Assembly: GCA_963779415.1 (NCBI GenBank)
Contig: CAVZYA010000002.1
Coordinates: 672,001 to 736,000 of the forward strand
Reading direction: 5' to 3'
Length of the DNA stretch: 64,000 nt
From: an uncultured Acidobacteriota bacterium
GTDB taxonomy: Bacteria; Acidobacteriota; Thermoanaerobaculia; UBA5066
The position numbers and the translations under genes are program-made. This document shows, piece after piece, positions 1-64,000 of the stretch. The notes beneath the pieces are model-generated. The model was not told the origin of the DNA. It did no database searches and saw only the letters and a list, made by a program, of their open reading frames with translations. Within the stretch, counting starts at the first letter, position 1. Each line of letters opens with the position of its first letter.

Positions 1-471
1 CCGCATGGCATCTGGAGCATCGGTTTCCGGCGAGATCGTCCGGATGAGGGTCCGCCCTGGCGGGCCGTCCCGGTAGGCGCCACGTTCGGGCGCAATCGTC
101 GCGACGCGGTCCTTCATGACGATGAGTCCGCGGACGGACGTCCCGAGCGCCAGGACGACGAGGGACTCTGGATCCCCGACAACGGTGCCGGTAAACCACC
201 GGTCCGACGGCACCGGAGCGCGCGACTCCCCGAGCGGTCCGTGAACGACGATCTCGGCGTTCCCGGTGAAGACCTGGAGGGACGAAACCTCCAGCGTCAC
301 TTCGGTCCCGTCTTCGAGGGCGATCGGCTCCGTGACGATTCTCTGACCGGCCGCAACGGTTCCTTCCAGGCCTTGGAAGGCCCGCTCGTCCACCGGTCGC
401 TGGGCGGCGGCGGAACCGGCCAGAAACAGTCCCACCGTCGCGAAGACAACTGCAAGGCGAAGGGCTTTCAT
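1..471 (-). CDS. Secreted protein, 5' part only (runs off the window); possibly the pro-domain of a reprolysin/M12-like metallopeptidase
   Basis: ATG at 471 with AGGGGG upstream. Manual translation MKALRLAVVFATVGLFLAGSAAAQ... gives a signal peptide, and the frame stays open to base 1. The family guess rests on resemblance only; no catalytic motif is visible. Confidence 0.55.
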   Translation of the reverse strand, partial: MKALRLAVVFATVGLFLAGSAAAQRPVDERAFQGLEGTVAAGQRIVTEPIALEDGTEVTLEVSSLQVFTGNAEIVVHGPLGESRAPVPSDRWFTGTVVGDPESLVVLALGTSVRGLIVMKDRVATIAPERGAYRDGPPGRTLIRTISPETDAPDAMR

Positions 472-500
472 CGGAGTTCGCCCCCTGTGCCACGAAGGAG

Positions 501-517
501 TGCAAAGCGGACGCCGG
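501..517 (-). promoter_or_regulatory. Possible sigma54 (-24/-12) promoter
   Basis: Minus strand CCGGCGTCCGCTTTGCA = GG-N10-GC with TTGCA, about 30 nt upstream of ATG 471. Confidence 0.4.
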
Positions 518-797
518 ATCCCGCGTCGAGCCTCACGCCCGGAGATTCGCTAGTGGGAACGCCGTCTTTGATGACTCGCGTCACGCTTTCGGCCGTTCGC
601 GGCGGTGGATCGCCCGGGCCGACCGACAGAATTCGTCATTTCCGCGGCGAATCGCCCGACAGGCTCTGTCGGCCCGGATCTCCGCGCACGACCGCCTGCT
701 AAGATCGGTTCGCGGTTTTCGGACCAGCACGGGCGGGTAAAACGGGAGCGACCATGGCTGAAATTCCTCTCTGCCGGCCCGTCCCGGGACGCCATTG

Positions 798-2198
798 ATG
801 GAGGAGATTCCCGATGGCGGCCGCGAGGCGCCGGCGCGTGCCGCTCTCGACTCGGAGCGCGCGGATCTCGCAGCACGCCTGAAGGGGTGCGAGGCCGAGT
901 GCGACAGCCTGAGGAGGGAGAGGGAGCGGCACCTCGACGAGATCTCGTACCACTCCGGGCGCGAGGAAGTCCTCCGGCGCGAGCTGGCTTCGATCCACGG
1001 CTCGCGGCTCTGGAAGGTCGGGATGACGTGGTGGCGGTTCCTCGATCTGCTTCGCCGCCTCCGCGGACGGCCCGATCCGGGAAAGAGCGCGGGCCTCGCC
1101 GTCCCCGCCCTCCGGCAGGAGCTGCTCTCCCGGGTCGCCCGGTCCGGGGTCGACCCGTCCCGGATCGTCGTTCTGCTCCCCTCGATCGGCTGGAACATCG
1201 CCCTCGTCCAGCGGCCGCAGCACCTGGCGCGGGAGTTCGTGAAGCAGGGATATCTCGTCGTCTACGACTGCACGGGGAGCGCCGCGGACATCTTCGGCGG
1301 CTTCCGGGAGGTCGAGAAGAACCTCCTCCTCTTCAACGGCCCGCTCGCGGTCCTGGAGGCGCTGGAGAACCCGCTCCTCTGGGCCTTTCCCTACAACGCA
1401 ACGCTCGTGGACCAGTGGACCCGCCGGCGCGTCCTCTACGACTTCATCGACGACCTCGACGTTTTCCCGTACGACAAGGACGAGCTGGCGAGGGGCCACG
1501 AGAAGATGCTCCGGGAAGCGGAGCAGGTCTTCTGCGTCTCGAAAAAGCTGCTGGAGAAGACGCGTCTCGCGCGTCCCGACGCCGTCTACCTTCCGAACGC
1601 GGTCGAGGCCGAGCGGTTCGAGTCGCTCACCAGCCCCGAGCCGCCTTTGCCCGGGTTCCTGGAGTTCACCGGGCGCTTCGGGCAGGTGGCCGGCTACTAC
1701 GGCGCCATCGCGAGCTGGATGGACGTGGAGCTGGTGGCCGGGACGGCGCGCCGGCGGCCCGACTGGGGATTCGTCCTCATCGGTTTCAAGCTGGCCGATG
1801 CCCCCTCCCTGAAGCCGCTCGAAGCACTGGAAAACGTCCTCCTCCTCGACGCACAGCGCTACGAGCGGCTTCCGGGGTACCTGGCCCGGTTCACGGCCGG
1901 GTTCATCCCTTTCAAGGTGAACGCGGTGACCGAGGCGACCTCGCCGCTCAAGCTCTACGAGTACTTCTCCGGCGGCAAGCCCGTCATCAGCACGCCGATA
2001 CCCGAGTGCACGGCCTATCCCGAGGTGACGATCGTCCGGGATGCCGCGGAGTTCTCGGCGGCGCTCGACAAGGCCGCGCGGGACGCGGCGAGCCCCGTGT
2101 TCGTCGCCCGCGTCAGAGCCATCGGGCGGGAGAACTCCTGGGCGGCCCGCGTCGCGACGGTGCGGCGCCTGATCGAGACCGGGACGGAGCGCGCTTAA
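798..2198 (+). CDS. Glycosyltransferase (GT-B/GT4-like) with N-terminal coiled coil
   Basis: Motifs QRPQHLAREF, YDFIDD, GYYGAIASW.D and TSPLKLYEYFSGGKPVIS. The N-terminal heptad region ends in SRLWK plus an amphipathic helix. Confidence 0.85.
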   Translation: MEEIPDGGREAPARAALDSERADLAARLKGCEAECDSLRRERERHLDEISYHSGREEVLRRELASIHGSRLWKVGMTWWRFLDLLRRLRGRPDPGKSAGLAVPALRQELLSRVARSGVDPSRIVVLLPSIGWNIALVQRPQHLAREFVKQGYLVVYDCTGSAADIFGGFREVEKNLLLFNGPLAVLEALENPLLWAFPYNATLVDQWTRRRVLYDFIDDLDVFPYDKDELARGHEKMLREAEQVFCVSKKLLEKTRLARPDAVYLPNAVEAERFESLTSPEPPLPGFLEFTGRFGQVAGYYGAIASWMDVELVAGTARRRPDWGFVLIGFKLADAPSLKPLEALENVLLLDAQRYERLPGYLARFTAGFIPFKVNAVTEATSPLKLYEYFSGGKPVISTPIPECTAYPEVTIVRDAAEFSAALDKAARDAASPVFVARVRAIGRENSWAARVATVRRLIETGTERA

Positions 2199-2260
2199 GC
2201 TTCGCGGAATCCTTCCGGCCTTTCCGGAACCCGGCGCGGGAGGAGAAAGAGGAGACGTCA

Positions 2261-2851
2261 ATGTCGATGAATGACCCGGACCGTGATCGGATCGAGAAGT
2301 CCCTGGAGTCGCTCTCTCGCGAGCTGCGCTGGCATCGGCGGGCGTGGCTCGTTCTCGCTCTGGCGGGTGGTGCGGTGGCGATTGCCGGAGCCGCGAAGCC
2401 TCCCGCGAGCCAGGAGCTACGCGCGACGAAGATCGTGCTGACCGATCCGTCCGGCGCCGTCCGCGGCACGCTGGGTGTCGAGGCCGACGGCACGCCCGCC
2501 CTGCGCCTCCTCGACGCGGCCGGGGTCGAGCGCCTCGCCGCGCTCGTCTCCGGGACGGGCCCCTCGATCTCGCTCCTCGAAGGGGACCGGAAGACCTCCG
2601 CGAAGCTGGTGGTCGAGGGCGGTGTTCCGCGCCTCGCCCTTTCGGACCGGACGGGGACCGACCGTCTCTGGGTCGCCGTTCGGGTCGGCTCGCCGGTCGT
2701 CCAGTTCATCGCGCCCGACGGCGTGGCGCGCTGCGGCCTCGCCACGATGAACGACGACACGGGTGTCGCTGTCGTTTCGGGCGCGAGCGGATCCGTGCCG
2801 GGCCTCGTTCTCTACAACAAGGATCGGAAGATCGTCTGGTCGGCGCCGTGA
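2261..2851 (+). CDS. Hypothetical membrane-anchored protein with repeated beta-strand units
   Basis: AGGAG/GAGGAG upstream of ATG 2261. One hydrophobic helix, then repeats of the type L.L.D..G..R..L (C-terminal part of ORF 605..2851). Confidence 0.7.
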   Translation: MSMNDPDRDRIEKSLESLSRELRWHRRAWLVLALAGGAVAIAGAAKPPASQELRATKIVLTDPSGAVRGTLGVEADGTPALRLLDAAGVERLAALVSGTGPSISLLEGDRKTSAKLVVEGGVPRLALSDRTGTDRLWVAVRVGSPVVQFIAPDGVARCGLATMNDDTGVAVVSGASGSVPGLVLYNKDRKIVWSAP

Positions 2852-2856
2852 CCCGT

Positions 2857-3100
2857 CGAGCGCGGGATGCGCGGATCGTCGAAAAGAGCCCTCAGTTCGG
2901 CCAGTGAAGGCCGAGGGCCGCGGACAGGAATACAGCCATCTGGCCGCGTGTGACGGGCGTGTCGGGGCAGTAAGTTACCGCCGCCGCATCCGGCCGTGAT
3001 TCCCGACGCGTAGAGCGCCTCCACGAACTTGAAGAAAGGATGATTCGTGGGGACGTCGCTGAAGGTCGCCACGCCCGGCGCGGGAGAGACCTGGAGCTTG
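2857..3100. repeat. Direct repeat B, copy 1 (SLH coding end plus 35 nt beyond the stop)
   Basis: Near-identical to about 5954-6196; 2857-2948 matches base for base. Confidence 0.85.
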
Positions 3101-3684
3101 TAGCGGACCCGAACGCCGCGCCACCTGAGGTCCGACGTCGGGGAACTGGCGGTTCCCACCCAGACCACGTAAGAGTTCGACGTGTTGTCGACGGTCGGGG
3201 GAGAGAGGGGGTTGTGCGTGGAGACCCCCCAACCGCCGGAGCCGCTGCTCGCAGTACTCGCGAGGGTCACGTACGGATCGCCAGAGGCGGGAAACTGATA
3301 GACGAAAGCGTTCAGGTTGAGCGAGGCGTTCCAGTCGTAGTAATAGAAGTCGATGCCCGTGATCAGCGCGCCGTCCGGAAGGTTGAGCGGCGCCCAGGCC
3401 TGGGCGTTGGTTCCGCTCCCCAGAAAGACGCCGGAGCCGTTCCCGTCTTCGTTGACGATGATGTCCGGTCGGCAGGCAGTGAACGCGGCGCCTCCCACGA
3501 AGAGCGACGTCTCCGTTGCGGTTCCGTAGGCCGGCGCTGGAGAGCCGGGAGACACCGGGGCCGCCAGCGTCACCCCGGGAGTACCCGTCTCCTGGGCCTC
3601 CAGACCCGGATTCGGGGTGGCGGCACACAGAACGAGAATCGTCACTGCCGCAGGAATCACGAGACGATCGCGAAGTGCTTTCAT
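2892..3684 (-). CDS. SLH-domain surface protein, array copy 1 (1-nt insertion near 2973)
   Basis: Signal peptide, LPDGALI core, FSDVPTNHPFFKFVEALYASGITAGCGGGN. An extra base shifts the frame; the other frame continues CPDTPVTRGQMAVFLSAALGLHWPN-stop at 2892. Confidence 0.8.
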
Positions 3685-3960
3685 GGTCCTTGCCTCCTTC
3701 GAGACTCTCTCTGGAGGTCCCGGGGCTGCCGACGGAGCCGGGGCCGGTGGATTGAAGGTGACGGGTCGACGTCGCTCCTTGCCTGGGCCCGGCGAACGAC
3801 TACGGCCAGTAGAGGCCGAGGGCTGCGGAGAGGAAGACCGCCATCTGGCCGCGGGTGACGGGCGTATCGGGGCAGAAGTTGCCGCCGCCGCACCCCGCCG
3901 TGATGCCCGACGCGTAGAGGGCCTCCACGAACTTGAAGAACGGATGACCGGTGGGGACGT
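3546..3960. repeat. Direct repeat A, copy 1 (signal peptide, intergenic spacer and SLH end)
   Basis: Near-identical to 4447-4861 (offset 901). The 115-bp spacer differs at one position. Confidence 0.9.
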
Positions 3961-4585
3961 CTCTGAAGGTCGCCACGCCCGGCGCCGGCGAGACCTGCAG
4001 CTTGTAGCGGACGCGGATGCCGCGCCACTTGAGGTCGGTAACCGGAGGCGCCCCCGTTCCCACCCAGGCCCAGTAGCTGTTTGTGTTGTTGTTCACGTTC
4101 CAGGGAGAGGACAGATCCAGGGAAACCGATCCGAACCCGGCGGTGCCGCTGCTGGTCAAGTTGGAGCCGATCTGGTTGGGCATGGATCCCACGGAATCGA
4201 CCTCGTAGATTCGGCGGAGATGTTCTGCGCGTTCGCGTCGTAATAGTAGAAGTCGAATCCCGTGATGGCCGCGCCCTGCGGGAGGTTCATGGGCGCCCAG
4301 GCGTAGGCGGCGCTCACCCCGGTGAAATAGGCGGAGCCCAACCCGTCCTGGACGACGTCGACGCTCGGAACGGCGTTGTGGAACGCCGGGCCCCCGACGT
4401 AATACGACGTCTCCGTCGCGGTTCCGTAGGCAGGCGCGGGAGATGTCGGGAGACACCGGGGCCGTCAGCATCACCCCGGGAGTACCCGTCTCCTGGGCCT
4501 CCAGACCCGGATTCGGGGTTGCGGCACACAGAACGAGAATCGTCACTGCCGCAGGAATCACGAGACGATCGCGAAGTGCTTTCAT
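3800..4585 (-). CDS. SLH-domain surface protein, array copy 2 (compensating +1/-1 indels near 4443 and 4211)
   Basis: N-terminus almost identical to copy 1. The paralogous core (AYAWAPMNLPQGAAITGFDFYYYD) lies in the frame of ORF 4156..4341. SLH C-terminus is intact. Confidence 0.8.
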   Translation of the reverse strand: MKALRDRLVIPAAVTILVLCAATPNPGLEAQETGTPGVMLTAPVSPDISRACLRNRDGDVVLRRGPGVPQRRSERRRRPGRVGLRLFHRGERRLRLGAHEPPAGRGHHGIRLLLLRRERAEHLRRIYEVDSVGSMPNQIGSNLTSSGTAGFGSVSLDLSSPWNVNNNTNSYWAWVGTGAPPVTDLKWRGIRVRYKLQVSPAPGVATFRDVPTGHPFFKFVEALYASGITAGCGGGNFCPDTPVTRGQMAVFLSAALGLYWP

Positions 4586-4861
4586 GGTCCTTGCCTCCTT
4601 CGAGACTCTCTCTGGAGGTCCCGGGGCTGCCGACGGAGCCGGGGCCGGTGGATTGAAGGTGACGGGTCGACGTCGCTCCTTGCCTGGGCCTGGCGAACGA
4701 CTATTGCCAGTAGAGGCCGAGAGCCGCGGAGAGAAAGACCGCCATCTGGCCGCGGGTGACGGGCGTGTCGGGGCAGAAGTTGCCGCCGCCGCATCCCGCC
4801 GTGATGCCCGACGCGTAGAGGGCCTCCACGAACTTGAAGAACGGATGAGTGGTGGGAACGT
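4447..4861. repeat. Direct repeat A, copy 2
   Basis: Matches 3546-3960. Confidence 0.9.
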
Positions 4862-5567
4862 CGGTGAAGGTGGCGACGACGGGTGCCGGGGACACCTGCC
4901 GTTGCCACTGGTACCGGACCTTCTGGAGCGTCAGACCCGAGGTGGTCTCGAAGTAAACCCGCTGCGTCAGGTTGCAGTCACGGTTGTTGACGGTGTAATT
5001 GGTGAGACCAACGAAATCCGTCTGGGCTCCCCCGGAGCCCGACGTGACCGACGTTGCGATCACAGTGGTTGTTGTGGGGCCTGCGGCATACGACGGCCAG
5101 CAGGTCTCGAGAAGAAAGAAATCGATATCAAATGTCGCGTTCGTGTCGTACGCCCACCAGCGGACGAACTGGAGGTTGACGCCTTCGGGAAGGTTCACCG
5201 CGGCATCTGCATAACCCTCCACCCCGGTGCGGCTGAGATTCGTGCAGCATCCTTCTTCTCCACCGTCGTATTGCCAGGGGGATGCGGCGGTGTTCACGCG
5301 GCCGACGAAAGACTTCGGGGCGAGATTGGTGTAGGAGGTTTGCAGCCCGTAGAAGTCGGGACTGGTGGGTCCGTCGGGGACTCGCGCGGCTCCGACGTAG
5401 TTCGCCACGTAAACGTTCGTGGCGTCGCGCGGGAATCCCATCTTTTCGAGCTGATTCGGATCGGAGACGAGGGTTCTCTCGCTCGCGGGTACCTGCCCCA
5501 GCGCCTTGGAGGAGAGAACTCCGGCAGCTATCGCGAGGCAGGCCAGGGCGACCAAGGCTCTTCTCAT
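4701..5567 (-). CDS. SLH-domain surface protein, array copy 3
   Basis: AAAGGAG SD, signal peptide MRRALVALACL..., LPEGVNL core, C-terminal FTDVPTTHPFFKFVEALYASGITAGC...VTRGQMAVFL. Confidence 0.85.
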   Translation of the reverse strand: MRRALVALACLAIAAGVLSSKALGQVPASERTLVSDPNQLEKMGFPRDATNVYVANYVGAARVPDGPTSPDFYGLQTSYTNLAPKSFVGRVNTAASPWQYDGGEEGCCTNLSRTGVEGYADAAVNLPEGVNLQFVRWWAYDTNATFDIDFFLLETCWPSYAAGPTTTTVIATSVTSGSGGAQTDFVGLTNYTVNNRDCNLTQRVYFETTSGLTLQKVRYQWQRQVSPAPVVATFTDVPTTHPFFKFVEALYASGITAGCGGGNFCPDTPVTRGQMAVFLSAALGLYWQ

Positions 5568-5665
5568 GGGCTCTCCTTTCCCCAATGACCTGCCGAAATG
5601 TGGTTTCGGCCCGATGAGCGGTCAAGGTGACGCCACACCCGCATCGAGGCCCGCGCGACTCGCAA

Positions 5666-5682
5666 TGCAGAAAGACGGCCGG
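5666..5682 (-). promoter_or_regulatory. Possible sigma54 promoter for SLH copy 3
   Basis: Minus strand CCGGCCGTCTTTCTGCA = GG-N10-GC. Confidence 0.3.
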
Positions 5683-5953
5683 GCGAGTCGTGGCTAAGTC
5701 CCTCTCCCTACAGTCCTTTCCACAGCCCCGGACAAGCGGCATCTTGATCGAAGAAAGCGGAAGGTCTGATGTGCAGGCATCAACAGGAGTTCTAACGTGT
5801 CAAGGCTTCCCGGAAAGCGCTCTCCCATGGGCGGCGGCATCAGCGGGCGTAGGTCGCTCAGGTGCCCGAGGGCTGCGTCCCGGGCCTCGCCCGATCAGGC
5901 CGGACAGGCCTCGGCAGCTTCCGGTCGGCCCCGTGGTCGACACGGCCAGTCGG

Positions 5954-6196
5954 CGAGCGCGGGATGCGCGGATCGTCGAAAAGAGCCCTCAGTTCGGCCA
6001 GTGAAGGCCGAGGGCCGCGGACAGGAATACAGCCATCTGGCCGCGGGTCACCGGGGTGTCCGGGCAGTAATTACCGCCGCCGCAGCCGGCCGTGATTCCC
6101 GACGCGTAGAGCGCCTCCACGAACTTGAAGAAAGGATGATTCGTGGGGACGTCGCCGAAGGTGGCAACGCCCGGACCCGGCGAGACCTGAAGGTGG
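5954..6196. repeat. Direct repeat B, copy 2
   Basis: Matches 2857-3100. Confidence 0.85.
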
Positions 6197-6780
6197 TAGT
6201 AGACGCGAATTCCAGCCGCTCTGAGGTTTGAAGTGTGGTCCGCGGAAAAGGCCAGCCACAGCCAGTAATTGGTCGTCTGGTTGTCGATGACGAGCGTGGA
6301 ACCGGGGGTGACGGAGGTGAAGCCGCACCCCGGAGTCGCGGCGAGGCCGGTGTTTCCAATGGGTGTGACGTTTCCTGAGCTCGTGCCTCCAGCCGTAGCG
6401 GTCGCCAACCCAAAGAGAAGATTACCGGTGGCGATATTGTCGCACGCGTCCAGCTCGACCGAGTCCACGACCACTCCCGTCGGAAGCTGCACCTGTGCCC
6501 ACCAATCAGCCGAGCCCGTTGTGTTCTGGTAGAAGCTGATACCCGACCCGGTAAACACGCTCAAGGAATAGGTCGAATTGATCGGCCTGAATTCCGTAAT
6601 CGACACCTTCTGGATGATCTGGGAACCGGTTCCGTACTCCGGCGCCGGGGCCTGGACCTGCACAGGCGGGTGTGGGGCCTGGGATCCCGCCAGCGTCGAC
6701 TGGGCGACGCCGGTCGAGGAGATTCCGAGGAGCAGAATGGCCGCAGCCGGAATCACGAGCCGATCACCGAGTGTTTTCAT
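5989..6780 (-). CDS. SLH-domain surface protein, array copy 4
   Basis: ATG 6780 after a purine-rich SD. MKTLGDRLVIPAAAIL resembles copies 1 and 2; LPTGVVV core; SLH C-terminus. Confidence 0.85.
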   Translation of the reverse strand: MKTLGDRLVIPAAAILLLGISSTGVAQSTLAGSQAPHPPVQVQAPAPEYGTGSQIIQKVSITEFRPINSTYSLSVFTGSGISFYQNTTGSADWWAQVQLPTGVVVDSVELDACDNIATGNLLFGLATATAGGTSSGNVTPIGNTGLAATPGCGFTSVTPGSTLVIDNQTTNYWLWLAFSADHTSNLRAAGIRVYYHLQVSPGPGVATFGDVPTNHPFFKFVEALYASGITAGCGGGNYCPDTPVTRGQMAVFLSAALGLHWPN

Positions 6781-6863
6781 TGTTCCTTCTTCCTTGGACG
6801 AGTTTTTTGAAGGTCGCCGGGATCTTCGGCTGGCGCGGGGAAATCGACGGGACGGACGAGGCC

Positions 6864-6896
6864 TCAGTTTGGCCAGTGCAGTCCGAGCGCCGAGGC
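6864..6896 (-). pseudogene. 33-nt relic of the 3' end of a lost SLH gene
   Basis: Translates ASALGLHWPN-stop, matching the array C-termini. An in-frame stop lies two codons upstream. Confidence 0.6.
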
Positions 6897-7014
6897 GGTT
6901 GTTCACTCCCCTGCCGGGCGCCCGGGGATGCCGGTTCCGGTCGGCAGCGAACGGTCCCCCGGCTCGGAAGAGTCATTCGTAAGCGCATGGCGTCGATGAC
7001 CCCCTCCAGAAACG

Positions 7015-7047
7015 GGAGCGCCCGCCGGGTTCTCCGGCGGGCGCTCC
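7015..7047 (-). terminator. 14-bp hairpin downstream of SLH copy 5 (terminator or attenuator candidate)
   Basis: GGAGCGCCCGCCGG-5nt-CCGGCGGGCGCTCC; only a short T-run (CGTTTCT) follows on the minus strand. Confidence 0.45.
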
Positions 7048-7084
7048 GCTCCGCGAACTCGTTGTCTCAAATCAGTGCGACACG

Positions 7085-7100
7085 TGCAATCCAGGCGCCG
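7085..7100 (-). promoter_or_regulatory. Possible sigma54 promoter upstream of SLH copy 4
   Basis: Minus strand CGGCGC-CTGGA-TTGCA versus consensus TGGCAC-N5-TTGCA. Confidence 0.4.
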
Positions 7101-7159
7101 CGGCGAGGAAGACGGCCGCAAGCCGAGGTGCCGGACTGGACGTGTCAATCATGCCGGAA

Positions 7160-7987
7160 TCAGTTCCACTGCAAGCCGAGGGCCGAAGCAAGGAAGACGG
7201 CCATCTGGCCGCGGGTGACAGGGGTGTTGGGGCAGAAGTTGCCGCCTCCGCATCCGGCCGTGATGCCCGACGCGTAGAGCGCCTCCACGAACTTGAAGTA
7301 GGTACTACCCGTGGGGACGTCGCTGAAAGTCGCCACCCCGGGACCCGGGCTGACCTGGAGGATGTACCCAACGATCATCCCGGCCACCCTCTCCGTTCCG
7401 TCCGAGGCGTTGGGTTCGGCCAGCGCGATGAACTGGTTGTTGAAGTTGTCGACAACGAGGTTGTCGGCCGAGAGATTTGCCGTCACGAAGTTGACGCCCG
7501 TACTTTGGAAAGCCAGGGTCGAGCAGATAAAGCCCGGCACACCGCAGGCACTACTGGTCGGGTAGTATGTGCAGCCAGAGCCTGTCCAGGGGCACTTGGT
7601 CAGGCTCCCAAATGTCCGGGCAGAGGCCGAGTTGTCGTAGTAATCCAGCTCCAGGTAGATGACTTTGGCGCCGCTGGGAAGGCGAACGGGGGCCACCAAG
7701 TCGGTAGCACCGCTGGTCGGCCAGCGCTGGCCGCGCCCAAAGTCGTTGCTGGTGTAAGGGTTAGTGCTGGCCCACGGGAAAAACGAACTTGGGGGGATCA
7801 TGACGTAAGAGACCGCGGAACCGCCGTACGTGTCGGGCAGGTTGGGTTTCGGGGGAACGGTTGTCGTTTGCTGTCCCTCCATCGTGCTCCACGGGATGTC
7901 GGAAGCATTCTGGGCCATCGCCGGTCCCGCCATCAGGACCGCCGAAACCAGAACCGTCAGGAAAATTCCCATCACTGTTTTCTTCAT
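7160..7987 (-). CDS. SLH-domain surface protein, array copy 5
   Basis: AGGAGG SD, signal peptide MKKTVMGIFLTVL...AMA-Q, LPSGAKV core, SLH C-terminus. Confidence 0.85.
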   Translation of the reverse strand: MKKTVMGIFLTVLVSAVLMAGPAMAQNASDIPWSTMEGQQTTTVPPKPNLPDTYGGSAVSYVMIPPSSFFPWASTNPYTSNDFGRGQRWPTSGATDLVAPVRLPSGAKVIYLELDYYDNSASARTFGSLTKCPWTGSGCTYYPTSSACGVPGFICSTLAFQSTGVNFVTANLSADNLVVDNFNNQFIALAEPNASDGTERVAGMIVGYILQVSPGPGVATFSDVPTGSTYFKFVEALYASGITAGCGGGNFCPNTPVTRGQMAVFLASALGLQWN

Positions 7988-8183
7988 TTCAGGCTCCTCC
8001 TTCCTTTCGAAAAACGGACCATGCGGATTTCGTTTCATTCGACCCCCCTCCTTACCTTGCGGCTGGGGAGGCGTGACCTTTTTCGAAGCCGACCCCTCGC
8101 GAAGACGCTCTCCGTTCGGGCGGCCCCAACGCGCGGAATCTTCCCCCCAGGCGATACCGCGAATTCAACTTATCCTAAGATTC

Positions 8184-8211
8184 ATTCTGGCCCTTTCCCG
8201 GAGGATGTCAA
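8184..8211 (-). promoter_or_regulatory. Sigma70-type promoter heading the SLH array
   Basis: Minus strand TTGACA-N16-CAGAAT, about 195 nt upstream of ATG 7987. Confidence 0.5.
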
Positions 8212-8225
8212 CGAGGTCCTGCGGC

Positions 8226-9143
8226 CTAACGTGGCGGCGGGGTTTGGGCCGGGGCCGGGCTCGGGCCGGGCGGCTCGAAGAAGCCCGGCGGTACGGGCTG
8301 GTTCACGCGGAGCGAGTCGACGCGGAACGAGGAGACCTCTTTCTCCCCGGAGAAGGCATCCGAAAAGAAGGGATATTCGAGGCCTTCAACGGTCCGGAAG
8401 TCAGAGTAGCGCAGGCGGATACGCTCTTTCTTCCCCTCCGGGGAAGCGGCCGGGCCCTCCCAGGAGAATTCCGCGATCCGGTGCTCGCCGTCGAGGACGG
8501 CCTCCGTCGTCTGACCGGCCATCTCTATCACGAGGACTTCGCGCCGCTCTCCACCCGGCCCGGCAGAATCACCGACTGATACCCGGAAGAGCTTGTGGCG
8601 GCGCCATTTAAGGATGGAGACGGGGTTCCGCATGGCGGTCGTTTCGAGCTTCGCTCTTTCCTCCTCGGGCAGATCGACATTCCCCAAAGCGCCGGTCATC
8701 CACGCCCGGTCGGAGGTGATGGTCGTCGAAAAGACGTCTCCGGTCGGGAGAACGACTTCCCGCCGGACGTTGTCGGGGTAGAGGAACGTGGTCTTGATGG
8801 TCGCTTCTTTTTCACCGAGAGCGGATCGTTGCCTGAGCTTTCCGGTCGATTCGAGGCTCTTCACCCCGTCGACGACCGCTGCCCCGCCCGTCGCCTCGAC
8901 GGCCTTCTCGAGAAGCTTCCATGCAGGCGTATCCGGTGTCGTGAAGTCGCTCCACTGAACCTTGTCGGCACCGGACATGGCCGGCGGGGCCGTGTCCGGG
9001 GCAGGGGGTCCGGCCACTTCCGCGGTGGCCCTCCCGGCGGGCTCTGTAGCCGGGGGAGAAGCCGGTGGGGTGGCGCAACCCGTGACGATCAGCAGGCCCG
9101 CGGCAGCGAGTGCCGGTGTGCGTCGAAGGGAAGAGACTTTCAT
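8226..9143 (-). CDS. Putative lipoprotein, function unknown
   Basis: GGGAGG SD, lipobox IVTG-C, Pro/Ala linker, then A.EA.GG...V..VKS and YSDFR.V.GL.YPF motifs. Confidence 0.7.
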   Translation of the reverse strand: MKVSSLRRTPALAAAGLLIVTGCATPPASPPATEPAGRATAEVAGPPAPDTAPPAMSGADKVQWSDFTTPDTPAWKLLEKAVEATGGAAVVDGVKSLESTGKLRQRSALGEKEATIKTTFLYPDNVRREVVLPTGDVFSTTITSDRAWMTGALGNVDLPEEERAKLETTAMRNPVSILKWRRHKLFRVSVGDSAGPGGERREVLVIEMAGQTTEAVLDGEHRIAEFSWEGPAASPEGKKERIRLRYSDFRTVEGLEYPFFSDAFSGEKEVSSFRVDSLRVNQPVPPGFFEPPGPSPAPAQTPPPR

Positions 9144-9255
9144 TCCGGTTCCTCCCGTGGCAGGAATGTCGCGGTCGCTATCGTACGGGATCTGCCGGGA
9201 GGTCGTCTGTCGCTTCGCGGCCCGTTTGCGAAATGCACGTAGACTCGGCGGGATC

Positions 9256-10062
9256 GTGCGTACCGCCTTGGCCCTTCTCGCCACTTCGGCTCTGCTTTCG
9301 GCCGCTCCGCCCGCACCGGCACCGATGCCTGTCGTTCGCGAGTTCCGCGTCGGGCCGATCGACTCGGCGAAGGTCGGGATGGAGCTGGTCTTCGAGGCGA
9401 ACGGCGCGCCGTGCGGCGAGTCGGTGAAGGGGACGTTCACGCTCTTCGGCTCGGCGCCCGGAGTGCCGGTCGACGCGCCGCTCGTCTACCTCCCGGAGGG
9501 GGGCTGTGCGTTGAGGTTCGACTACCCCTTTGCCGCGATCGGCCCGGACCTCGTGGGGAAGTCGAAGGTGGATGCGCTGGAATGGTCGCTTTCCGGAGAG
9601 CGGCGCTCGCTCCCGCCCGCAAAGTCGATCGCCTGGAGCGGCCGGACGCCGCGCGAGGCGATAAGACTGACGGAGTCGATGAAGGTGGCGCTTCGCCGCT
9701 TCGTCGAAGTGCGGAACGTGACGGTCGGAGAGTTCGGCTTCGCAAGCTCGACGGTGAACGCGACGATCGACGTGACGAACCCGCTCTCTTTCGATCTCCG
9801 GATCGTCGAGGCCGCCTACGAGCTGACGGTGGACGGGACACCCGTCGCGAAAGGGCGGAAGGAGAGGGTCCTCCTCCACGCGAAGCGGGAAAGCCGGATC
9901 GAGCTGCCGGTGGAGCTGGATTACGCGGGGTTTTTCGCGGCGGCCGGCAACGCCGCGCTCGGAAACGGGGTGGCCGGCGTCCTTTCAGGGGTCGGAAAGC
10001 TCCGCCTCCCGGCCGGCGACCTCGAGTTTTCGTTCGAGTTCCCCGTGACGCTCTCGCGGTGA
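9256..10062 (+). CDS. Secreted protein with C-terminal LEA_2/WHy-like domain
   Basis: Signal peptide; V.NPLSFDL.I....YEL.VDG..VA.G resembles LEA type 2. The start codon is uncertain. Confidence 0.7.
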   Translation: MRTALALLATSALLSAAPPAPAPMPVVREFRVGPIDSAKVGMELVFEANGAPCGESVKGTFTLFGSAPGVPVDAPLVYLPEGGCALRFDYPFAAIGPDLVGKSKVDALEWSLSGERRSLPPAKSIAWSGRTPREAIRLTESMKVALRRFVEVRNVTVGEFGFASSTVNATIDVTNPLSFDLRIVEAAYELTVDGTPVAKGRKERVLLHAKRESRIELPVELDYAGFFAAAGNAALGNGVAGVLSGVGKLRLPAGDLEFSFEFPVTLSR

Positions 10063-10114
10063 CTGCGGAAGCGCTCTCACGACACAGCCCCGGAGAAAGG
10101 CCACGGGCCCGGGA

Positions 10115-10444
10115 CTAGAAGAGGTGGGACTTGAGCGCCGACGCGACGTGACGCCGGTTGGAAGCGGACAGCGCCCCGATTCGTCGGAGCAAGAGTCGGG
10201 TATCCAGCGTGAAGAGCTTCAGGCGGACGATGCAAGGAAGAGGAAGGCCGGCTGCAGCCGTCTCCTCGATCTCGACGTCGCCGGGCCAGGCGTGATGCGC
10301 CTTCGTCGTGATCATGGCGAGGACGACGTGGCCTGAAGCGTGGAAGGTCTTGCGGCTCAGGACGAGGGCGGGGCGGCGTTTCGCTCCGGCCTTCTCGGAG
10401 AAGGGGAACGGAACGACGACGACGTCCCAGAGGTCACAGATCAC
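10115..10444 (-). CDS. PemK/MazF-family toxin
   Basis: DVVVVPFPFSE....KRRPALVLS and AMITT motifs; overlaps the antitoxin stop. Confidence 0.9.
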   Translation of the reverse strand: MICDLWDVVVVPFPFSEKAGAKRRPALVLSRKTFHASGHVVLAMITTKAHHAWPGDVEIEETAAAGLPLPCIVRLKLFTLDTRLLLRRIGALSASNRRHVASALKSHLF

Positions 10445-10661
10445 GGAAGGCCTCGTTGTCGTCGGCGGACCCCCATTCCTCGAGAGTCTCCGCGACGGCG
10501 AAGTGGAAGGCTGCGTCGAAGGGCTCGGCCCGCCTCAGGATCGCCCGGTCGTCCTTCACTTCGTACGAAACGAGGTCTCCCGGGGAGAGATGGAGAGCCT
10601 CGCGTACCTCGACCGGGATGGTGACCTGCCCTTTTCCGGAGAGTCGGCTGGTCTTCTTCAT
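10434..10661 (-). CDS. AbrB/MazE-family antitoxin
   Basis: 75 aa, SRLSGKGQVTIPVEVREALHLSPGDLV; acidic tail EEWGSADDNEAFRDL. Confidence 0.9.
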   Translation of the reverse strand: MKKTSRLSGKGQVTIPVEVREALHLSPGDLVSYEVKDDRAILRRAEPFDAAFHFAVAETLEEWGSADDNEAFRDL

Positions 10662-10670
10662 CTCTTTACT

Positions 10671-10709
10671 CTTTACGTAAAGAATACTCTGCCGTTTCCG
10701 TCGAGACAA
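10671..10709 (-). promoter_or_regulatory. TA operon promoter with palindromic operator
   Basis: TTGTCT-N17-TATTCT on the minus strand. The perfect palindrome CTTTACGTAAAG (10671-10682) overlaps the -10/+1 region. Confidence 0.65.
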
Positions 10710-10738
10710 CCCGAATCGTCGTGGTAGGAACCCGGACC

Positions 10739-11908
10739 TCAGAACGTCAGCAGCCGGTGATATGTCCCGACGACGTCGAGGGAGGCGTACGCCGCGGCGC
10801 GTCCCCTTCCGCCTTCGGCCAGCTTGGCACGCGTCCGGTCGCTCCGCCAGAGAAGCTCCAGCGCGTCGGCGGTCGAGGTCTCGTCCTTCGGATTGAAGTA
10901 GAGGGCATCTTCCCGGGCGAGTTCCGTGAGCGCGGGTATCGCGGAGCAGGCCACGGGGGTTCCGAGCGCCATCGCCTCGAGGACGGGGATGCCGAATCCC
11001 TCGAACAGGGACGGGAAGACGAGAAAGCGCGCGCCCTGGAGGAGCGCCGTCACGTGAGCGTCCGGAAGATAGGGAAAGAGACGGACGGCGCCGGCGAGGC
11101 CCCGCTGGCGGACGGCGGCGAGAAGCCCCTCGCGGCCGGCATCCAGCGCGCCGCAAAGGACGAGCTTGAGGTCGGGAGCGGCGCGTCGCGCGCGGACGAG
11201 GGCGGAAAGGAGCCGGTCGTGGTTCTTGTGGGGCCAGTAGTTGGCGGGGTAGACGGCGAACCCGTCCGGTGAGAGATCGAGCCGGGAAAGTATGTCGGCC
11301 TGCTCCGCAGTCCGCAGAGGCTCGCGCGGCGCACCCGTGACGGGGGGAAGGACGGTGATCCGCGCGGGGTCCAGCCCCGCTTTCGCGACGCCGTCCCGCT
11401 TCGTCGCTTCCGAGACGGCGACGAGCCGATCGACGCGGCCGAGATCCCGCCGGAAAGCCGCCCGGCGCCTTCGCTCCTTCCCGTCGAAGAATTTCGGATA
11501 CGAAAGCTCCTGAAAATCATGCGCCACGGCCAGGTGCGGGAGATCGGGCTCGTGGAAGAGAGCCGTGAAGAGCGGGCTGAAGAGAACGTCCGCCCCGCGG
11601 CTGCGAAGAGAGTCCCGGTCGGGAACCCACCGCGCGACGGCGGGGGGGAGCCGGCGCAGTTCCCGGCGGAGGCGGCGGGGCTCGACGATCTCCTCTCCGA
11701 GGATGGCGACGTCGAGGTTCTCTCTCCGGAGCGGCTCGAGGAGCGGCGCGGCCTCCCTCTTCACGAGGACGGTATAGCGGTGCGCGTCGGTCCGGCCGGC
11801 GAGCGCTCCGAGAAGGCGGAGGACGAAACGGCCGGCGCCGCCGCCCGAGCCGTCGGGCGGCAGCGTGGAGAGGTCGACGAAGACGCGGCGTTCCGTCCCG
11901 GCGGCCAC
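10739..11908 (-). CDS. GT4 glycosyltransferase (mannosyl/rhamnosyltransferase-like)
   Basis: HDFQ...YP, YPANYWPHKNH and FPSLFEGFGIPVLEAMALGTPV motifs. Confidence 0.9.
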   Translation of the reverse strand: MAAGTERRVFVDLSTLPPDGSGGGAGRFVLRLLGALAGRTDAHRYTVLVKREAAPLLEPLRRENLDVAILGEEIVEPRRLRRELRRLPPAVARWVPDRDSLRSRGADVLFSPLFTALFHEPDLPHLAVAHDFQELSYPKFFDGKERRRRAAFRRDLGRVDRLVAVSEATKRDGVAKAGLDPARITVLPPVTGAPREPLRTAEQADILSRLDLSPDGFAVYPANYWPHKNHDRLLSALVRARRAAPDLKLVLCGALDAGREGLLAAVRQRGLAGAVRLFPYLPDAHVTALLQGARFLVFPSLFEGFGIPVLEAMALGTPVACSAIPALTELAREDALYFNPKDETSTADALELLWRSDRTRAKLAEGGRGRAAAYASLDVVGTYHRLLTF

Positions 11909-11937
11909 GCCCCCACTTTGGCACAATGCCGTCGATC

Positions 11938-12936
11938 ATGTCGCGCATCCTGATCACGGGGATCACGGGGCAGGACGGCTCGTACCTGACGGAGTCCCAC
12001 CTGGCTTCGGGGGACGAAGTGCACGGGATGGTCCGGCAGTCGAGTCTCCTCCAGAGAACGCGCCTCGATTCGCTCCCCGCCCTCCGGGCGGCGCGGGAAA
12101 CGGGGCGGCTCTCTCTTCACTACGCCGACCTTCAGGACACGAGCAGCCTCATCGCCCTGATGCGGAAAGTGACGCCCGACGTCGTCTACCACCTCGCGGG
12201 TCAGAGCCACGTCGGGATCTCCTTCGACATGCCCGAGTACACGGCCGAGGCGACGGGGCTCGGAACGCTCCGGCTTCTCGAGGCGGTGCGGCAGGTGGCG
12301 CCGGAGTGCCGCTTCTTCTTCGCGGCCACGAGCGAGATCTTCGGCGAGCCGCTGGAAGTGCCGCAGACGGAGAAGACACCGATGGCGCCGATCAATCCGT
12401 ACGCCGCGGCGAAGGTCTACGGTCTGAACCTCGTCCGGATCTACCGGAAAGCGTACGGGCTCCACGCCTCGGTCGGAATCCTCTTCAACCACGAGAGCCC
12501 GCGCCGGGGCGAGAACTACGTCACGCGGAAGGTCTCGGGCGCCGCCGCGCGGATCGCCCGGAGGCTCCAGAAGGAGCTGCACCTCGGGACGCTCGAGCCG
12601 CGGCGCGACTGGAGCTACGCGGTGGACATGGTGGACGGCATCCGACGGATCGTGGCGGCCGACCGGGGGGACGACTACGTCCTCGCCTCCGGCGTCTCGC
12701 ACTCGGTCCGGGACTTCTGCGAGGCGGCCTTCTCCCGGGTCGGCCTCGACTACCGGAAGCACGTCGTCCTCGATCCGACGTTCGTCCGTCCTCTCGACAT
12801 CTCGGAGACGCGCGGCGACTCGTCGAAGGCGCAGCGACAGCTGGGGTGGGCGCCGAAGACGGGATTTGACGAGCTGGTCCGGATCATGATCGATGCCGAG
12901 CTCGCGGCACTGGATCGGCCGGCGGAGAGCGCCTGA
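11938..12936 (+). CDS. gmd: GDP-mannose 4,6-dehydratase
   Basis: ITGITGQDGSYL, LAGQSHVGISF, YAAAK and ILFNHESPRRGENYVTRK motifs. Confidence 0.92.
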   Translation: MSRILITGITGQDGSYLTESHLASGDEVHGMVRQSSLLQRTRLDSLPALRAARETGRLSLHYADLQDTSSLIALMRKVTPDVVYHLAGQSHVGISFDMPEYTAEATGLGTLRLLEAVRQVAPECRFFFAATSEIFGEPLEVPQTEKTPMAPINPYAAAKVYGLNLVRIYRKAYGLHASVGILFNHESPRRGENYVTRKVSGAAARIARRLQKELHLGTLEPRRDWSYAVDMVDGIRRIVAADRGDDYVLASGVSHSVRDFCEAAFSRVGLDYRKHVVLDPTFVRPLDISETRGDSSKAQRQLGWAPKTGFDELVRIMIDAELAALDRPAESA

Positions 12937-13832
12937 CGACGCCTCCGACCGTCATCGTCCCGGCCTTTCGCCGTCCGGAGGCGTCGCGCCGGACGCTCGC
13001 GTCCCTCGTCGCGGCCGGGGCCGGGAAGATTCTCTTCGTGGACGACGACGGGACGGCCTCGGGCGAAGAGCTCGCGCGCGAGTTCCCTCTCGTCGAGGTG
13101 ATCCGGACCGACCGGCCGCGGTGGTGGACGGGGTGCATCGTTCTCGGCGTCGAGCGGGCGCTCGAGCGGAGCGACGGCTCCGTCCTCTTCTTCAATCAGG
13201 ACGTGGTCTGCGCCCCGGACTACTTCGACAGGCTGGCCGAAGCGGCATTCCGCTTTCCCGGCAGTCTGATCGGGAGCGCCGTCCTCTATGCCCACGATCC
13301 GGAGCGGGTCTGGTCGGCGGGGGGAGCGATCGAGTGGTGGGGGCGCGGAATCCGCGGCCTTCATCACGGCGAGAGCGTCTCCGCCCTCCCGGCCGATCCC
13401 TTCGACGCGGACTGGCTCTTCGGGATGGGGACCTACGTTCCCCGCGAGGCGTTCCTCGAGATCGGCCTTCCCGACGAGAAGCGCTTCCCGCAGGCATGGG
13501 GCGACGTCGACTTCACCCTTCGGGCGCGAAGGAGAGGGTACCGGCTCGTGGTGGCTCCTTCGGCCCGGCTCTTCCACGAGGTCGGCGCATACGACCCGAG
13601 AGTGGCGGGTCCGCCGAGCGCGAGGCAATACGCGGCCGGACTCGCCGACCCGAAGCACAACCTCTCCCTCTCCGCGCACGCGACGATCTGGCGGCGCTAC
13701 GGGCCGCGGCTCCTCTGGCCGCTCTCGCTGGCTCTCCGGATCGGAATTCTTCTGCTCAATTTCATTCGCATCCGGCTGAGATTCCCGCGCGAGCAGCGTC
13801 CAACCGGAGGCCAGGGTGGTTTTTCTGCTTAG
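12933..13832 (+). CDS. GT2 glycosyltransferase (probable CTG start overlapping the gmd stop)
   Basis: The frame is open upstream of the listed 13038 start through TVIVPAF and LFVDD. FNQD and WGDVDFTLRA motifs are present. Confidence 0.75.
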   Translation: MTTPPTVIVPAFRRPEASRRTLASLVAAGAGKILFVDDDGTASGEELAREFPLVEVIRTDRPRWWTGCIVLGVERALERSDGSVLFFNQDVVCAPDYFDRLAEAAFRFPGSLIGSAVLYAHDPERVWSAGGAIEWWGRGIRGLHHGESVSALPADPFDADWLFGMGTYVPREAFLEIGLPDEKRFPQAWGDVDFTLRARRRGYRLVVAPSARLFHEVGAYDPRVAGPPSARQYAAGLADPKHNLSLSAHATIWRRYGPRLLWPLSLALRIGILLLNFIRIRLRFPREQRPTGGQGGFSA

Positions 13833-13943
13833 AAGGCGCGGGAACGGCCGAATCGCGGGGAACGCCGTTGCCGCGAGGCGGACGCAGAGCCTTTGCTTCA
13901 GTCTTTATTCACCTTCTAAGAGAATCTTCTTCGGACTTTTTCC

Positions 13944-14858
13944 TTGAGTACCCGTCTGCCTTCGATCTCGTTGGTGACCCCCTCTCTGAATCAGGGGCCG
14001 TTCCTCCGCGCGACGATCGAGAGCGTCCTCGCCCAGGAATACCCGGAGCTCGAGGTCCTCGTTCAGGACGGGGGGTCGACGGACGGGACGCTCGAGATCC
14101 TCCGCGAGTACGAAGGGCGGATCGCGTGGGTCTCCGAGAAGGACCGCGGGCAGGCCGACGCCATCAATCGTGGCCTCCACCGGGCGCGGGGCGAAGTGCT
14201 CGGCTACCTGAACAGCGACGACGTCCTCCGGCCGGGCGCCCTCCGCGCCGTGGGGGAGGCTTTCGCGTCGCGGCCGGAGACGCTCTTCGTCTGGGGGCGC
14301 GCCGCCTACCTCGATGCGGAAGGAAGGACGGTTTCGCCCTATCTCGCTCGCCCGGACGCGCTCGAGCGCCTCGCCGACGCCTGCTTCATCGCGCAGCCGG
14401 CGGCCTTCTTCCGGCGAAGGGTCTGGGACGAAGTCGGCGACTTCGACGAGACGCTGCACCACACGATGGATTACGACTACTGGCTCCGGATCGCCGAGCG
14501 GTACGGCGCATCCTGCGGCACCTTCCTCGACCGGGAGCTGGCCGGCTGCCGGATGCACGCGGGGGCGAAGACCGTGGCGGGATGGGACCGGGGGCTGGAA
14601 GAGATCTTTTCCCTCGTCAAGCGCCGGACGGGCTACGTCTCCCTCTGGTGGTGCGTGGCGAAGTGGGACCACAGGATGGACGGCCGCAGCCAGGCCACCG
14701 ATCCGCATCCCGTCCCCTGGCGCGCCTATCTCCCCGCGATCCTCGAGTTCCTGCGTCGTAACCCTCCGGGGTTCTGGAAGCGGGGCTTTCGGGTGCCGTC
14801 CGGGGTTTTCGCAAACGTCTCGCCGCGGGAGCGTGACGCCGTCTTTCCTGACGCATAA
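13944..14858 (+). CDS. GT2 glycosyltransferase
   Basis: [37 protein letters not shown] and MDYDYWLR motifs. Confidence 0.9.
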
Positions 14859-14870
14859 TTCGCGCCCTCG

Positions 14871-17723
14871 ATGGACTCGATCGTCATTCGCGGGGCCCGC
14901 GAGCACAACCTCAAGAACGTCTCGCTGACGATTCCCCGCAACGCTCTCGTCGTCCTGACGGGGGTCTCCGGGTCGGGGAAGTCGTCTCTCGCGTTCGACA
15001 CGCTCTTCGCCGAGGGGCAGCGCCGGTACGTGGAGTCGCTCTCCGCCTACGCGCGGCAGTTTCTCGAGCAGATGGAGAAGCCGGACGTCGACTCGATCGA
15101 GGGACTCTCGCCCGCCATCTCGATCGAGCAGAAGACGACCTCGAAGAACCCGCGCTCGACCGTCGGGACGGTGACGGAGATCTACGACTACCTCCGCCTC
15201 CTCTACGCGTCGATCGGGAAGCCCCATTGCCCCTCCTGCGGCAGGGAGATCTCCGCACAGACGATCCAGCAGATGACGGACCGGGTCCTCGCGATGCCGG
15301 AGGGGACGCGGTTCCTCGTCCTCGCCCCCTATGTCCGCGGGAAGAAGGGGGAGTACCGGCGGCAGATGTCGGAGATGGTCCGGCAGGGGTTTCTCCGCGC
15401 GCGCGTGGACGGGACGATGGTCGACCTCGAGACGCCGCCGGAGCTGGACAAGCAGAAGAAGCACACGATCGAGATCGTCGTCGACCGGCTCCAGGTCCGG
15501 CGGGACGACGAGACGCGCCGCCGGCTCGCCGACTCGCTCGAGACGGCGACGAAGGCGGCGGAGGGGCTCGTCACGATCGCCGTCGTGAAGGAAGAAGGGG
15601 CGCCGACGGAGGACGAGACGCTCTCGACGAGCTATGCCTGCCCCGACTGCGCCACGTCGCTCGCCGAGATCACGCCCCGCCTCTTCTCGTTCAACTCCCC
15701 CTTTGGCGCCTGCCCCGCCTGCAGCGGCCTCGGCTCGGTGAAGACCCCCGACCCGGAGCGGATCGTGCCGGACCCGTCGCTCTCGATCCGCGACGGCGCG
15801 ATCGCCCTCTTCAAGCCCGGCTCGTCGGCGTGGCGCCTCCGGCAGATCGAGCAGCTTTCGAAGGCCGCGAAGTTCCCGCTCGACGTGCCGTGGAAGAAGC
15901 TGCCGAAGGAGGTCCGCGAGCTGATCCTTCACGGCTCCGGGGACCGCGAGATCAAGTGGAGGTGGAAGTCGGAGAAGGGGGAGTACAACTGGTCCTCGTC
16001 CTACAAGGGGCTCGTGACGCTCCTTTCGGAGAAGTACAAGGAGCTGGAAAGCGACGAGATGCGGCTCGAGCTGGAGGAGTTCTTCTCGTCGACCCCCTGT
16101 TCCGACTGCGGCGGGCGGCGGCTGAAGAAGGAGGCGCTCTCGGTCCTCGTCGCGGAGCGCCCCATCGACGCCCTGACGACCCTCACGCTGGAGGAGGCGA
16201 AGGCGTTCTTCGAAGGGCTCTCCCCGACGAAGCGGGAGAGCGAGATCGCCGGGAAGATCCTGAAGGAGATCCGGGACCGGCTCGGCTTTTTGAACGACGT
16301 CGGGATCGGCTACCTCTCGCTCTCCCGCGCGTCGGCGACGCTTTCGGGGGGCGAGGCGCAGCGCATCCGCCTCGCGACGCAGATCGGCTCGAAGCTGATG
16401 GGGGTCCTCTACGTCCTCGACGAGCCCTCCATCGGCCTCCACCCGAAGGACAACCGGAGGCTGATCGACACGCTCGTCGCGATGCGCGACCTCGGAAACA
16501 CGGTCGTCGTCGTGGAGCACGACGAGGAGACGATCCGATCGGCGGACCGCGTCGTCGACCTCGGGCCGGGGGCCGGGATCCACGGAGGCGAGGTGGTGGG
16601 GGAGGGGCGGGCCGACGAGCTCGCGGGCTTTCCGCGGTCGCTGACCGGGAAGTACCTCTCTGGCGCTCTCTCGATCGAGGTCCCCTCCCGGAGGCGCCCG
16701 GGGAGCGGGAAGATGCTCGCCGTCGTCGGTGCGCGGGAAAACAACCTCAAGAACATTACCGTCCGCTTCCCTCTCGGTGTCTTCACGGCGGTGACGGGGG
16801 TCTCCGGCTCGGGAAAGTCGACGCTCGTCAACGACATCCTCTTCCGTGCCGCGGCGCGCGCTTTCCACGACTCGACCGAGAGGCCCGGAGCCCACACGCG
16901 GATCGACGGGCTCGCCCATCTCGACAAGGTGATCGACATCGATCAGTCGCCGATCGGGCGGACGCCGCGCTCGAATCCGGCCACGTACACGAACCTGATG
17001 ACCCCGATCCGGGACCTGATGTCGCAGGTGCCCGAGGCCCGGATGCGGGGGTACGGACCGGGGCGCTTCTCGTTCAACGTGAAGGGGGGGCGCTGCGAGA
17101 ACTGCGGCGGCGGCGGGCAGATCGCCATCGAGATGCACTTCCTCCCCGACATCTACGTGACGTGCGACGTCTGCGGCGGGAAGCGATACAACCGGGAGAC
17201 GCTGGAGGTCCGGTACAAGGGGCTGAACATCGCCGACGTCCTCGCCCTGACCGTCGAGCAGGCGGCCGAGGTCTTCGCGAACGTCCCCGGAATCCGCGTC
17301 GTCGTCGAAACGCTCGCCGAGGTGGGTCTCGGCTACATCCACCTCGGACAGCCCGCCACGACGCTCTCGGGGGGCGAGGCGCAGAGGGTGAAGCTCGCGC
17401 GCGAGCTGGCGCGGCGGGCCACGGGGCGGACTCTCTACATCCTCGACGAGCCGACGACGGGGCTCCACTTCGACGACGTCGGGAAGCTCCTCGCGGTGCT
17501 GCATGCCCTCGTCGACCGGGGGAACACGGTCATCGTCATCGAGCACAACCTCGACGTCGTCAAGACGGCCGACTGGGTCGTGGACCTCGGCCCGGAGGGG
17601 GGGGCGCGGGGGGGCGAGGTGATCGCGGAGGGGACGCCGGAGGCCGTCTCGTCGGCACCGGGCTCGGCCACGGGTCTTTACCTCTCGAAGGTCCTCGCCG
17701 GGCGGCGCCGCGCAAAACGGTGA
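14871..17723 (+). CDS. uvrA: Excinuclease ABC subunit A
   Basis: GAREHNLKN, two GVSGSGKS Walker A motifs, Zn fingers, LSGGEAQR twice. Confidence 0.98.
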
Positions 17724-17760
17724 AGCGGAGCGGGGCCTCGACTACAATCGAGAATTCACC

Positions 17761-18870
17761 GTGCTGACGGGATTCAACACCGATATCCGTCATTCCGAGC
17801 GCGTCTATCACGTGCAGACGGAGGACCGCGGCCCGGCCAATCCGGTCATCGAGTCGCTCGTCTACGTCGGCGGGGAGATCCTTCTCTCGAAGAAGAGCCC
17901 GTACGCCGAGCACGTCCACGGCGACAAGGTGGACGAGAAGGCCGTCCGGGAGATGATGGACGTCCAGCATCGGCGGATCATCGAGGCGATCCGGCGCGGC
18001 CGGCTGGAGTCGAAGAGGTCGGGAGAATCCGCCCTCGACTTCGGCGAGGAGACGTTTCCGTCGCCCCAGGGGGTCTCGCCGGCAGCGGTCGCGGCGGTCG
18101 CCGCGATCCTTTCGGCCCCCGTCGAGCCTCTCCCGGGCGACGACAAGGCTCGCGCCGCGGCAAAGGAGAGATCCGGCGTTCGGTCGGGCGTCCGCCCGTC
18201 CGGTGCGCGCCCCGGCGGAAGACCGATCTCCGGCGTCTCGCCCCGGGCCCAGCCGATTCCGGCCCACACGCCGCAGCCTCTTCCGAGGCCTTCCAGTTCC
18301 AGCGGCACGCCGGCGGTGCGAGCCACGATCTCTTCGGCGGATAACTCGGACGTCTACGTCGAGACCTTCGTCTCGTCGGGGCCGCCTCCCGCCCCCGCGG
18401 CGACTCCGCGCCCCACGTCCCGCCCGTCCAGCACGGCACCGGCCGTTCCCGCGCCTGTCGCGCCTGTCACGCCGACCCGCCCCGCGTCGCCGCCTCCGGC
18501 CGGAGGATCGAAGACCCTGGATCAGGTCATCGTCGACTACCTCGCCTCGGAGGCCGCCTCGGAGCGGCTGGAGCTTTCGATCATGGCGGGAGCCGACTTC
18601 GTCTCGGGCGGGACGGTGCCGCTCACGGTCATCGCGACGACCTCGCTCTCGCGAAAGCCGGTTCCGGGCACGCAGATCACGATCCGGGTCGTCTCCACGT
18701 CCGGGCCGCCGCAGGTCCTTTACCGCGGCCTGACGGGAAACGACGGAATGGTGAAGATTTCCTGCGTCCTTCCGGAGATCGGCGGCGCGAACGCCGCGCT
18801 CATCATCGTCGGCTTCTCGTCGATCGGGAGCAGCGAGTCGAAGTACCTCGTCCGGAAGAGGGACGGCTGA
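17761..18870 (+). CDS. Hypothetical protein: N-terminal globular domain, long Pro/Ser linker, beta-rich C-terminal domain
   Basis: Long ORF with high-GC3 codon pattern; TACAAT 12 nt upstream of GTG. Confidence 0.75.
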   Translation: MLTGFNTDIRHSERVYHVQTEDRGPANPVIESLVYVGGEILLSKKSPYAEHVHGDKVDEKAVREMMDVQHRRIIEAIRRGRLESKRSGESALDFGEETFPSPQGVSPAAVAAVAAILSAPVEPLPGDDKARAAAKERSGVRSGVRPSGARPGGRPISGVSPRAQPIPAHTPQPLPRPSSSSGTPAVRATISSADNSDVYVETFVSSGPPPAPAATPRPTSRPSSTAPAVPAPVAPVTPTRPASPPPAGGSKTLDQVIVDYLASEAASERLELSIMAGADFVSGGTVPLTVIATTSLSRKPVPGTQITIRVVSTSGPPQVLYRGLTGNDGMVKISCVLPEIGGANAALIIVGFSSIGSSESKYLVRKRDG

Positions 18871-18952
18871 GACGGATCGCCGCGGTCCTTCCCTCTGCCG
18901 GGCTTTCGTGTATATTTCGCCCCCGCCTCCGGGCTCTCCCCGGGCGGCGAAC

Positions 18953-19028
18953 GGGCCGCTAGCTCAATTGGTAGAGCAAGAGACTCTTAATCTCTGGGTT
19001 GGGGGTTCAAGTCCCTCGCGGCTCACCA
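18953..19028 (+). tRNA. tRNA-Lys(CTT)
   Basis: Cloverleaf, anticodon arm AGAGA-CTCTTAA-TCTCT, GTTCAA T-loop, encoded CCA. Confidence 0.97.
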
Positions 19029-19039
19029 GAAATGGTCCG

Positions 19040-19068
19040 AGGCCGGCTTTCGAGCCGGCCTTTTTTTT
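19040..19068 (+). terminator. Intrinsic terminator
   Basis: AGGCCGGCT-TTCG-AGCCGGCCT followed by a T-run. Confidence 0.9.
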
Positions 19069-19084
19069 CCTTTTGGAGGGATGA

Positions 19085-21148
19085 ATGCGCTATCGAATCC
19101 TCGCCGTCCTCTTATTCGTCCTCGTCGCCGCGGCCCTTCCCGCAGCCGCGACGCGCCCGATGAGCCTCGACGACCTCCTGGACGCCGCCCGCGTCTCCGA
19201 CCCGCAGCTCTCGCCCGACGGGAAGTGGGTCGCCTTCGTCCGGACCGGGACGGACCAAAAGACGCTGAAGAGGAACGCCGACCTCTTCCTCGTCCCGTCG
19301 GACGGCTCGGCGCCGCCGCGCCCCCTGACTCGCGACGAGAAGAGCGACTCGGCGCCGCGCTTCTCGCCGGACGGGCGGACACTGGCCTTCCTCTCGACGC
19401 GGAGCGGCTCCTCGCAGGTCTGGCTCCTCCGCCTCGACGGCGGCGAGCCCCGAAAGATCACTGAGGTCCCCGGAGGCGTCGAGACGCCTCTCGTCTTCTC
19501 GCCCGACGGCCGGCGGGTGGCTTTCGTCGCCGACGTCTTTCCGGTATGCGCCGACGAGGCGTGCAACCGGAAACGGTTCGAGGAGTCGGAGAAGGGGGTC
19601 GTGAAGGCCTACCACCTGACCCGCCTCATGTCCCGGCACTGGGACACCTGGCGCCCCGAGGTCCGGCACCACGTTCTCCTCGCCGACCTCGAGACGGGAA
19701 AGACATCGGACGTGACCCCCGGCGACTTCGACTCCCCTCCCCATTTCTACGAGGAAGGCGGCGTCGTCTTCTCGCCGGACGGAAAGCAACTCGCGGTCGT
19801 CTCCAACCGCGACGGGAACGACAAGGAGGCGTGGACGACCAACAAAGACGTCTTTCTGATCCCGGCCTCCGGGGGCGAAGCGCGGAAGCTGACCGCGAAT
19901 CCCGCCGCCGACGTCTCCCCCGAGTTCACTCCGGACGGGAAGTTCCTGATCACGCGCTCGCAGCGGCGGCCCGGCTTCGAGGCCGACCGGTGGTGGCTCG
20001 TGGCGTGGGACGTCGCGACGGGGGCGAAGCGGACGATCTTCTCGGAGCCCGACCTCTCCGTGGACGAGTTCGTACTCTCGCGGGACGGGAAGACCGTCTA
20101 CTTCACGGCGGAAAGCGAGGGCCGGAAGAACCTCTACGAGGTCCCCTTCGAGGGGGGAACGCCGAAAGAGCTGAAAAAGGGGGGAGACATCGGCTCGCTC
20201 AGGACCGGAGGCGGCTTCGTGGTCTTCGCGGAATCGACTCTGACTTCGCCCCCTGAGGTCTTCCTTCTTTCACTAGAAGAAAGATCGGCGTCACCCGCCG
20301 CGGGGACGCATCCGGTGAAGGCCCTGACCGACGAGAACGCGAAATGGCTCGCCGAGACGACCCGCAACGTCCCCGAGAGCTTCAGTGTGAAAGGAGCGGG
20401 GGGTGCGCCGGTCCAGTCCTGGCTCATCAAGCCTCCCGGCTTCGACCCGGCGAAGAAGTACCCCGTCGTCTTCCTGATCCATGGCGGGCCGCAGGGCGCC
20501 TGGGAGGACGGCTGGTCGTACCGCTGGTGCCCGACGCTCTGGGCCGCACAGGGATGGATCGTCGTCCTTCCGAACCCGAGGGGCTCGACCGGCTTCGGAC
20601 AGAAGTTCGTGGACGAGATCTCGGGCGACTGGTGCGGGAAGGTGATGACCGATCTCTTCGCGGTCTTCGACGACGTGGCGAGGAGTCCGTTCGTCGACGC
20701 CTCGCGAATGGGCATCGCCGGGGCGAGCTACGGCGGTTACGCGGTCGACTGGATCCTGACGCAGACGGACCGCTTCAAGGCGGCCGTGACGCACGACGGG
20801 GTCTTCGACCTCTCCTCGATGGCCGGCTCGACCGACGAGCTCTGGTTCGACGAATGGGACAACGGCGGCCCGTCGTGGTCGAAGGCGGCGAAGGCGCACG
20901 TGGCCCGCTGCTCGCCCCTCCTCTACGCGGAGCGGATCGTGACGCCGACGTTCGTCGTCACGAACGAGCTCGATTACCGCGTGCCGGTCGACCAGGGCTT
21001 CCAGCTCTTCACGCTCCTCCGCCGGCGGGGCGTCCCGAGCGAGGCGCTCGTCTTTCCCGACGAGGGGCACTTCGTCCTGAAGCCGTGGAACTCGAAGCTC
21101 TGGCACGAATCGGTCTTCGGATGGATGAAGAAGTACCTCGGGCCCTGA
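19085..21148 (+). CDS. S9 family peptidase (dipeptidyl/acylaminoacyl peptidase-like), secreted
   Basis: Signal peptide, SPDG propeller repeats, IHGGPQ, GASYGG nucleophile, D.RVP and FPDEGH motifs. Confidence 0.93.
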   Translation: MRYRILAVLLFVLVAAALPAAATRPMSLDDLLDAARVSDPQLSPDGKWVAFVRTGTDQKTLKRNADLFLVPSDGSAPPRPLTRDEKSDSAPRFSPDGRTLAFLSTRSGSSQVWLLRLDGGEPRKITEVPGGVETPLVFSPDGRRVAFVADVFPVCADEACNRKRFEESEKGVVKAYHLTRLMSRHWDTWRPEVRHHVLLADLETGKTSDVTPGDFDSPPHFYEEGGVVFSPDGKQLAVVSNRDGNDKEAWTTNKDVFLIPASGGEARKLTANPAADVSPEFTPDGKFLITRSQRRPGFEADRWWLVAWDVATGAKRTIFSEPDLSVDEFVLSRDGKTVYFTAESEGRKNLYEVPFEGGTPKELKKGGDIGSLRTGGGFVVFAESTLTSPPEVFLLSLEERSASPAAGTHPVKALTDENAKWLAETTRNVPESFSVKGAGGAPVQSWLIKPPGFDPAKKYPVVFLIHGGPQGAWEDGWSYRWCPTLWAAQGWIVVLPNPRGSTGFGQKFVDEISGDWCGKVMTDLFAVFDDVARSPFVDASRMGIAGASYGGYAVDWILTQTDRFKAAVTHDGVFDLSSMAGSTDELWFDEWDNGGPSWSKAAKAHVARCSPLLYAERIVTPTFVVTNELDYRVPVDQGFQLFTLLRRRGVPSEALVFPDEGHFVLKPWNSKLWHESVFGWMKKYLGP

Positions 21149-21173
21149 CAGGTCGGGGCGACCCGCAGGGCAG

Positions 21174-23069
21174 ATGAAGCCCGATTTTTCACCGCCGTCG
21201 GTCCGGACGATACCGGTCGTCTTCCTGATGAGTGTGCCGGTCGTGGCGGGGATCACCGTGGACCTGGTCGTCGAGGCGCTCGGAGCGGTTTCCCTCCTCG
21301 GGAGCCGGAACGCGTGGCGGATCTCCTGGTTGGTCGGGACCGCGGCCGTCGTCCTGGCGCTCCGGCTTCTCTACAGGGTCCTCGAAGGAGCCCGGGACGC
21401 GCGACGGCCCCCTCCGGACGTTCCGGTTCTCGTTGCGATCCCGGTCATTCTCGCGGTGACTCTTCTGACGGCGCTCGTCTCCCCGCCGAACACCTACGAC
21501 GCGCTCACCTACCACAACTCCCGCGTCATGCAGTGGTGGGATCACGGGCACCTCGGATTCTGGGAGACGTCGATCCGGAGGCAGCTCCTGATGCCTCCCC
21601 TCGCTTCCTACTTCCGGCTCTCGCTCTACGGCCCGACGGGGTCGGATCTTCTCTTCAACGCCGTCCAGTGGCTCTTCTTCGTCTACGCGATCGTCGGCGC
21701 CTGGGCTCTCGCCGAAGCGCTCGCTCCCGGGCGGAAGGCGAGCAGCCTCGCCGCGGTTCTCGTCGCCACGATGCCGATGGCCGTTCTTCAGAGCACCAGC
21801 TCCCAGAACGATCTCGTTTGCGCGGGCTACGTCGTCGGAGCAGCCTTCTTCCTGGCGCGCGTCCTCGGCGATCCGGTGTCCGGGGCCGGTATGGATCTCA
21901 CGCTGCTCGGCGGAGCCGTCGGGCTGGCTCTCCTGACGAAAGGGACGGCAATCCCGTTCGCTCTTCCCCTTCTCGCCGTGGGTGTCGGCGTCGCTCTCTA
22001 TCGGGCGGTCCGGTCCCACGGCGCCCGAGGTCGGACGGCGCTCGGCGGCGCGCTGGCCGCCGTCGCCCTCGCCGTTCTCCTCAATCTCCCGCACACTCTC
22101 CGCGTTCTCTCGTGGTTACCTTCGGCGGAGGACCGCTACCCGGAGGTCGTTCGGCTTTCTTCCTATCTTCAGGATGGCTTCGAGACCGGCGCCGGACGGG
22201 CCCTCTCGCAATTGACGAGAAACGGGGTCCTTCAGCTCGGACAGCTCCGCTTCCTCGGGGTCCGCTCGGCAGCCGTCGTCGGGGGCGTCTCCCGCCTCCA
22301 CGCGTGGCTCGGGCTCGACGTCGACGATCCGTCGATCTCGTTTCGACGCACGCGCTTCGAAGAGGCCCGATGGCAGTTGCCGAATCACGAAGACACGGCG
22401 CCGTCCACTCTCCACTTCCTTCTCGCGCTCCTGTCTCCGGCGCTGCTGCTCATGGGCGGGAACGCCGCGCGGGGCCTCAGGCGCGCGCTCGGGCTCACGT
22501 TTGCGGTCGGGTGGGCTCTCTGGGTCCTCTTCTGCCTGAGTGTCACCTGGATGCCGTGGAACCAGCGCCTCCAGCTCCCGGTGCTGATTCTCCTGATGGT
22601 TCCGGCCGCGGTCGCCTGTTCGGCGGTCCCCCGCTTCGGCCGTGCCATCGCCGTCCTCGCTCTCGTCTCCTCCGTTCCCTACCTTCTCCTGAACTTCTCG
22701 CGGCCTCTTCTCGGGCTCGATCCCGTCTCGCACCCACCGGTGTGGCGTCGCCTCTGGACGGGGGGCGGAACCGGAGAGGTCCGGTCGATCCTCGGGACAT
22801 CGCGATGGGACGACTACTTTCGAAATGCCGCGGGTTACCGCAAGGGGATCGAGAAAAGCCTCTCGACGATCGCAACGGAATGCCCGGACGGAGCCATCGT
22901 CGGTCTCCGCGTGCCGGAGAGTTATCCCGAGTACCTTCTCTGGGCCGGGGCCCGGCATCTCGGCCGCGACTTCCGGTTTCGGCATCTCGGCGCTTCGTCG
23001 GGGTCCGGGAACGCCTGCGCCGTCATCCGCGGAAACTCCGGTGTCGTCGAGGTCGTGCGGAGCCGCTGA
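21174..23069 (+). CDS. Multi-TM GT-C fold (ArnT/PMT-like) glycosyltransferase
   Basis: About 12 hydrophobic segments; PPNTYDALTYH, STSSQNDL and TKGT motifs. Confidence 0.65.
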   Translation: MKPDFSPPSVRTIPVVFLMSVPVVAGITVDLVVEALGAVSLLGSRNAWRISWLVGTAAVVLALRLLYRVLEGARDARRPPPDVPVLVAIPVILAVTLLTALVSPPNTYDALTYHNSRVMQWWDHGHLGFWETSIRRQLLMPPLASYFRLSLYGPTGSDLLFNAVQWLFFVYAIVGAWALAEALAPGRKASSLAAVLVATMPMAVLQSTSSQNDLVCAGYVVGAAFFLARVLGDPVSGAGMDLTLLGGAVGLALLTKGTAIPFALPLLAVGVGVALYRAVRSHGARGRTALGGALAAVALAVLLNLPHTLRVLSWLPSAEDRYPEVVRLSSYLQDGFETGAGRALSQLTRNGVLQLGQLRFLGVRSAAVVGGVSRLHAWLGLDVDDPSISFRRTRFEEARWQLPNHEDTAPSTLHFLLALLSPALLLMGGNAARGLRRALGLTFAVGWALWVLFCLSVTWMPWNQRLQLPVLILLMVPAAVACSAVPRFGRAIAVLALVSSVPYLLLNFSRPLLGLDPVSHPPVWRRLWTGGGTGEVRSILGTSRWDDYFRNAAGYRKGIEKSLSTIATECPDGAIVGLRVPESYPEYLLWAGARHLGRDFRFRHLGASSGSGNACAVIRGNSGVVEVVRSR

Positions 23070-23115
23070 ACGGGCCCCATCGTGCGTGCTAGCATCACGG
23101 GCTTCAGCCCGCCGG

Positions 23116-23199
23116 GCGGGAGTGGCGGAATGGCAGACGCGCGGGACTTAGGCTCCCGTGGGGAAACCCGTGAGGGTTCGATTCCCTCCTCCCGCACCA
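23116..23199 (+). tRNA. tRNA-Leu(TAG)
   Basis: 84 nt with variable arm; CGGGA-CTTAGGC-TCCCG; encoded CCA; upstream of tig. Confidence 0.95.
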
Positions 23200-23234
23200 C
23201 TCCGAAGGCATCACGAGAGCAAGGAAGCCGCCCC

Positions 23235-24536
23235 ATGATCAACTCTTTCGTCGACGAGTCCCCGACCAAGAAGTCCCTGACCGTGGAGATCCCGGCCGAG
23301 GAAGTCCGCCGCGTGACGGACCGGACGGCCCGGAAGGTCGCCCGCGAGCTCGAGCTTCCGGGTTTCCGGAAAGGAAAGGTGCCGCCGGATCTCGTCCGGA
23401 AGAGGTTCGCGGACGCCCTGAAGAACGAAGTCGTCGAGCACCTCGTCCAGGAGGCCGTCGCCGAGGCGCTGAAGGAGAGGAGCCTCGTGCCGCTCGGCCC
23501 GCCGAAGGTGGGCGAGGTGAAGTTCGAGTTCGACGCCCCTCTCTCGTTCTCCGTGGAGCTCGAGGTGCGGCCCCCCGTCGCGCCGAAGGACTACCGCGGG
23601 CTCAAGGTCCCCGCGGGCTCCTCGACGCCCACCGCCGAGGAGATCGCCCTGGTTCTCGAGCGGCTTCGTGAAGGCCACGCCCACTTCGACGCCGTCGAGG
23701 GGCGCTCGGCCGCCGACGGGGACTTCGCGCTCGTCGACCTGAAGGGGACCTTCCCGGCCGGGGACGGCAAGGACTTCGAGGCCGAGAAGACCCTCGTCGA
23801 GATCGGCGGCGAGCAGACGCTCCCGGAGCTTTCGGCCCACCTCCGCCACGCGGAGCCGGGGGCGACCACCACCTTCCAGAAGGACTATCCCGCCGGCGCG
23901 CCGGACCCGGCCTACGCAGGGAAGACGGTCCTCTACACCGTCCACCTCGTCGCCCTGAAAAGCCGCGTCCTGCCGCCTCTCGACGACGACCTCGCGCGGA
24001 CCATCCTGACGCCACGCGAAGGGGAAGCGCCCGAGGGGGCGGACCTCGCCTTCCTCAGGGAGAAGGTGACGGAGTCGCTGACGAAGGACAAGGAGGGGGT
24101 CCTCCGGGAGAACCGTCGCCGCGCCCTTCTCGACGGCCTCCTCGCCCTGAACGACGTCGCGGCCCCCGAGTCGATGGTGGAGGCGGAGATCGAGTCGGCG
24201 CTCCGGGAGTACGCCCGGCACCTCACCCGGCAGGGGGTGAACCTGAAGGAGGCGCAGCTCGACTGGAACTCGCTCCGGGGCGAGGCGCGCGACGGCGCGG
24301 TCCGCCGCGTGAAGGAGTACCTCCTTCTCGACGCGATCGGCGAGGCGGAGAGCGTCTCCGTCACCGACACGGAGCTCGACGCGGAGCTGAAGCGCCGGTC
24401 GCAGGCGGCCGGGATGTCGTTCGCGGAGCTGAAGGGAGCGCTCGTGAAGGCGCACCGCCTCGAAGGGCTCCGCGAGGAGATGAGGATCGAAAGAGTCCTC
24501 GAGTTCCTCCTCGCCGAAGCCGTCGTCGCGAGCTGA
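23235..24536 (+). CDS. tig: Trigger factor
   Basis: LPGFRKGKVP signature; tig-clpP-clpX-lon order. Confidence 0.93.
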   Translation: MINSFVDESPTKKSLTVEIPAEEVRRVTDRTARKVARELELPGFRKGKVPPDLVRKRFADALKNEVVEHLVQEAVAEALKERSLVPLGPPKVGEVKFEFDAPLSFSVELEVRPPVAPKDYRGLKVPAGSSTPTAEEIALVLERLREGHAHFDAVEGRSAADGDFALVDLKGTFPAGDGKDFEAEKTLVEIGGEQTLPELSAHLRHAEPGATTTFQKDYPAGAPDPAYAGKTVLYTVHLVALKSRVLPPLDDDLARTILTPREGEAPEGADLAFLREKVTESLTKDKEGVLRENRRRALLDGLLALNDVAAPESMVEAEIESALREYARHLTRQGVNLKEAQLDWNSLRGEARDGAVRRVKEYLLLDAIGEAESVSVTDTELDAELKRRSQAAGMSFAELKGALVKAHRLEGLREEMRIERVLEFLLAEAVVAS

Positions 24537-24567
24537 CGCGTAAGATCCGGCCGGAGGGCACAGGTCC

Positions 24568-25170
24568 ATGTCGATGCTGATCCCGATGGTCATCGAGCAG
24601 ACGAATCGCGGGGAGCGCGCGTACGACATCTACTCGCGCCTCCTGAAGGACAACGTCATCTTCCTCGGCTCGGGGATCAACGACGAGATCTCGAACCTCG
24701 TCATCGCCCAGATGCTCTTCCTCGAGGCGGAGAACCCCGAGAAGGACATCACGCTCTACATCAACTCGCCGGGCGGATCGGTCTCGGCGGGCCTCGCGAT
24801 CTACGACACCATGCAGTACGTGAAGCCGGACGTCGCGACCTACTGCATCGGGCAGGCCGCCTCGATGGCCGCGGTCCTTCTGGCCGGCGGCGCGAAGGGG
24901 AAGCGCGCCGCGCTCCCGAACGCCCGGATCCTGATCCATCAGCCGCACGGTGGGGCCGAAGGACAGGTCTCCGACATCGAGATCCAGGCCAAGGAGATGC
25001 TCCGGACGAAGAAGAGGCTGAACGAGATCCTCTCCTTCCACACGGGGCAGCCCTTCCCCACGATCGAGAAGGACACGGACCGGGACAACATTTTCGAGCC
25101 CGACGGCGCGAAGGACTACGGCCTGATCGACCTCGTCATCCGCCGGCGTGACGACAAGACGGTCCCCTGA
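24568..25170 (+). CDS. clpP: Clp protease proteolytic subunit
   Basis: [22 protein letters not shown] and IHQP motifs. Confidence 0.98.
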
Positions 25171-25263
25171 GGGCCCGGGCGGCGCCGCGCCGCCGGGTTG
25201 ACCCCCGGGGCGGAGAGGTTAAGATCCCGTTGGAGCCATGAGGAGGGCGACCGCGGTCATTTC

Positions 25264-26508
<1,245 letters not shown>

Positions 26509-26587
26509 GGCCTCTCGCCTCCTTCCGCCCCGGAGCTTCAGAGATGCCACCCCCCGTCTCTCGTGTTTTTTCTATCGAGGTGATCCC

Positions 26588-29008
<2,421 letters not shown>

Positions 29009-29241
29009 GCGGCCTGTAACCCTTTTTCCCGGGATTGCGTAGAATAAGGGTGCGCCGGGGGTGCCTTGCCCGGTCTCCCGACGGCGGCTCCCGCCGCCCC
29101 TTCCGAACGACGACCCCGAAAGAGTCCCGGATCTCCTTCAGCACGCGGTCCGAGTCGGGCCGCTTCCAGACTTCGATGGCTTCCACCTCATCGCACCCGA
29201 GCCTTCCTGCCGGTCTTCGGGCCGGACGGGAGACCTCCGCC

Positions 29242-29910
29242 TTGAAGGGAAGGCTCGGCCGCGAGGTGCGGCTCGTCCTCGCCGCCCATCGGCCCGGCGA
29301 GCGGCCGACCGGGACGCTACTCCCGGTCGTCGCGATTCTCGGCCGGTCGAACGTCGGGAAGTCGAGCCTCCTGAACGCCCTCCTCGGCGCGAAGGCGGCG
29401 CGCGTCTCGGCCACCCCCGGGCGTACGCAGGCGCTCTACTGGTATCGCGTGGACGAGACGTTCGACCTCGTCGACTGTCCGGGCTACGGGTATGCGAAGA
29501 CGGGGAGACAGAAGAGAGAGAGCCTCGAAAGGTTAATCGAGTGCTTGCTGACAGGCGCGGCCGAAGATGGCGGCGCGCCGCAGACGGCGCGACAGCCGGT
29601 TGCCGCACTCCTCCTCGTCGATGGACGCCTCGAGCCTCAGAGCTCCGACCTCTCCATGGCCCTCTTTCTAAGAGAATCCTTCGTCCCCACGTTCGTTGCC
29701 GCGACGAAGTGGGATGCGGTCAGACCTTCCGAGCGCGTCCGCCGCGAGCGAACGCTCGCGGCGGCATATCGTGACGAATCCCGCCCCCTCCTGCCCGTCT
29801 CGGCCGAGACGGGCGAAAACCTGAACGCCCTTGCCCGGCTCCTTCGCGACCGGGTGATGGCCCCGCCCCGCGGCCGCCTCTCCTCCGGCGCGTCCGCACC
29901 TCTCATTTGA
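29242..29910 (+). CDS. engB: Ribosome biogenesis GTPase EngB/YihA/YsxC
   Basis: [22 protein letters not shown] and TKWD motifs; follows lon. Start is TTG 29242 (GGGAG SD) or ATG 29176. Confidence 0.88.
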
Positions 29911-29921
29911 AGGAGGCCCCC

Positions 29922-31277
<1,356 letters not shown>

Positions 31278-31287
31278 GACCCTCGCT

Positions 31288-32277
31288 TCAGGCGTGCAGC
31301 TCCACGACGTCCTTGTCGACGAGGACGTGGTGGCGGTCGACCTGCTGGCCGTCGAACTTCGCGTGCCCCCAGATCCGGGCGAACTTGAGCCGTTCGGCGA
31401 TCTCCTTGTGGACGTGCAGGGCGAAGTCGTGGATCGTCGCCCCCTCCGGGAGGACGAACGGGCGGTCCATGTCCGGCTTGTGCCCCGGCTCCTTGCCGTA
31501 GACGCGGATCTTCTTCAGTTCGCGGAAGAGGTGCTCGCGGAGGGGTTCGAGGCCGGCGCCGGTCGCCGCCGAGACGGCGAAGAAGGGGAGGTCCTCGCCG
31601 ATCGCCTCGCGCGCGAGCGCGGCGAAGGTCCCGTCGTCGACGTCGCTCTTGTTTCCGAGGACGCCGACCGGCTTCGCCATGAGGAAGGGGGGCGCGTTCG
31701 CGGGGAGCGGGCGGATTCGCGGCCAGACGCGGGCACGGGAGAGCAGGTCGAAGAGGAGCCGCGCGGCGTCGGCCGTGTCGTCCGCCGCGACGTCGAAGAC
31801 GAGGAGGAGGCCGTCGGCGTTGTGCGCGAGGTTCACGAGATACGGCTCGGCGTGGTCGGCGGAGACCGGCGGCGTGTCGACGAGCTGGATCGGCACGTCC
31901 TCGAACGCCGTCATCCCGGGAAGAGGGGCGCGCGTCGTGAACGGGTAGTCGCCGATCTCGGGATGGGCGTGGGTCAGGGCGGCCAGGAGCGACGACTTGC
32001 CTCCGTTCGGGGGGCCGAGGAGGACCCACTGCCCGGCCCCCTCGCGGTGGACGTGTCCCGGGTCGATGCGGTGCGGGCCGCTCCGGGCGATCGAGGCTTC
32101 CTCGTCCTCGAGCCGCGCGAGGCGCCGCTTCAGGTCGGCCTGGAGCTTCTCCGTCCCCTTGTGCTTCGGGATGACGGCGAGCATCTCGTGGAGCGCCTCG
32201 ATCTTCCCGGCGTGGGAAGCCGCCGCCTTGAACCGCTCCTCGGCATCGTGGTACTGCGGGGTCAGATTCGCCGGCAC
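31288..32277 (-). CDS. DRG/OBG-family GTPase with TGS domain
   Basis: MPANL..., [30 protein letters not shown]; C-terminal TGS-like domain. Confidence 0.88.
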
Positions 32278-32348
32278 GCCTCCATTATGGCCGCGAGAAC
32301 CGTCCGTCCGCGCGGGGCCATCGTATAGTCGTGAGAGGTCGCACGACG

Positions 32349-33176
32349 GTGTCCGAGGGAACGCGCATCCGGATCTCCCTGATCGACTACGTCAACACGT
32401 GGCCGCTGACGTGGGGTTTCCTCAAGGGGGCCGTGGAGCGGATCGAGCTGTTCCACGACACTCCGGCGGCCTGTGCGGCCCGCCTGGCCCGCGGGGAGGT
32501 GGACGCCGGCCTGATCCCCGCCGTGGAGGCGGCGCGGATCCCCGGGGTGCGGCTCGTCCGCGGCGTCGGGATCGCGGCGCGAGAGCGGGTCCGGAGCGTC
32601 GTGCTCGTGTCGCGGCGCCCTTTCGGAGAAAAGACGTCCCCGCTCCGGTCCGTGGCACTCGACGTCTCGTCGCGCTCCTCGGCGGCGATGGTCCGGATCC
32701 TCCTCGAAGAGCTTTACCGGCTCCGGCCGGAGTACCACGAGGCGGTGCCCGACCTTTCCGAGATGCTGCGCCACCACGATGCCGCGCTCCTCATCGGAGA
32801 CCCGGCGCTGACGGCGGATCTCCAGGGGCTTTTCGTCCTCGACCTCGCGGAGGGATGGCGTCGGCTGACCGGACTCCCCTTCGTCTTCGCCGTCTGGGCC
32901 GTCCGTCCCTCGGTCCCGCCGGAGCCCTTCCTCTGGTCGAGGGACTACGCCCAGCGGCACTTCGGGGAGCTGGTCGACGCGGCGACCGCGCGGACCAATC
33001 TTCCGCGCGAGATCGTCTCCGGGTACCTCGACGGAAATCTCCACCACGATCTCGACGCCGACGACGAGAAGGGGCTCGCCGAGTTCTACCGCCGGGCGTT
33101 CGGGCACGGGCTCATCCCGTCTCCCGACGTTCCCCCCTTCTCGGGCGTGCCGCTGGTTCCCCACCGGGAAATCTGA
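32349..33176 (+). CDS. mqnA: Chorismate dehydratase (futalosine menaquinone pathway)
   Basis: YVN..PL, V.SV.L.S, SRSS, LLIGD.AL and W..LTGLPFVFAVW motifs. Confidence 0.9.
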   Translation: MSEGTRIRISLIDYVNTWPLTWGFLKGAVERIELFHDTPAACAARLARGEVDAGLIPAVEAARIPGVRLVRGVGIAARERVRSVVLVSRRPFGEKTSPLRSVALDVSSRSSAAMVRILLEELYRLRPEYHEAVPDLSEMLRHHDAALLIGDPALTADLQGLFVLDLAEGWRRLTGLPFVFAVWAVRPSVPPEPFLWSRDYAQRHFGELVDAATARTNLPREIVSGYLDGNLHHDLDADDEKGLAEFYRRAFGHGLIPSPDVPPFSGVPLVPHREI

Positions 33177-33209
33177 CTCGCGGCGTCGATCGGGTAGAGT
33201 TCGCTTTTC

Positions 33210-34397
33210 ATGCCGGTCGCCGAAGCTCCCGAGACGACGCTCCTCCCGACCCCCCCGGCCCCCGGCCTCGGGGGCTCCCCCCGCGTCGAGGCGATCCTCG
33301 GGCGCGTGGCCCTCGGGGAGCGGCTCTCGTTCGACGACACCCTCGTCCTCTTCCGCGAGGCGACCCTCCTCGAACTCGGCGAGGCGGCGCACGCCGTCCG
33401 CTGCCGGATGCAGCCGCCGGGGCGCGCCACCTACCAGGTCGACCGGAACATCAACTACACGAACGTCTGCATCTACCGCTGCACCTTCTGCGCCTTCTAC
33501 CGGAAGGCGGGGGATGCCGAGGCGTACGTCCTTTCCCTCCCCGAGATCGGGCGGAAGGTGGAGGAGACGATCGCCCTCGGGGGGACCGGTATTCTCCTGC
33601 AGGGGGGGGTCCACGCGGAGCTTCCGTTCTCCTTCTACGAGGAGCTGCTCGGGTTCCTCCGGGAGCGCTATCCCGGCGTCCACCGGCACGCCTTCTCCGC
33701 GCCGGAGATCTATTTCCTCGCGAAGAAGGAGCGCTGGACGGTGGCCGAGACGCTTCGGCGCCTGAGGGACGCGGGCCTGATGTCGGTTCCCGGCGGCGGG
33801 GCGGAGATCCTCGACGACGAGGTCCGCAAGCGGATCTGGGCCCTGACGAAATCGCCGACGCCGAAGTGGGCCGAGGTCCACCGCGAGGCGCATCGCCTCG
33901 GGATGCCGACGACGGCCACGATGATGTTCGGCGTGGCGGAGACGTACGAGCAGCGCCTGAACCACTTCGACGTCGTCCGGAGGCTTCAGGACGAGTCGCT
34001 CGCCGAAGGCGCCGGCTCGTTCACCGCGTTCATCCCCTGGACCTTCCAGGAGGAGAACACGGCCCTCGAGCGCGAGGTCGAGACGGCCGGGGGGTACGAC
34101 TACCTCCGGACGCTCGCCCTCTCCCGCCTCTACCTCGACAACGTCCCGCACGTCCAGGGCTCGTGGGTGACCCAGGGGAAGAAGATCGGGCAGCTCTCGC
34201 TCGCCTTCGGGGCCGACGACCTCGGGTCGATCATGATCGAGGAGAACGTCGTCGCGGCGGCCGGAGCGCACAACCGGATGACGCGCGGGGAGATGACGGC
34301 CCTGATCCGCGACGCGGGCTTTTCGCCGGTCCAGCGCGGCTCGGTCTACGAGCGGTGCCGGGAGGCCTGCTGCGCCGCCCTGAACAGGGAGGCGTGA
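33210..34397 (+). CDS. mqnC: Cyclic dehypoxanthine futalosine synthase (radical SAM)
   Basis: RNINYTNVCIYRCTFCAFYR, PGGGAEIL, TATMMFG, AFIPWTFQ and SIMIEENVV motifs; next to mqnA. Confidence 0.9.
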   Translation: MPVAEAPETTLLPTPPAPGLGGSPRVEAILGRVALGERLSFDDTLVLFREATLLELGEAAHAVRCRMQPPGRATYQVDRNINYTNVCIYRCTFCAFYRKAGDAEAYVLSLPEIGRKVEETIALGGTGILLQGGVHAELPFSFYEELLGFLRERYPGVHRHAFSAPEIYFLAKKERWTVAETLRRLRDAGLMSVPGGGAEILDDEVRKRIWALTKSPTPKWAEVHREAHRLGMPTTATMMFGVAETYEQRLNHFDVVRRLQDESLAEGAGSFTAFIPWTFQEENTALEREVETAGGYDYLRTLALSRLYLDNVPHVQGSWVTQGKKIGQLSLAFGADDLGSIMIEENVVAAAGAHNRMTRGEMTALIRDAGFSPVQRGSVYERCREACCAALNREA

Positions 34398-34404
34398 GGG
34401 AGTC

Positions 34405-35090
34405 GTGGGGCCGGACTCGCTCGAACGCCGTCTTCCCGATGAGGTCGCGGGACTCTGCCTCGGCGTTCGAGCGATCGCCGGACGCCGTCTTCGTGACGGA
34501 CCGGCGCAACCGGGTCGTCTTCTCGAACCGCGCGGCCGAGACTCTGCTCGGATTCTCCGACCGGCGAGACCGTCGGCCTTTCGTGCGAAGCGGTCCTCAA
34601 GGGGCGCGACGTCTTCGACAACCGCTATTGCGCGCTGAATTGCCCGGTGATGCAGATGGCGTCCCGCGGCGAGAGCGTGCGGGACTTCCGTCTCACGATT
34701 CAGGCCCGGGACGGCCGCGAGGTGACCGTGGAGCTGAGCGTCCTCCAGCTCGTCGTCGCGCCGCCGGATCATTACTACCTCGCCCACGTCCTCAAGCTCG
34801 TCGAGAGGACCGGTCGCGTGCCGGCCCCTCCCGACGTCGAGACGCAGCCTCCCCGGTCATCCCTCGAGATCGTCCGGGAGTCCACGGACGTGCGGGTCCG
34901 ACGGCTGACGACGCGGGAGGTCGAAGTCCTCGGAATGCTGGCGGCGGGCCGGACGACGCCGGAGATCTCGGCCCGGCTCTGCATCTCGGCTCTGACGGTA
35001 CGGAACCACATCCAGAACATCCTCGAGAAGCTCGAGGTTCACTCCAAGAGCGAGGCCATCGCCTTCGCGTTCCAGAAGAGGCTGATTTAG
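34405..35090 (+). CDS. PAS-domain LuxR-family regulator (frameshift near 34557, possibly another near 34458)
   Basis: Joining frames gives SPDAVFVTDRRNRVVFSNRAAETLLGF-..ETVGLSCEAVLKGRDVFDNRYCALNCP...LTTREVEVL..LAAG.TT.EIS.RL.IS..TVRNHIQNILEKL. Confidence 0.8.
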
Positions 35091-35110
35091 GCTCTTCCGT
35101 CCGGTCCTGG

Positions 35111-35129
35111 TGTGTATTCACCAGACACA
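35111..35129. promoter_or_regulatory. Inverted repeat, candidate operator for the redox cluster
   Basis: TGTGT-N9-ACACA, about 130 nt upstream of ATG 35260. Confidence 0.3.
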
Positions 35130-35259
35130 ATGGTGCGGGATCGGGATTGGGAATCACTTCCTCCGGGCGCACCTTGCCTTCCGATACCAGGACGATGAAG
35201 AAACCCTGCGCGAAGACGCCCCGTTCCACGGGAGCGAACCCGGACTCAAGGAGACGGTC

Positions 35260-36612
35260 ATGAAGAGGCTCCTTTCGTTTTTCTCCGTCGCCTTCGGGCT
35301 CTTTGCCCTCTCGGTCCTGCGGGAGACGCCCGCCGCCGCGGTCCCCAGCTTCGCGCGTCAGACCGGACTCGCGTGCAACGGGTGCCACACGACCCCCCCG
35401 GAGCTCAATGCGGCCGGACGCCGGTTCAAGCTGACGGGGTACACGGACCGGGCGGACGACACCGCGACGGTCAACAACGAGCCGGGGAAGAAGCACGCGG
35501 GCCTCGATCTCCTGAAATCGCTTCCGGTGTCGGCCATGCTCGACGCGTCGTTCACGGCGGTGAAGACCCCGGAGCCGGACAGCAAGAGCACCACCTTCCA
35601 GTTTCCGCAGGACGTCTCGCTCTTCCTCGCCGGAGGGTGGTCCTCGCACGTCGGCAGCTTCATCCAGATCACCTACAGCACGCAGGACGATCATTTCGGC
35701 ATCGACAACACGGACATCCGGTACGCGGACAAGACGACGCTCGGCGGCAAGGAGCTCGTCTGGGGCCTGACGCTCAACAACAACCCGACCGTCGAAGACC
35801 TCTGGAACACGACCCCGGCCTGGGGATTCCCGTGGATCGGAAGCGACTGGGCGCCCGCGCCGGCCGCCGCCCCGCTGCTCGCGGGCGCCCTCGGGCAGGA
35901 TGTCGCCGGGCTCGGCGCGTACGCGATGTGGAACGAGCACCTCTACGTGGCCACGGCGTTCTATGCCACGAATCACGTAGGGGACTCGCAGCCGAATACG
36001 GGGACCAATTACTCGATGAACATCAGCGGCGTTGCGCCGTACTGGAGGGTCGCCTGGCAGCAGTCGCTCGACGCGGACAGCACCCTCGAGGTCGGCACCT
36101 ATGGAATCCGGGTGAACTCGACTCCGAACGGGATCAGCGGTCTCAGGAACGGTTACACGGACTGGGGCTTCGACCTCCAGTACGACCGGACGGTCTTCGT
36201 CCGAGACGTCGTCTCGGTCCGCGTCACCTACATCCGTGAGACGTCCACGCTGGACGCGACGTACGACCAGGGCGGTGCGACCCAGGCCGCGAACAACCTC
36301 GGGATGTTCCGCGCCAATGTCGGGTACCACTTCGGCAACGTCTTCTCCCTGACGGCGGGCCTGCAGGATGTGATCGGCACCGGCGACTCCCTTATCTGGA
36401 CGCCGGCGCCCGTGACCGGCAGCGCGACCGGCAGCCCGAACAGCATGTCGTATCTCCTGAGCCTCTCGTGGTGGCCGGTCCAGAACGTCCAGATTGCTGG
36501 CCAGTACACGGCGTATACGAACTTCAACGGCGGGAACTCGAACTACGACGGATCCGGCCGAAATGCGAGCGACAACAACACGATCTATCTGCTCGCGCGG
36601 TTCATCTTCTGA
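35260..36612 (+). CDS. cyc2: Cyc2-like outer-membrane monoheme cytochrome c-porin fusion
   Basis: AAGGAG SD, signal peptide, then VPSFARQTGLACNGCHTTPPELNAAGRRFKLTGY (Cyc2 heme motif). Aromatic beta-strand body, 450 aa, terminal Phe. Confidence 0.82.
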   Translation: MKRLLSFFSVAFGLFALSVLRETPAAAVPSFARQTGLACNGCHTTPPELNAAGRRFKLTGYTDRADDTATVNNEPGKKHAGLDLLKSLPVSAMLDASFTAVKTPEPDSKSTTFQFPQDVSLFLAGGWSSHVGSFIQITYSTQDDHFGIDNTDIRYADKTTLGGKELVWGLTLNNNPTVEDLWNTTPAWGFPWIGSDWAPAPAAAPLLAGALGQDVAGLGAYAMWNEHLYVATAFYATNHVGDSQPNTGTNYSMNISGVAPYWRVAWQQSLDADSTLEVGTYGIRVNSTPNGISGLRNGYTDWGFDLQYDRTVFVRDVVSVRVTYIRETSTLDATYDQGGATQAANNLGMFRANVGYHFGNVFSLTAGLQDVIGTGDSLIWTPAPVTGSATGSPNSMSYLLSLSWWPVQNVQIAGQYTAYTNFNGGNSNYDGSGRNASDNNTIYLLARFIF

Positions 36613-36654
36613 AACCCGTGGTCCTCAGGACCGCGTTCCGAAGGAGGGAAGACC

Positions 36655-37233
36655 ATGAAGGGAATGCTCGTCCTCGTCTTTTCCGCGGCCGTGGCCCTGC
36701 CGCTCGCGGCCGGGGAGATCCATGGCAAGGTCGTCTGCAAGGGAGTACGCAACAGCAGCGACGCGGTCGTCTACGTGGAGGGCGTTCCGGGAAAGAGCTT
36801 CCCGCCGCCCACGGAGCACGCGAAAGTCAACCAGTTGAACCTCACGTTCGTTCCCCACGTCCTTCCGGTCCTCATCGGGACGACGGTTGACTTCTACAAC
36901 TCCGACGCCGTCCTCCACAACGTCTTCTCGCCCGACGCCTGTGCCGAGAAGTTCAACCTGGGGACATGGCCGAAGGGACAGTTCCGGAGCTACACCTTCA
37001 AGAAGGATTGCGTGGCGACTCTCCTCTGCAAGGTACATCCGGAGATGGAGGCGTTCGTCGTGGCCGTCCCGACCCCTTACTTCGCCGTGACGAAGCCCGA
37101 CGGCTCGTACAAGATCACGGAGGTTCCCGACGGCTCCTACACGCTGAAGGTCTGGCACCCGAAGCTGAAAGGAACCCAGAAGACGGTGCAGGTCGCCGGG
37201 GCGGCGGCAGCGGATTTCGAGATCTCGAAGTAG
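36655..37233 (+). CDS. Periplasmic cupredoxin-like protein with carboxypeptidase-regulatory-like segments
   Basis: Signal peptide; type-1 Cu ligand pattern HNVFS...CKVHPEM. Confidence 0.8.
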   Translation: MKGMLVLVFSAAVALPLAAGEIHGKVVCKGVRNSSDAVVYVEGVPGKSFPPPTEHAKVNQLNLTFVPHVLPVLIGTTVDFYNSDAVLHNVFSPDACAEKFNLGTWPKGQFRSYTFKKDCVATLLCKVHPEMEAFVVAVPTPYFAVTKPDGSYKITEVPDGSYTLKVWHPKLKGTQKTVQVAGAAAADFEISK

Positions 37234-37243
37234 GCCGGACGGC

Positions 37244-39073
37244 GTGGCCGACTTCAGCCGCGACTGGCTCGAGCGGAACTTCCCCTGCAAGGAAGCGTGC
37301 CCGGTCCACACTGAGGCCGGCAAGTACGTCACGCTCATCGCCGAGGGGCGGTACCGCGAGGCCTACGCCGTGGCCCGCAAGCCGAATCCGCTCGCGTCCA
37401 TCTGCGGGCGGATCTGCGCGGCCCCGTGCGAAAGCGTCTGCCGCCGGGGGGAGCTGGACGCCCCGATCTCGATCCGGGCCCTGAAGCGGTTCGTCACGGA
37501 GCGGTTCGGCGTGGAGAGCATGATCGACCTCTCCGTCCTGGCCGAGATCTACGGCCAACGCACCGGTCGGTATCCCGAGCGCGTGGCGGTGATCGGCTCG
37601 GGTCCGGCCGGCCTGGCGTGCGCCCACGACCTCGCCCTGATGGGCTATCCGGTCACGATCTTCGAAGCCGCGCCGGTTGCCGGCGGGATGCTGCGGCTCG
37701 GCGTGCCGGAATACCGGCTGCCCCGGGCTCTCATCCAGCTCGAGATCAACGCGATCCTCTCGCTCGGAGTGGAGCTGGTGACGAACACGCGCCTCGGGCG
37801 CGACGTCACTCTCGCCGACCTGAGGCGCCAGGGATTCGCGGCGATCTTCCTCGGCATCGGCGCGACGCGGAGCCGGGATCTCGCCGTTCCGGGCATGGAG
37901 CTCGACGGCGTCCTCCGCGGGATCGACTACCTCCTCAACGTGAACCTCGGCTACAAGGTCGAGATGGGGCAGAGCGTCGTCGTGATCGGCGGCGGAAACG
38001 TGGCCTTGGACGTGGCGCGCACGGCCGCGCGCGGCGGCGAGCAGGAAAACCTCCAGCGAAATCTCTCCATCGTCGCGGCGCTCGACGTGGCACGCAGCGC
38101 CGTCCGCTTCGGGGCGCGTCAGGTGACCGTCTGCTGCCTGGAGTCCGAGGCCGAGATGCCGGCGTCCCCCGAGGAGGTCGAGGAAGCGCTCCGCGAGGGG
38201 ATCCGGTTCCGCCACCGAGTCGGCCCGAACCGGATCGTGGGCGAGAACGGGACCGCGACGGGCGTCGAGCTCCGGGCCGTCTCTCGAGTCTTCGACGAGG
38301 GCGGGCGCTTCGCGCCGGAGTTCGTTCCCGGCTCGGAGACGCTCCTTGCGGCGGACACTCTCATCGTCTCGATCGGACAGACCGCCGATCTCTCCTTCCT
38401 CCGGCCGGAGGACGGCATCGAGTCGGCGCGGGGGAGGATCACCATCGACCCCGAGACGCTCGCGACGTCCGCCCCGGGCGTCTACTCCGGCGGCGACGCG
38501 GCCTTCGGGCCGCGGATCGCCATCAACGCCATCGCCGACGGCAAGCGGGCGGCGCGCTCGATCGACACGCATCTCCGCGGCCGGCCCCGGCCGGAGGCCG
38601 AAACCGAGGTCGAGATCGAGATCCACGACCGCTACGAGCGCCCGTGGGACTACGAGGGAATCCCGCGGCAGAAGCCGCCGAGCCGTCCGATCTCGCGGCG
38701 GATCGGGATCGCCGAGGTGGAGGAGTGCTTCGGCGAGCGCGAGGCCCGCCTCGAAGGAAGTCGCTGCCTCCACTGCTGGACGAACACGATCTTCGAAGAG
38801 AGCGCGGCGGAGGGGACGGAGTGCCTCCTCTGCGGCGGCTGCCAGGACATCTGCCCGGAGGACTGCATCGAGATCCTTCCCTCGGCCGGGGTCGAGGAGC
38901 TTCCGCCGGGCGCCCGGGAGCTGGCCCCGCTCCTCGTCGAAGGCCGGCTCGAGGGTTCCATCCTGATCAAGGACGAGGAGACCTGCATCCGGTGCGGACT
39001 CTGCGCCGCTCGCTGTCCGGCGGGCACGATCACGATGCAGAGCTTCGAAACGAGGGAGGCTGCCCGTGCCTGA
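37244..39073 (+). CDS. GltD/NfnB/DsrL-like FAD Fe-S oxidoreductase with C-terminal 2x[4Fe-4S] ferredoxin
   Basis: PCKEACP, CGRICAAPCE..CRR, GSGPAG, GGGNVA, RCLHC, CLLCGGCQDICP and CIRCGLCAARCP motifs. Confidence 0.9.
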   Translation: MADFSRDWLERNFPCKEACPVHTEAGKYVTLIAEGRYREAYAVARKPNPLASICGRICAAPCESVCRRGELDAPISIRALKRFVTERFGVESMIDLSVLAEIYGQRTGRYPERVAVIGSGPAGLACAHDLALMGYPVTIFEAAPVAGGMLRLGVPEYRLPRALIQLEINAILSLGVELVTNTRLGRDVTLADLRRQGFAAIFLGIGATRSRDLAVPGMELDGVLRGIDYLLNVNLGYKVEMGQSVVVIGGGNVALDVARTAARGGEQENLQRNLSIVAALDVARSAVRFGARQVTVCCLESEAEMPASPEEVEEALREGIRFRHRVGPNRIVGENGTATGVELRAVSRVFDEGGRFAPEFVPGSETLLAADTLIVSIGQTADLSFLRPEDGIESARGRITIDPETLATSAPGVYSGGDAAFGPRIAINAIADGKRAARSIDTHLRGRPRPEAETEVEIEIHDRYERPWDYEGIPRQKPPSRPISRRIGIAEVEECFGEREARLEGSRCLHCWTNTIFEESAAEGTECLLCGGCQDICPEDCIEILPSAGVEELPPGARELAPLLVEGRLEGSILIKDEETCIRCGLCAARCPAGTITMQSFETREAARA

Positions 39074-39566
39074 ACCGCCCGTGGATCCCCGGACGAACTC
39101 CCTGCCGGAGGCCGGTGAGCCGAACCGGCGCGACGTCCTGACGCGGATCGGGGTCGGCGCCTGCGCGGTGGCCGCCGTCGGCTCGGGCGCCGTCACCCTA
39201 GACTTCCTGAAGCCGAAGGTTCTCTTCGAGCCCGCGACGACCTTCCGCGCCGGGAGTCCGCTCGACTACCCCGAGGGGACGGTCCGTTTCGACCGGGAGA
39301 GAAAAGCCTACGTCATCGGCGGGGACGGTGGGGTCTACGCGATGTCGGCCGTCTGCACCCACCTCGGATGCATCACCCGGTACGTCTCGGATGAGAGCGC
39401 CATCGCCTGCCCCTGTCATGGGAGCCGGTTCGACCTCGAGGGAAACGTCACCCACGGACCGGCCCCACGCCCCCTGCCATGGCTCGAGGTGAGGCTCGAC
39501 GACAAGGGAAACCTCGTCGTGGATACCAGCGTGGTCATTCCGCGCGGAAAGGTGCTGAAAGCATGA
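39066..39566 (+). CDS. Rieske [2Fe-2S] subunit of a Rieske/cytb complex
   Basis: Tat-like [27 protein letters not shown]. Confidence 0.95.
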
Positions 39567-40336
39567 GCGCCCGCTTCGAGACCGCTCTCTTCGACCGCCT
39601 TCGCGCCACGTCCGTCTGGCGTTCCATCGTCCGCCACGGCGTCGACGGGACGAACCGGAACAGCTCGCTCGTCATCTTCGAGAACCTCTTCCTGCACGTC
39701 CACCCGGTGAAGGTGCGGGAGAAGACCCTCCGGTTCACCCACACGTTCTGGCTCGGAGGGGTGACGCTCGTCGCGGCGGTCGTCCTGATCGCCACGGGAA
39801 TCCTCCTGATGTTCTACTACCACCCCTCCGTCCCGCAGGCCTACCGCGACATGAAGGAGTTGGCGTTCGTCGTCGACAACGGCCTCTTCCTCAGGAATCT
39901 TCACCGGTGGGCCGCCCACCTGATGGTCTTCTCGGCGTTGCTTCACATGCTGCGCGTCTTCTACCACCGCGCCTACCGGCCCCCGCGTCAGTTCAACTGG
40001 GTCGTCGGCGTCGTCCTCCTCATCCTGACGCTCCTCCTCTCGTACACGGGCTATCTCCTACCGTGGGACCAGCTCGCGTTCTGGGGCGTCTCCGTCGGGA
40101 CGAACATGGCCCGGACGGCGCCGATCGTCGGCGAGAAGCTCCGATTCCTCCTCCTCGGGGGGAACGTCGTCTCCGCGAACGCCCTCCTCCGCTTCTACGT
40201 CCTCCATTGCGTCGTCCTCCCGGTCGCCCTCGTCCTTTTCATCGCCGTGCACGTCTGGCGGATCCGCAAGGATGGCGGCGTGCAGGGTCCCCTCGAGGAG
40301 ACCGGGGACTCCGCGGAGCCGGAGGTCCGCCCATGA
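39563..40336 (+). CDS. Cytochrome b N-terminal (b6-like) subunit
   Basis: [16 protein letters not shown]...[19 protein letters not shown] and RFYVLH...H motifs; ATGA overlap with the Rieske gene. Confidence 0.95.
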
Positions 40337-41043
40337 CGACCGGAATCCCCCTCAAGGTCACGGAATCGAACGACCCCGTCGCCGTGCCTCGCCGTGTCGC
40401 CCTCGTCCGGCCGGACATCCGGCCGGCGGTCCGCCGCCGCGAGGAAAAGTGGGTGATGACGTTTCCGCACCTGATCGTCCGGGAGGTCATCCTCTTCCAG
40501 GTCGTCGTGATCGCCCTTTCGCTCGTGGCGCTCTTCGTCGACGCGCCTCTCGAGGGGATCGCGAATCCCGTCGAGACTCCCAATCCGGCCAAGGCGCCCT
40601 GGTATTTCCTCGGCCTCCAGGAGCTGCTTCACTACTTCCCGCCCGTCGTCGCGGGAGTTCTCCTGCCGGGCCTCGTCGTCCTCGCACTCGTCGTCATTCC
40701 GTACGCGCGGATCAACCTCGCCGCCGGGCCGCTCTGGGCCCGGCCCACCCCGAGGCAGACGCCGGCCGTCGCGGCCGCCGTCGTCGCGGTCGTCCTCCTC
40801 TTCGCGGCCTTCCGGTGCTGGCCGATCGTGATTCCGACGATCGCGATCGGAGGCGCCATGTTCGCCGCACGGGGCGGCGGGAACGCCGGAGCCTTCCGGC
40901 GGCTCCTGGCACGGGTCACGCTCCCCGAGTGGATCATGACCTGGTTCGTCGTCATCGCTGCCCTCCTCACGATCATCGGAACCTTCTTCCGCGGACCGGG
41001 CTGGTCCTTCGTCCTGCCCTGGTCTCCGGGAGCGACCTTCTGA
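40333..41043 (+). CDS. Cytochrome b C-terminal subunit (subunit IV-like)
   Basis: [31 protein letters not shown] and GTFFRGPGW motifs; ATGA overlap. Confidence 0.9.
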
Positions 41044-41048
41044 AGAGA

Positions 41049-43079
41049 ATGGCCGTGCCGATCAAGCGCCTCTTTGCAGTCTCGAGCCTCCTCTTCCTCT
41101 TCGTCCTCGCGGTCTCGCCTGCCAAGAACGCCCTTCGCCCGTACCGGTCCTTCCAGCGGCGGTTCGCCCGGCTGGGGGCCGAACGCGCGAAGAGCCAGAA
41201 GGCGGCAGGCGACTACGAGAGCCGGCCGATTGCCATCCACCAGATCTGGCTGCGGAACTTTGACGATCGCGTCGACCGCTGTACGACGTGCCACCTCGGC
41301 GTGGCCGATCCGCTCATGGGGGACGCGCCGGAGCCGTTCCGGACTCACCCGAGGACCGAGCACACGCCGGACGGATTCGAGCAGATCGGGTGTACCTCGT
41401 GCCATGGCGGCCAGGGCCTCGCCACCTCGGAGTCGGAAGCCCACGGAACGGCGAAGGACGCGGGGCCGCCGATGACGCCGGCGGCTTACCTCGAGGGGGG
41501 GTGCGGGCGCTGCCACGGCGGGGAGATCGTGCCCGAAGCGCCGCGCCTCTCCCGCGGACGCGCCCTCATGACGCGCTTCAGTTGCTATGCGTGCCACGTC
41601 GTCCGGGGTCAGGAGACGTTTCGGTCGGAGGCACCTCCCATCGAGACCGTCTCCCTGAAGACAGGGGGCGAATGGGTCCGGCGATGGCTGAAGAACCCGC
41701 GCTCGGTCGACCCGAACGCGACGATGCCCAACTTCCAGCTCTCGGATACGGAGATCGACGAGCTGGCGAACGCCCTCTTCGCGCGGGCCGTCCCGGACGA
41801 GCTCGCGCGCGCGATTCGCGGGGCGTCGGACGAGCCGCCCGGAAACGCCGCCAGCGGCAAGAAGATTTTCTCGGAGTCCCGCTGCATCAGCTGCCACACC
41901 GTCGAGGGAAAAGGGAACGGCTCGGCGCCGGAGCTCTCGAAGGTCGCCTCTTCCGCCACGCGCGGCTGGCTTCTCGCGTTCCTTCGATCTCCCCACTCCT
42001 TCAACCCGAAGACGCGGATGCCCGAGTACGGCTTCTCGGAGACGGAGTCGCGCGACGTCGTGGCCTATCTCGAGGAGGAGTTTCGCGACTTCGACGCGCC
42101 GAAGGAGATCCTCGACCCGATCCGGCCCAACCAGACGGTCGCCGAGCGGGGCGAGAAGCTCTTCCGGCGGTTTGGCTGTTTCGCCTGCCACGGGCCGCTC
42201 CCGGCCTCCGAAACGGAGAGGTTCGGTCCGACGCTCGACGGCATCGGGGACAAGAAGCCCGCCTCCCTCGACTTCGGAAAGCGGAACGACCTGCCGCCCA
42301 CGCTGCCGGCCTGGCTCGCCGCCAAACTGGAGGCCCCGCGCTCCTTCGCGCAGGGGCTCCGGATGCCGTCGTTCGGCTTCTCGCCGGAGGAGACAAAAGC
42401 GATCGTGACGGCGCTCCTCGCCATGGGAGCTGACCCCGTCCCGGAAACCTACCGGTACACGCCGATACGGCCGCCCGCCGTCCTCCCGGGCGGAGAGACG
42501 GGCAAGCTCATCGACCGGTACCGGTGTCTCTCCTGCCACGAGATCGGCGACCGCGGGGGCGACATCTCGACGGCCCCGCTCACGCACGAAGGAAGCAAGG
42601 TCCGGCGCGACTGGCTCGTCGGGTACCTTCTCGTCTCCACGTCGATCCGACCGGTCCTGGAGGAACGGATGCCGATCTTCCGGATGTCCCCCGGCGACGC
42701 AACCCGGTTGACCGACGCCATCGAGAGCTTCTGGGTCGACGCGGCGATCCCGGAGGACCCGTTCGCCGGAAAGCCTGCCGCGGACGCCGATCCGCGCGAA
42801 GGCGAGCGTCTCTACACGGAGCTGGGGTGCCGTGGCTGCCACCTGATCGGCAACGCCGGAGGGGGCTACTACGGGCCTCCGCTGACCGACACGGCGACGC
42901 GCCTGAAGCCGGGCTGGGTCTTCTATTGGCTGAAGGGGCCGCAGCGCTGGCGCGCCGACGTCCGCTGTCCGGACTACGGCCTGCGCGACACCGATGCCCT
43001 GCGCCTGACGGCCTATCTCGAGACGCTCAAGGCCCCCCCCGAGACGAACACAGCCAGAACGGCGGGAGGTGCAAAGTGA
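41049..43079 (+). CDS. Octaheme cytochrome c (676 aa), N-terminally anchored
   Basis: Eight CxxCH motifs: CTTCH, CTSCH, CGRCH, CYACH, CISCH, CFACH, CLSCH, CRGCH. Confidence 0.92.
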   Translation: MAVPIKRLFAVSSLLFLFVLAVSPAKNALRPYRSFQRRFARLGAERAKSQKAAGDYESRPIAIHQIWLRNFDDRVDRCTTCHLGVADPLMGDAPEPFRTHPRTEHTPDGFEQIGCTSCHGGQGLATSESEAHGTAKDAGPPMTPAAYLEGGCGRCHGGEIVPEAPRLSRGRALMTRFSCYACHVVRGQETFRSEAPPIETVSLKTGGEWVRRWLKNPRSVDPNATMPNFQLSDTEIDELANALFARAVPDELARAIRGASDEPPGNAASGKKIFSESRCISCHTVEGKGNGSAPELSKVASSATRGWLLAFLRSPHSFNPKTRMPEYGFSETESRDVVAYLEEEFRDFDAPKEILDPIRPNQTVAERGEKLFRRFGCFACHGPLPASETERFGPTLDGIGDKKPASLDFGKRNDLPPTLPAWLAAKLEAPRSFAQGLRMPSFGFSPEETKAIVTALLAMGADPVPETYRYTPIRPPAVLPGGETGKLIDRYRCLSCHEIGDRGGDISTAPLTHEGSKVRRDWLVGYLLVSTSIRPVLEERMPIFRMSPGDATRLTDAIESFWVDAAIPEDPFAGKPAADADPREGERLYTELGCRGCHLIGNAGGGYYGPPLTDTATRLKPGWVFYWLKGPQRWRADVRCPDYGLRDTDALRLTAYLETLKAPPETNTARTAGGAK

Positions 43080-43483
43080 CGGCGCAGGCCGCCCGGCGGC
43101 TCACCGCCGTTTTCGTACTCTTCGCGGCCGCCGGCTGTTCCAGGAAGCCGGGCGCGGTCCCGCAGGCGGCCGCCCCAGCCGAGCCTTCGTACGAGATGCG
43201 GCTGGGCCGGGGAATCTACCGCCACTATTGCCAGACCTGCCACGGGGAGACGGGAGCCGGCGACGGCTTCAATGCCTTCAATCTCGATCCCCGCCCGCGC
43301 GATCTCTCAGACCCCGTCTTTCAGAAAAAGAAGAGCGACGCCGAGCTCGCGGACGCCATCCGGCGCGGGGGATCGGGAGTCGGGCTGTCGCCTCTCATGC
43401 CGCCGTGGGGCCGGACGCTCTCGGCACAGCAGATCGACCAGGCCGTCCTCTACATCCGGTCGCTGAAGAAGACTTCACCCTGA
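43076..43483 (+). CDS. Monoheme cytochrome c lipoprotein
   Basis: GTGA overlap with GGGAGG SD, lipobox AAAG-C, CQTCH, P.PRDL and LMPPWG motifs. Confidence 0.88.
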   Translation: MTAQAARRLTAVFVLFAAAGCSRKPGAVPQAAAPAEPSYEMRLGRGIYRHYCQTCHGETGAGDGFNAFNLDPRPRDLSDPVFQKKKSDAELADAIRRGGSGVGLSPLMPPWGRTLSAQQIDQAVLYIRSLKKTSP

Positions 43484-43490
43484 AGCCTCG

Positions 43491-45047
43491 CTACTTGTTG
43501 AGGAGTTTCTCAGAAATCGACTTGGCCTGGAGGAAGAGGCCGAGGTAGTCGCGCCCGCCGGCTTTGCTGTCGGTTCCGGACATGTTGAAGCCGCCGAAGG
43601 GGTGGACGCCGACGAGCGCCCCGGTGCACTTCCGGTTGATGTAGAGATTTCCGCAGAAGAGACGGCGCTTCGCCTCCGCGATCCGGTACCGGTCGCGCCC
43701 GAAGTAAGACCCCGTCAGGCCGTATTCGCTCTCGTTCGCGAGCCGGATCGCGTGGTCGAAATCGCGCGCCTCGGTGATCGCAAGGACAGGCCCGAAGATC
43801 TCCTCCCGGAAGATCCGGTGCGTGGCCTTGACGTCGTAGAAGACGGTCGGCGCGACGAAGTGGCCGGTCTTCCCGCTCCAGGTCCCTCCAGCACCCAATT
43901 TGGCTTCGCGCCGGCCGATCCGGATGTAATCCGAGACCGTCTTGAGCTGCCGCGCGGAGGCGACGGGACCGACGTTCGTCTTCGGGTCGCGCGAGGGGCC
44001 GAGAACGAGCTTCTTCGTCCGGGCGACGACCGCATCGACGAAGCGCCGGTAGAGCCGCCGGTGGACGATGGCGCGCGAGCAGGCCGAGCATTTCTGCCCC
44101 TGGAAGCCGAATGCCGACGCCACGACCTGCGCCACGGCGAAATCGAAATCGGCGTCCTCGTCGACGACGATGAAGTCCTTTCCCCCCATCTCCAGGATCG
44201 TCCGCTTGATGAAGATCTGGCCCGGCGCTTGCTGGGCGGCCTTCTGGCTGATCCGGAGGCCCACTTCCTTCGAGCCCGTGAAGGCGATGAAGCGGGTGAG
44301 AGGATGCTCGACGATGACGTCGCCGATCTCGGCTCCCGAACCGGGGAGGTAGTTGAGGACCCCCGCGGGAGCGCCCGCCTCCTCGAGGAGCGTGAAGACC
44401 TTCCACGCGACGAGCGGCGTGTCCGAGGCGGGCTTGAGGACGACGGAGTTTCCCGACACGACCGCGGCGGTCGTCATCCCCGTCAGGATCGCGATGGGGA
44501 AGTTCCACGGCGGGATGACGGCGCCCGTCCCGAGCGGGACGTAGAGGGTCTCCGGGTACTCGCCCCGGTAGGGCGTGACAGGGATCTCGCCGCCCCAGCG
44601 GAGGATCTCCCGCGCGTAGAACTCGAGGAAGTCGATCGCCTCGGCCGTCTCGACGTCGGCCTCCGGCCACGTCTTGCCGATCTCGAGAACCATCGTCGCG
44701 GAGAACTCGTGCTTGCGCTCGCGCATTCTCGCGGCGGCGCGCAGGAGGACGCTCGCCCGTTCGCGCGGCGGGAGGGCGGCCCATGCCGCCTGGGCGCGGA
44801 CGCCCGCCTCGATCGCCCGGACGGCCGTGGTGCGGTCGGCGAGGTGGTGGCGGGAAAGGACCTGCGCGTGGTCGGACGGGTTCGTGTTGTCGAGGAGCGA
44901 CCGGCCGCGCACGCGGCGTCCCGCGACGACGACGGGAATCTCGGCTCCCGCCGCCCGCTCGACACGGGCGAGGGCGGCCTCGAAAAAGGAACGGTTTTCG
45001 GCGCTGCTGAAATCGGTAAAGGGCTCGTTGCGAAAGTCTTCAAGCAT
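43491..45047 (-). CDS. pruA: 1-pyrroline-5-carboxylate (glutamate semialdehyde) dehydrogenase
   Basis: FRNEP, PPWNFP, FTGS.EVG, EMGGK, GFQGQKCSACSR and PFGGFNMSGT motifs. Confidence 0.92.
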   Translation of the reverse strand: MLEDFRNEPFTDFSSAENRSFFEAALARVERAAGAEIPVVVAGRRVRGRSLLDNTNPSDHAQVLSRHHLADRTTAVRAIEAGVRAQAAWAALPPRERASVLLRAAARMRERKHEFSATMVLEIGKTWPEADVETAEAIDFLEFYAREILRWGGEIPVTPYRGEYPETLYVPLGTGAVIPPWNFPIAILTGMTTAAVVSGNSVVLKPASDTPLVAWKVFTLLEEAGAPAGVLNYLPGSGAEIGDVIVEHPLTRFIAFTGSKEVGLRISQKAAQQAPGQIFIKRTILEMGGKDFIVVDEDADFDFAVAQVVASAFGFQGQKCSACSRAIVHRRLYRRFVDAVVARTKKLVLGPSRDPKTNVGPVASARQLKTVSDYIRIGRREAKLGAGGTWSGKTGHFVAPTVFYDVKATHRIFREEIFGPVLAITEARDFDHAIRLANESEYGLTGSYFGRDRYRIAEAKRRLFCGNLYINRKCTGALVGVHPFGGFNMSGTDSKAGGRDYLGLFLQAKSISEKLLNK

Positions 45048-45151
45048 GGCCGCTTATCATAGCTCTGTTCGCCAATATTGATTTTTGGTGAATTTTCTGT
45101 TGGTATGGCGTCGCTCGGGCGGGTCCTCGTCCGAGGGAAAGGGTGATCAAG

Positions 45152-45703
45152 ATGGCGGAGCAACCGGAGAAGGTCCGTGAGTTCGTGACGGATCTCCTGA
45201 AGAAGAACAAAGCGCTGACGGAGCGCGAAGTGAAGTCGAAGATCGGCAAGGCTTTCAAGCTGAATCCGAAAAGCATAAGCGCCGGCGTGATCCGCGAGGT
45301 GCGAGCCGCGCTCGGAATCGACCGGCCGGGCGCCCTCGCCTTTGCACGGAAGATGCTGACCGAGAAGCCGACGCTCGAGGCGAAGAAGGTGATCGGGGCG
45401 ATCGCCGCGAAGTTCGGCATTCGTCTCGGTCCTCCGGACGTCTCCCGGCTCCGGCCACGCCGGGCCGGCGCCGCGCCGGCGCCGCGCCGCGGGCGTCCCC
45501 CGAAGGCGGCAAAGCGCGCTGCGGGCCGGCTGCCGAAGGCCGCGAAGCGCAGGCGGGGCCGGCCGCCGAAGGCGGCAGCCGCAGCCGTCGCGCGGAGCGT
45601 CCGCGCCCTCCCTGCCAAGCGGGGCGGAGCCATCACGGTGACCTACCAGGGGACCGGCTCGCCGGAGGCGCTGGCGGCCTTCTTCCGCTCGCTCTCCTCG
45701 TAG
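45152..45703 (+). CDS. Basic hypothetical protein with AT-hook-like motifs
   Basis: Lys/Arg/Ala-rich; RRGRPPK twice plus AGRLPK. Confidence 0.7.
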   Translation: MAEQPEKVREFVTDLLKKNKALTEREVKSKIGKAFKLNPKSISAGVIREVRAALGIDRPGALAFARKMLTEKPTLEAKKVIGAIAAKFGIRLGPPDVSRLRPRRAGAAPAPRRGRPPKAAKRAAGRLPKAAKRRRGRPPKAAAAAVARSVRALPAKRGGAITVTYQGTGSPEALAAFFRSLSS

Positions 45704-45712
45704 AACGGCGGA

Positions 45713-45741
45713 TTGACGGGGTCTGGCGGGACACCCATAAT
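45713..45741 (+). promoter_or_regulatory. Sigma70 promoter of tRNA-Gln
   Basis: TTGACG-N17-CATAAT followed by a GC-rich discriminator. Confidence 0.75.
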
Positions 45742-45762
45742 CCCGCCTCCCTGAAGGCCCGC

Positions 45763-45836
45763 TGGGGGGTCGTCCAACGGTAGGACTCCAGACTCTGGAT
45801 CTGGCTATCGGGGTTCGAATCCCTGCCCCCCAGCCA
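45763..45836 (+). tRNA. tRNA-Gln(CTG)
   Basis: CCAGA-CTCTGGA-TCTGG anticodon arm, U1-A72 pair, GTTCGAATC, encoded CCA. Confidence 0.96.
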
Positions 45837-45952
45837 GTTTTCGCCGGCGTAGCCGGCGAGCGCGCTTTCAGCGCGCGGAAAACTGGCTTGTAACATGGTC
45901 TCAGGGAACCCGCGCCCGGGTTCCCCGAACCCTTCCACGGCCCAAAGACCCC

Positions 45953-46345
45953 TTAGCGAATCGTGCGGTCCAATCCTGTCCTTCTAAGAAGTCTCTCTCC
46001 GAAAACTACGGCGAGGGCGACGCCGGCCGTGTCGGCGGCGACGTCCCCGATCTCGACGCTCCGCATGGGGACCCAGGACTGATGGATTTCGTCGAGGCAT
46101 CCCCAGAGGACGGCGGAGAGAATCAGGAAGAGAGCCGTCTTGCCGCGGCTCCAGCGCTCGCCGAATCGGGCGGCGCGCACGGCCGCAAGGCCGGTCAGGA
46201 AGAAGAAGCCCGCATGCTCGATCTTGTCGAGGCCGGAGAACGTGAAACCGATTTCCGGGAGCCGGGATTGCGACGAGAGATAGACCTCGAAGCCGAGAAG
46301 GAGAGCGACCGGCGCCCAGAGGAGAAATCGGGCCCTTCCGCTCAC
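45953..46345 (-). CDS. VanZ family membrane protein
   Basis: [19 protein letters not shown] and D..AD..G motifs; GTGA overlap with glnS. Confidence 0.85.
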
Positions 46346-48060
46346 GCTCCCACGCGGCTCCTCTTTTCGATCCGGGCCCACGTGTCGCGCAGCGAGACGG
46401 AGCGGTTGAAGACGAGAGCGCCCGACGCGGCGTCCGGATCGACGGTGAAGTAGCCGAGCCGCTCGAGCTGGAAGAACTCGAGAGACTTTCTTCGGGCGAG
46501 GGCGGGCTCCACGCGGCAGTCTTGCTTCACGACGAGCGAGTCGGGATTGAGGTTGGAAAGGAAGGTCTTCCCCTCGGGCGCTTCGTCGGGGTCCGCGTTG
46601 ACAAAGAGCCGATCGTAGAGACGAACCTCGGCCGGGAGGGACCCGGCCGCCGAGACCCAGTGGATCGTCCCCTTGACCTTCCGTCCCGGCGCCTCGCCGC
46701 CGCGCGTGGCGGGGTCGTACGAGGCGCGAAGCTCCACGACCGCGCCGGTCGCGGCGTCCTTCACGACCTCCTCGCACCGTATGATGTAGCCCCAGCGGAG
46801 GCGAACTTCCGTCCCGGGCGAAAGCCGGTGGTACTTGGGAGGAGGCACCTCGCGGAAGTCGTCCCGCTCGATCAGTATCTCGCGCGAGAACGGGACCTTG
46901 CGCGTTCCGGCCGCGGGGTCCTCCGGGTTGTTCACCGCGTCGAGCTCCTCGACGCGCCCTTCCGGGAAATTGGTGATGACGACGCGGAGCGGGTCGAGGA
47001 CCCCCATGAAGCGCGGCGCGCGCCGGTTCAGGTCCTCGCGCAGGCAGTGCTCGAGAAGGGCGACGTCCACGACGCTGTCCCGCTTGGCGAGGCCGATCCG
47101 GTCGCAGAAATCGCGAATCGCCTCCGGGGTGAAGCCGCGGCGGCGCAGGCCCGCGATCGTCGGCATCCGGGGATCGTCCCAGCCCCGGACGTGGCCTCCC
47201 GTCACGAGGTGGAGGAGCTTGCGCTTGGAGAGGAGCGTGTAGGTGAGGTTCAGACGGGCGAACTCGATCTGCCGGGGACGGTTCGGGAGGTCGAGTGCCT
47301 CGAGGCACCAGTCGTAGAGCGGCCGGTGATCCTCGAACTCCAGCGTGCAGAGCGAGTGCGTGATCCCCTCGATCCAGTCGGAGATCGCGTGTGCGTAGTC
47401 GTACATCGGGTAGAGGCACCAGGCATCGCCCGTCCGGTGGTGCGTCGCCTTCCGGATCCGGAAGAGCGCCGGGTCGCGCAGGTTGATGTTGGGCGAGGCC
47501 ATGTCGATCTTCGCCCGGAGCGTCCGCGAGCCGTCCGGAAACTCTCCGGCGCGCATCCGGCGGAAGAGGTCGAGGCTCTCCTCGGCGGACCGGCCACGGT
47601 ACGGGCTGTTCTTTCCCGGCTCCGTCAGCGTTCCACGGGTCTTCCGGACCTCCTCGGCCGAGAGGTCGCAGACGAAGGCTCTTCCGGTCCGGATCAGCGC
47701 CTCCCCGAACTCGTAGAGCCTCTCGAAGTAATCCGAGGCGTAGAAGATCCGATTCTCCCAATCGAAGCCGAGCCAGTGAACGTCTTCCTGGATCGAGTCG
47801 ACGTACTCGACGTCCTCCTTGAGGGGGTTTGTGTCGTCGAAGCGGAGATTGCAGGTGCCGTGATACTCGAGGGCGACGCCGAAGTTGAGACAGATCGACT
47901 TCGCGTGGCCGATGTGGAGGTAGCCGTTCGGCTCGGGGGGGAAGCGGGTCGCCACCTTGCCTGCGTGCTTTCCGGTCCGCTGATCCTCGTCGATGATCTC
48001 GCGGATGAAGTCGCGGGGCGTCGATCCGGGTGCGGGGGGAGGAGGGGAGGCGTCGGGCAT
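46342..48060 (-). CDS. glnS: Glutamine-tRNA ligase
   Basis: [29 protein letters not shown] and FQLERLGYF motifs. Confidence 0.97.
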
Positions 48061-48069
48061 GGATCTCCT

Positions 48070-49491
48070 TCAGGAAGCCGTGGGGACGGGAGCGATCCGG
48101 TCGGCGAAGGCGAGCGCCCGGCGGCGGAACGTCTCCCGTCCGAGAACCTCGACCAGCTCGAAGAGCGGCGGAGAAGCGAGCGACCCGGTTAGGGCGAGAC
48201 GCGCCGGCTGCGCCAGGTCGCCCAGCTTGAGACTTCTTTCGGCGGCGAGGAGGCGCGCGGCCTCCTCGAGCGCGACATGCTCGAACGGCTCGACGGCGAG
48301 AAGCCGGTCGGCGAGTGCGCGCAGGTTCTCCGCCGCGGCTCTCGTCCCGAACTTCGAAAGGCCGGCGGGGTCGAACGCCGCGGGGTCCGCGCCGTAGAGG
48401 GCGAGCGCGCTCGAGAGCTCGCGGAGGGTCCGGGCCCGCGACCGGTGGAGCGCTACGGCGCGGTCGAGCGTCGTCGGATCGCAGGCCGGAAGTCCGAACG
48501 GGGCGAGCCGCGCGAGAAGCGCGTCCGCCGGCAGCCCCTGCAGGTACTGGCCGTTCAGCCAGAGGAGCTTCTCGTGATCGAAGCGCGACGGGGAAGGGCC
48601 GATCCGCTCGAGCGAGAAGGCGGAGACCATCTCGTCGATCGTCATCTTCTCCCGGTCCTCCCCTGGCGACCATCCGAGGAGGGCGAGGAAGTTGAAGAGC
48701 GCCTCCGGGAGGAAACCCTGTTCGCGGAACTCCTCCACACCCGCCGCCCCATGCCGCTTCGAAAGCTTTTTCCCGTCCGGCCCGAGGATCATCCCGAGGT
48801 GGGCGAAGACCGGGACCGGGGCGCCCAGCGCGCGAAAGAGCGCGACGTGCTTCGGCGTGTTCGGAAGATGGTCGACGCCGCGGACGACGTGGGTGATCCG
48901 CATCGCCACGTCGTCCACGACGACGCTGAAGTGGTAGAGGGGGCGCCCGTCGGAGCGGAGAAGGACGAAGTCGTCGAGGACGCCGGGCGGGAATTCGGCC
49001 CGCCCCTGGACGATGTCGTCCACGACGATGGGGTCGTCCGGCATCTTCAGCCGGACGACGAACTTCTCCCCGGCGGCGGCGCGGCGGCCCGACTCTTCCC
49101 TCGGGATCGCCCGTGCGGCGCCCGAGTAGCGGAAGGCCGAGCCCGAGGCCTCGGCAGCCTTCTTTCCGGTCTCCAGCTCCTCGGGCGTCTCGAAGGCGCG
49201 GTACGCCTTTCCCTCGGCGAGCAGACGCTCCGCCGCCTCGACGTAGAGGCCGTGCCGCTCGCTCTGAAAAAGAGGTCCTTCATCCCACGTCAGGCCGAGC
49301 CATGACATCGCTTCCTGGATCTGCTGCGTCAGCTCGGGCCGGCTCCGCGAGGCGTCCGTGTCCTCGATCCGGAGGATGAAGGTCCCGCCGTGCCGTCGGG
49401 CGAAGAGCCAGTTGTAGAGCGCCGTCCGCGCCCCGCCGACGTGGAGCGAGCCCGTGGGGGAGGGCGCGAAGCGGACGCGGGGAGCCGCCAT
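48070..49491 (-). CDS. gltX: Glutamate-tRNA ligase
   Basis: RFAPSPTG.LHVGGAR, LRIEDTD and KLSKRHG motifs. Confidence 0.97.
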   Translation of the reverse strand: MAAPRVRFAPSPTGSLHVGGARTALYNWLFARRHGGTFILRIEDTDASRSRPELTQQIQEAMSWLGLTWDEGPLFQSERHGLYVEAAERLLAEGKAYRAFETPEELETGKKAAEASGSAFRYSGAARAIPREESGRRAAAGEKFVVRLKMPDDPIVVDDIVQGRAEFPPGVLDDFVLLRSDGRPLYHFSVVVDDVAMRITHVVRGVDHLPNTPKHVALFRALGAPVPVFAHLGMILGPDGKKLSKRHGAAGVEEFREQGFLPEALFNFLALLGWSPGEDREKMTIDEMVSAFSLERIGPSPSRFDHEKLLWLNGQYLQGLPADALLARLAPFGLPACDPTTLDRAVALHRSRARTLRELSSALALYGADPAAFDPAGLSKFGTRAAAENLRALADRLLAVEPFEHVALEEAARLLAAERSLKLGDLAQPARLALTGSLASPPLFELVEVLGRETFRRRALAFADRIAPVPTAS

Positions 49492-49532
49492 GGCCGCGGG
49501 ATGTTACGGCATCCCCGTATCATCGCCGCCCC

Positions 49533-50447
49533 ATGACGCCCCCGCCCTCGCGCCGTGAAGCGCTCCGCGCCGATGCCGTTCTCGTCGGCGTCACGGTGAT
49601 CTGGGGATCCACCTTCGTCGCCAACCGGCTCGTCGTCACCGGAGAGATGCCGCCGCTTCTCTTTCTCCTGCTCCGATTCACCCTCGCGGGCGTCGTTCTC
49701 TTCCTCCTCGCGCGCGGCCGGCCGCGGACGCCGGGCCTCTGGGCCGACAGTCTCGCCGTGGGCGGGCTGACGGCCGTCGGCATCGCCTTTCAGCTGGCCG
49801 GGCAGGTCTACACGACCGCCTCGAAGGCGGCCTTCATCACGGGGCTCTCGGTGCCGCTCACCGCGCCGGTGGCGTATCTCGTCACGAGGAGGCGGCCTTC
49901 CTCGGAGAACCTCGCGGGACTGGCGATCGCCACGGCGGGATTCGGCGTCATGGCCTGGCCCCGGGAGGTCTCGGGGATCAACAGCGGCGACCTCCTCGTT
50001 CTCGTCACGGCCCTGGCCTATGCCTACGTCGTCGTCCGGCTCTCGGAGTCGAGCGGGCGGCACGACGTGAGGCGCTTCGCGGCGGGACAGATCGCCTTCG
50101 CGGCGGCGACGACCCTCCTTCTCCGGCTCGCCGTGCAGCCGTTTCTCGGGCGGCCCGAGTCCGTCTTTCGCGCGGAAGCGCGTCCGCTCGTGATCGACCC
50201 GAAGCTCGTCGGGCTTCTTCTCTGGATGGCGCTCGCCGCCACCGTCGTCACGTTCCTCCTGATGACCTGGGCGCAGGCACGGATGTCGGCCACGCACGCG
50301 GCCGTGATCTACGCCCTCGAGCCGGTCTTCGCGGCGCTTCTCGCGGCACCGATTCTCGGCGAGCGGCTTTCGGGACGCGAACTCTGGGGCGGCGGTCTCG
50401 TCCTCGCCGGGATCCTCGTCTCGGAGCTGCCTCTCTCGAGGAAGTAG
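49533..50447 (+). CDS. DMT/EamA family transporter
   Basis: IWGSTF, about ten TM segments, LEPVFA..A..LGE. Confidence 0.9.
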   Translation: MTPPPSRREALRADAVLVGVTVIWGSTFVANRLVVTGEMPPLLFLLLRFTLAGVVLFLLARGRPRTPGLWADSLAVGGLTAVGIAFQLAGQVYTTASKAAFITGLSVPLTAPVAYLVTRRRPSSENLAGLAIATAGFGVMAWPREVSGINSGDLLVLVTALAYAYVVVRLSESSGRHDVRRFAAGQIAFAAATTLLLRLAVQPFLGRPESVFRAEARPLVIDPKLVGLLLWMALAATVVTFLLMTWAQARMSATHAAVIYALEPVFAALLAAPILGERLSGRELWGGGLVLAGILVSELPLSRK

Positions 50448-50450
50448 CCG

Positions 50451-51785
50451 CTACGGGAGGCCGAAGGTCAGCGTGTAGCCGTATCCGCCCCGGACGACGA
50501 CCATCACGAGGCTGTTTCGCCCGAAGCCGCCCTCGATGGCGCGGGAGAGGTCGTCGAGATTTCCGATCCGCTGGTTGTGGACGCTGTAGATCCGGTCGCC
50601 GCGCTCGATCCCCTTCCGGTCGGCGGGGGAGTTCACGGCGACGCCGGTAATGACGGCGCCGGAGCGGTCCTCGCGGACCGAGAGTCCGATCTCGCGGCGG
50701 AGAAGCGTCAGGCCGAGATCCCTCGGGGCGCGCGCCGTCGTGACGTGCACGGTCCGTTCGCGGCCGTCCCGCAGGAGCTCGACCGTGAGGCTCTTGCCGG
50801 GACCGAGAGAGGTGATCGCCGTGTCGAAGTCCTCGCGCGAGTCGACCCGCCGTCCGTTCGCCGAGACGACGACGTCGCCTTCGGAGACGCCGGCCTCGTC
50901 GGCAGGGGATCCGGGCCAGACCGACTTGACACGGAGCCCCTTCCCGCGGGCCGAGGGGCGGTCCTCGTCCACGATGGTCGTCCCGCGGACGCCGATCCAG
51001 ACCGGCTTGACCTCGCCGAAGGAGAGGAGCTCGCCGGTGATCCGACGGGCGCGCTCCACCGGGATCGCGAAGCCGATCGTGTTCGCCCCCCCGACGATGG
51101 CGGTGTTGATTCCGATGAGCTCTCCGAGGATGTTGGCGAGCGCCCCGCCGGAGTTTCCCGGATTGATGGCGGCGTCGGTCTGGATGAAGTCCGTGTAGGT
51201 CCGCCCCGCCTCCCCGCGAACGGTCCGCTGGACGGCCGAGACGATGCCGGTCGTGACGCTGTTCGCGAGGCCGAACGGGTTTCCGACGGCGATGACCGTT
51301 TCCCCGATCATCAGATCCGACGTCCTTCCCAGTCGTGCAGCCTTCAGCCCTTTCGCGTTCACGGAGAGGACGGCGAGATCGTTGTCGGCGTCCGCTCCCT
51401 TCACCTCCGCCTCGTACTCCTTCCCGTCCGCGGTCGTCACGACGATTCGCGAGGCCCCCTGGACGACGTGGTCGTTCGTGACGACGACGCCGTCCGGATC
51501 GATCACGACGCCCGAGCCGAGCGACTCGGTCCTCATGCCGCGTTCGCGGCGGTTCGGAAAGCCGAACGAAAAGAACTGCTCGAGCGGATCGGCGCGTCGG
51601 CGGACGATCCGTTCGGCGGAAATGTTCACGACGGCGGGGCCGATCTTCTCGACCGCCGCCACGACGGGCGTCCGCCGGGCCTCTGCCGGCGACGGGACCG
51701 GGGCCCCGGTCTGTGGCGGCGCGGCCGTCCCGGAGAGCGCCAGGGGGAGCAGAATGAGGGCCGGAGCGATGCGTTGAAACGACAT
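50451..51785 (-). CDS. HtrA/DegP-family serine protease with two PDZ domains
   Basis: Signal peptide, GSGV, TNDHV, IQTDAAINPGNSGG, two SPAD PDZ motifs. Confidence 0.93.
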   Translation of the reverse strand: MSFQRIAPALILLPLALSGTAAPPQTGAPVPSPAEARRTPVVAAVEKIGPAVVNISAERIVRRRADPLEQFFSFGFPNRRERGMRTESLGSGVVIDPDGVVVTNDHVVQGASRIVVTTADGKEYEAEVKGADADNDLAVLSVNAKGLKAARLGRTSDLMIGETVIAVGNPFGLANSVTTGIVSAVQRTVRGEAGRTYTDFIQTDAAINPGNSGGALANILGELIGINTAIVGGANTIGFAIPVERARRITGELLSFGEVKPVWIGVRGTTIVDEDRPSARGKGLRVKSVWPGSPADEAGVSEGDVVVSANGRRVDSREDFDTAITSLGPGKSLTVELLRDGRERTVHVTTARAPRDLGLTLLRREIGLSVREDRSGAVITGVAVNSPADRKGIERGDRIYSVHNQRIGNLDDLSRAIEGGFGRNSLVMVVVRGGYGYTLTFGLP

Positions 51786-51890
51786 CCGCGGAAAGTTCCT
51801 TCCCGGAGTGTAATCAGGGCGCCGGGTGGGGCAACGTGGCGCCCCCTCGGGTCCGTGTAGCAAAGGCCCTGCCTGGAATCGGAGGATCGG

Positions 51891-52853
51891 ATGCGAATTG
51901 CCGCCGACATCACGAAGCTCATCGGCAACACGCCGCTCGTCCGGCTGAACCGCGTGACCGCCGGGATCGCCCCCGGGGCGACGGTGGCCGCAAAACTGGA
52001 GTTCTTCAACCCGGCGCACTCGGTCAAGGACCGGATCGGGGTCGCGATGATCGAGGCGATGGAGAAGGCGGGGAAGATCGAGGCGCACAAGACCGTTCTC
52101 GTCGAGCCGACCTCCGGGAACACCGGGATCGGGCTCGCCTTCGCCGCGGCCGCAAAGGGATACCGCCTCGTTCTGACGATGCCCGAGACGATGTCGGTCG
52201 AACGCCGGAAGGTGCTCAAGCTCCTCGGCGCCGAGGTCGTCCTGACGCCGGGCCCGCTCGGGATGAAGGGGGCCATCGCGAAGGCGAACGAGATCGTCGC
52301 GGAGCACGGGCCGAATGCGGTCATTCCGCAGCAGTTCGAGAACCCGGCGAACCCGGCCATCCACGAAGCGACGACGGCGGTCGAGCTCTGGAAGGACACC
52401 GACGGCAGCATGGACATTTTCGTGGTCGGCGTCGGGACGGGCGGGACGCTCACGGGCGTCGGACGGTACTGGAAGCCGAAACGCCCCGGCCTGAAGATCG
52501 TGGCCGTCGAGCCGACGAATTCGGCCGTCCTCTCCGGCGGCGCTCCCGGCCCGCACAAGATCCAGGGACTCGGCGCCGGCTTCATCCCGGCGAACCTCGA
52601 GGTCCGGTTCATGGACGAGGTCTTCCAGGTCTCGAACGAACAGGCCTTCGCGATGGCGCGCCGGCTGCCGCGGGAGGAGGGAATCCTCGGAGGGATCTCC
52701 TCGGGCGCGGCGGCGTACGCGGCGGTCGAGATCGCCAGGCGCCCGACGAGCGCCGGGAAGCTGATCGTCTTCGTCGTGCCGTCGACGTCGGAACGCTACA
52801 TTTCGACCGACTTGTTCAAGGAAGACGAACTGACCGGAACAGCGACCATCTGA
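51891..52853 (+). CDS. cysK: Cysteine synthase A
   Basis: IGNTPLV, SVKDR, PTSGNTG, GVGTGGT and PHKIQG motifs. Confidence 0.96.
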
Positions 52854-52859
52854 GCTTCG

Positions 52860-53342
52860 CTATTTCTTTTTCACCTCGAGCGCGGGCTTCGGCGCACCGG
52901 CCTCGATCCTGATCTGCTTCGGCTTGGTCTCCTCGCGCTTCGGAAGGTCGACGGTGAGAACGCCGCTCGAGAAGCTCGCGGCGATCTTGTCCCCCTGGAC
53001 GCCCGCGGGGATGGCGAAGGAGCGGACGAACTTCCCGTAGCTCCGCTCCACGCGGTGGTAGTTCTCGTCTCCGCTCTCCTTCTCGAACTTCCGCTCCCCC
53101 TCGATCGTCAGGACACCGTCCTCGAAGCGGAGGTTGATCTGCTTCTCGTCGAAGCCCGGGAGCTCGGCCTTGAGCGTGATCTTGTCCTTGGTCTCGTAGA
53201 TGTCGACGGGGGGAACCCACGTCCCGGTGAAGAGTTCCTCCTCGCTCCGTGTGCGGGTGAGGGTCCCCTCGAACATCCGGTTCATCCGGTCCTGAAGGGC
53301 GGCGAGTTCACGGAAGGGGTCGTTCCAGCGAATGATGGCCAT
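52860..53342 (-). CDS. Hsp20/alpha-crystallin small heat-shock protein
   Basis: WVPPVDIYET, ERSYGKF.RSF and GVL.V.LPK motifs. Confidence 0.95.
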   Translation of the reverse strand: MAIIRWNDPFRELAALQDRMNRMFEGTLTRTRSEEELFTGTWVPPVDIYETKDKITLKAELPGFDEKQINLRFEDGVLTIEGERKFEKESGDENYHRVERSYGKFVRSFAIPAGVQGDKIAASFSSGVLTVDLPKREETKPKQIRIEAGAPKPALEVKKK

Positions 53343-53394
53343 CGGGTCCTCCTGGATCTCCGCGCCATCGTCGGCGCGGGGTATGAAAGCGGTC

Positions 53395-56022
53395 TTACGT
53401 CTTCTTTTTCTTCGTGGCGGCCGGCGTCTCCGCGCTGCGCAGCGCGAGCCGGCCGTCCTCGAGATCGAGGGTCAAGGACGCGCCGTCGCCGATCTCGCCG
53501 GCGAGGAGCTTCAGCGCCAGCGGGTCCTGGACGAGCTTCTGAAGGTTGCGCTTGAGCGGGCGGGCGCCGTAGACGGGGTCGTACGACTCGCGGGCGAGGA
53601 ACGTCCGCGCCGGCTCGGACCAGTCGAGGCGGACGCCCCGCGTGGCGACGATCTCGGCGACCCGCCGGAGCTGGATGTCGACGATCTTCTCCACGTCGGA
53701 GAGCGCGAGGCGGTGGAAGACGACGATGTCGTCGATCCGGTTGAGGAACTCGGGGCGGAAGTGGGCGCGCAGCGCCTCCTCGAGGATCCGCTTCTCCTCG
53801 CCGGGGCTGCGGGAAGACGAATCCGCGCCCGCCGAGATGAGGTCGCTCCCGACGTTCGACGTCATGATGACGACGGTGTTCTTGAAATCGACCGCGCGCC
53901 CCTTGCCGTCCGTCAGCCGGCCGTCGTCGAGCACCTGAAGAAGCGTCGACCAGACGTCCGGGTGCGCCTTCTCGACCTCGTCGAAGAGGATGACGGAATA
54001 GGGGTGACGGCGGACGGCCTCGGTCAGCTGGCCCCCCTCCTCGTATCCGACGTACCCCGGCGGGGCACCGATCATCCGGGAGATGGAGTGCTTCTCCTGG
54101 TACTCGGACATGTCGAGGCGGACCATCGCGTTCTCGTCGTCGAAGAGGAAATCGGCGAGAGCGCGCGCGAGCTCCGTCTTTCCGACGCCCGTGGGCCCGA
54201 GAAAGAGAAACGAGCCGACCGGGCGCTTCGGGTCCTTCATCCCCGCCCGGGCGCGCCGGACGGCGGCGGAGACGGCGTCCACGGCCTCGTCCTGCCCGAC
54301 GACGCGCCGCCTCAGGCGTTCGTCCATCTTCAGGAGCTTCTGCGTCTCCCCCTCGACCATCTTCGACACGGGGATTCCGGTCCACTTCGAGACGATCTGG
54401 GCAATGTCCTCCTCGTCCACCTTCTCGCGGAGGACGGCACCCCCCTTCTGGAGCTCCTCGAGACGGGCCGAGGCGGCGTCCAGATCCTTCTGGAGCTTCA
54501 GGAGCGTGCCGTAGCGAAGCTCGGCCGCCCGGCTCAGGTCTCCTCGGCGCTCGGCCTGCTCGGCGGCCAACTTCGTCTCGTCGACCGTCTTCTTCAGAGC
54601 GCGGATCGACGCAAGGGCGTCCTTTTCCGCCTTCCAGCGCGCCTTCATCGCGCCGGAGCGCTCCTTCATCTCGGCGAGCGTCTTCTCGACGGCCCGGAGG
54701 CGCTCCCTCGCGGGGCGCGCGTCGTCCTTCTCCAAGGCCTTCTTCTCGATCTCGGCCTGGAGGATCCTCCGCTCCACCTCGTCGATCTCGGTCGGAAGCG
54801 AGTCGATCTCCATCTTCAGCTTCGAGGCCGCCTCGTCGACGAGGTCGATGGCCTTGTCGGGGAGGAAGCGGTCGGAGATGTAGCGGTCCGAGAGGGTGGC
54901 CGCCGCGACGAGGGCGGCGTCGGTGATCTTGACGCCGTGGTGCAGCTCGTACCGTTCTGCGAGGCCGCGAAGGATGGCGATCGTGTCCTCGACCGAGGGC
55001 TCGCCGACGAGAACTGGCTGGAACCGGCGCTCGAGGGCGGGATCCTTCTCGACGTACTTGCGGTACTCGCCGACGGTGGTCGCGCCGATGGCGCGCAGCT
55101 CACCCCGCGCAAGGGCGGGCTTCAGCATGTTTCCGGCGTCCATTGCCCCTTCGGCCGCGCCGGCCCCGATGAGAGTGTGAAGCTCGTCGATGAAGAGGAT
55201 GACGCTCCCCTCCGACTCCTCGACTTCCTTCAGGACGGCCTTGAGTCGCTCCTCGAACTCGCCGCGGAATTTCGCGCCGGCCACCATGGCGCCGAGATCG
55301 AGCGCGACGACGCGCTTGTCCTTCAGGGTATCGGGGACATCCCCGGCCACGATGCGCCGGGCCAGCCCTTCGACGATGGCGGTCTTGCCGACGCCCGGAT
55401 CGCCGATCAGGACCGGGTTGTTCTTCGTCCGCCGCGTGAGGACCTGCATGATCCGGCGGATCTCGTCGTCGCGGCCGATGACGGGGTCGAGCTTCCCTCG
55501 GCGAGCGAGCTCGGTCAGGTCGCGCGCGTAGCGCTTGAGCGCCTGGTATTTCTCATCGGAGGCCGGGTCGGTCACGCGGGCCGAGCCGCGGACCTCCTTG
55601 AGGGCCGAAAGGAGCGAGGCTTCCGAGAGTCCGTGCTTCACGAAGAGCTTCGCCGCGGCCGACCTTCCGTCCCGGACGAGCGCGAGGAAAAGATGCTCGG
55701 CGGCGACGTAGTCGTCGCGGAACTCGCGGGCGATTTTCTCGGCGAGATCGACGAGCTTCACAAGAGGCGGCGAGAGCCGCGGTTCGTTTCCATCGCCCGT
55801 GACGCGCGGGAGCCTGGCGAGCGCGGCTTCGAGGTCTGCCGCGACGGCCGGGGCTGCGACGCCGATCCGGCCGAGAATGGCCGGCACTGTCCCCCCCTCC
55901 TGCTCGACGAGGGCGAGTGCAAGGTGCTCGGACGTCAGCTCGGGATGACCTTCCTCACGCCCCAGCTGGGCCGCTCGCTGAATGGCTTCCTGCGCCTTCA
56001 AGGTGAACCGGTCGAGGTTCAT
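53395..56022 (-). CDS. clpB: Chaperone ClpB
   Basis: Two AAA modules ([16 protein letters not shown]) and a long coiled-coil middle domain. Confidence 0.97.
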
Positions 56023-56030
56023 ACGTCGAC

Positions 56031-56085
56031 AATCTAGAATCTTATGTCATCATTGTCAAGTAGTTTTCTACATCTGCGATGTAGA
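56031..56085 (-). promoter_or_regulatory. clpB promoter and upstream inverted repeat
   Basis: TTGACA-N17-TAGATT, 8 nt before ATG; TCTACATC-N3-GATGTAGA at 56067-56085. Confidence 0.75.
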
Positions 56086-56136
56086 TATTTCTAAGATATA
56101 TGAAAACTAATATCTTATTAAAGAGATAAGAGGCCC

Positions 56137-56967
56137 CTACTTGATCTCTTTCTTTCTTCCCCACAGAGAATCGATCTCTCCTGCCTCTCGGAAGCCCTTC
56201 TCCCGAAGGAGACACGAGTCGCAAGCACCGCAGGGGGTGCCGTTCGTCGCCGGGTCGTAACAGGAGGAGGTGAGGGAAGTGTCGAGACCGAGGGCGCATG
56301 CGAGCCTCACGATCTCCGCCTTCGTCATCCGGAGGAGGGGCGCACGGATCGAGAGAGACCGCCCTTCCGCGCCGGCTTTCGTCCCGAGCCTCGCCGTTCT
56401 CTCGAACGCTCGGAGGAACGGCGGCCGGCAATCGGGATAACCGGAGGTGTCGAGAGCATTCGCCCCGATGACGATCTCCGTCGCCCCGGTCCTCTCGGCC
56501 ACGGCGAGGGCGAACGAGAGAAAGAGCGTGTTTCGCGCCGGGACGTACGTGACGGGGATCGCCGTCCTCCCGAGCCTGTTTTTCGGGACGGCGATTCGCC
56601 GGTCGGTCAGGGCCGAGCCGCCGATCGCTCCGAGATCGGGAAGGTGAAGGACACGGTGCGAAGCGGCGCGATATGTCCGGGCCAGCCGCTTCGCCGCGCG
56701 AAGCTCGACGCGGTGCCGCTGGCCGTAATCGAACGAGACGGCGTGAACGGTCCAGCCCCAGCGCGAAAGAAGCGCGAGGCAGGTGCCGCTGTCGAGCCCG
56801 CCGGAGAGAAGCAGCACGGCCGTCCTCGGACCCCCGACCGGCACAGAGGAGATCGCCGCACCGGGTCTTCTCTGAAGGTGAACAGGGTGGGAGCTGCTCG
56901 AACGCGAGGCGTCGCGTGAGGCGCCTGCTCTCCTTCCTTTCGAAGAACTCTTCGGTCTCTTTCTCAT
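56137..56967 (-). CDS. queC: 7-cyano-7-deazaguanine synthase
   Basis: LLSGGLDS, YGQRH, TYVPARN, GYPDCR and CGACDSC motifs. ATGA overlap with queE implies a roughly 40-aa basic N-terminal extension (alternative start near 56844). Confidence 0.93.
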   Translation of the reverse strand: MRKRPKSSSKGRRAGASRDASRSSSSHPVHLQRRPGAAISSVPVGGPRTAVLLLSGGLDSGTCLALLSRWGWTVHAVSFDYGQRHRVELRAAKRLARTYRAASHRVLHLPDLGAIGGSALTDRRIAVPKNRLGRTAIPVTYVPARNTLFLSFALAVAERTGATEIVIGANALDTSGYPDCRPPFLRAFERTARLGTKAGAEGRSLSIRAPLLRMTKAEIVRLACALGLDTSLTSSCYDPATNGTPCGACDSCLLREKGFREAGEIDSLWGRKKEIK

Positions 56968-57632
56968 GTTCCGGGTTTGTCTCCCCAGAGGAGCTTGTGG
57001 ATCTGGAGATTGAGCCTGAGCTTTCTGTCGGAGTCCCGCACCCACTCGGCGACCCTGGCGGCGACAGAGGATCGGTCGCCTTCGAAGACGGGGGAGATGA
57101 GGACGGTGTGCTTCTCGTCGAGGCCATGCCGCGTGACGAGGTCGAGCGCGAAGTCGAAATCGCGCCGGTCGGCCACGACGAACTTCACCTCGTCGCGCGG
57201 CCCGAGCCGCGAGAGGTTTGAAAGATCGTTCGCGGCCGCCATCCCCGAGCCAGGGCACTTCACGTCGAGGATCTTCACGACGCGCGGATCGACGCGGTCG
57301 ACCGGGACGTGGCCGCCCGTCTCGACGAGGACCGTGTAGCCGCGTTCGCAGAGGGCGGTGGCGAGGGGGTAGAACCCTTCCTGCTCGAGCGGCTCGCCGC
57401 CCGTGATCTCGACGAGGGAGACGCGGAGGGCGGCGACTTCCTCGAGAACGGCGTCGATGGAAAGGCCGGTCCCGCCGGAGAAGGTGTAGGCCGAGTCGCA
57501 CCAGACGCACCGGAGGGCGCAGCCCGTCAGCCGGACGAACGTGCAGGGGAGGCCGGACCATGTCGACTCCCCCTGGAGGCTCCGGAAGATCTCCGTCACG
57601 ACAACGCCGGCTTCTGCAGTCCGATCCGCCAT
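56964..57632 (-). CDS. queE: 7-carboxy-7-deazaguanine synthase (radical SAM)
   Basis: EIF.SLQGE, GCALRCVWCD, ITGGEPL and LQIHK.LW motifs. Confidence 0.93.
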   Translation of the reverse strand: MADRTAEAGVVVTEIFRSLQGESTWSGLPCTFVRLTGCALRCVWCDSAYTFSGGTGLSIDAVLEEVAALRVSLVEITGGEPLEQEGFYPLATALCERGYTVLVETGGHVPVDRVDPRVVKILDVKCPGSGMAAANDLSNLSRLGPRDEVKFVVADRRDFDFALDLVTRHGLDEKHTVLISPVFEGDRSSVAARVAEWVRDSDRKLRLNLQIHKLLWGDKPGT

Positions 57633-57668
57633 TCAAAGAGAGTACGACGGGGCATCGATAATGGCCTC

Positions 57669-58442
57669 GTGCGAATCCGGCTCGACCTCGCCTATCTCGG
57701 GACCTTCTTCGAAGGGTGGCAGGCTCAGGAGACCCTGCGGGACGGCGTAAGGCCGCGGACGGTTCAGGGCGTCCTGGAAGGTTCTCTGAGGGAGATTCTG
57801 AAGGCGGACGTCCGCGTCCACGGAGCGGGGCGCACCGACTCCGGCGTGCATGCCGAAGCCCAGGTCGCCCATTTCGACCTGCCCGAGGGGGCGCCCCTCC
57901 TCCCTTCCGGAAATCTCTCTCGGGCCCTGAACACGAAGCTCCCCTGGGACGTGCGGGTCCTCTCGGTCTCGGAAGTCGCTTCGGACTTCCACGCCCGCCG
58001 CCGGGCGACCGGAAAGATCTACGTCTACCGGGTTCGGCGGGGCGGGTTCCTTCCGCCGCACGCGGGCCTCGTGGAAGCGCTCGCGAGAGAGCCGCTCGAC
58101 GTCTTGGCGATGCGCGAGGCCGCGCGTCTCCTCGTCGGGCGCCGCGACTTCGCGCCGTTCTCGATCACGGGCTCCGATCCGGGAACGACCGTCCGGACCC
58201 TGGCCCGGCTCGACGTGGCCGAGGAGGGAGATCTCCTCGTCGTCACGGCCGTCGGCGACGGATTTCTTCGCGGGATGGTGCGGCGGCTCGTCGGGACGCT
58301 GCGCGAGGTCGGTCGGGGGAAGATCGCGCCCGGCGAGGCGCCGGAGCGGCCGGGCCCGACGGCGGAAGCGCGGGGGCTGACGCTCGTGCGCGTCCTCTAC
58401 CCGCCCGAGCGGCTCCCGGACGGGGCCGCGGGGCCGGGATAG
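57669..58442 (+). CDS. truA: tRNA pseudouridine(38-40) synthase
   Basis: GWQ.Q, GAGRTDSGVHA, FHAR and GFLRGMVR motifs. Confidence 0.93.
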   Translation: MRIRLDLAYLGTFFEGWQAQETLRDGVRPRTVQGVLEGSLREILKADVRVHGAGRTDSGVHAEAQVAHFDLPEGAPLLPSGNLSRALNTKLPWDVRVLSVSEVASDFHARRRATGKIYVYRVRRGGFLPPHAGLVEALAREPLDVLAMREAARLLVGRRDFAPFSITGSDPGTTVRTLARLDVAEEGDLLVVTAVGDGFLRGMVRRLVGTLREVGRGKIAPGEAPERPGPTAEARGLTLVRVLYPPERLPDGAAGPG

Positions 58443-58451
58443 AATCATCGG

Positions 58452-59313
58452 ATGGGCCTTTCCGGCGTCCGGGAGCCGCGTGACGCGATGATCGACAAGG
58501 ATCTCCTCGCCTCGCCCGGCACGCCGGAGCGCGCGATCCTCGAAGGGCTCGACCTCGCCCGCCTCCCTCGCCACGTCGCCGTCATCATGGACGGAAACGG
58601 CCGCTGGGCGCAGCAGCGCCGGCTTCCACGCGTCGAAGGGCACCGCTCCGGAATCCACTCCGTCCGGGAGACGGTCGAGACGGCGGCGCGCCTCGGGCTC
58701 GAGGCCCTGACGCTCTACGCCTTCTCGACGGAGAACTGGAAGCGGCCCCGCCTCGAGGTCGCGACGCTGATGGCCCTCCTGAAGGAGTGGCTCGCGCGCG
58801 AGCTCGACACGCTTCTCGAGAACGACATCCGGTTCCGCGTCGTCGGGCGGATGGAGGGCCTCGACGTCTCCGTCGTCCGCGAGCTGAGGAAGGCGCTCGA
58901 CGCGACGTCGCGGTGCCGGGGGATGGTCTTCAACATCGCGCTCAACTATTCGGGACGGGCCGAACTCGCCGACGCGATGCGCGCGCTCGCCGAGGACGTG
59001 GCCTCGGCGACGACTCCGCCCGTCCGAGATCGACGAGGCGGCCGTGGAGGCGAAGCTCTACACGGCCGGCCTGCCCGACCCCGACCTCCTGATCCGGACG
59101 AGCGGCGAGATGCGGGTCTCGAACTTCCTTCTCTGGCAGATCGCTTACTCGGAGATCCACGTCACGCCGGTACTCTGGCCCGACTTTCGAGCCCGCCATT
59201 TCTTCGAGGCGATCGCCGACTACCAGAAGCGCGAGCGCCGCTACGGAGGCGTCCTCGAGCCCGAGCCCACGGAAGCGCCGGCCCTCGCGCCGCCCGCGGC
59301 GGCGTCGCGGTGA
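58452..59313 (+). CDS. uppS: Undecaprenyl/isoprenyl diphosphate synthase (frameshift near 59010-59030)
   Basis: [13 protein letters not shown] and [10 protein letters not shown] in one frame; [22 protein letters not shown] in ORF 59044..59313. Confidence 0.9.
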
Positions 59314-59338
59314 CGGCGCGCTCGGCCGGAGCGCCGGC

Positions 59339-60147
59339 TTGAGGTATACGCGGGAACTGACGGCGGCCGTCCTGATCCCGGCGGTCCTCGCGATCCTCGT
59401 CTTCGCGCCCCTCTGGGCCTGGGCGCTCCTCGTCGCCGTCGCCGCGGGGCTTGCGCTCGCGGAGTTCTACCGGCTCCTCCGGGCGGCAGGATGGGTGGTC
59501 CCCGAGGCCGCGGGCTTCGCCGTCTTCGCCGCGATCGCGGCGTCCGCATGGCTCCGGTCGGTCCCGGGGCTCGTGGGAGGCGCGGCTGCCGGGCTCGTCC
59601 TCCTCCCGACGCTCGTGATGTTCTCGTCGCCGCCGGCCGGCGTCCTTCTCGCCTCCTCGGCGTCGTCGGTCTTCTCGACGCTCTACGTCGCCCTCGGCGC
59701 GGCCTCCGTGATCGTCCTTAGGAGCCTGAGCTGGCGCCCCGTCCTCTTCCTTCTCGCGGTCGTCTGGGCGAGCGACTCGGCGGCCTACTACGTGGGACGT
59801 CGCTTCGGCCGGCGGAAGCTCGCGCCCGTCGTCAGCCCGAAGAAGACGATCGAGGGGCTCTGGGGCCAGCTCGGCGCGGGAATCGTCGTCGGGACTCCTC
59901 GCCCCGGTCCTTCTCTTTCCTTCCGGAAACCCGCTCTTCCTCGCGCTTCTCGGACTCGCCGTCGCGGGGCTCGCGGTCGTAGGCGACCTTCTCGAGTCGA
60001 CGCTTCAAGCGGAGCTGCGACGTGAAGGATTCGGGAGGCCTCCTTCCCGGCCACGGCGGGCTCCTCGACCGGCTCGATTCGCTTCTCTATGTCGCGCCTC
60101 CGGCCCTTGCCGTCGCGCTCTACCTGCCAGAGGTCCTGCCTTCGTGA
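59339..60147 (+). CDS. cdsA: Phosphatidate cytidylyltransferase (several frameshifts in 59890-60110)
   Basis: [23 protein letters not shown], then [20 protein letters not shown] in another frame; sits between uppS and dxr. Confidence 0.85.
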
Positions 60148-61346
60148 CGGCGGTGAAGAAACGGATCGCCCTCATGGGAGCAACGGGGTCGATCGGAGAC
60201 TCCGCTCTCTCGGTCGTGTCTCACTTTCCCGACCGGTTCGAGATCGTCTCGATGGCCGCGGGCTCGCGGATCGAGAAGCTCCTTCCCGCCATCGCGGCGC
60301 ACCGGCCGAAGGTGGTCTCGGTCCGGACGAGGGAGGACGCATCGCGTCTTCGCGCCGAGTTTCCCGGGATCGCGGTCGGCTGGGGAGCGCAGGGGCTCGT
60401 CGACGTCGCGACGCACCCGGAGGCCGACGTCGTCCTCGGCGCGCTCGTCGGGTCGGTCGGCCTCGCGTCGTCCTACGCGGCCGCGAGGCTCGGCAAGCGG
60501 CTCGCCCTCGCGAACAAGGAGACGCTGGTCGTCGCTGGGGAGCTGGTCATGGCCGCCGCGCGCGCCTCGGGCGGCGAGGTGATCCCGGTCGACTCCGAGC
60601 ACTGCGCCCTCCATCAGGCGCTCCGGTGCGGGACCGCGCTCGAGGTCTCGAAGCTGATCCTGACGGCCTCGGGCGGGCCGTTCCGGACCCGTCCTCTCGG
60701 GACGTTCGGGGCCATCTCCGTCGAGGACGCCCTCGCCCACCCGACCTGGAAGATGGGACCGAAGATCACGATCGACTCGGCCACGATGATGAACAAGGGG
60801 CTCGAGGTGATCGAGGCCCGCTGGCTCTTCGACGTCCCGGCCGAGCGGATCGAGGTGCTCCTCCACCCGCAGTCGATCGTCCACTCGATCGTGGAGTGGG
60901 TGGACGGCTCCCTCATCGCGCAGATGTCGCCGAACGACATGCGCTTCCCGGTCCTCTACGCCCTCACCTTCCCGGAGCGCGTCCCGACGCCGCTTGCGAA
61001 GCTGGATCTTCCGGCGCTCCGGACCCTGGAGTTCCACCGGGCGGAGACGGAGCGTTACCCCGCGCTGGCCCTCGCTTACGAAGCGATCGCGACAGGGGGC
61101 TCGGCGCCCGCGATCCTGAACGCCGCCAACGAAGTGGCCGTCGAGGCCTTCCTCGAAGGGCGGATCCCGTTTCCGGCGATCGTCGAGACGACGGCCCGGG
61201 TCCTCTCGCGCCACGCCCCCGCCCCGCCCCGGAGCGTCGAGGAGGCGCTGGAGGTCGATGACTGGGCGCGGAAGGCCGCCCGTGAGATCCTTCCCGCCCT
61301 CGGGCGGCCGTCTCCGGCGGGAACCGGCGGCGCCGCCCGGTCGTAG
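60144..61346 (+). CDS. dxr: 1-deoxy-D-xylulose 5-phosphate reductoisomerase
   Basis: GATGSIG, LANKE, PVDSEH and [15 protein letters not shown] motifs. Confidence 0.97.
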
Positions 61347-61367
61347 AGTGAAGGGGCCTCCCGACGC

Positions 61368-62699
61368 ATGAACATCCCGATCAACATCCTCGCCCTCATC
61401 TTCGTCCTCTCCGTCCTGATCGTCGTCCACGAGTTCGGGCACTACGCCGTGGCGAAGGGCTTCCGGTTCCCGGTGGAGGTCTTCTCCCTCGGCTTCGGAA
61501 AGAGGCTCTTCGGCTGGAAGCGGAAGGAGACGGACTACCGCGTCTCCGTGATCCCGCTCGGCGGGTACGTCAAGGTCGTCGGTCTCGGTCCGGACGAGAG
61601 CGACGTGGTCGCCGGGCAGGAGCCCGCCGCGCCCCTCGGGCCGCGCTGGCAGCGGCTCCTCGTCCTCGTCGCCGGGCCCGCGATGAATTTCGTCCTCGCC
61701 CTCCTCCTGACGACGGCGGCCTTCGTCATCGGGATGGAGGTCCTGAAGTACCAGGACGAGCCGCCTCTCGTGAAGCACGTCGAGGCCCGGAGCCCGGCGG
61801 AGCGGGCGGGCGTGAAGGTGGACGACCTCATCGTCGCGATCGGCGGCAAGCCCGTCACGACCTGGCGCGAGGTGGAGATGGACCTCGGTCTCGCGCCGCG
61901 GGAGAACATCCCTGTCGATCTGAAGCGGGGAGCCGAGACGGTCCATGTGACGCTTCGCCCCGAGCCGGACCGGAAGTACGACATCGGGTACACGGGGCTG
62001 AATCCGTATCTCGCCCCCATCGTCGGCGGCCTCGTGAAGAACTACCCGGCCGAGAAGGCGGGTTTGAAGACGGGTGACCGGATCGTCTCCGTCGGCGGCA
62101 GCGAGGTGACGGGGTACTACGACGTCGTCCGGGCGATCCGCGAGGCCGCGGCGGCCGGCGGTGCGGGCGGACCGAAGCCGATCGAGTTCGTCGTCGAGCG
62201 GGACAGCCGGCGTCTGACGATCCCGATCACGCCGCGCGAGGATTCCGGCTCGTGGCGGATCGGATTCGCGCCGAGGTACGAGACGGTGATCAAGCGGCTC
62301 GGCCTCGTCGATGCGGTCGCCGCCGCCGTGGGCGAGCTCGTCCGCCAGACGCAGATGACCGGCGTCACCGTCGTCCGGCTCTTCCGGGGCACCAGCTCGA
62401 TGCGGCAGCTCTCCGGGCCCATCGACATCGCGAAGTTCTCCGGCGAGGCCGCGCGGAGCGGGCCCTCGGCCCTCCTCGGCCTGATGGGAATCCTCTCGCT
62501 GCAGCTCGGCCTCCTGAACCTCCTTCCGATCCCGCTCCTCGACGGCGGGCAGATCTTCGTCACGCTTCTCGAAGCCGTCGCCCGCCGCGATTTCCCGCTC
62601 AAGCTGAAGGAGCGGCTCCTCCAGGCGGGCTTCGTCTTTCTCGTCCTCGTGATGGTGACCGTTCTCTACTTCGACGTCCTCAAGAACGTCAGCTTCTGA
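61368..62699 (+). CDS. rseP: RIP metalloprotease RseP
   Basis: HEFGH, PLGGYVK, two PDZ domains, [11 protein letters not shown]. Confidence 0.96.
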
Positions 62700-62703
62700 T
62701 CCG

Positions 62704-63960
62704 ATGGCCGCTTCCCGCTCACGCCACGCGACCGTACCGGTGAAGGTCGGGAAGGTCACCGTCGGAGGAGGGCAGCCCGTCGTCGTCCAGTCGATGACGA
62801 TGACGGACACGGCGGACGTCGCCGCGACCGCACGGCAGTGCCTCGAGCTCTGGAAGGCCGGCTCGGAGCTGGTCCGCGTCACCGTGAACGTCCCGGAGGC
62901 GGCCGCGGCCGTCCCGGAGATAAGGCATCGGCTCCGGGACGAGGGATGCGACGTTCCCCTGATCGGCGACTTCCACTACAACGGGCACCTTCTCCTGACG
63001 AAGTTCCCCCTCTGTGCGGAAGCCCTCGACAAGTACCGGATCAATCCCGGGAACGTCGGGACGGGGCGCCTCAGGGACGAGCAGTTCTCGACGATCTGCA
63101 AGGTGGCCGTGGACCACGGCAAGCCGGTCCGGATCGGCGTCAACGGCGGCTCCCTGAACCAGGAGCTCGTCATGCGGAAAATGCAGGAGAACACCGACCG
63201 GGACCTCGGGAAGTCGTCCGAGGTGATCGTCGGCGAGTGCATGGTCCTCTCGGCGCTCGAGTCGACGGAGTTGGCGCTCGAAAGCGGCCTCGTGAAGAAC
63301 CGGATCATCATCTCCTGCAAGGTCTCGAAGCCGCAGGACCTGATCGCCGTCTACCGGGAGCTCGCCCGCCGCACGGACCAGCCGCTCCATCTCGGGCTGA
63401 CGGAAGCCGGGATGGGAACCAAGGGGCTGGTCTGGTCCTCGGCGGCGATGGGCGTCCTGCTTCAGGAAGGAATCGGCGACACGATCCGCGTCTCCCTGAC
63501 GCCGCGCCCCGGCGGGGACCGCCGCGAGGAGGTCTATGCCGCGTGCGAGCTTCTCCAGTCGCTCGGCCTCCGCTCCTTCGCCCCGTCGGTGACGGCCTGC
63601 CCGGGCTGCGGCCGGACGACCTCCGCGACGTTCCAGGAGCTGGCCGAGCGGATCCAGGGCTACGTCCGCGAAAGGATGCCCGAGTGGAAGCGCGAGTACG
63701 ACGGCGTCGAGACGATGACGCTCGCCGTGATGGGGTGCATCGTCAACGGTCCGGGGGAGTCGAAGGCCGCGAACATCGGGATCTCGCTTCCCGGCACGGG
63801 CGAGGCGCCGAGCTGCCCCGTCTACGTCGACGGCCAGAAGTTCACGACGCTCAAAGGGAACTACGACGAGCTTTCGATCGCCTTCCGGGCCCTCATCGAC
63901 GACTACGTGGCTACGAAGTACCCCAAGAAGTACCCGAAGAAGGAGACCGCGCGGGGCTGA
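62704..63960 (+). CDS. ispG: (E)-4-hydroxy-3-methylbut-2-enyl-diphosphate synthase
   Basis: [28 protein letters not shown] and [10 protein letters not shown] motifs. Confidence 0.97.
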
Positions 63961-64000
63961 GACCTCAGGCGGCCCCCGCCAGCCGGCGGAGGGCGGCGAG

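Follow-up and report, generated by a model that had tools for sequence, protein, structure and literature searches.

The systems closest to the locus analysed here are the Rieske/cytochrome b complexes of the anammox bacterium Kuenenia stuttgartiensis (Kustd1480-1485 and Kuste4569-4574; PMC12954380; subfamily G, PMC5600118), which join a split b6 and subunit IV to an octahaem cytochrome c (Kustd1485), an NfnA-like oxidoreductase with a lysine near the FAD-proximal cluster, an N-terminal histidine fit for a dimer haem and, in Kustd1480, a Rieske protein with a Ser/Phe pair, measured at +335 mV. Their subunits co-migrate. That some Rieske/b complexes form NAD(P)H by bifurcating quinol has been proposed on the basis of models and of anammox bacteria, which grow slowly (PMC12954380). 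A comparable FAD/Fe-S module, with a permuted CxxC and a lysine at the cluster site, is found in the soluble NfnABC/Stn complexes (PDB 9bov, 9n5u, 8oh5), where it has a YRR NADP-type site. Cyc2 proteins (A. ferrooxidans Cyc2, Mariprofundus Cyc2PV-1, Ghiorsea Cyc2, Leptospirillum Cyt572) combine a 16-strand barrel with an AXPXFAR[Q/K][T/Y] motif before a single N-terminal CXXCH and a PXL four residues later (PMC8406198), and neighbour a gene for a copper or c-type periplasmic partner. All biochemically tested Cyc2 proteins are Fe(II) oxidases, with measured potentials from −130 to +560 mV or more, and Keffer et al. caution that function is uncertain outside cluster 1. The Geobacter extHIJKLMNOPQS cluster (PMC5877670) likewise unites a porin, multihaem cytochromes, a Rieske protein, an ExtP-type cytochrome b and an ExtQ-type subunit; it is associated with reduction and increased on Fe(III).

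The window, i.e., the whole stretch of 64,000 nucleotides that was analysed, stems from a soil-type acidobacterium and holds eight co-oriented genes (35260-43483, + strand) with intergenic gaps of 42, 10, −8, −4, −4, 5 and −4 nt, so that several start and stop codons overlap. Together with the elements upstream, they read as follows:

34405..35090, + strand: PAS-LuxR regulator with a Cys-rich PAS domain (Pfam PAS in the N part and GerE in the C part, in different frames)
35119..35135, unstranded: conserved inverted repeat of the pattern CACCA-N7-TGGTG, a candidate LuxR-protein operator
35260..36612, + strand: Cyc2-type fused monohaem cytochrome-porin of the outer membrane, 450 aa (motifs, AlphaFold2 barrel, Foldseek)
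36655..37233, + strand: periplasmic type-1 copper protein, 192 aa, a cupredoxin inserted in a carboxypeptidase-regulatory-like beta sandwich
37244..39073, + strand: cytoplasmic FAD/Fe-S oxidoreductase, 609 aa, NfnA/StnC-type module with a C-terminal 2x[4Fe-4S] ferredoxin domain
39066..39566, + strand: Tat-exported Rieske protein with a Ser/Phe second-shell pair (twin Arg, both Rieske boxes, Pfam above cut-off)
39563..40336, + strand: b6-type cytochrome b carrying four haem His plus an additional, invariant His45 in its N-terminal part, but lacking the haem-cn Cys (Pfam above cut-off)
40333..41043, + strand: membrane protein resembling subunit IV, in which the loop KAPWYF corresponds to PEWY (Pfam Cytochrom_B_C above cut-off)
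41049..43079, + strand: octahaem cytochrome c anchored in the membrane, with three His-partnered haems close together and then five class-I domains
43076..43483, + strand: monohaem class-I cytochrome c, probable lipoprotein (one CxxCH, Pfam above cut-off)

The original prediction of a compact eight-gene cluster on one strand is thereby confirmed, and motifs, Pfam assignments and haem counts agree with its naming of the individual genes. Its linkage of the cyc2-like and cupredoxin genes to the bc genes also stands: all eight genes occur in identical order in 43 of the 48 relatives' loci with sufficient flank (79 loci, 31 of which were left out as too short), including cultured Geothrix, which is far beyond chance. 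Two isolates, Geothrix terrae and G. campi, carry the full operon, the flavoprotein gene was found in G. oryzisoli, and at least 22 of 300 other Acidobacteriota genomes sampled carry the flavoprotein together with Cyc2. Our literature search returned no operon of such composition, and we regard it as a new variant of already known kinds of system. Compared with Kuenenia it adds the outer-membrane Cyc2, the cupredoxin and the monohaem cytochrome, has no HAO-like subunit, and belongs to hosts that look heterotrophic, some of them cultured; compared with characterised Cyc2 systems, its porin is joined to an NAD-linked Rieske/b complex rather than placed in a rus-type oxidase operon.

The porin carries AxPxFARQT upstream of its single N-terminal CxxCH (three residues from motif end to CxxCH, five after the Arg) and a PxL, and in 48 of 51 relatives a relaxed version of this motif precedes the flavoprotein. 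Its length exceeds the 365 aa of the Cyc2 size test, a signal peptide was judged by eye, and the AlphaFold2 model (147 rows, pLDDT 97.1) folds into a small N-terminal haem domain and 16 barrel strands that match porins in Foldseek; Pfam and NCBIfam searches gave no match. For Geobacter, by contrast, PMC5877670 describes ExtI as a channel porin like phosphate porins, in passages that do not mention haem, and its ext gene list names neither a flavoprotein nor a cupredoxin. The cluster was also rejected as Ext itself, as ExtP (266 of 290 bits, the nearest NCBIfam model of the cytochrome b), ExtQ (52 of 150) and ExtS (81 of 100) all stay below cut-off. Three divergent porin classes alternate in the porin slot of the operon.

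The copper ligands His88/Cys125/His128/Met131 of the cupredoxin are present in 68/68 rows. Its matches to blue-copper structures are weak (best E 0.002), PF00127 occurs in 53-87% of the members of its Atlas clusters, and rusticyanin was rejected as an identity, with no match in Pfam, NCBIfam or structure searches. The octahaem cytochrome has exactly eight CxxCH and, at E 1e-5, no solved homolog; the distal Met is kept in four class-I domains, while at the last haem Cys predominates (35 of 52 rows), followed by Glu (11) and Met (4). In the monohaem cytochrome, CxxCH is found in 52/52, Met108 in 51/52 and the lipobox Cys21 in 33/52 rows.

The flavoprotein (Pyr_redox_2, Fer4_20 and Fer4_7 above the Pfam cut-off) lacks a signal or TM segment and finds its best solved matches in the three Nfn/Stn structures named above; in 70 of 71 rows, Lys81 stands where a cluster ligand would be. 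Unlike those soluble modules, it has a terminal ferredoxin domain, is encoded beside a membrane complex, and bears an acidic C/S-L-E nucleotide site (66 of 71 rows, the other five being YRR rows without adjacent Rieske/b genes). Because of this acidic site the enzyme looks NAD(H)-specific, and the NAD(P) linkage originally claimed would narrow to NAD(H) as opposed to NADP(H). GltD, NfnB and DsrL were rejected as identities, since all NCBIfam models listed for the protein fall below cut-off and the YRR NADP site is missing. The genome's DsrL-like gene, read by eye, sits in a dsr cluster elsewhere.

Within the membrane core, the likeness to the anammox operons that had been pointed out is upheld: the Rieske protein has Kuenenia 9rk4 and 9rk3 as its best PDB matches, and the genes for a Rieske protein, a four-helix b6, subunit IV, a multihaem c and an NAD(P) oxidoreductase form one operon. 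The twin Arg, both boxes, Ser120 and Phe122 of the Rieske protein are invariant (63/63 rows), as is the KAPWYF loop (57/57) of the subunit IV-like protein, which has at least four hydrophobic segments; His114/128/215/230 of the cytochrome b are kept in 62-63 of 63 rows. His45 (63/63), which we equated with the Kuenenia dimer-haem histidine by its position in the N-terminal arm and not by alignment, is a probable ligand of an extra dimer haem. Both His45 and an R-K-D motif are equally kept in relatives without the flavoprotein (His45 in 37/37 rows) and so do not prove an NAD route. Whereas the Kuenenia models hold haem cn, the corresponding position here is Trp (Trp41/Tyr17/Phe4/Gly1 over 63 rows), and the CxGG test detected the haem-cn Cys in 0/63 rows and 0/42 flavoprotein-linked loci. 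Cytochrome b6f was rejected as an identity: there is no cytochrome f and no cn Cys, the loop is KAPWYF, and the NCBIfam b6 models stay below cut-off. The proposed flavoprotein–cytochrome b interface receives weak support from complex prediction: (cytochrome b)2, (subunit IV)2 and the flavoprotein ferredoxin domain scored 0.34 against 0.00 for the best control. Of 157 solved pairs 116 attained the mark, against 2 of 215 mismatched ones, but no more than 18 of the former, along with the two mismatched pairs, did so at 0.60 or below; the runs had at least 66% of contacts in common, and the partner pLDDT was at least 56.

The PAS-LuxR gene predicted before the operon is present, but its reading frame is not intact in the assembly. 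The two one-base insertions near 34461 and 34559 are probably assembly indels, because a contig from each of two runs, which belong to different studies, lacks these bases and other genes of the genome are also split. The gene lies upstream in Thermoanaerobaculia/Holophagae-type loci and is missing from most Terriglobia loci; three PAS Cys are conserved in 37-38 of 39 rows, and the fourth (31/39) is Arg in the present protein. The candidate operator pattern was derived from the same luxR–porin spacers in which it was counted and occurs in 31 of 38 of them, as compared to a mean of 0.08 (maximum 1) in 200 shuffles.

From 301 genomes with 153 cytochrome b matches we compared 80 loci, picked by rank and not at random, within 8 kb upstream and 6 kb downstream. 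Among the 42 loci with the flavoprotein, a terminal slot is filled by Cyc2 (22), a periplasmic Nar/Nxr-like molybdoenzyme (11), clade II NosZ (2; 817 bits, cut-off 625) or a Qrc-like unit (3), with none seen in 4; two slot enzymes never share one such locus (0/42). A third NosZ-linked case is L065. Three Nar/Nxr loci are sister (0.875) to Terriglobia Cyc2 loci and nested within the Cyc2 clade (0.958), a position suggestive of a direct swap in the slot. NosZ is a one-way electron sink, so its linkage implies that this type of Rieske/b complex can run forward.

On these grounds we tentatively favour, at somewhat below an even chance, that the complex splits menaquinol into NADH and an electron leaving via the cupredoxin and Cyc2 to a high-potential acceptor outside the cell. 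An NAD-linked complex of anammox type, used anaerobically, running forward and holding Cyc2 in its acceptor slot, would oxidise menaquinol at the periplasmic quinol site: One electron would pass over the b haems and the probable extra dimer haem on His45 to the Fe-S chain of the flavoprotein and NAD+, the other from the high-potential Rieske cluster over the octahaem to the monohaem and/or copper protein, Cyc2 and finally chelated or low-pH Fe(III) or Mn oxides. Gene content and order, the motifs, the barrel fold and the swapping of modules in the terminal slot are direct observations, whereas assembly of the complex, its NAD specificity, the direction of flow and the acceptor are inferred. 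The two arms of a bifurcating quinol site work in one direction relative to the quinol. NADH formation would consequently need a Rieske arm that exports electrons, while uptake through the Rieske protein would either use up NADH or depend on a functional Qn site; the linear path of the original prediction, from the cell surface over copper and haems to menaquinone, flavoprotein and NAD(P)H, is therefore doubtful and not supported in that form. Export is further favoured by the exclusive occupation of the slot, the Ser/Phe pair shared with Kustd1480, the weakly supported flavoprotein–cytochrome b contact, the absence of clear autotrophy in the carriers and the occurrence of the cupredoxin family in aa3-oxidase/Rieske operons (32% identity).

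Expression in a published variant operon (MAG CO124) points the same way: its Cyc2-motif gene is anoxic-induced (0, 0, 0, 0 RPKM oxic, 0.8-2.3 anoxic; log2FC −5.3, padj 1.4e-4; counts very low), and a flavoprotein-less Rieske/b paralog is oxic-induced. The low counts also weigh against export, as do the non-significant change of the flavoprotein (padj 0.21), the unchanged monohaem gene and a reactor without Fe(III) or nitrate; the cytochrome b gene had one oxic and one anoxic count. Other points against it are the Fe(II) oxidase activity of all tested Cyc2 proteins, the ability of Nar/Nxr-type enzymes to run either way, the relatedness of the loci (flavoprotein presence changes only 4 times on the tree, Cyc2 6 times), and a DmsE/MtrA-family decahaem, the more usual exit route, above cut-off in 14 of 27 carrier entries (two duplicates). 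By our own balance from textbook potentials, export needs an acceptor above about +300 mV, which excludes most humic quinones and, at pH 7, Fe(III) minerals; should this Cyc2 have a low potential, electrons leaving a +300 mV Rieske protein would have to move uphill.

Rather unlikely, but best placed among the alternatives, is that Cyc2 oxidises Fe(II) or reduced humics while Rieske/b runs forward, both loading a cupredoxin/monohaem pool that drains to caa3, NO or N2O reductase elsewhere, so that outside electrons yield ATP (mixotrophy) and never reach NAD. This fits the activity of characterised Cyc2 proteins, four loci with Cyc2, cupredoxin and Rieske/b but no flavoprotein, related plasmid porins that adjoin a c-cytochrome or HiPIP without bc genes, and the haem-copper oxidases encoded in this genome and in 5/5 carriers tested. 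The cluster itself contains no terminal oxidase, as originally noted and taken to fit a reductant-generating or bifurcating role; this absence says little, because ACIII-caa3, bd and a qNOR-like gene lie elsewhere in the genome and the carriers have oxidases too. Against a shared pool, an O2 reductase adjoins 0/42 flavoprotein-linked versus 21/38 flavoprotein-less loci (few independent events), the CO124 variant is anoxic-induced, and electrons from Fe(II) and from the Rieske arm would compete for one carrier.

Distinctly improbable is a mode in which the flavoprotein passes NADH electrons into the b haems, where they either join an electron arriving from Cyc2 in reducing menaquinone on the periplasmic side or replenish quinol on the cytoplasmic side; the quinol would then serve bd, qNOR or Dsr complexes. 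The NAD(H)-type site, the quinol sinks of the genome (bd, qNOR-like, DsrMKJOP), the pairing with a Qrc-like complex in three relatives and a downhill course for donors near 0 mV agree with it. However, it would waste energy relative to complex I, which the genome encodes, an argument also made for anammox (PMC12954380), and the inward form cannot fit the NosZ-linked versions.

Uptake with reverse electron transfer, in which the proton motive force pushes Fe(II) electrons into menaquinone and on to NAD(P)H, we consider very unlikely. It can invoke the Cyc2 family of Fe(II) oxidases, all physical parts in a single operon and the analogy with the uphill bc1 of Acidithiobacillus, but a reverse Q-cycle needs a cytoplasmic-side quinol site, where the haem-cn Cys is absent throughout, and a single bifurcating site cannot take up a high-potential and emit a low-potential electron. 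The NAD-type nucleotide site and the little sign of carbon fixation also oppose it: RuBisCO and ACS found no match in this genome (92% complete), and the 27 entries gave ACS in 0, weak citrate-lyase matches in 3 and RuBisCO-family genes in 3, whose context suggests RuBisCO-like or salvage roles. Least probable is that the flavoprotein or porin is merely co-expressed, the porin substrate being, e.g., a small redox-active organic: each module is absent from some loci, the interface score is weak, the caution of Keffer et al. applies, and the nearest named porin relatives (30-37% identity) are on plasmids of Ralstonia, Caballeronia, Paraburkholderia, Methylocystis, Ideonella and Acidiphilium, mostly not known to oxidise iron, but start and stop codons overlap, anammox subunits co-migrate, and the flavoprotein and cytochrome b tree shows at least 7 class changes across which the slot still holds a haem-porin (L004 and L006 have 95% identical flavoproteins and porins aligning at only 28% over 131 aa).

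Returning to electron export, we propose, with more reserve than for the direction itself, that Cyc2 is a plug-in sink, alongside N2O reductase and periplasmic Nar/Nxr, on a widespread NADH-making, quinol-bifurcating Rieske/b core of at least 7% of sampled Acidobacteriota genomes, which has lost haem cn and thereby short-cuts the Q-cycle. With haem cn gone, so is the short circuit through quinone, which is the chief difficulty stated by the authors of the anammox work (PMC12954380), and the operon in cultured Geothrix isolates makes the bifurcation idea testable by ordinary physiology and biochemistry. The NosZ-linked versions suggest an energy-conserving route in N2O reducers, and the frequency of carriers in the phylum makes the operon relevant to iron cycling in soil and peat. 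Cyc2 is widely used as a marker for iron oxidation. As related operons suggest, the porin may here be an exit for electrons rather than an entry, and if Cyc2 does export them, metagenome cyc2 counts overstate iron oxidation.

The operon consists of eight genes on the forward strand between 35260 and 43483 that are packed as tightly as originally predicted, with intergenic gaps, in order, of 42, 10, −8, −4, −4, 5 and −4 nt:

35260-36612, +, porin-cytochrome (Cyc2 type)
36655-37233, +, cupredoxin
37244-39073, +, flavoprotein
39066-39566, +, Rieske protein
39563-40336, +, cytochrome b
40333-41043, +, subunit IV
41049-43079, +, octahaem cytochrome
43076-43483, +, monohaem cytochrome

Neither a sigma-70 promoter nor a convincing terminator was found for it. 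The regulator gene upstream does start at 34405 on the forward strand, as had been predicted, but it is not intact: It is frameshifted in this assembly. Bases at 34461 and at 34559 are missing from one contig in each of two sequencing runs, and cydA and a hydrogenase gene are also split in the host genome (4.36 Mb, 92% complete, with close protein relatives labelled Thermoanaerobaculia), so that the frameshifts likely arise from assembly indels. The PAS domain of the regulator (34405-35090) is Cys-rich, with one of four Cys replaced by Arg in the present copy, and might house an Fe-S or other redox sensor. The futalosine-pathway menaquinone genes mqnA and mqnC (32331-34397) lie just 5′ of the operon without conserved linkage, and were rejected as parts of it because they are present at 0/79 of the loci described next.

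A flavoprotein search of species genomes was used to assess conservation. It matched at least 530 relatives, from which only the best 79 loci were kept; this biases the set toward close kin, and 31 of these were too short for judging gene order. Among the 48 remaining loci, 43 carry all eight genes in the same order, bearing out the expectation that the cyc2-like and cupredoxin genes stay beside the bc genes; the Cyc2 gene is shifted downstream in two, the flavoprotein and Rieske/b genes are followed by nosZ in one (KSB1), and Rieske/b is absent from two. Among the carriers are Thermoanaerobaculia, Holophagae and Terriglobia, with Geothrix terrae and G. campi as isolates; the cultured Geothrix carriers presumably reduce Fe(III). 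In an even sample of the phylum comprising 301 genomes, cytochrome b was matched (E ≤ 1e-60) in 123, and the flavoprotein together with Cyc2 was found in at least 22, host excluded. The operon also occurs on contigs labelled Acidithiobacillales and Bifidobacteriaceae (L007, L055), labels that are probably binning or naming errors. The L007 flavoprotein is ~92% identical to that of the host, and only there is the downstream gene pruA kept in place, which led us to reject pruA as an operon part.

The porin shows the sequence marks by which Keffer et al. define Cyc2: the upstream motif, CxxCH and PxL (PMC8406198). It has no Pfam or NCBIfam match. Its AlphaFold2 model, which needed an alignment (single-sequence pLDDT only 30), reaches a pLDDT of 97.1 and combines a small haem domain with a 16-strand barrel, and its Foldseek matches are porins. 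The nearest named relatives (30-37% identity) are encoded on plasmids of Ralstonia, Caballeronia, Paraburkholderia, Methylocystis, Ideonella and Acidiphilium as well as on one A. ferrooxidans plasmid; each of the three plasmid relatives inspected adjoins a c-cytochrome or HiPIP. Among close relatives (loci L002-L073), three deeply divergent Cyc2 classes interchange in the porin slot: In the flavoprotein plus cytochrome b tree the class changes at least seven times among 49 rows (quick tree for the porin, FastTree for the others), and two loci whose flavoproteins are 95% identical (L004, L006) have porins that are only 28% identical over 131 aa. Selection therefore maintains a haem-porin at this slot, regardless of source lineage. 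The cupredoxin retains all four type-1 ligands in 68/68 rows; at one locus (L144:9103-9522) a monohaem c replaces it, as in MAG CO124.

The closest modules of the flavoprotein are NfnA/StnC, and a Lys stands at its FAD-proximal cluster in 70/71 rows, as it does in the Kuenenia subunits (PMC12954380). The nucleotide site carries an acidic C/S-L-E in 66/71 rows where solved homologs have YRR, and is acidic in 40/41 scored flavoprotein-linked loci of a wider sample; none of the five rows with YRR has an adjacent Rieske/b. An acidic site versus YRR marks specificity for NAD(H), and because C/S-L-E replaces YRR we read the flavoprotein as probably NAD(H)-specific. A 773-aa flavoprotein-Rieske fusion (P0382) was set aside as a single case and possible frameshift. 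Two Kuenenia proteins are the best solved matches of the Rieske protein, whose Ser/Phe pair is the same as in Kustd1480, for which a potential of +335 mV was measured (PMC12954380). In cytochrome b the spacing is of the b6 kind and the N-terminal His45 is invariant; Cys216 (40208-40210) adjoins a b-haem His in 61/63 rows. In the octahaem protein, a Cys (Cys640, 42966-42968) stands at the distal position of the last c haem in 35/52 rows. Both residues may possibly tune haem potential. No solved homolog of the octahaem protein was found. In complex predictions, cytochrome b2-subunit IV2 with the ferredoxin domain of the flavoprotein scored 0.34 versus 0.00 for the best control, with contact agreement of at least 66% and partner pLDDT of at least 56; the mark applied is passed by 116/157 solved and 2/215 mismatched pairs, and at scores of 0.60 or below by only 18 solved pairs plus both mismatches. 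This lends weak support to a predicted contact of the ferredoxin domain with cytochrome b/subunit IV.

Beyond the operon itself, we fetched 80 of 153 cytochrome b matches, top-ranked first and then spread down the ranking. The 42 loci with a flavoprotein comprise 22 with Cyc2, 11 with a Nar/Nxr-like molybdoenzyme, two with clade II NosZ, three with a Qrc-like unit and four without any partner seen; within 8 kb upstream and 6 kb downstream, neither two partner types together nor an O2 reductase was found at any of them. The 38 flavoprotein-less loci comprise 14 with a cbb3-like oxidase, seven with an aa3 oxidase, four with Cyc2 and cupredoxin and 13 with none seen. These counts reflect few independent events (tree changes: flavoprotein presence 4, Cyc2 6, partner 12). 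Three Nar/Nxr loci are nested within the Cyc2 clade, suggesting a swap in a single slot. At cbb3-linked loci, the flavoprotein matches downstream are partial and were left out of the subunit counts, and a neighbour at L162 was ruled out as an old-yellow-enzyme-type protein. Clade II nosZ lies directly 3′ of the flavoprotein-Rieske/b-multihaem genes at L184:2350-9121, L187 and L065, an arrangement for which we found no description in the literature. A 1140-aa Tat-type DMSO-reductase-II molybdoenzyme (Nar/Nxr-like) follows the same core at L130, L132, L133, L183, L185, L186, L188-L190, L192 and L193; these loci occupy two separate tree branches, and the L189 enzyme is just 26% identical to the others. 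The flavoprotein-less locus L150 has an 85-aa Cys-rich ferredoxin-like ORF (8871-9125) after cytochrome b.

The closest known systems are the NAD(P)-linked complexes of Kuenenia, which work alike. Their models contain haem cn (PMC12954380), whereas the haem-cn Cys is found in 0/63 rows of the cytochrome b studied here. Judged from the alignment, this is a real difference, and because this feature fails the operon is filed as a variant of that group rather than an ordinary member. For this cytochrome b, five b haems per dimer and no covalently bound haem are predicted. Related arrangements are in print: NAD(P) oxidoreductases co-occurring with short cytochrome b (PMC5600118), a porin-multihaem-Rieske/b cluster in Geobacter (PMC5877670), split b with octahaem in Nitrospina (PMC3578206), and Cyc2 homologs in Acidobacteria and Fe(III)-reducing taxa (PMC10654088; PMC6344600). 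The accessible parts of PMC12285243, PMC11784278, bioRxiv 855817 and bioRxiv 2024.02.22.581617 do not describe the operon. We found no publication on the joined operon, which could appear in neighbourhood figures of the subscription literature (Kartal 2013, Dibrova 2013, ten Brink 2013), the Keffer figshare tree or supplements.

At a bifurcating quinol site, the Rieske arm and the b-haem arm carry one electron each, and both run from quinol or both to quinone. Since they share direction, NADH formation needs an exporting Rieske arm, and uptake through the Rieske protein requires that either NADH or a quinol site on the cytoplasmic side supply a low-potential electron. The haem marking such a quinol site is absent. 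The single path from cell surface to NAD(P)H that had been proposed for this cluster is therefore a misfit. Instead, bifurcation of menaquinol would make NADH, with one electron leaving via the Rieske arm and Cyc2; that Cyc2 is the electron exit of such a complex is our leading reading, held at somewhat less than even confidence. With potentials of −74 for MK and −320 for NAD and a membrane potential of 150 mV, the forward mode requires an acceptor above ~+300 mV. This threshold is passed by N2O, nitrate, Mn oxides and Fe(III) that is chelated or at pH ≤ 5, but not by neutral Fe(III) minerals. The NosZ partners show that the Rieske/b core can run forward. Counted against the exit reading are an MtrA-family decahaem in 14/27 carriers and the retention of His45 and an R-K-D motif in flavoprotein-less relatives, because of which we also rejected both as specific marks of the NAD route. 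The Cyc2 proteins characterised so far are all Fe(II) oxidases, which likewise speaks against an exit, and potentials span −130 to +560 mV or more (PMC13692758; PMC13741234). Cyc2 could also feed oxidases through the cupredoxin as a shared shuttle, since oxidases are encoded elsewhere in 5/5 carrier genomes; we regard this as rather unlikely. Consumption of NADH by the complex, which would supply the electron for Rieske uptake, is improbable. Reverse electron transfer, slightly more so, meets the missing site haem and a scarcity of autotrophy markers: RuBisCO and ACS have no match in the host genome, which encodes complex I, and among 27 carrier handles (two duplicates) ACS occurs in none, weak citrate-lyase matches in three and the RuBisCO family in three, all in non-Calvin-looking gene context. 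Loose co-regulation of the modules we hold the least probable.

Published expression data exist for two relatives. In PMC10564751, MAG CO124 carries a Cyc2-motif gene, monohaem, flavoprotein, Rieske and cytochrome b up to a contig end, a variant identified by eye from the printed sequences. Its Cyc2 gene is at zero in four oxic samples and reaches 0.8-2.3 RPKM in four anoxic samples (log2FC −5.3, padj 1.4e-4) from a reactor without Fe(III) or nitrate; the Rieske gene changes likewise, with no test value given, the flavoprotein change is non-significant (padj 0.21), monohaem and cytochrome b are patternless, and a flavoprotein-less paralog is induced under oxic conditions. SBA1_90049-52, matched to a Sulfotelmatobacter operon by length only, rank at best 137-411 in anoxic incubations, against native-soil ranks of 1348-1977 or blank entries; none of the changes is given as significant, and the genes are classified as plain complex III (PMC6018796). 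Both data sets fit anaerobic use, and neither shows the direction of flow.

The host genome (G000, contigs C1-C3) encodes a dsr cluster, recognised by eye in the translations, with dsrA/B/D/L/N and MKJOP-like genes (C1:698000-713000, L085), an ACIII and caa3 oxidase operon (C3:283000-295500, L082), an MtrA/MtrB-like multihaem-porin cluster (C3:384500-389000, L083) and many further multihaem cytochromes. Of two more Rieske/cytochrome b loci (C2:1117800-1122050, L080; C2:1464300-1470300, L081), one has a heptahaem and the other adjoins an NrfD-type module. This gene content suggests a facultatively aerobic acidobacterium that reduces sulfite. The operon is real, widespread and testable, and is built from known kinds; in the boldest reading, which we put forward tentatively and at roughly one chance in three, Cyc2 would be one of several interchangeable sinks and let electrons out of a bifurcating complex that makes NADH.
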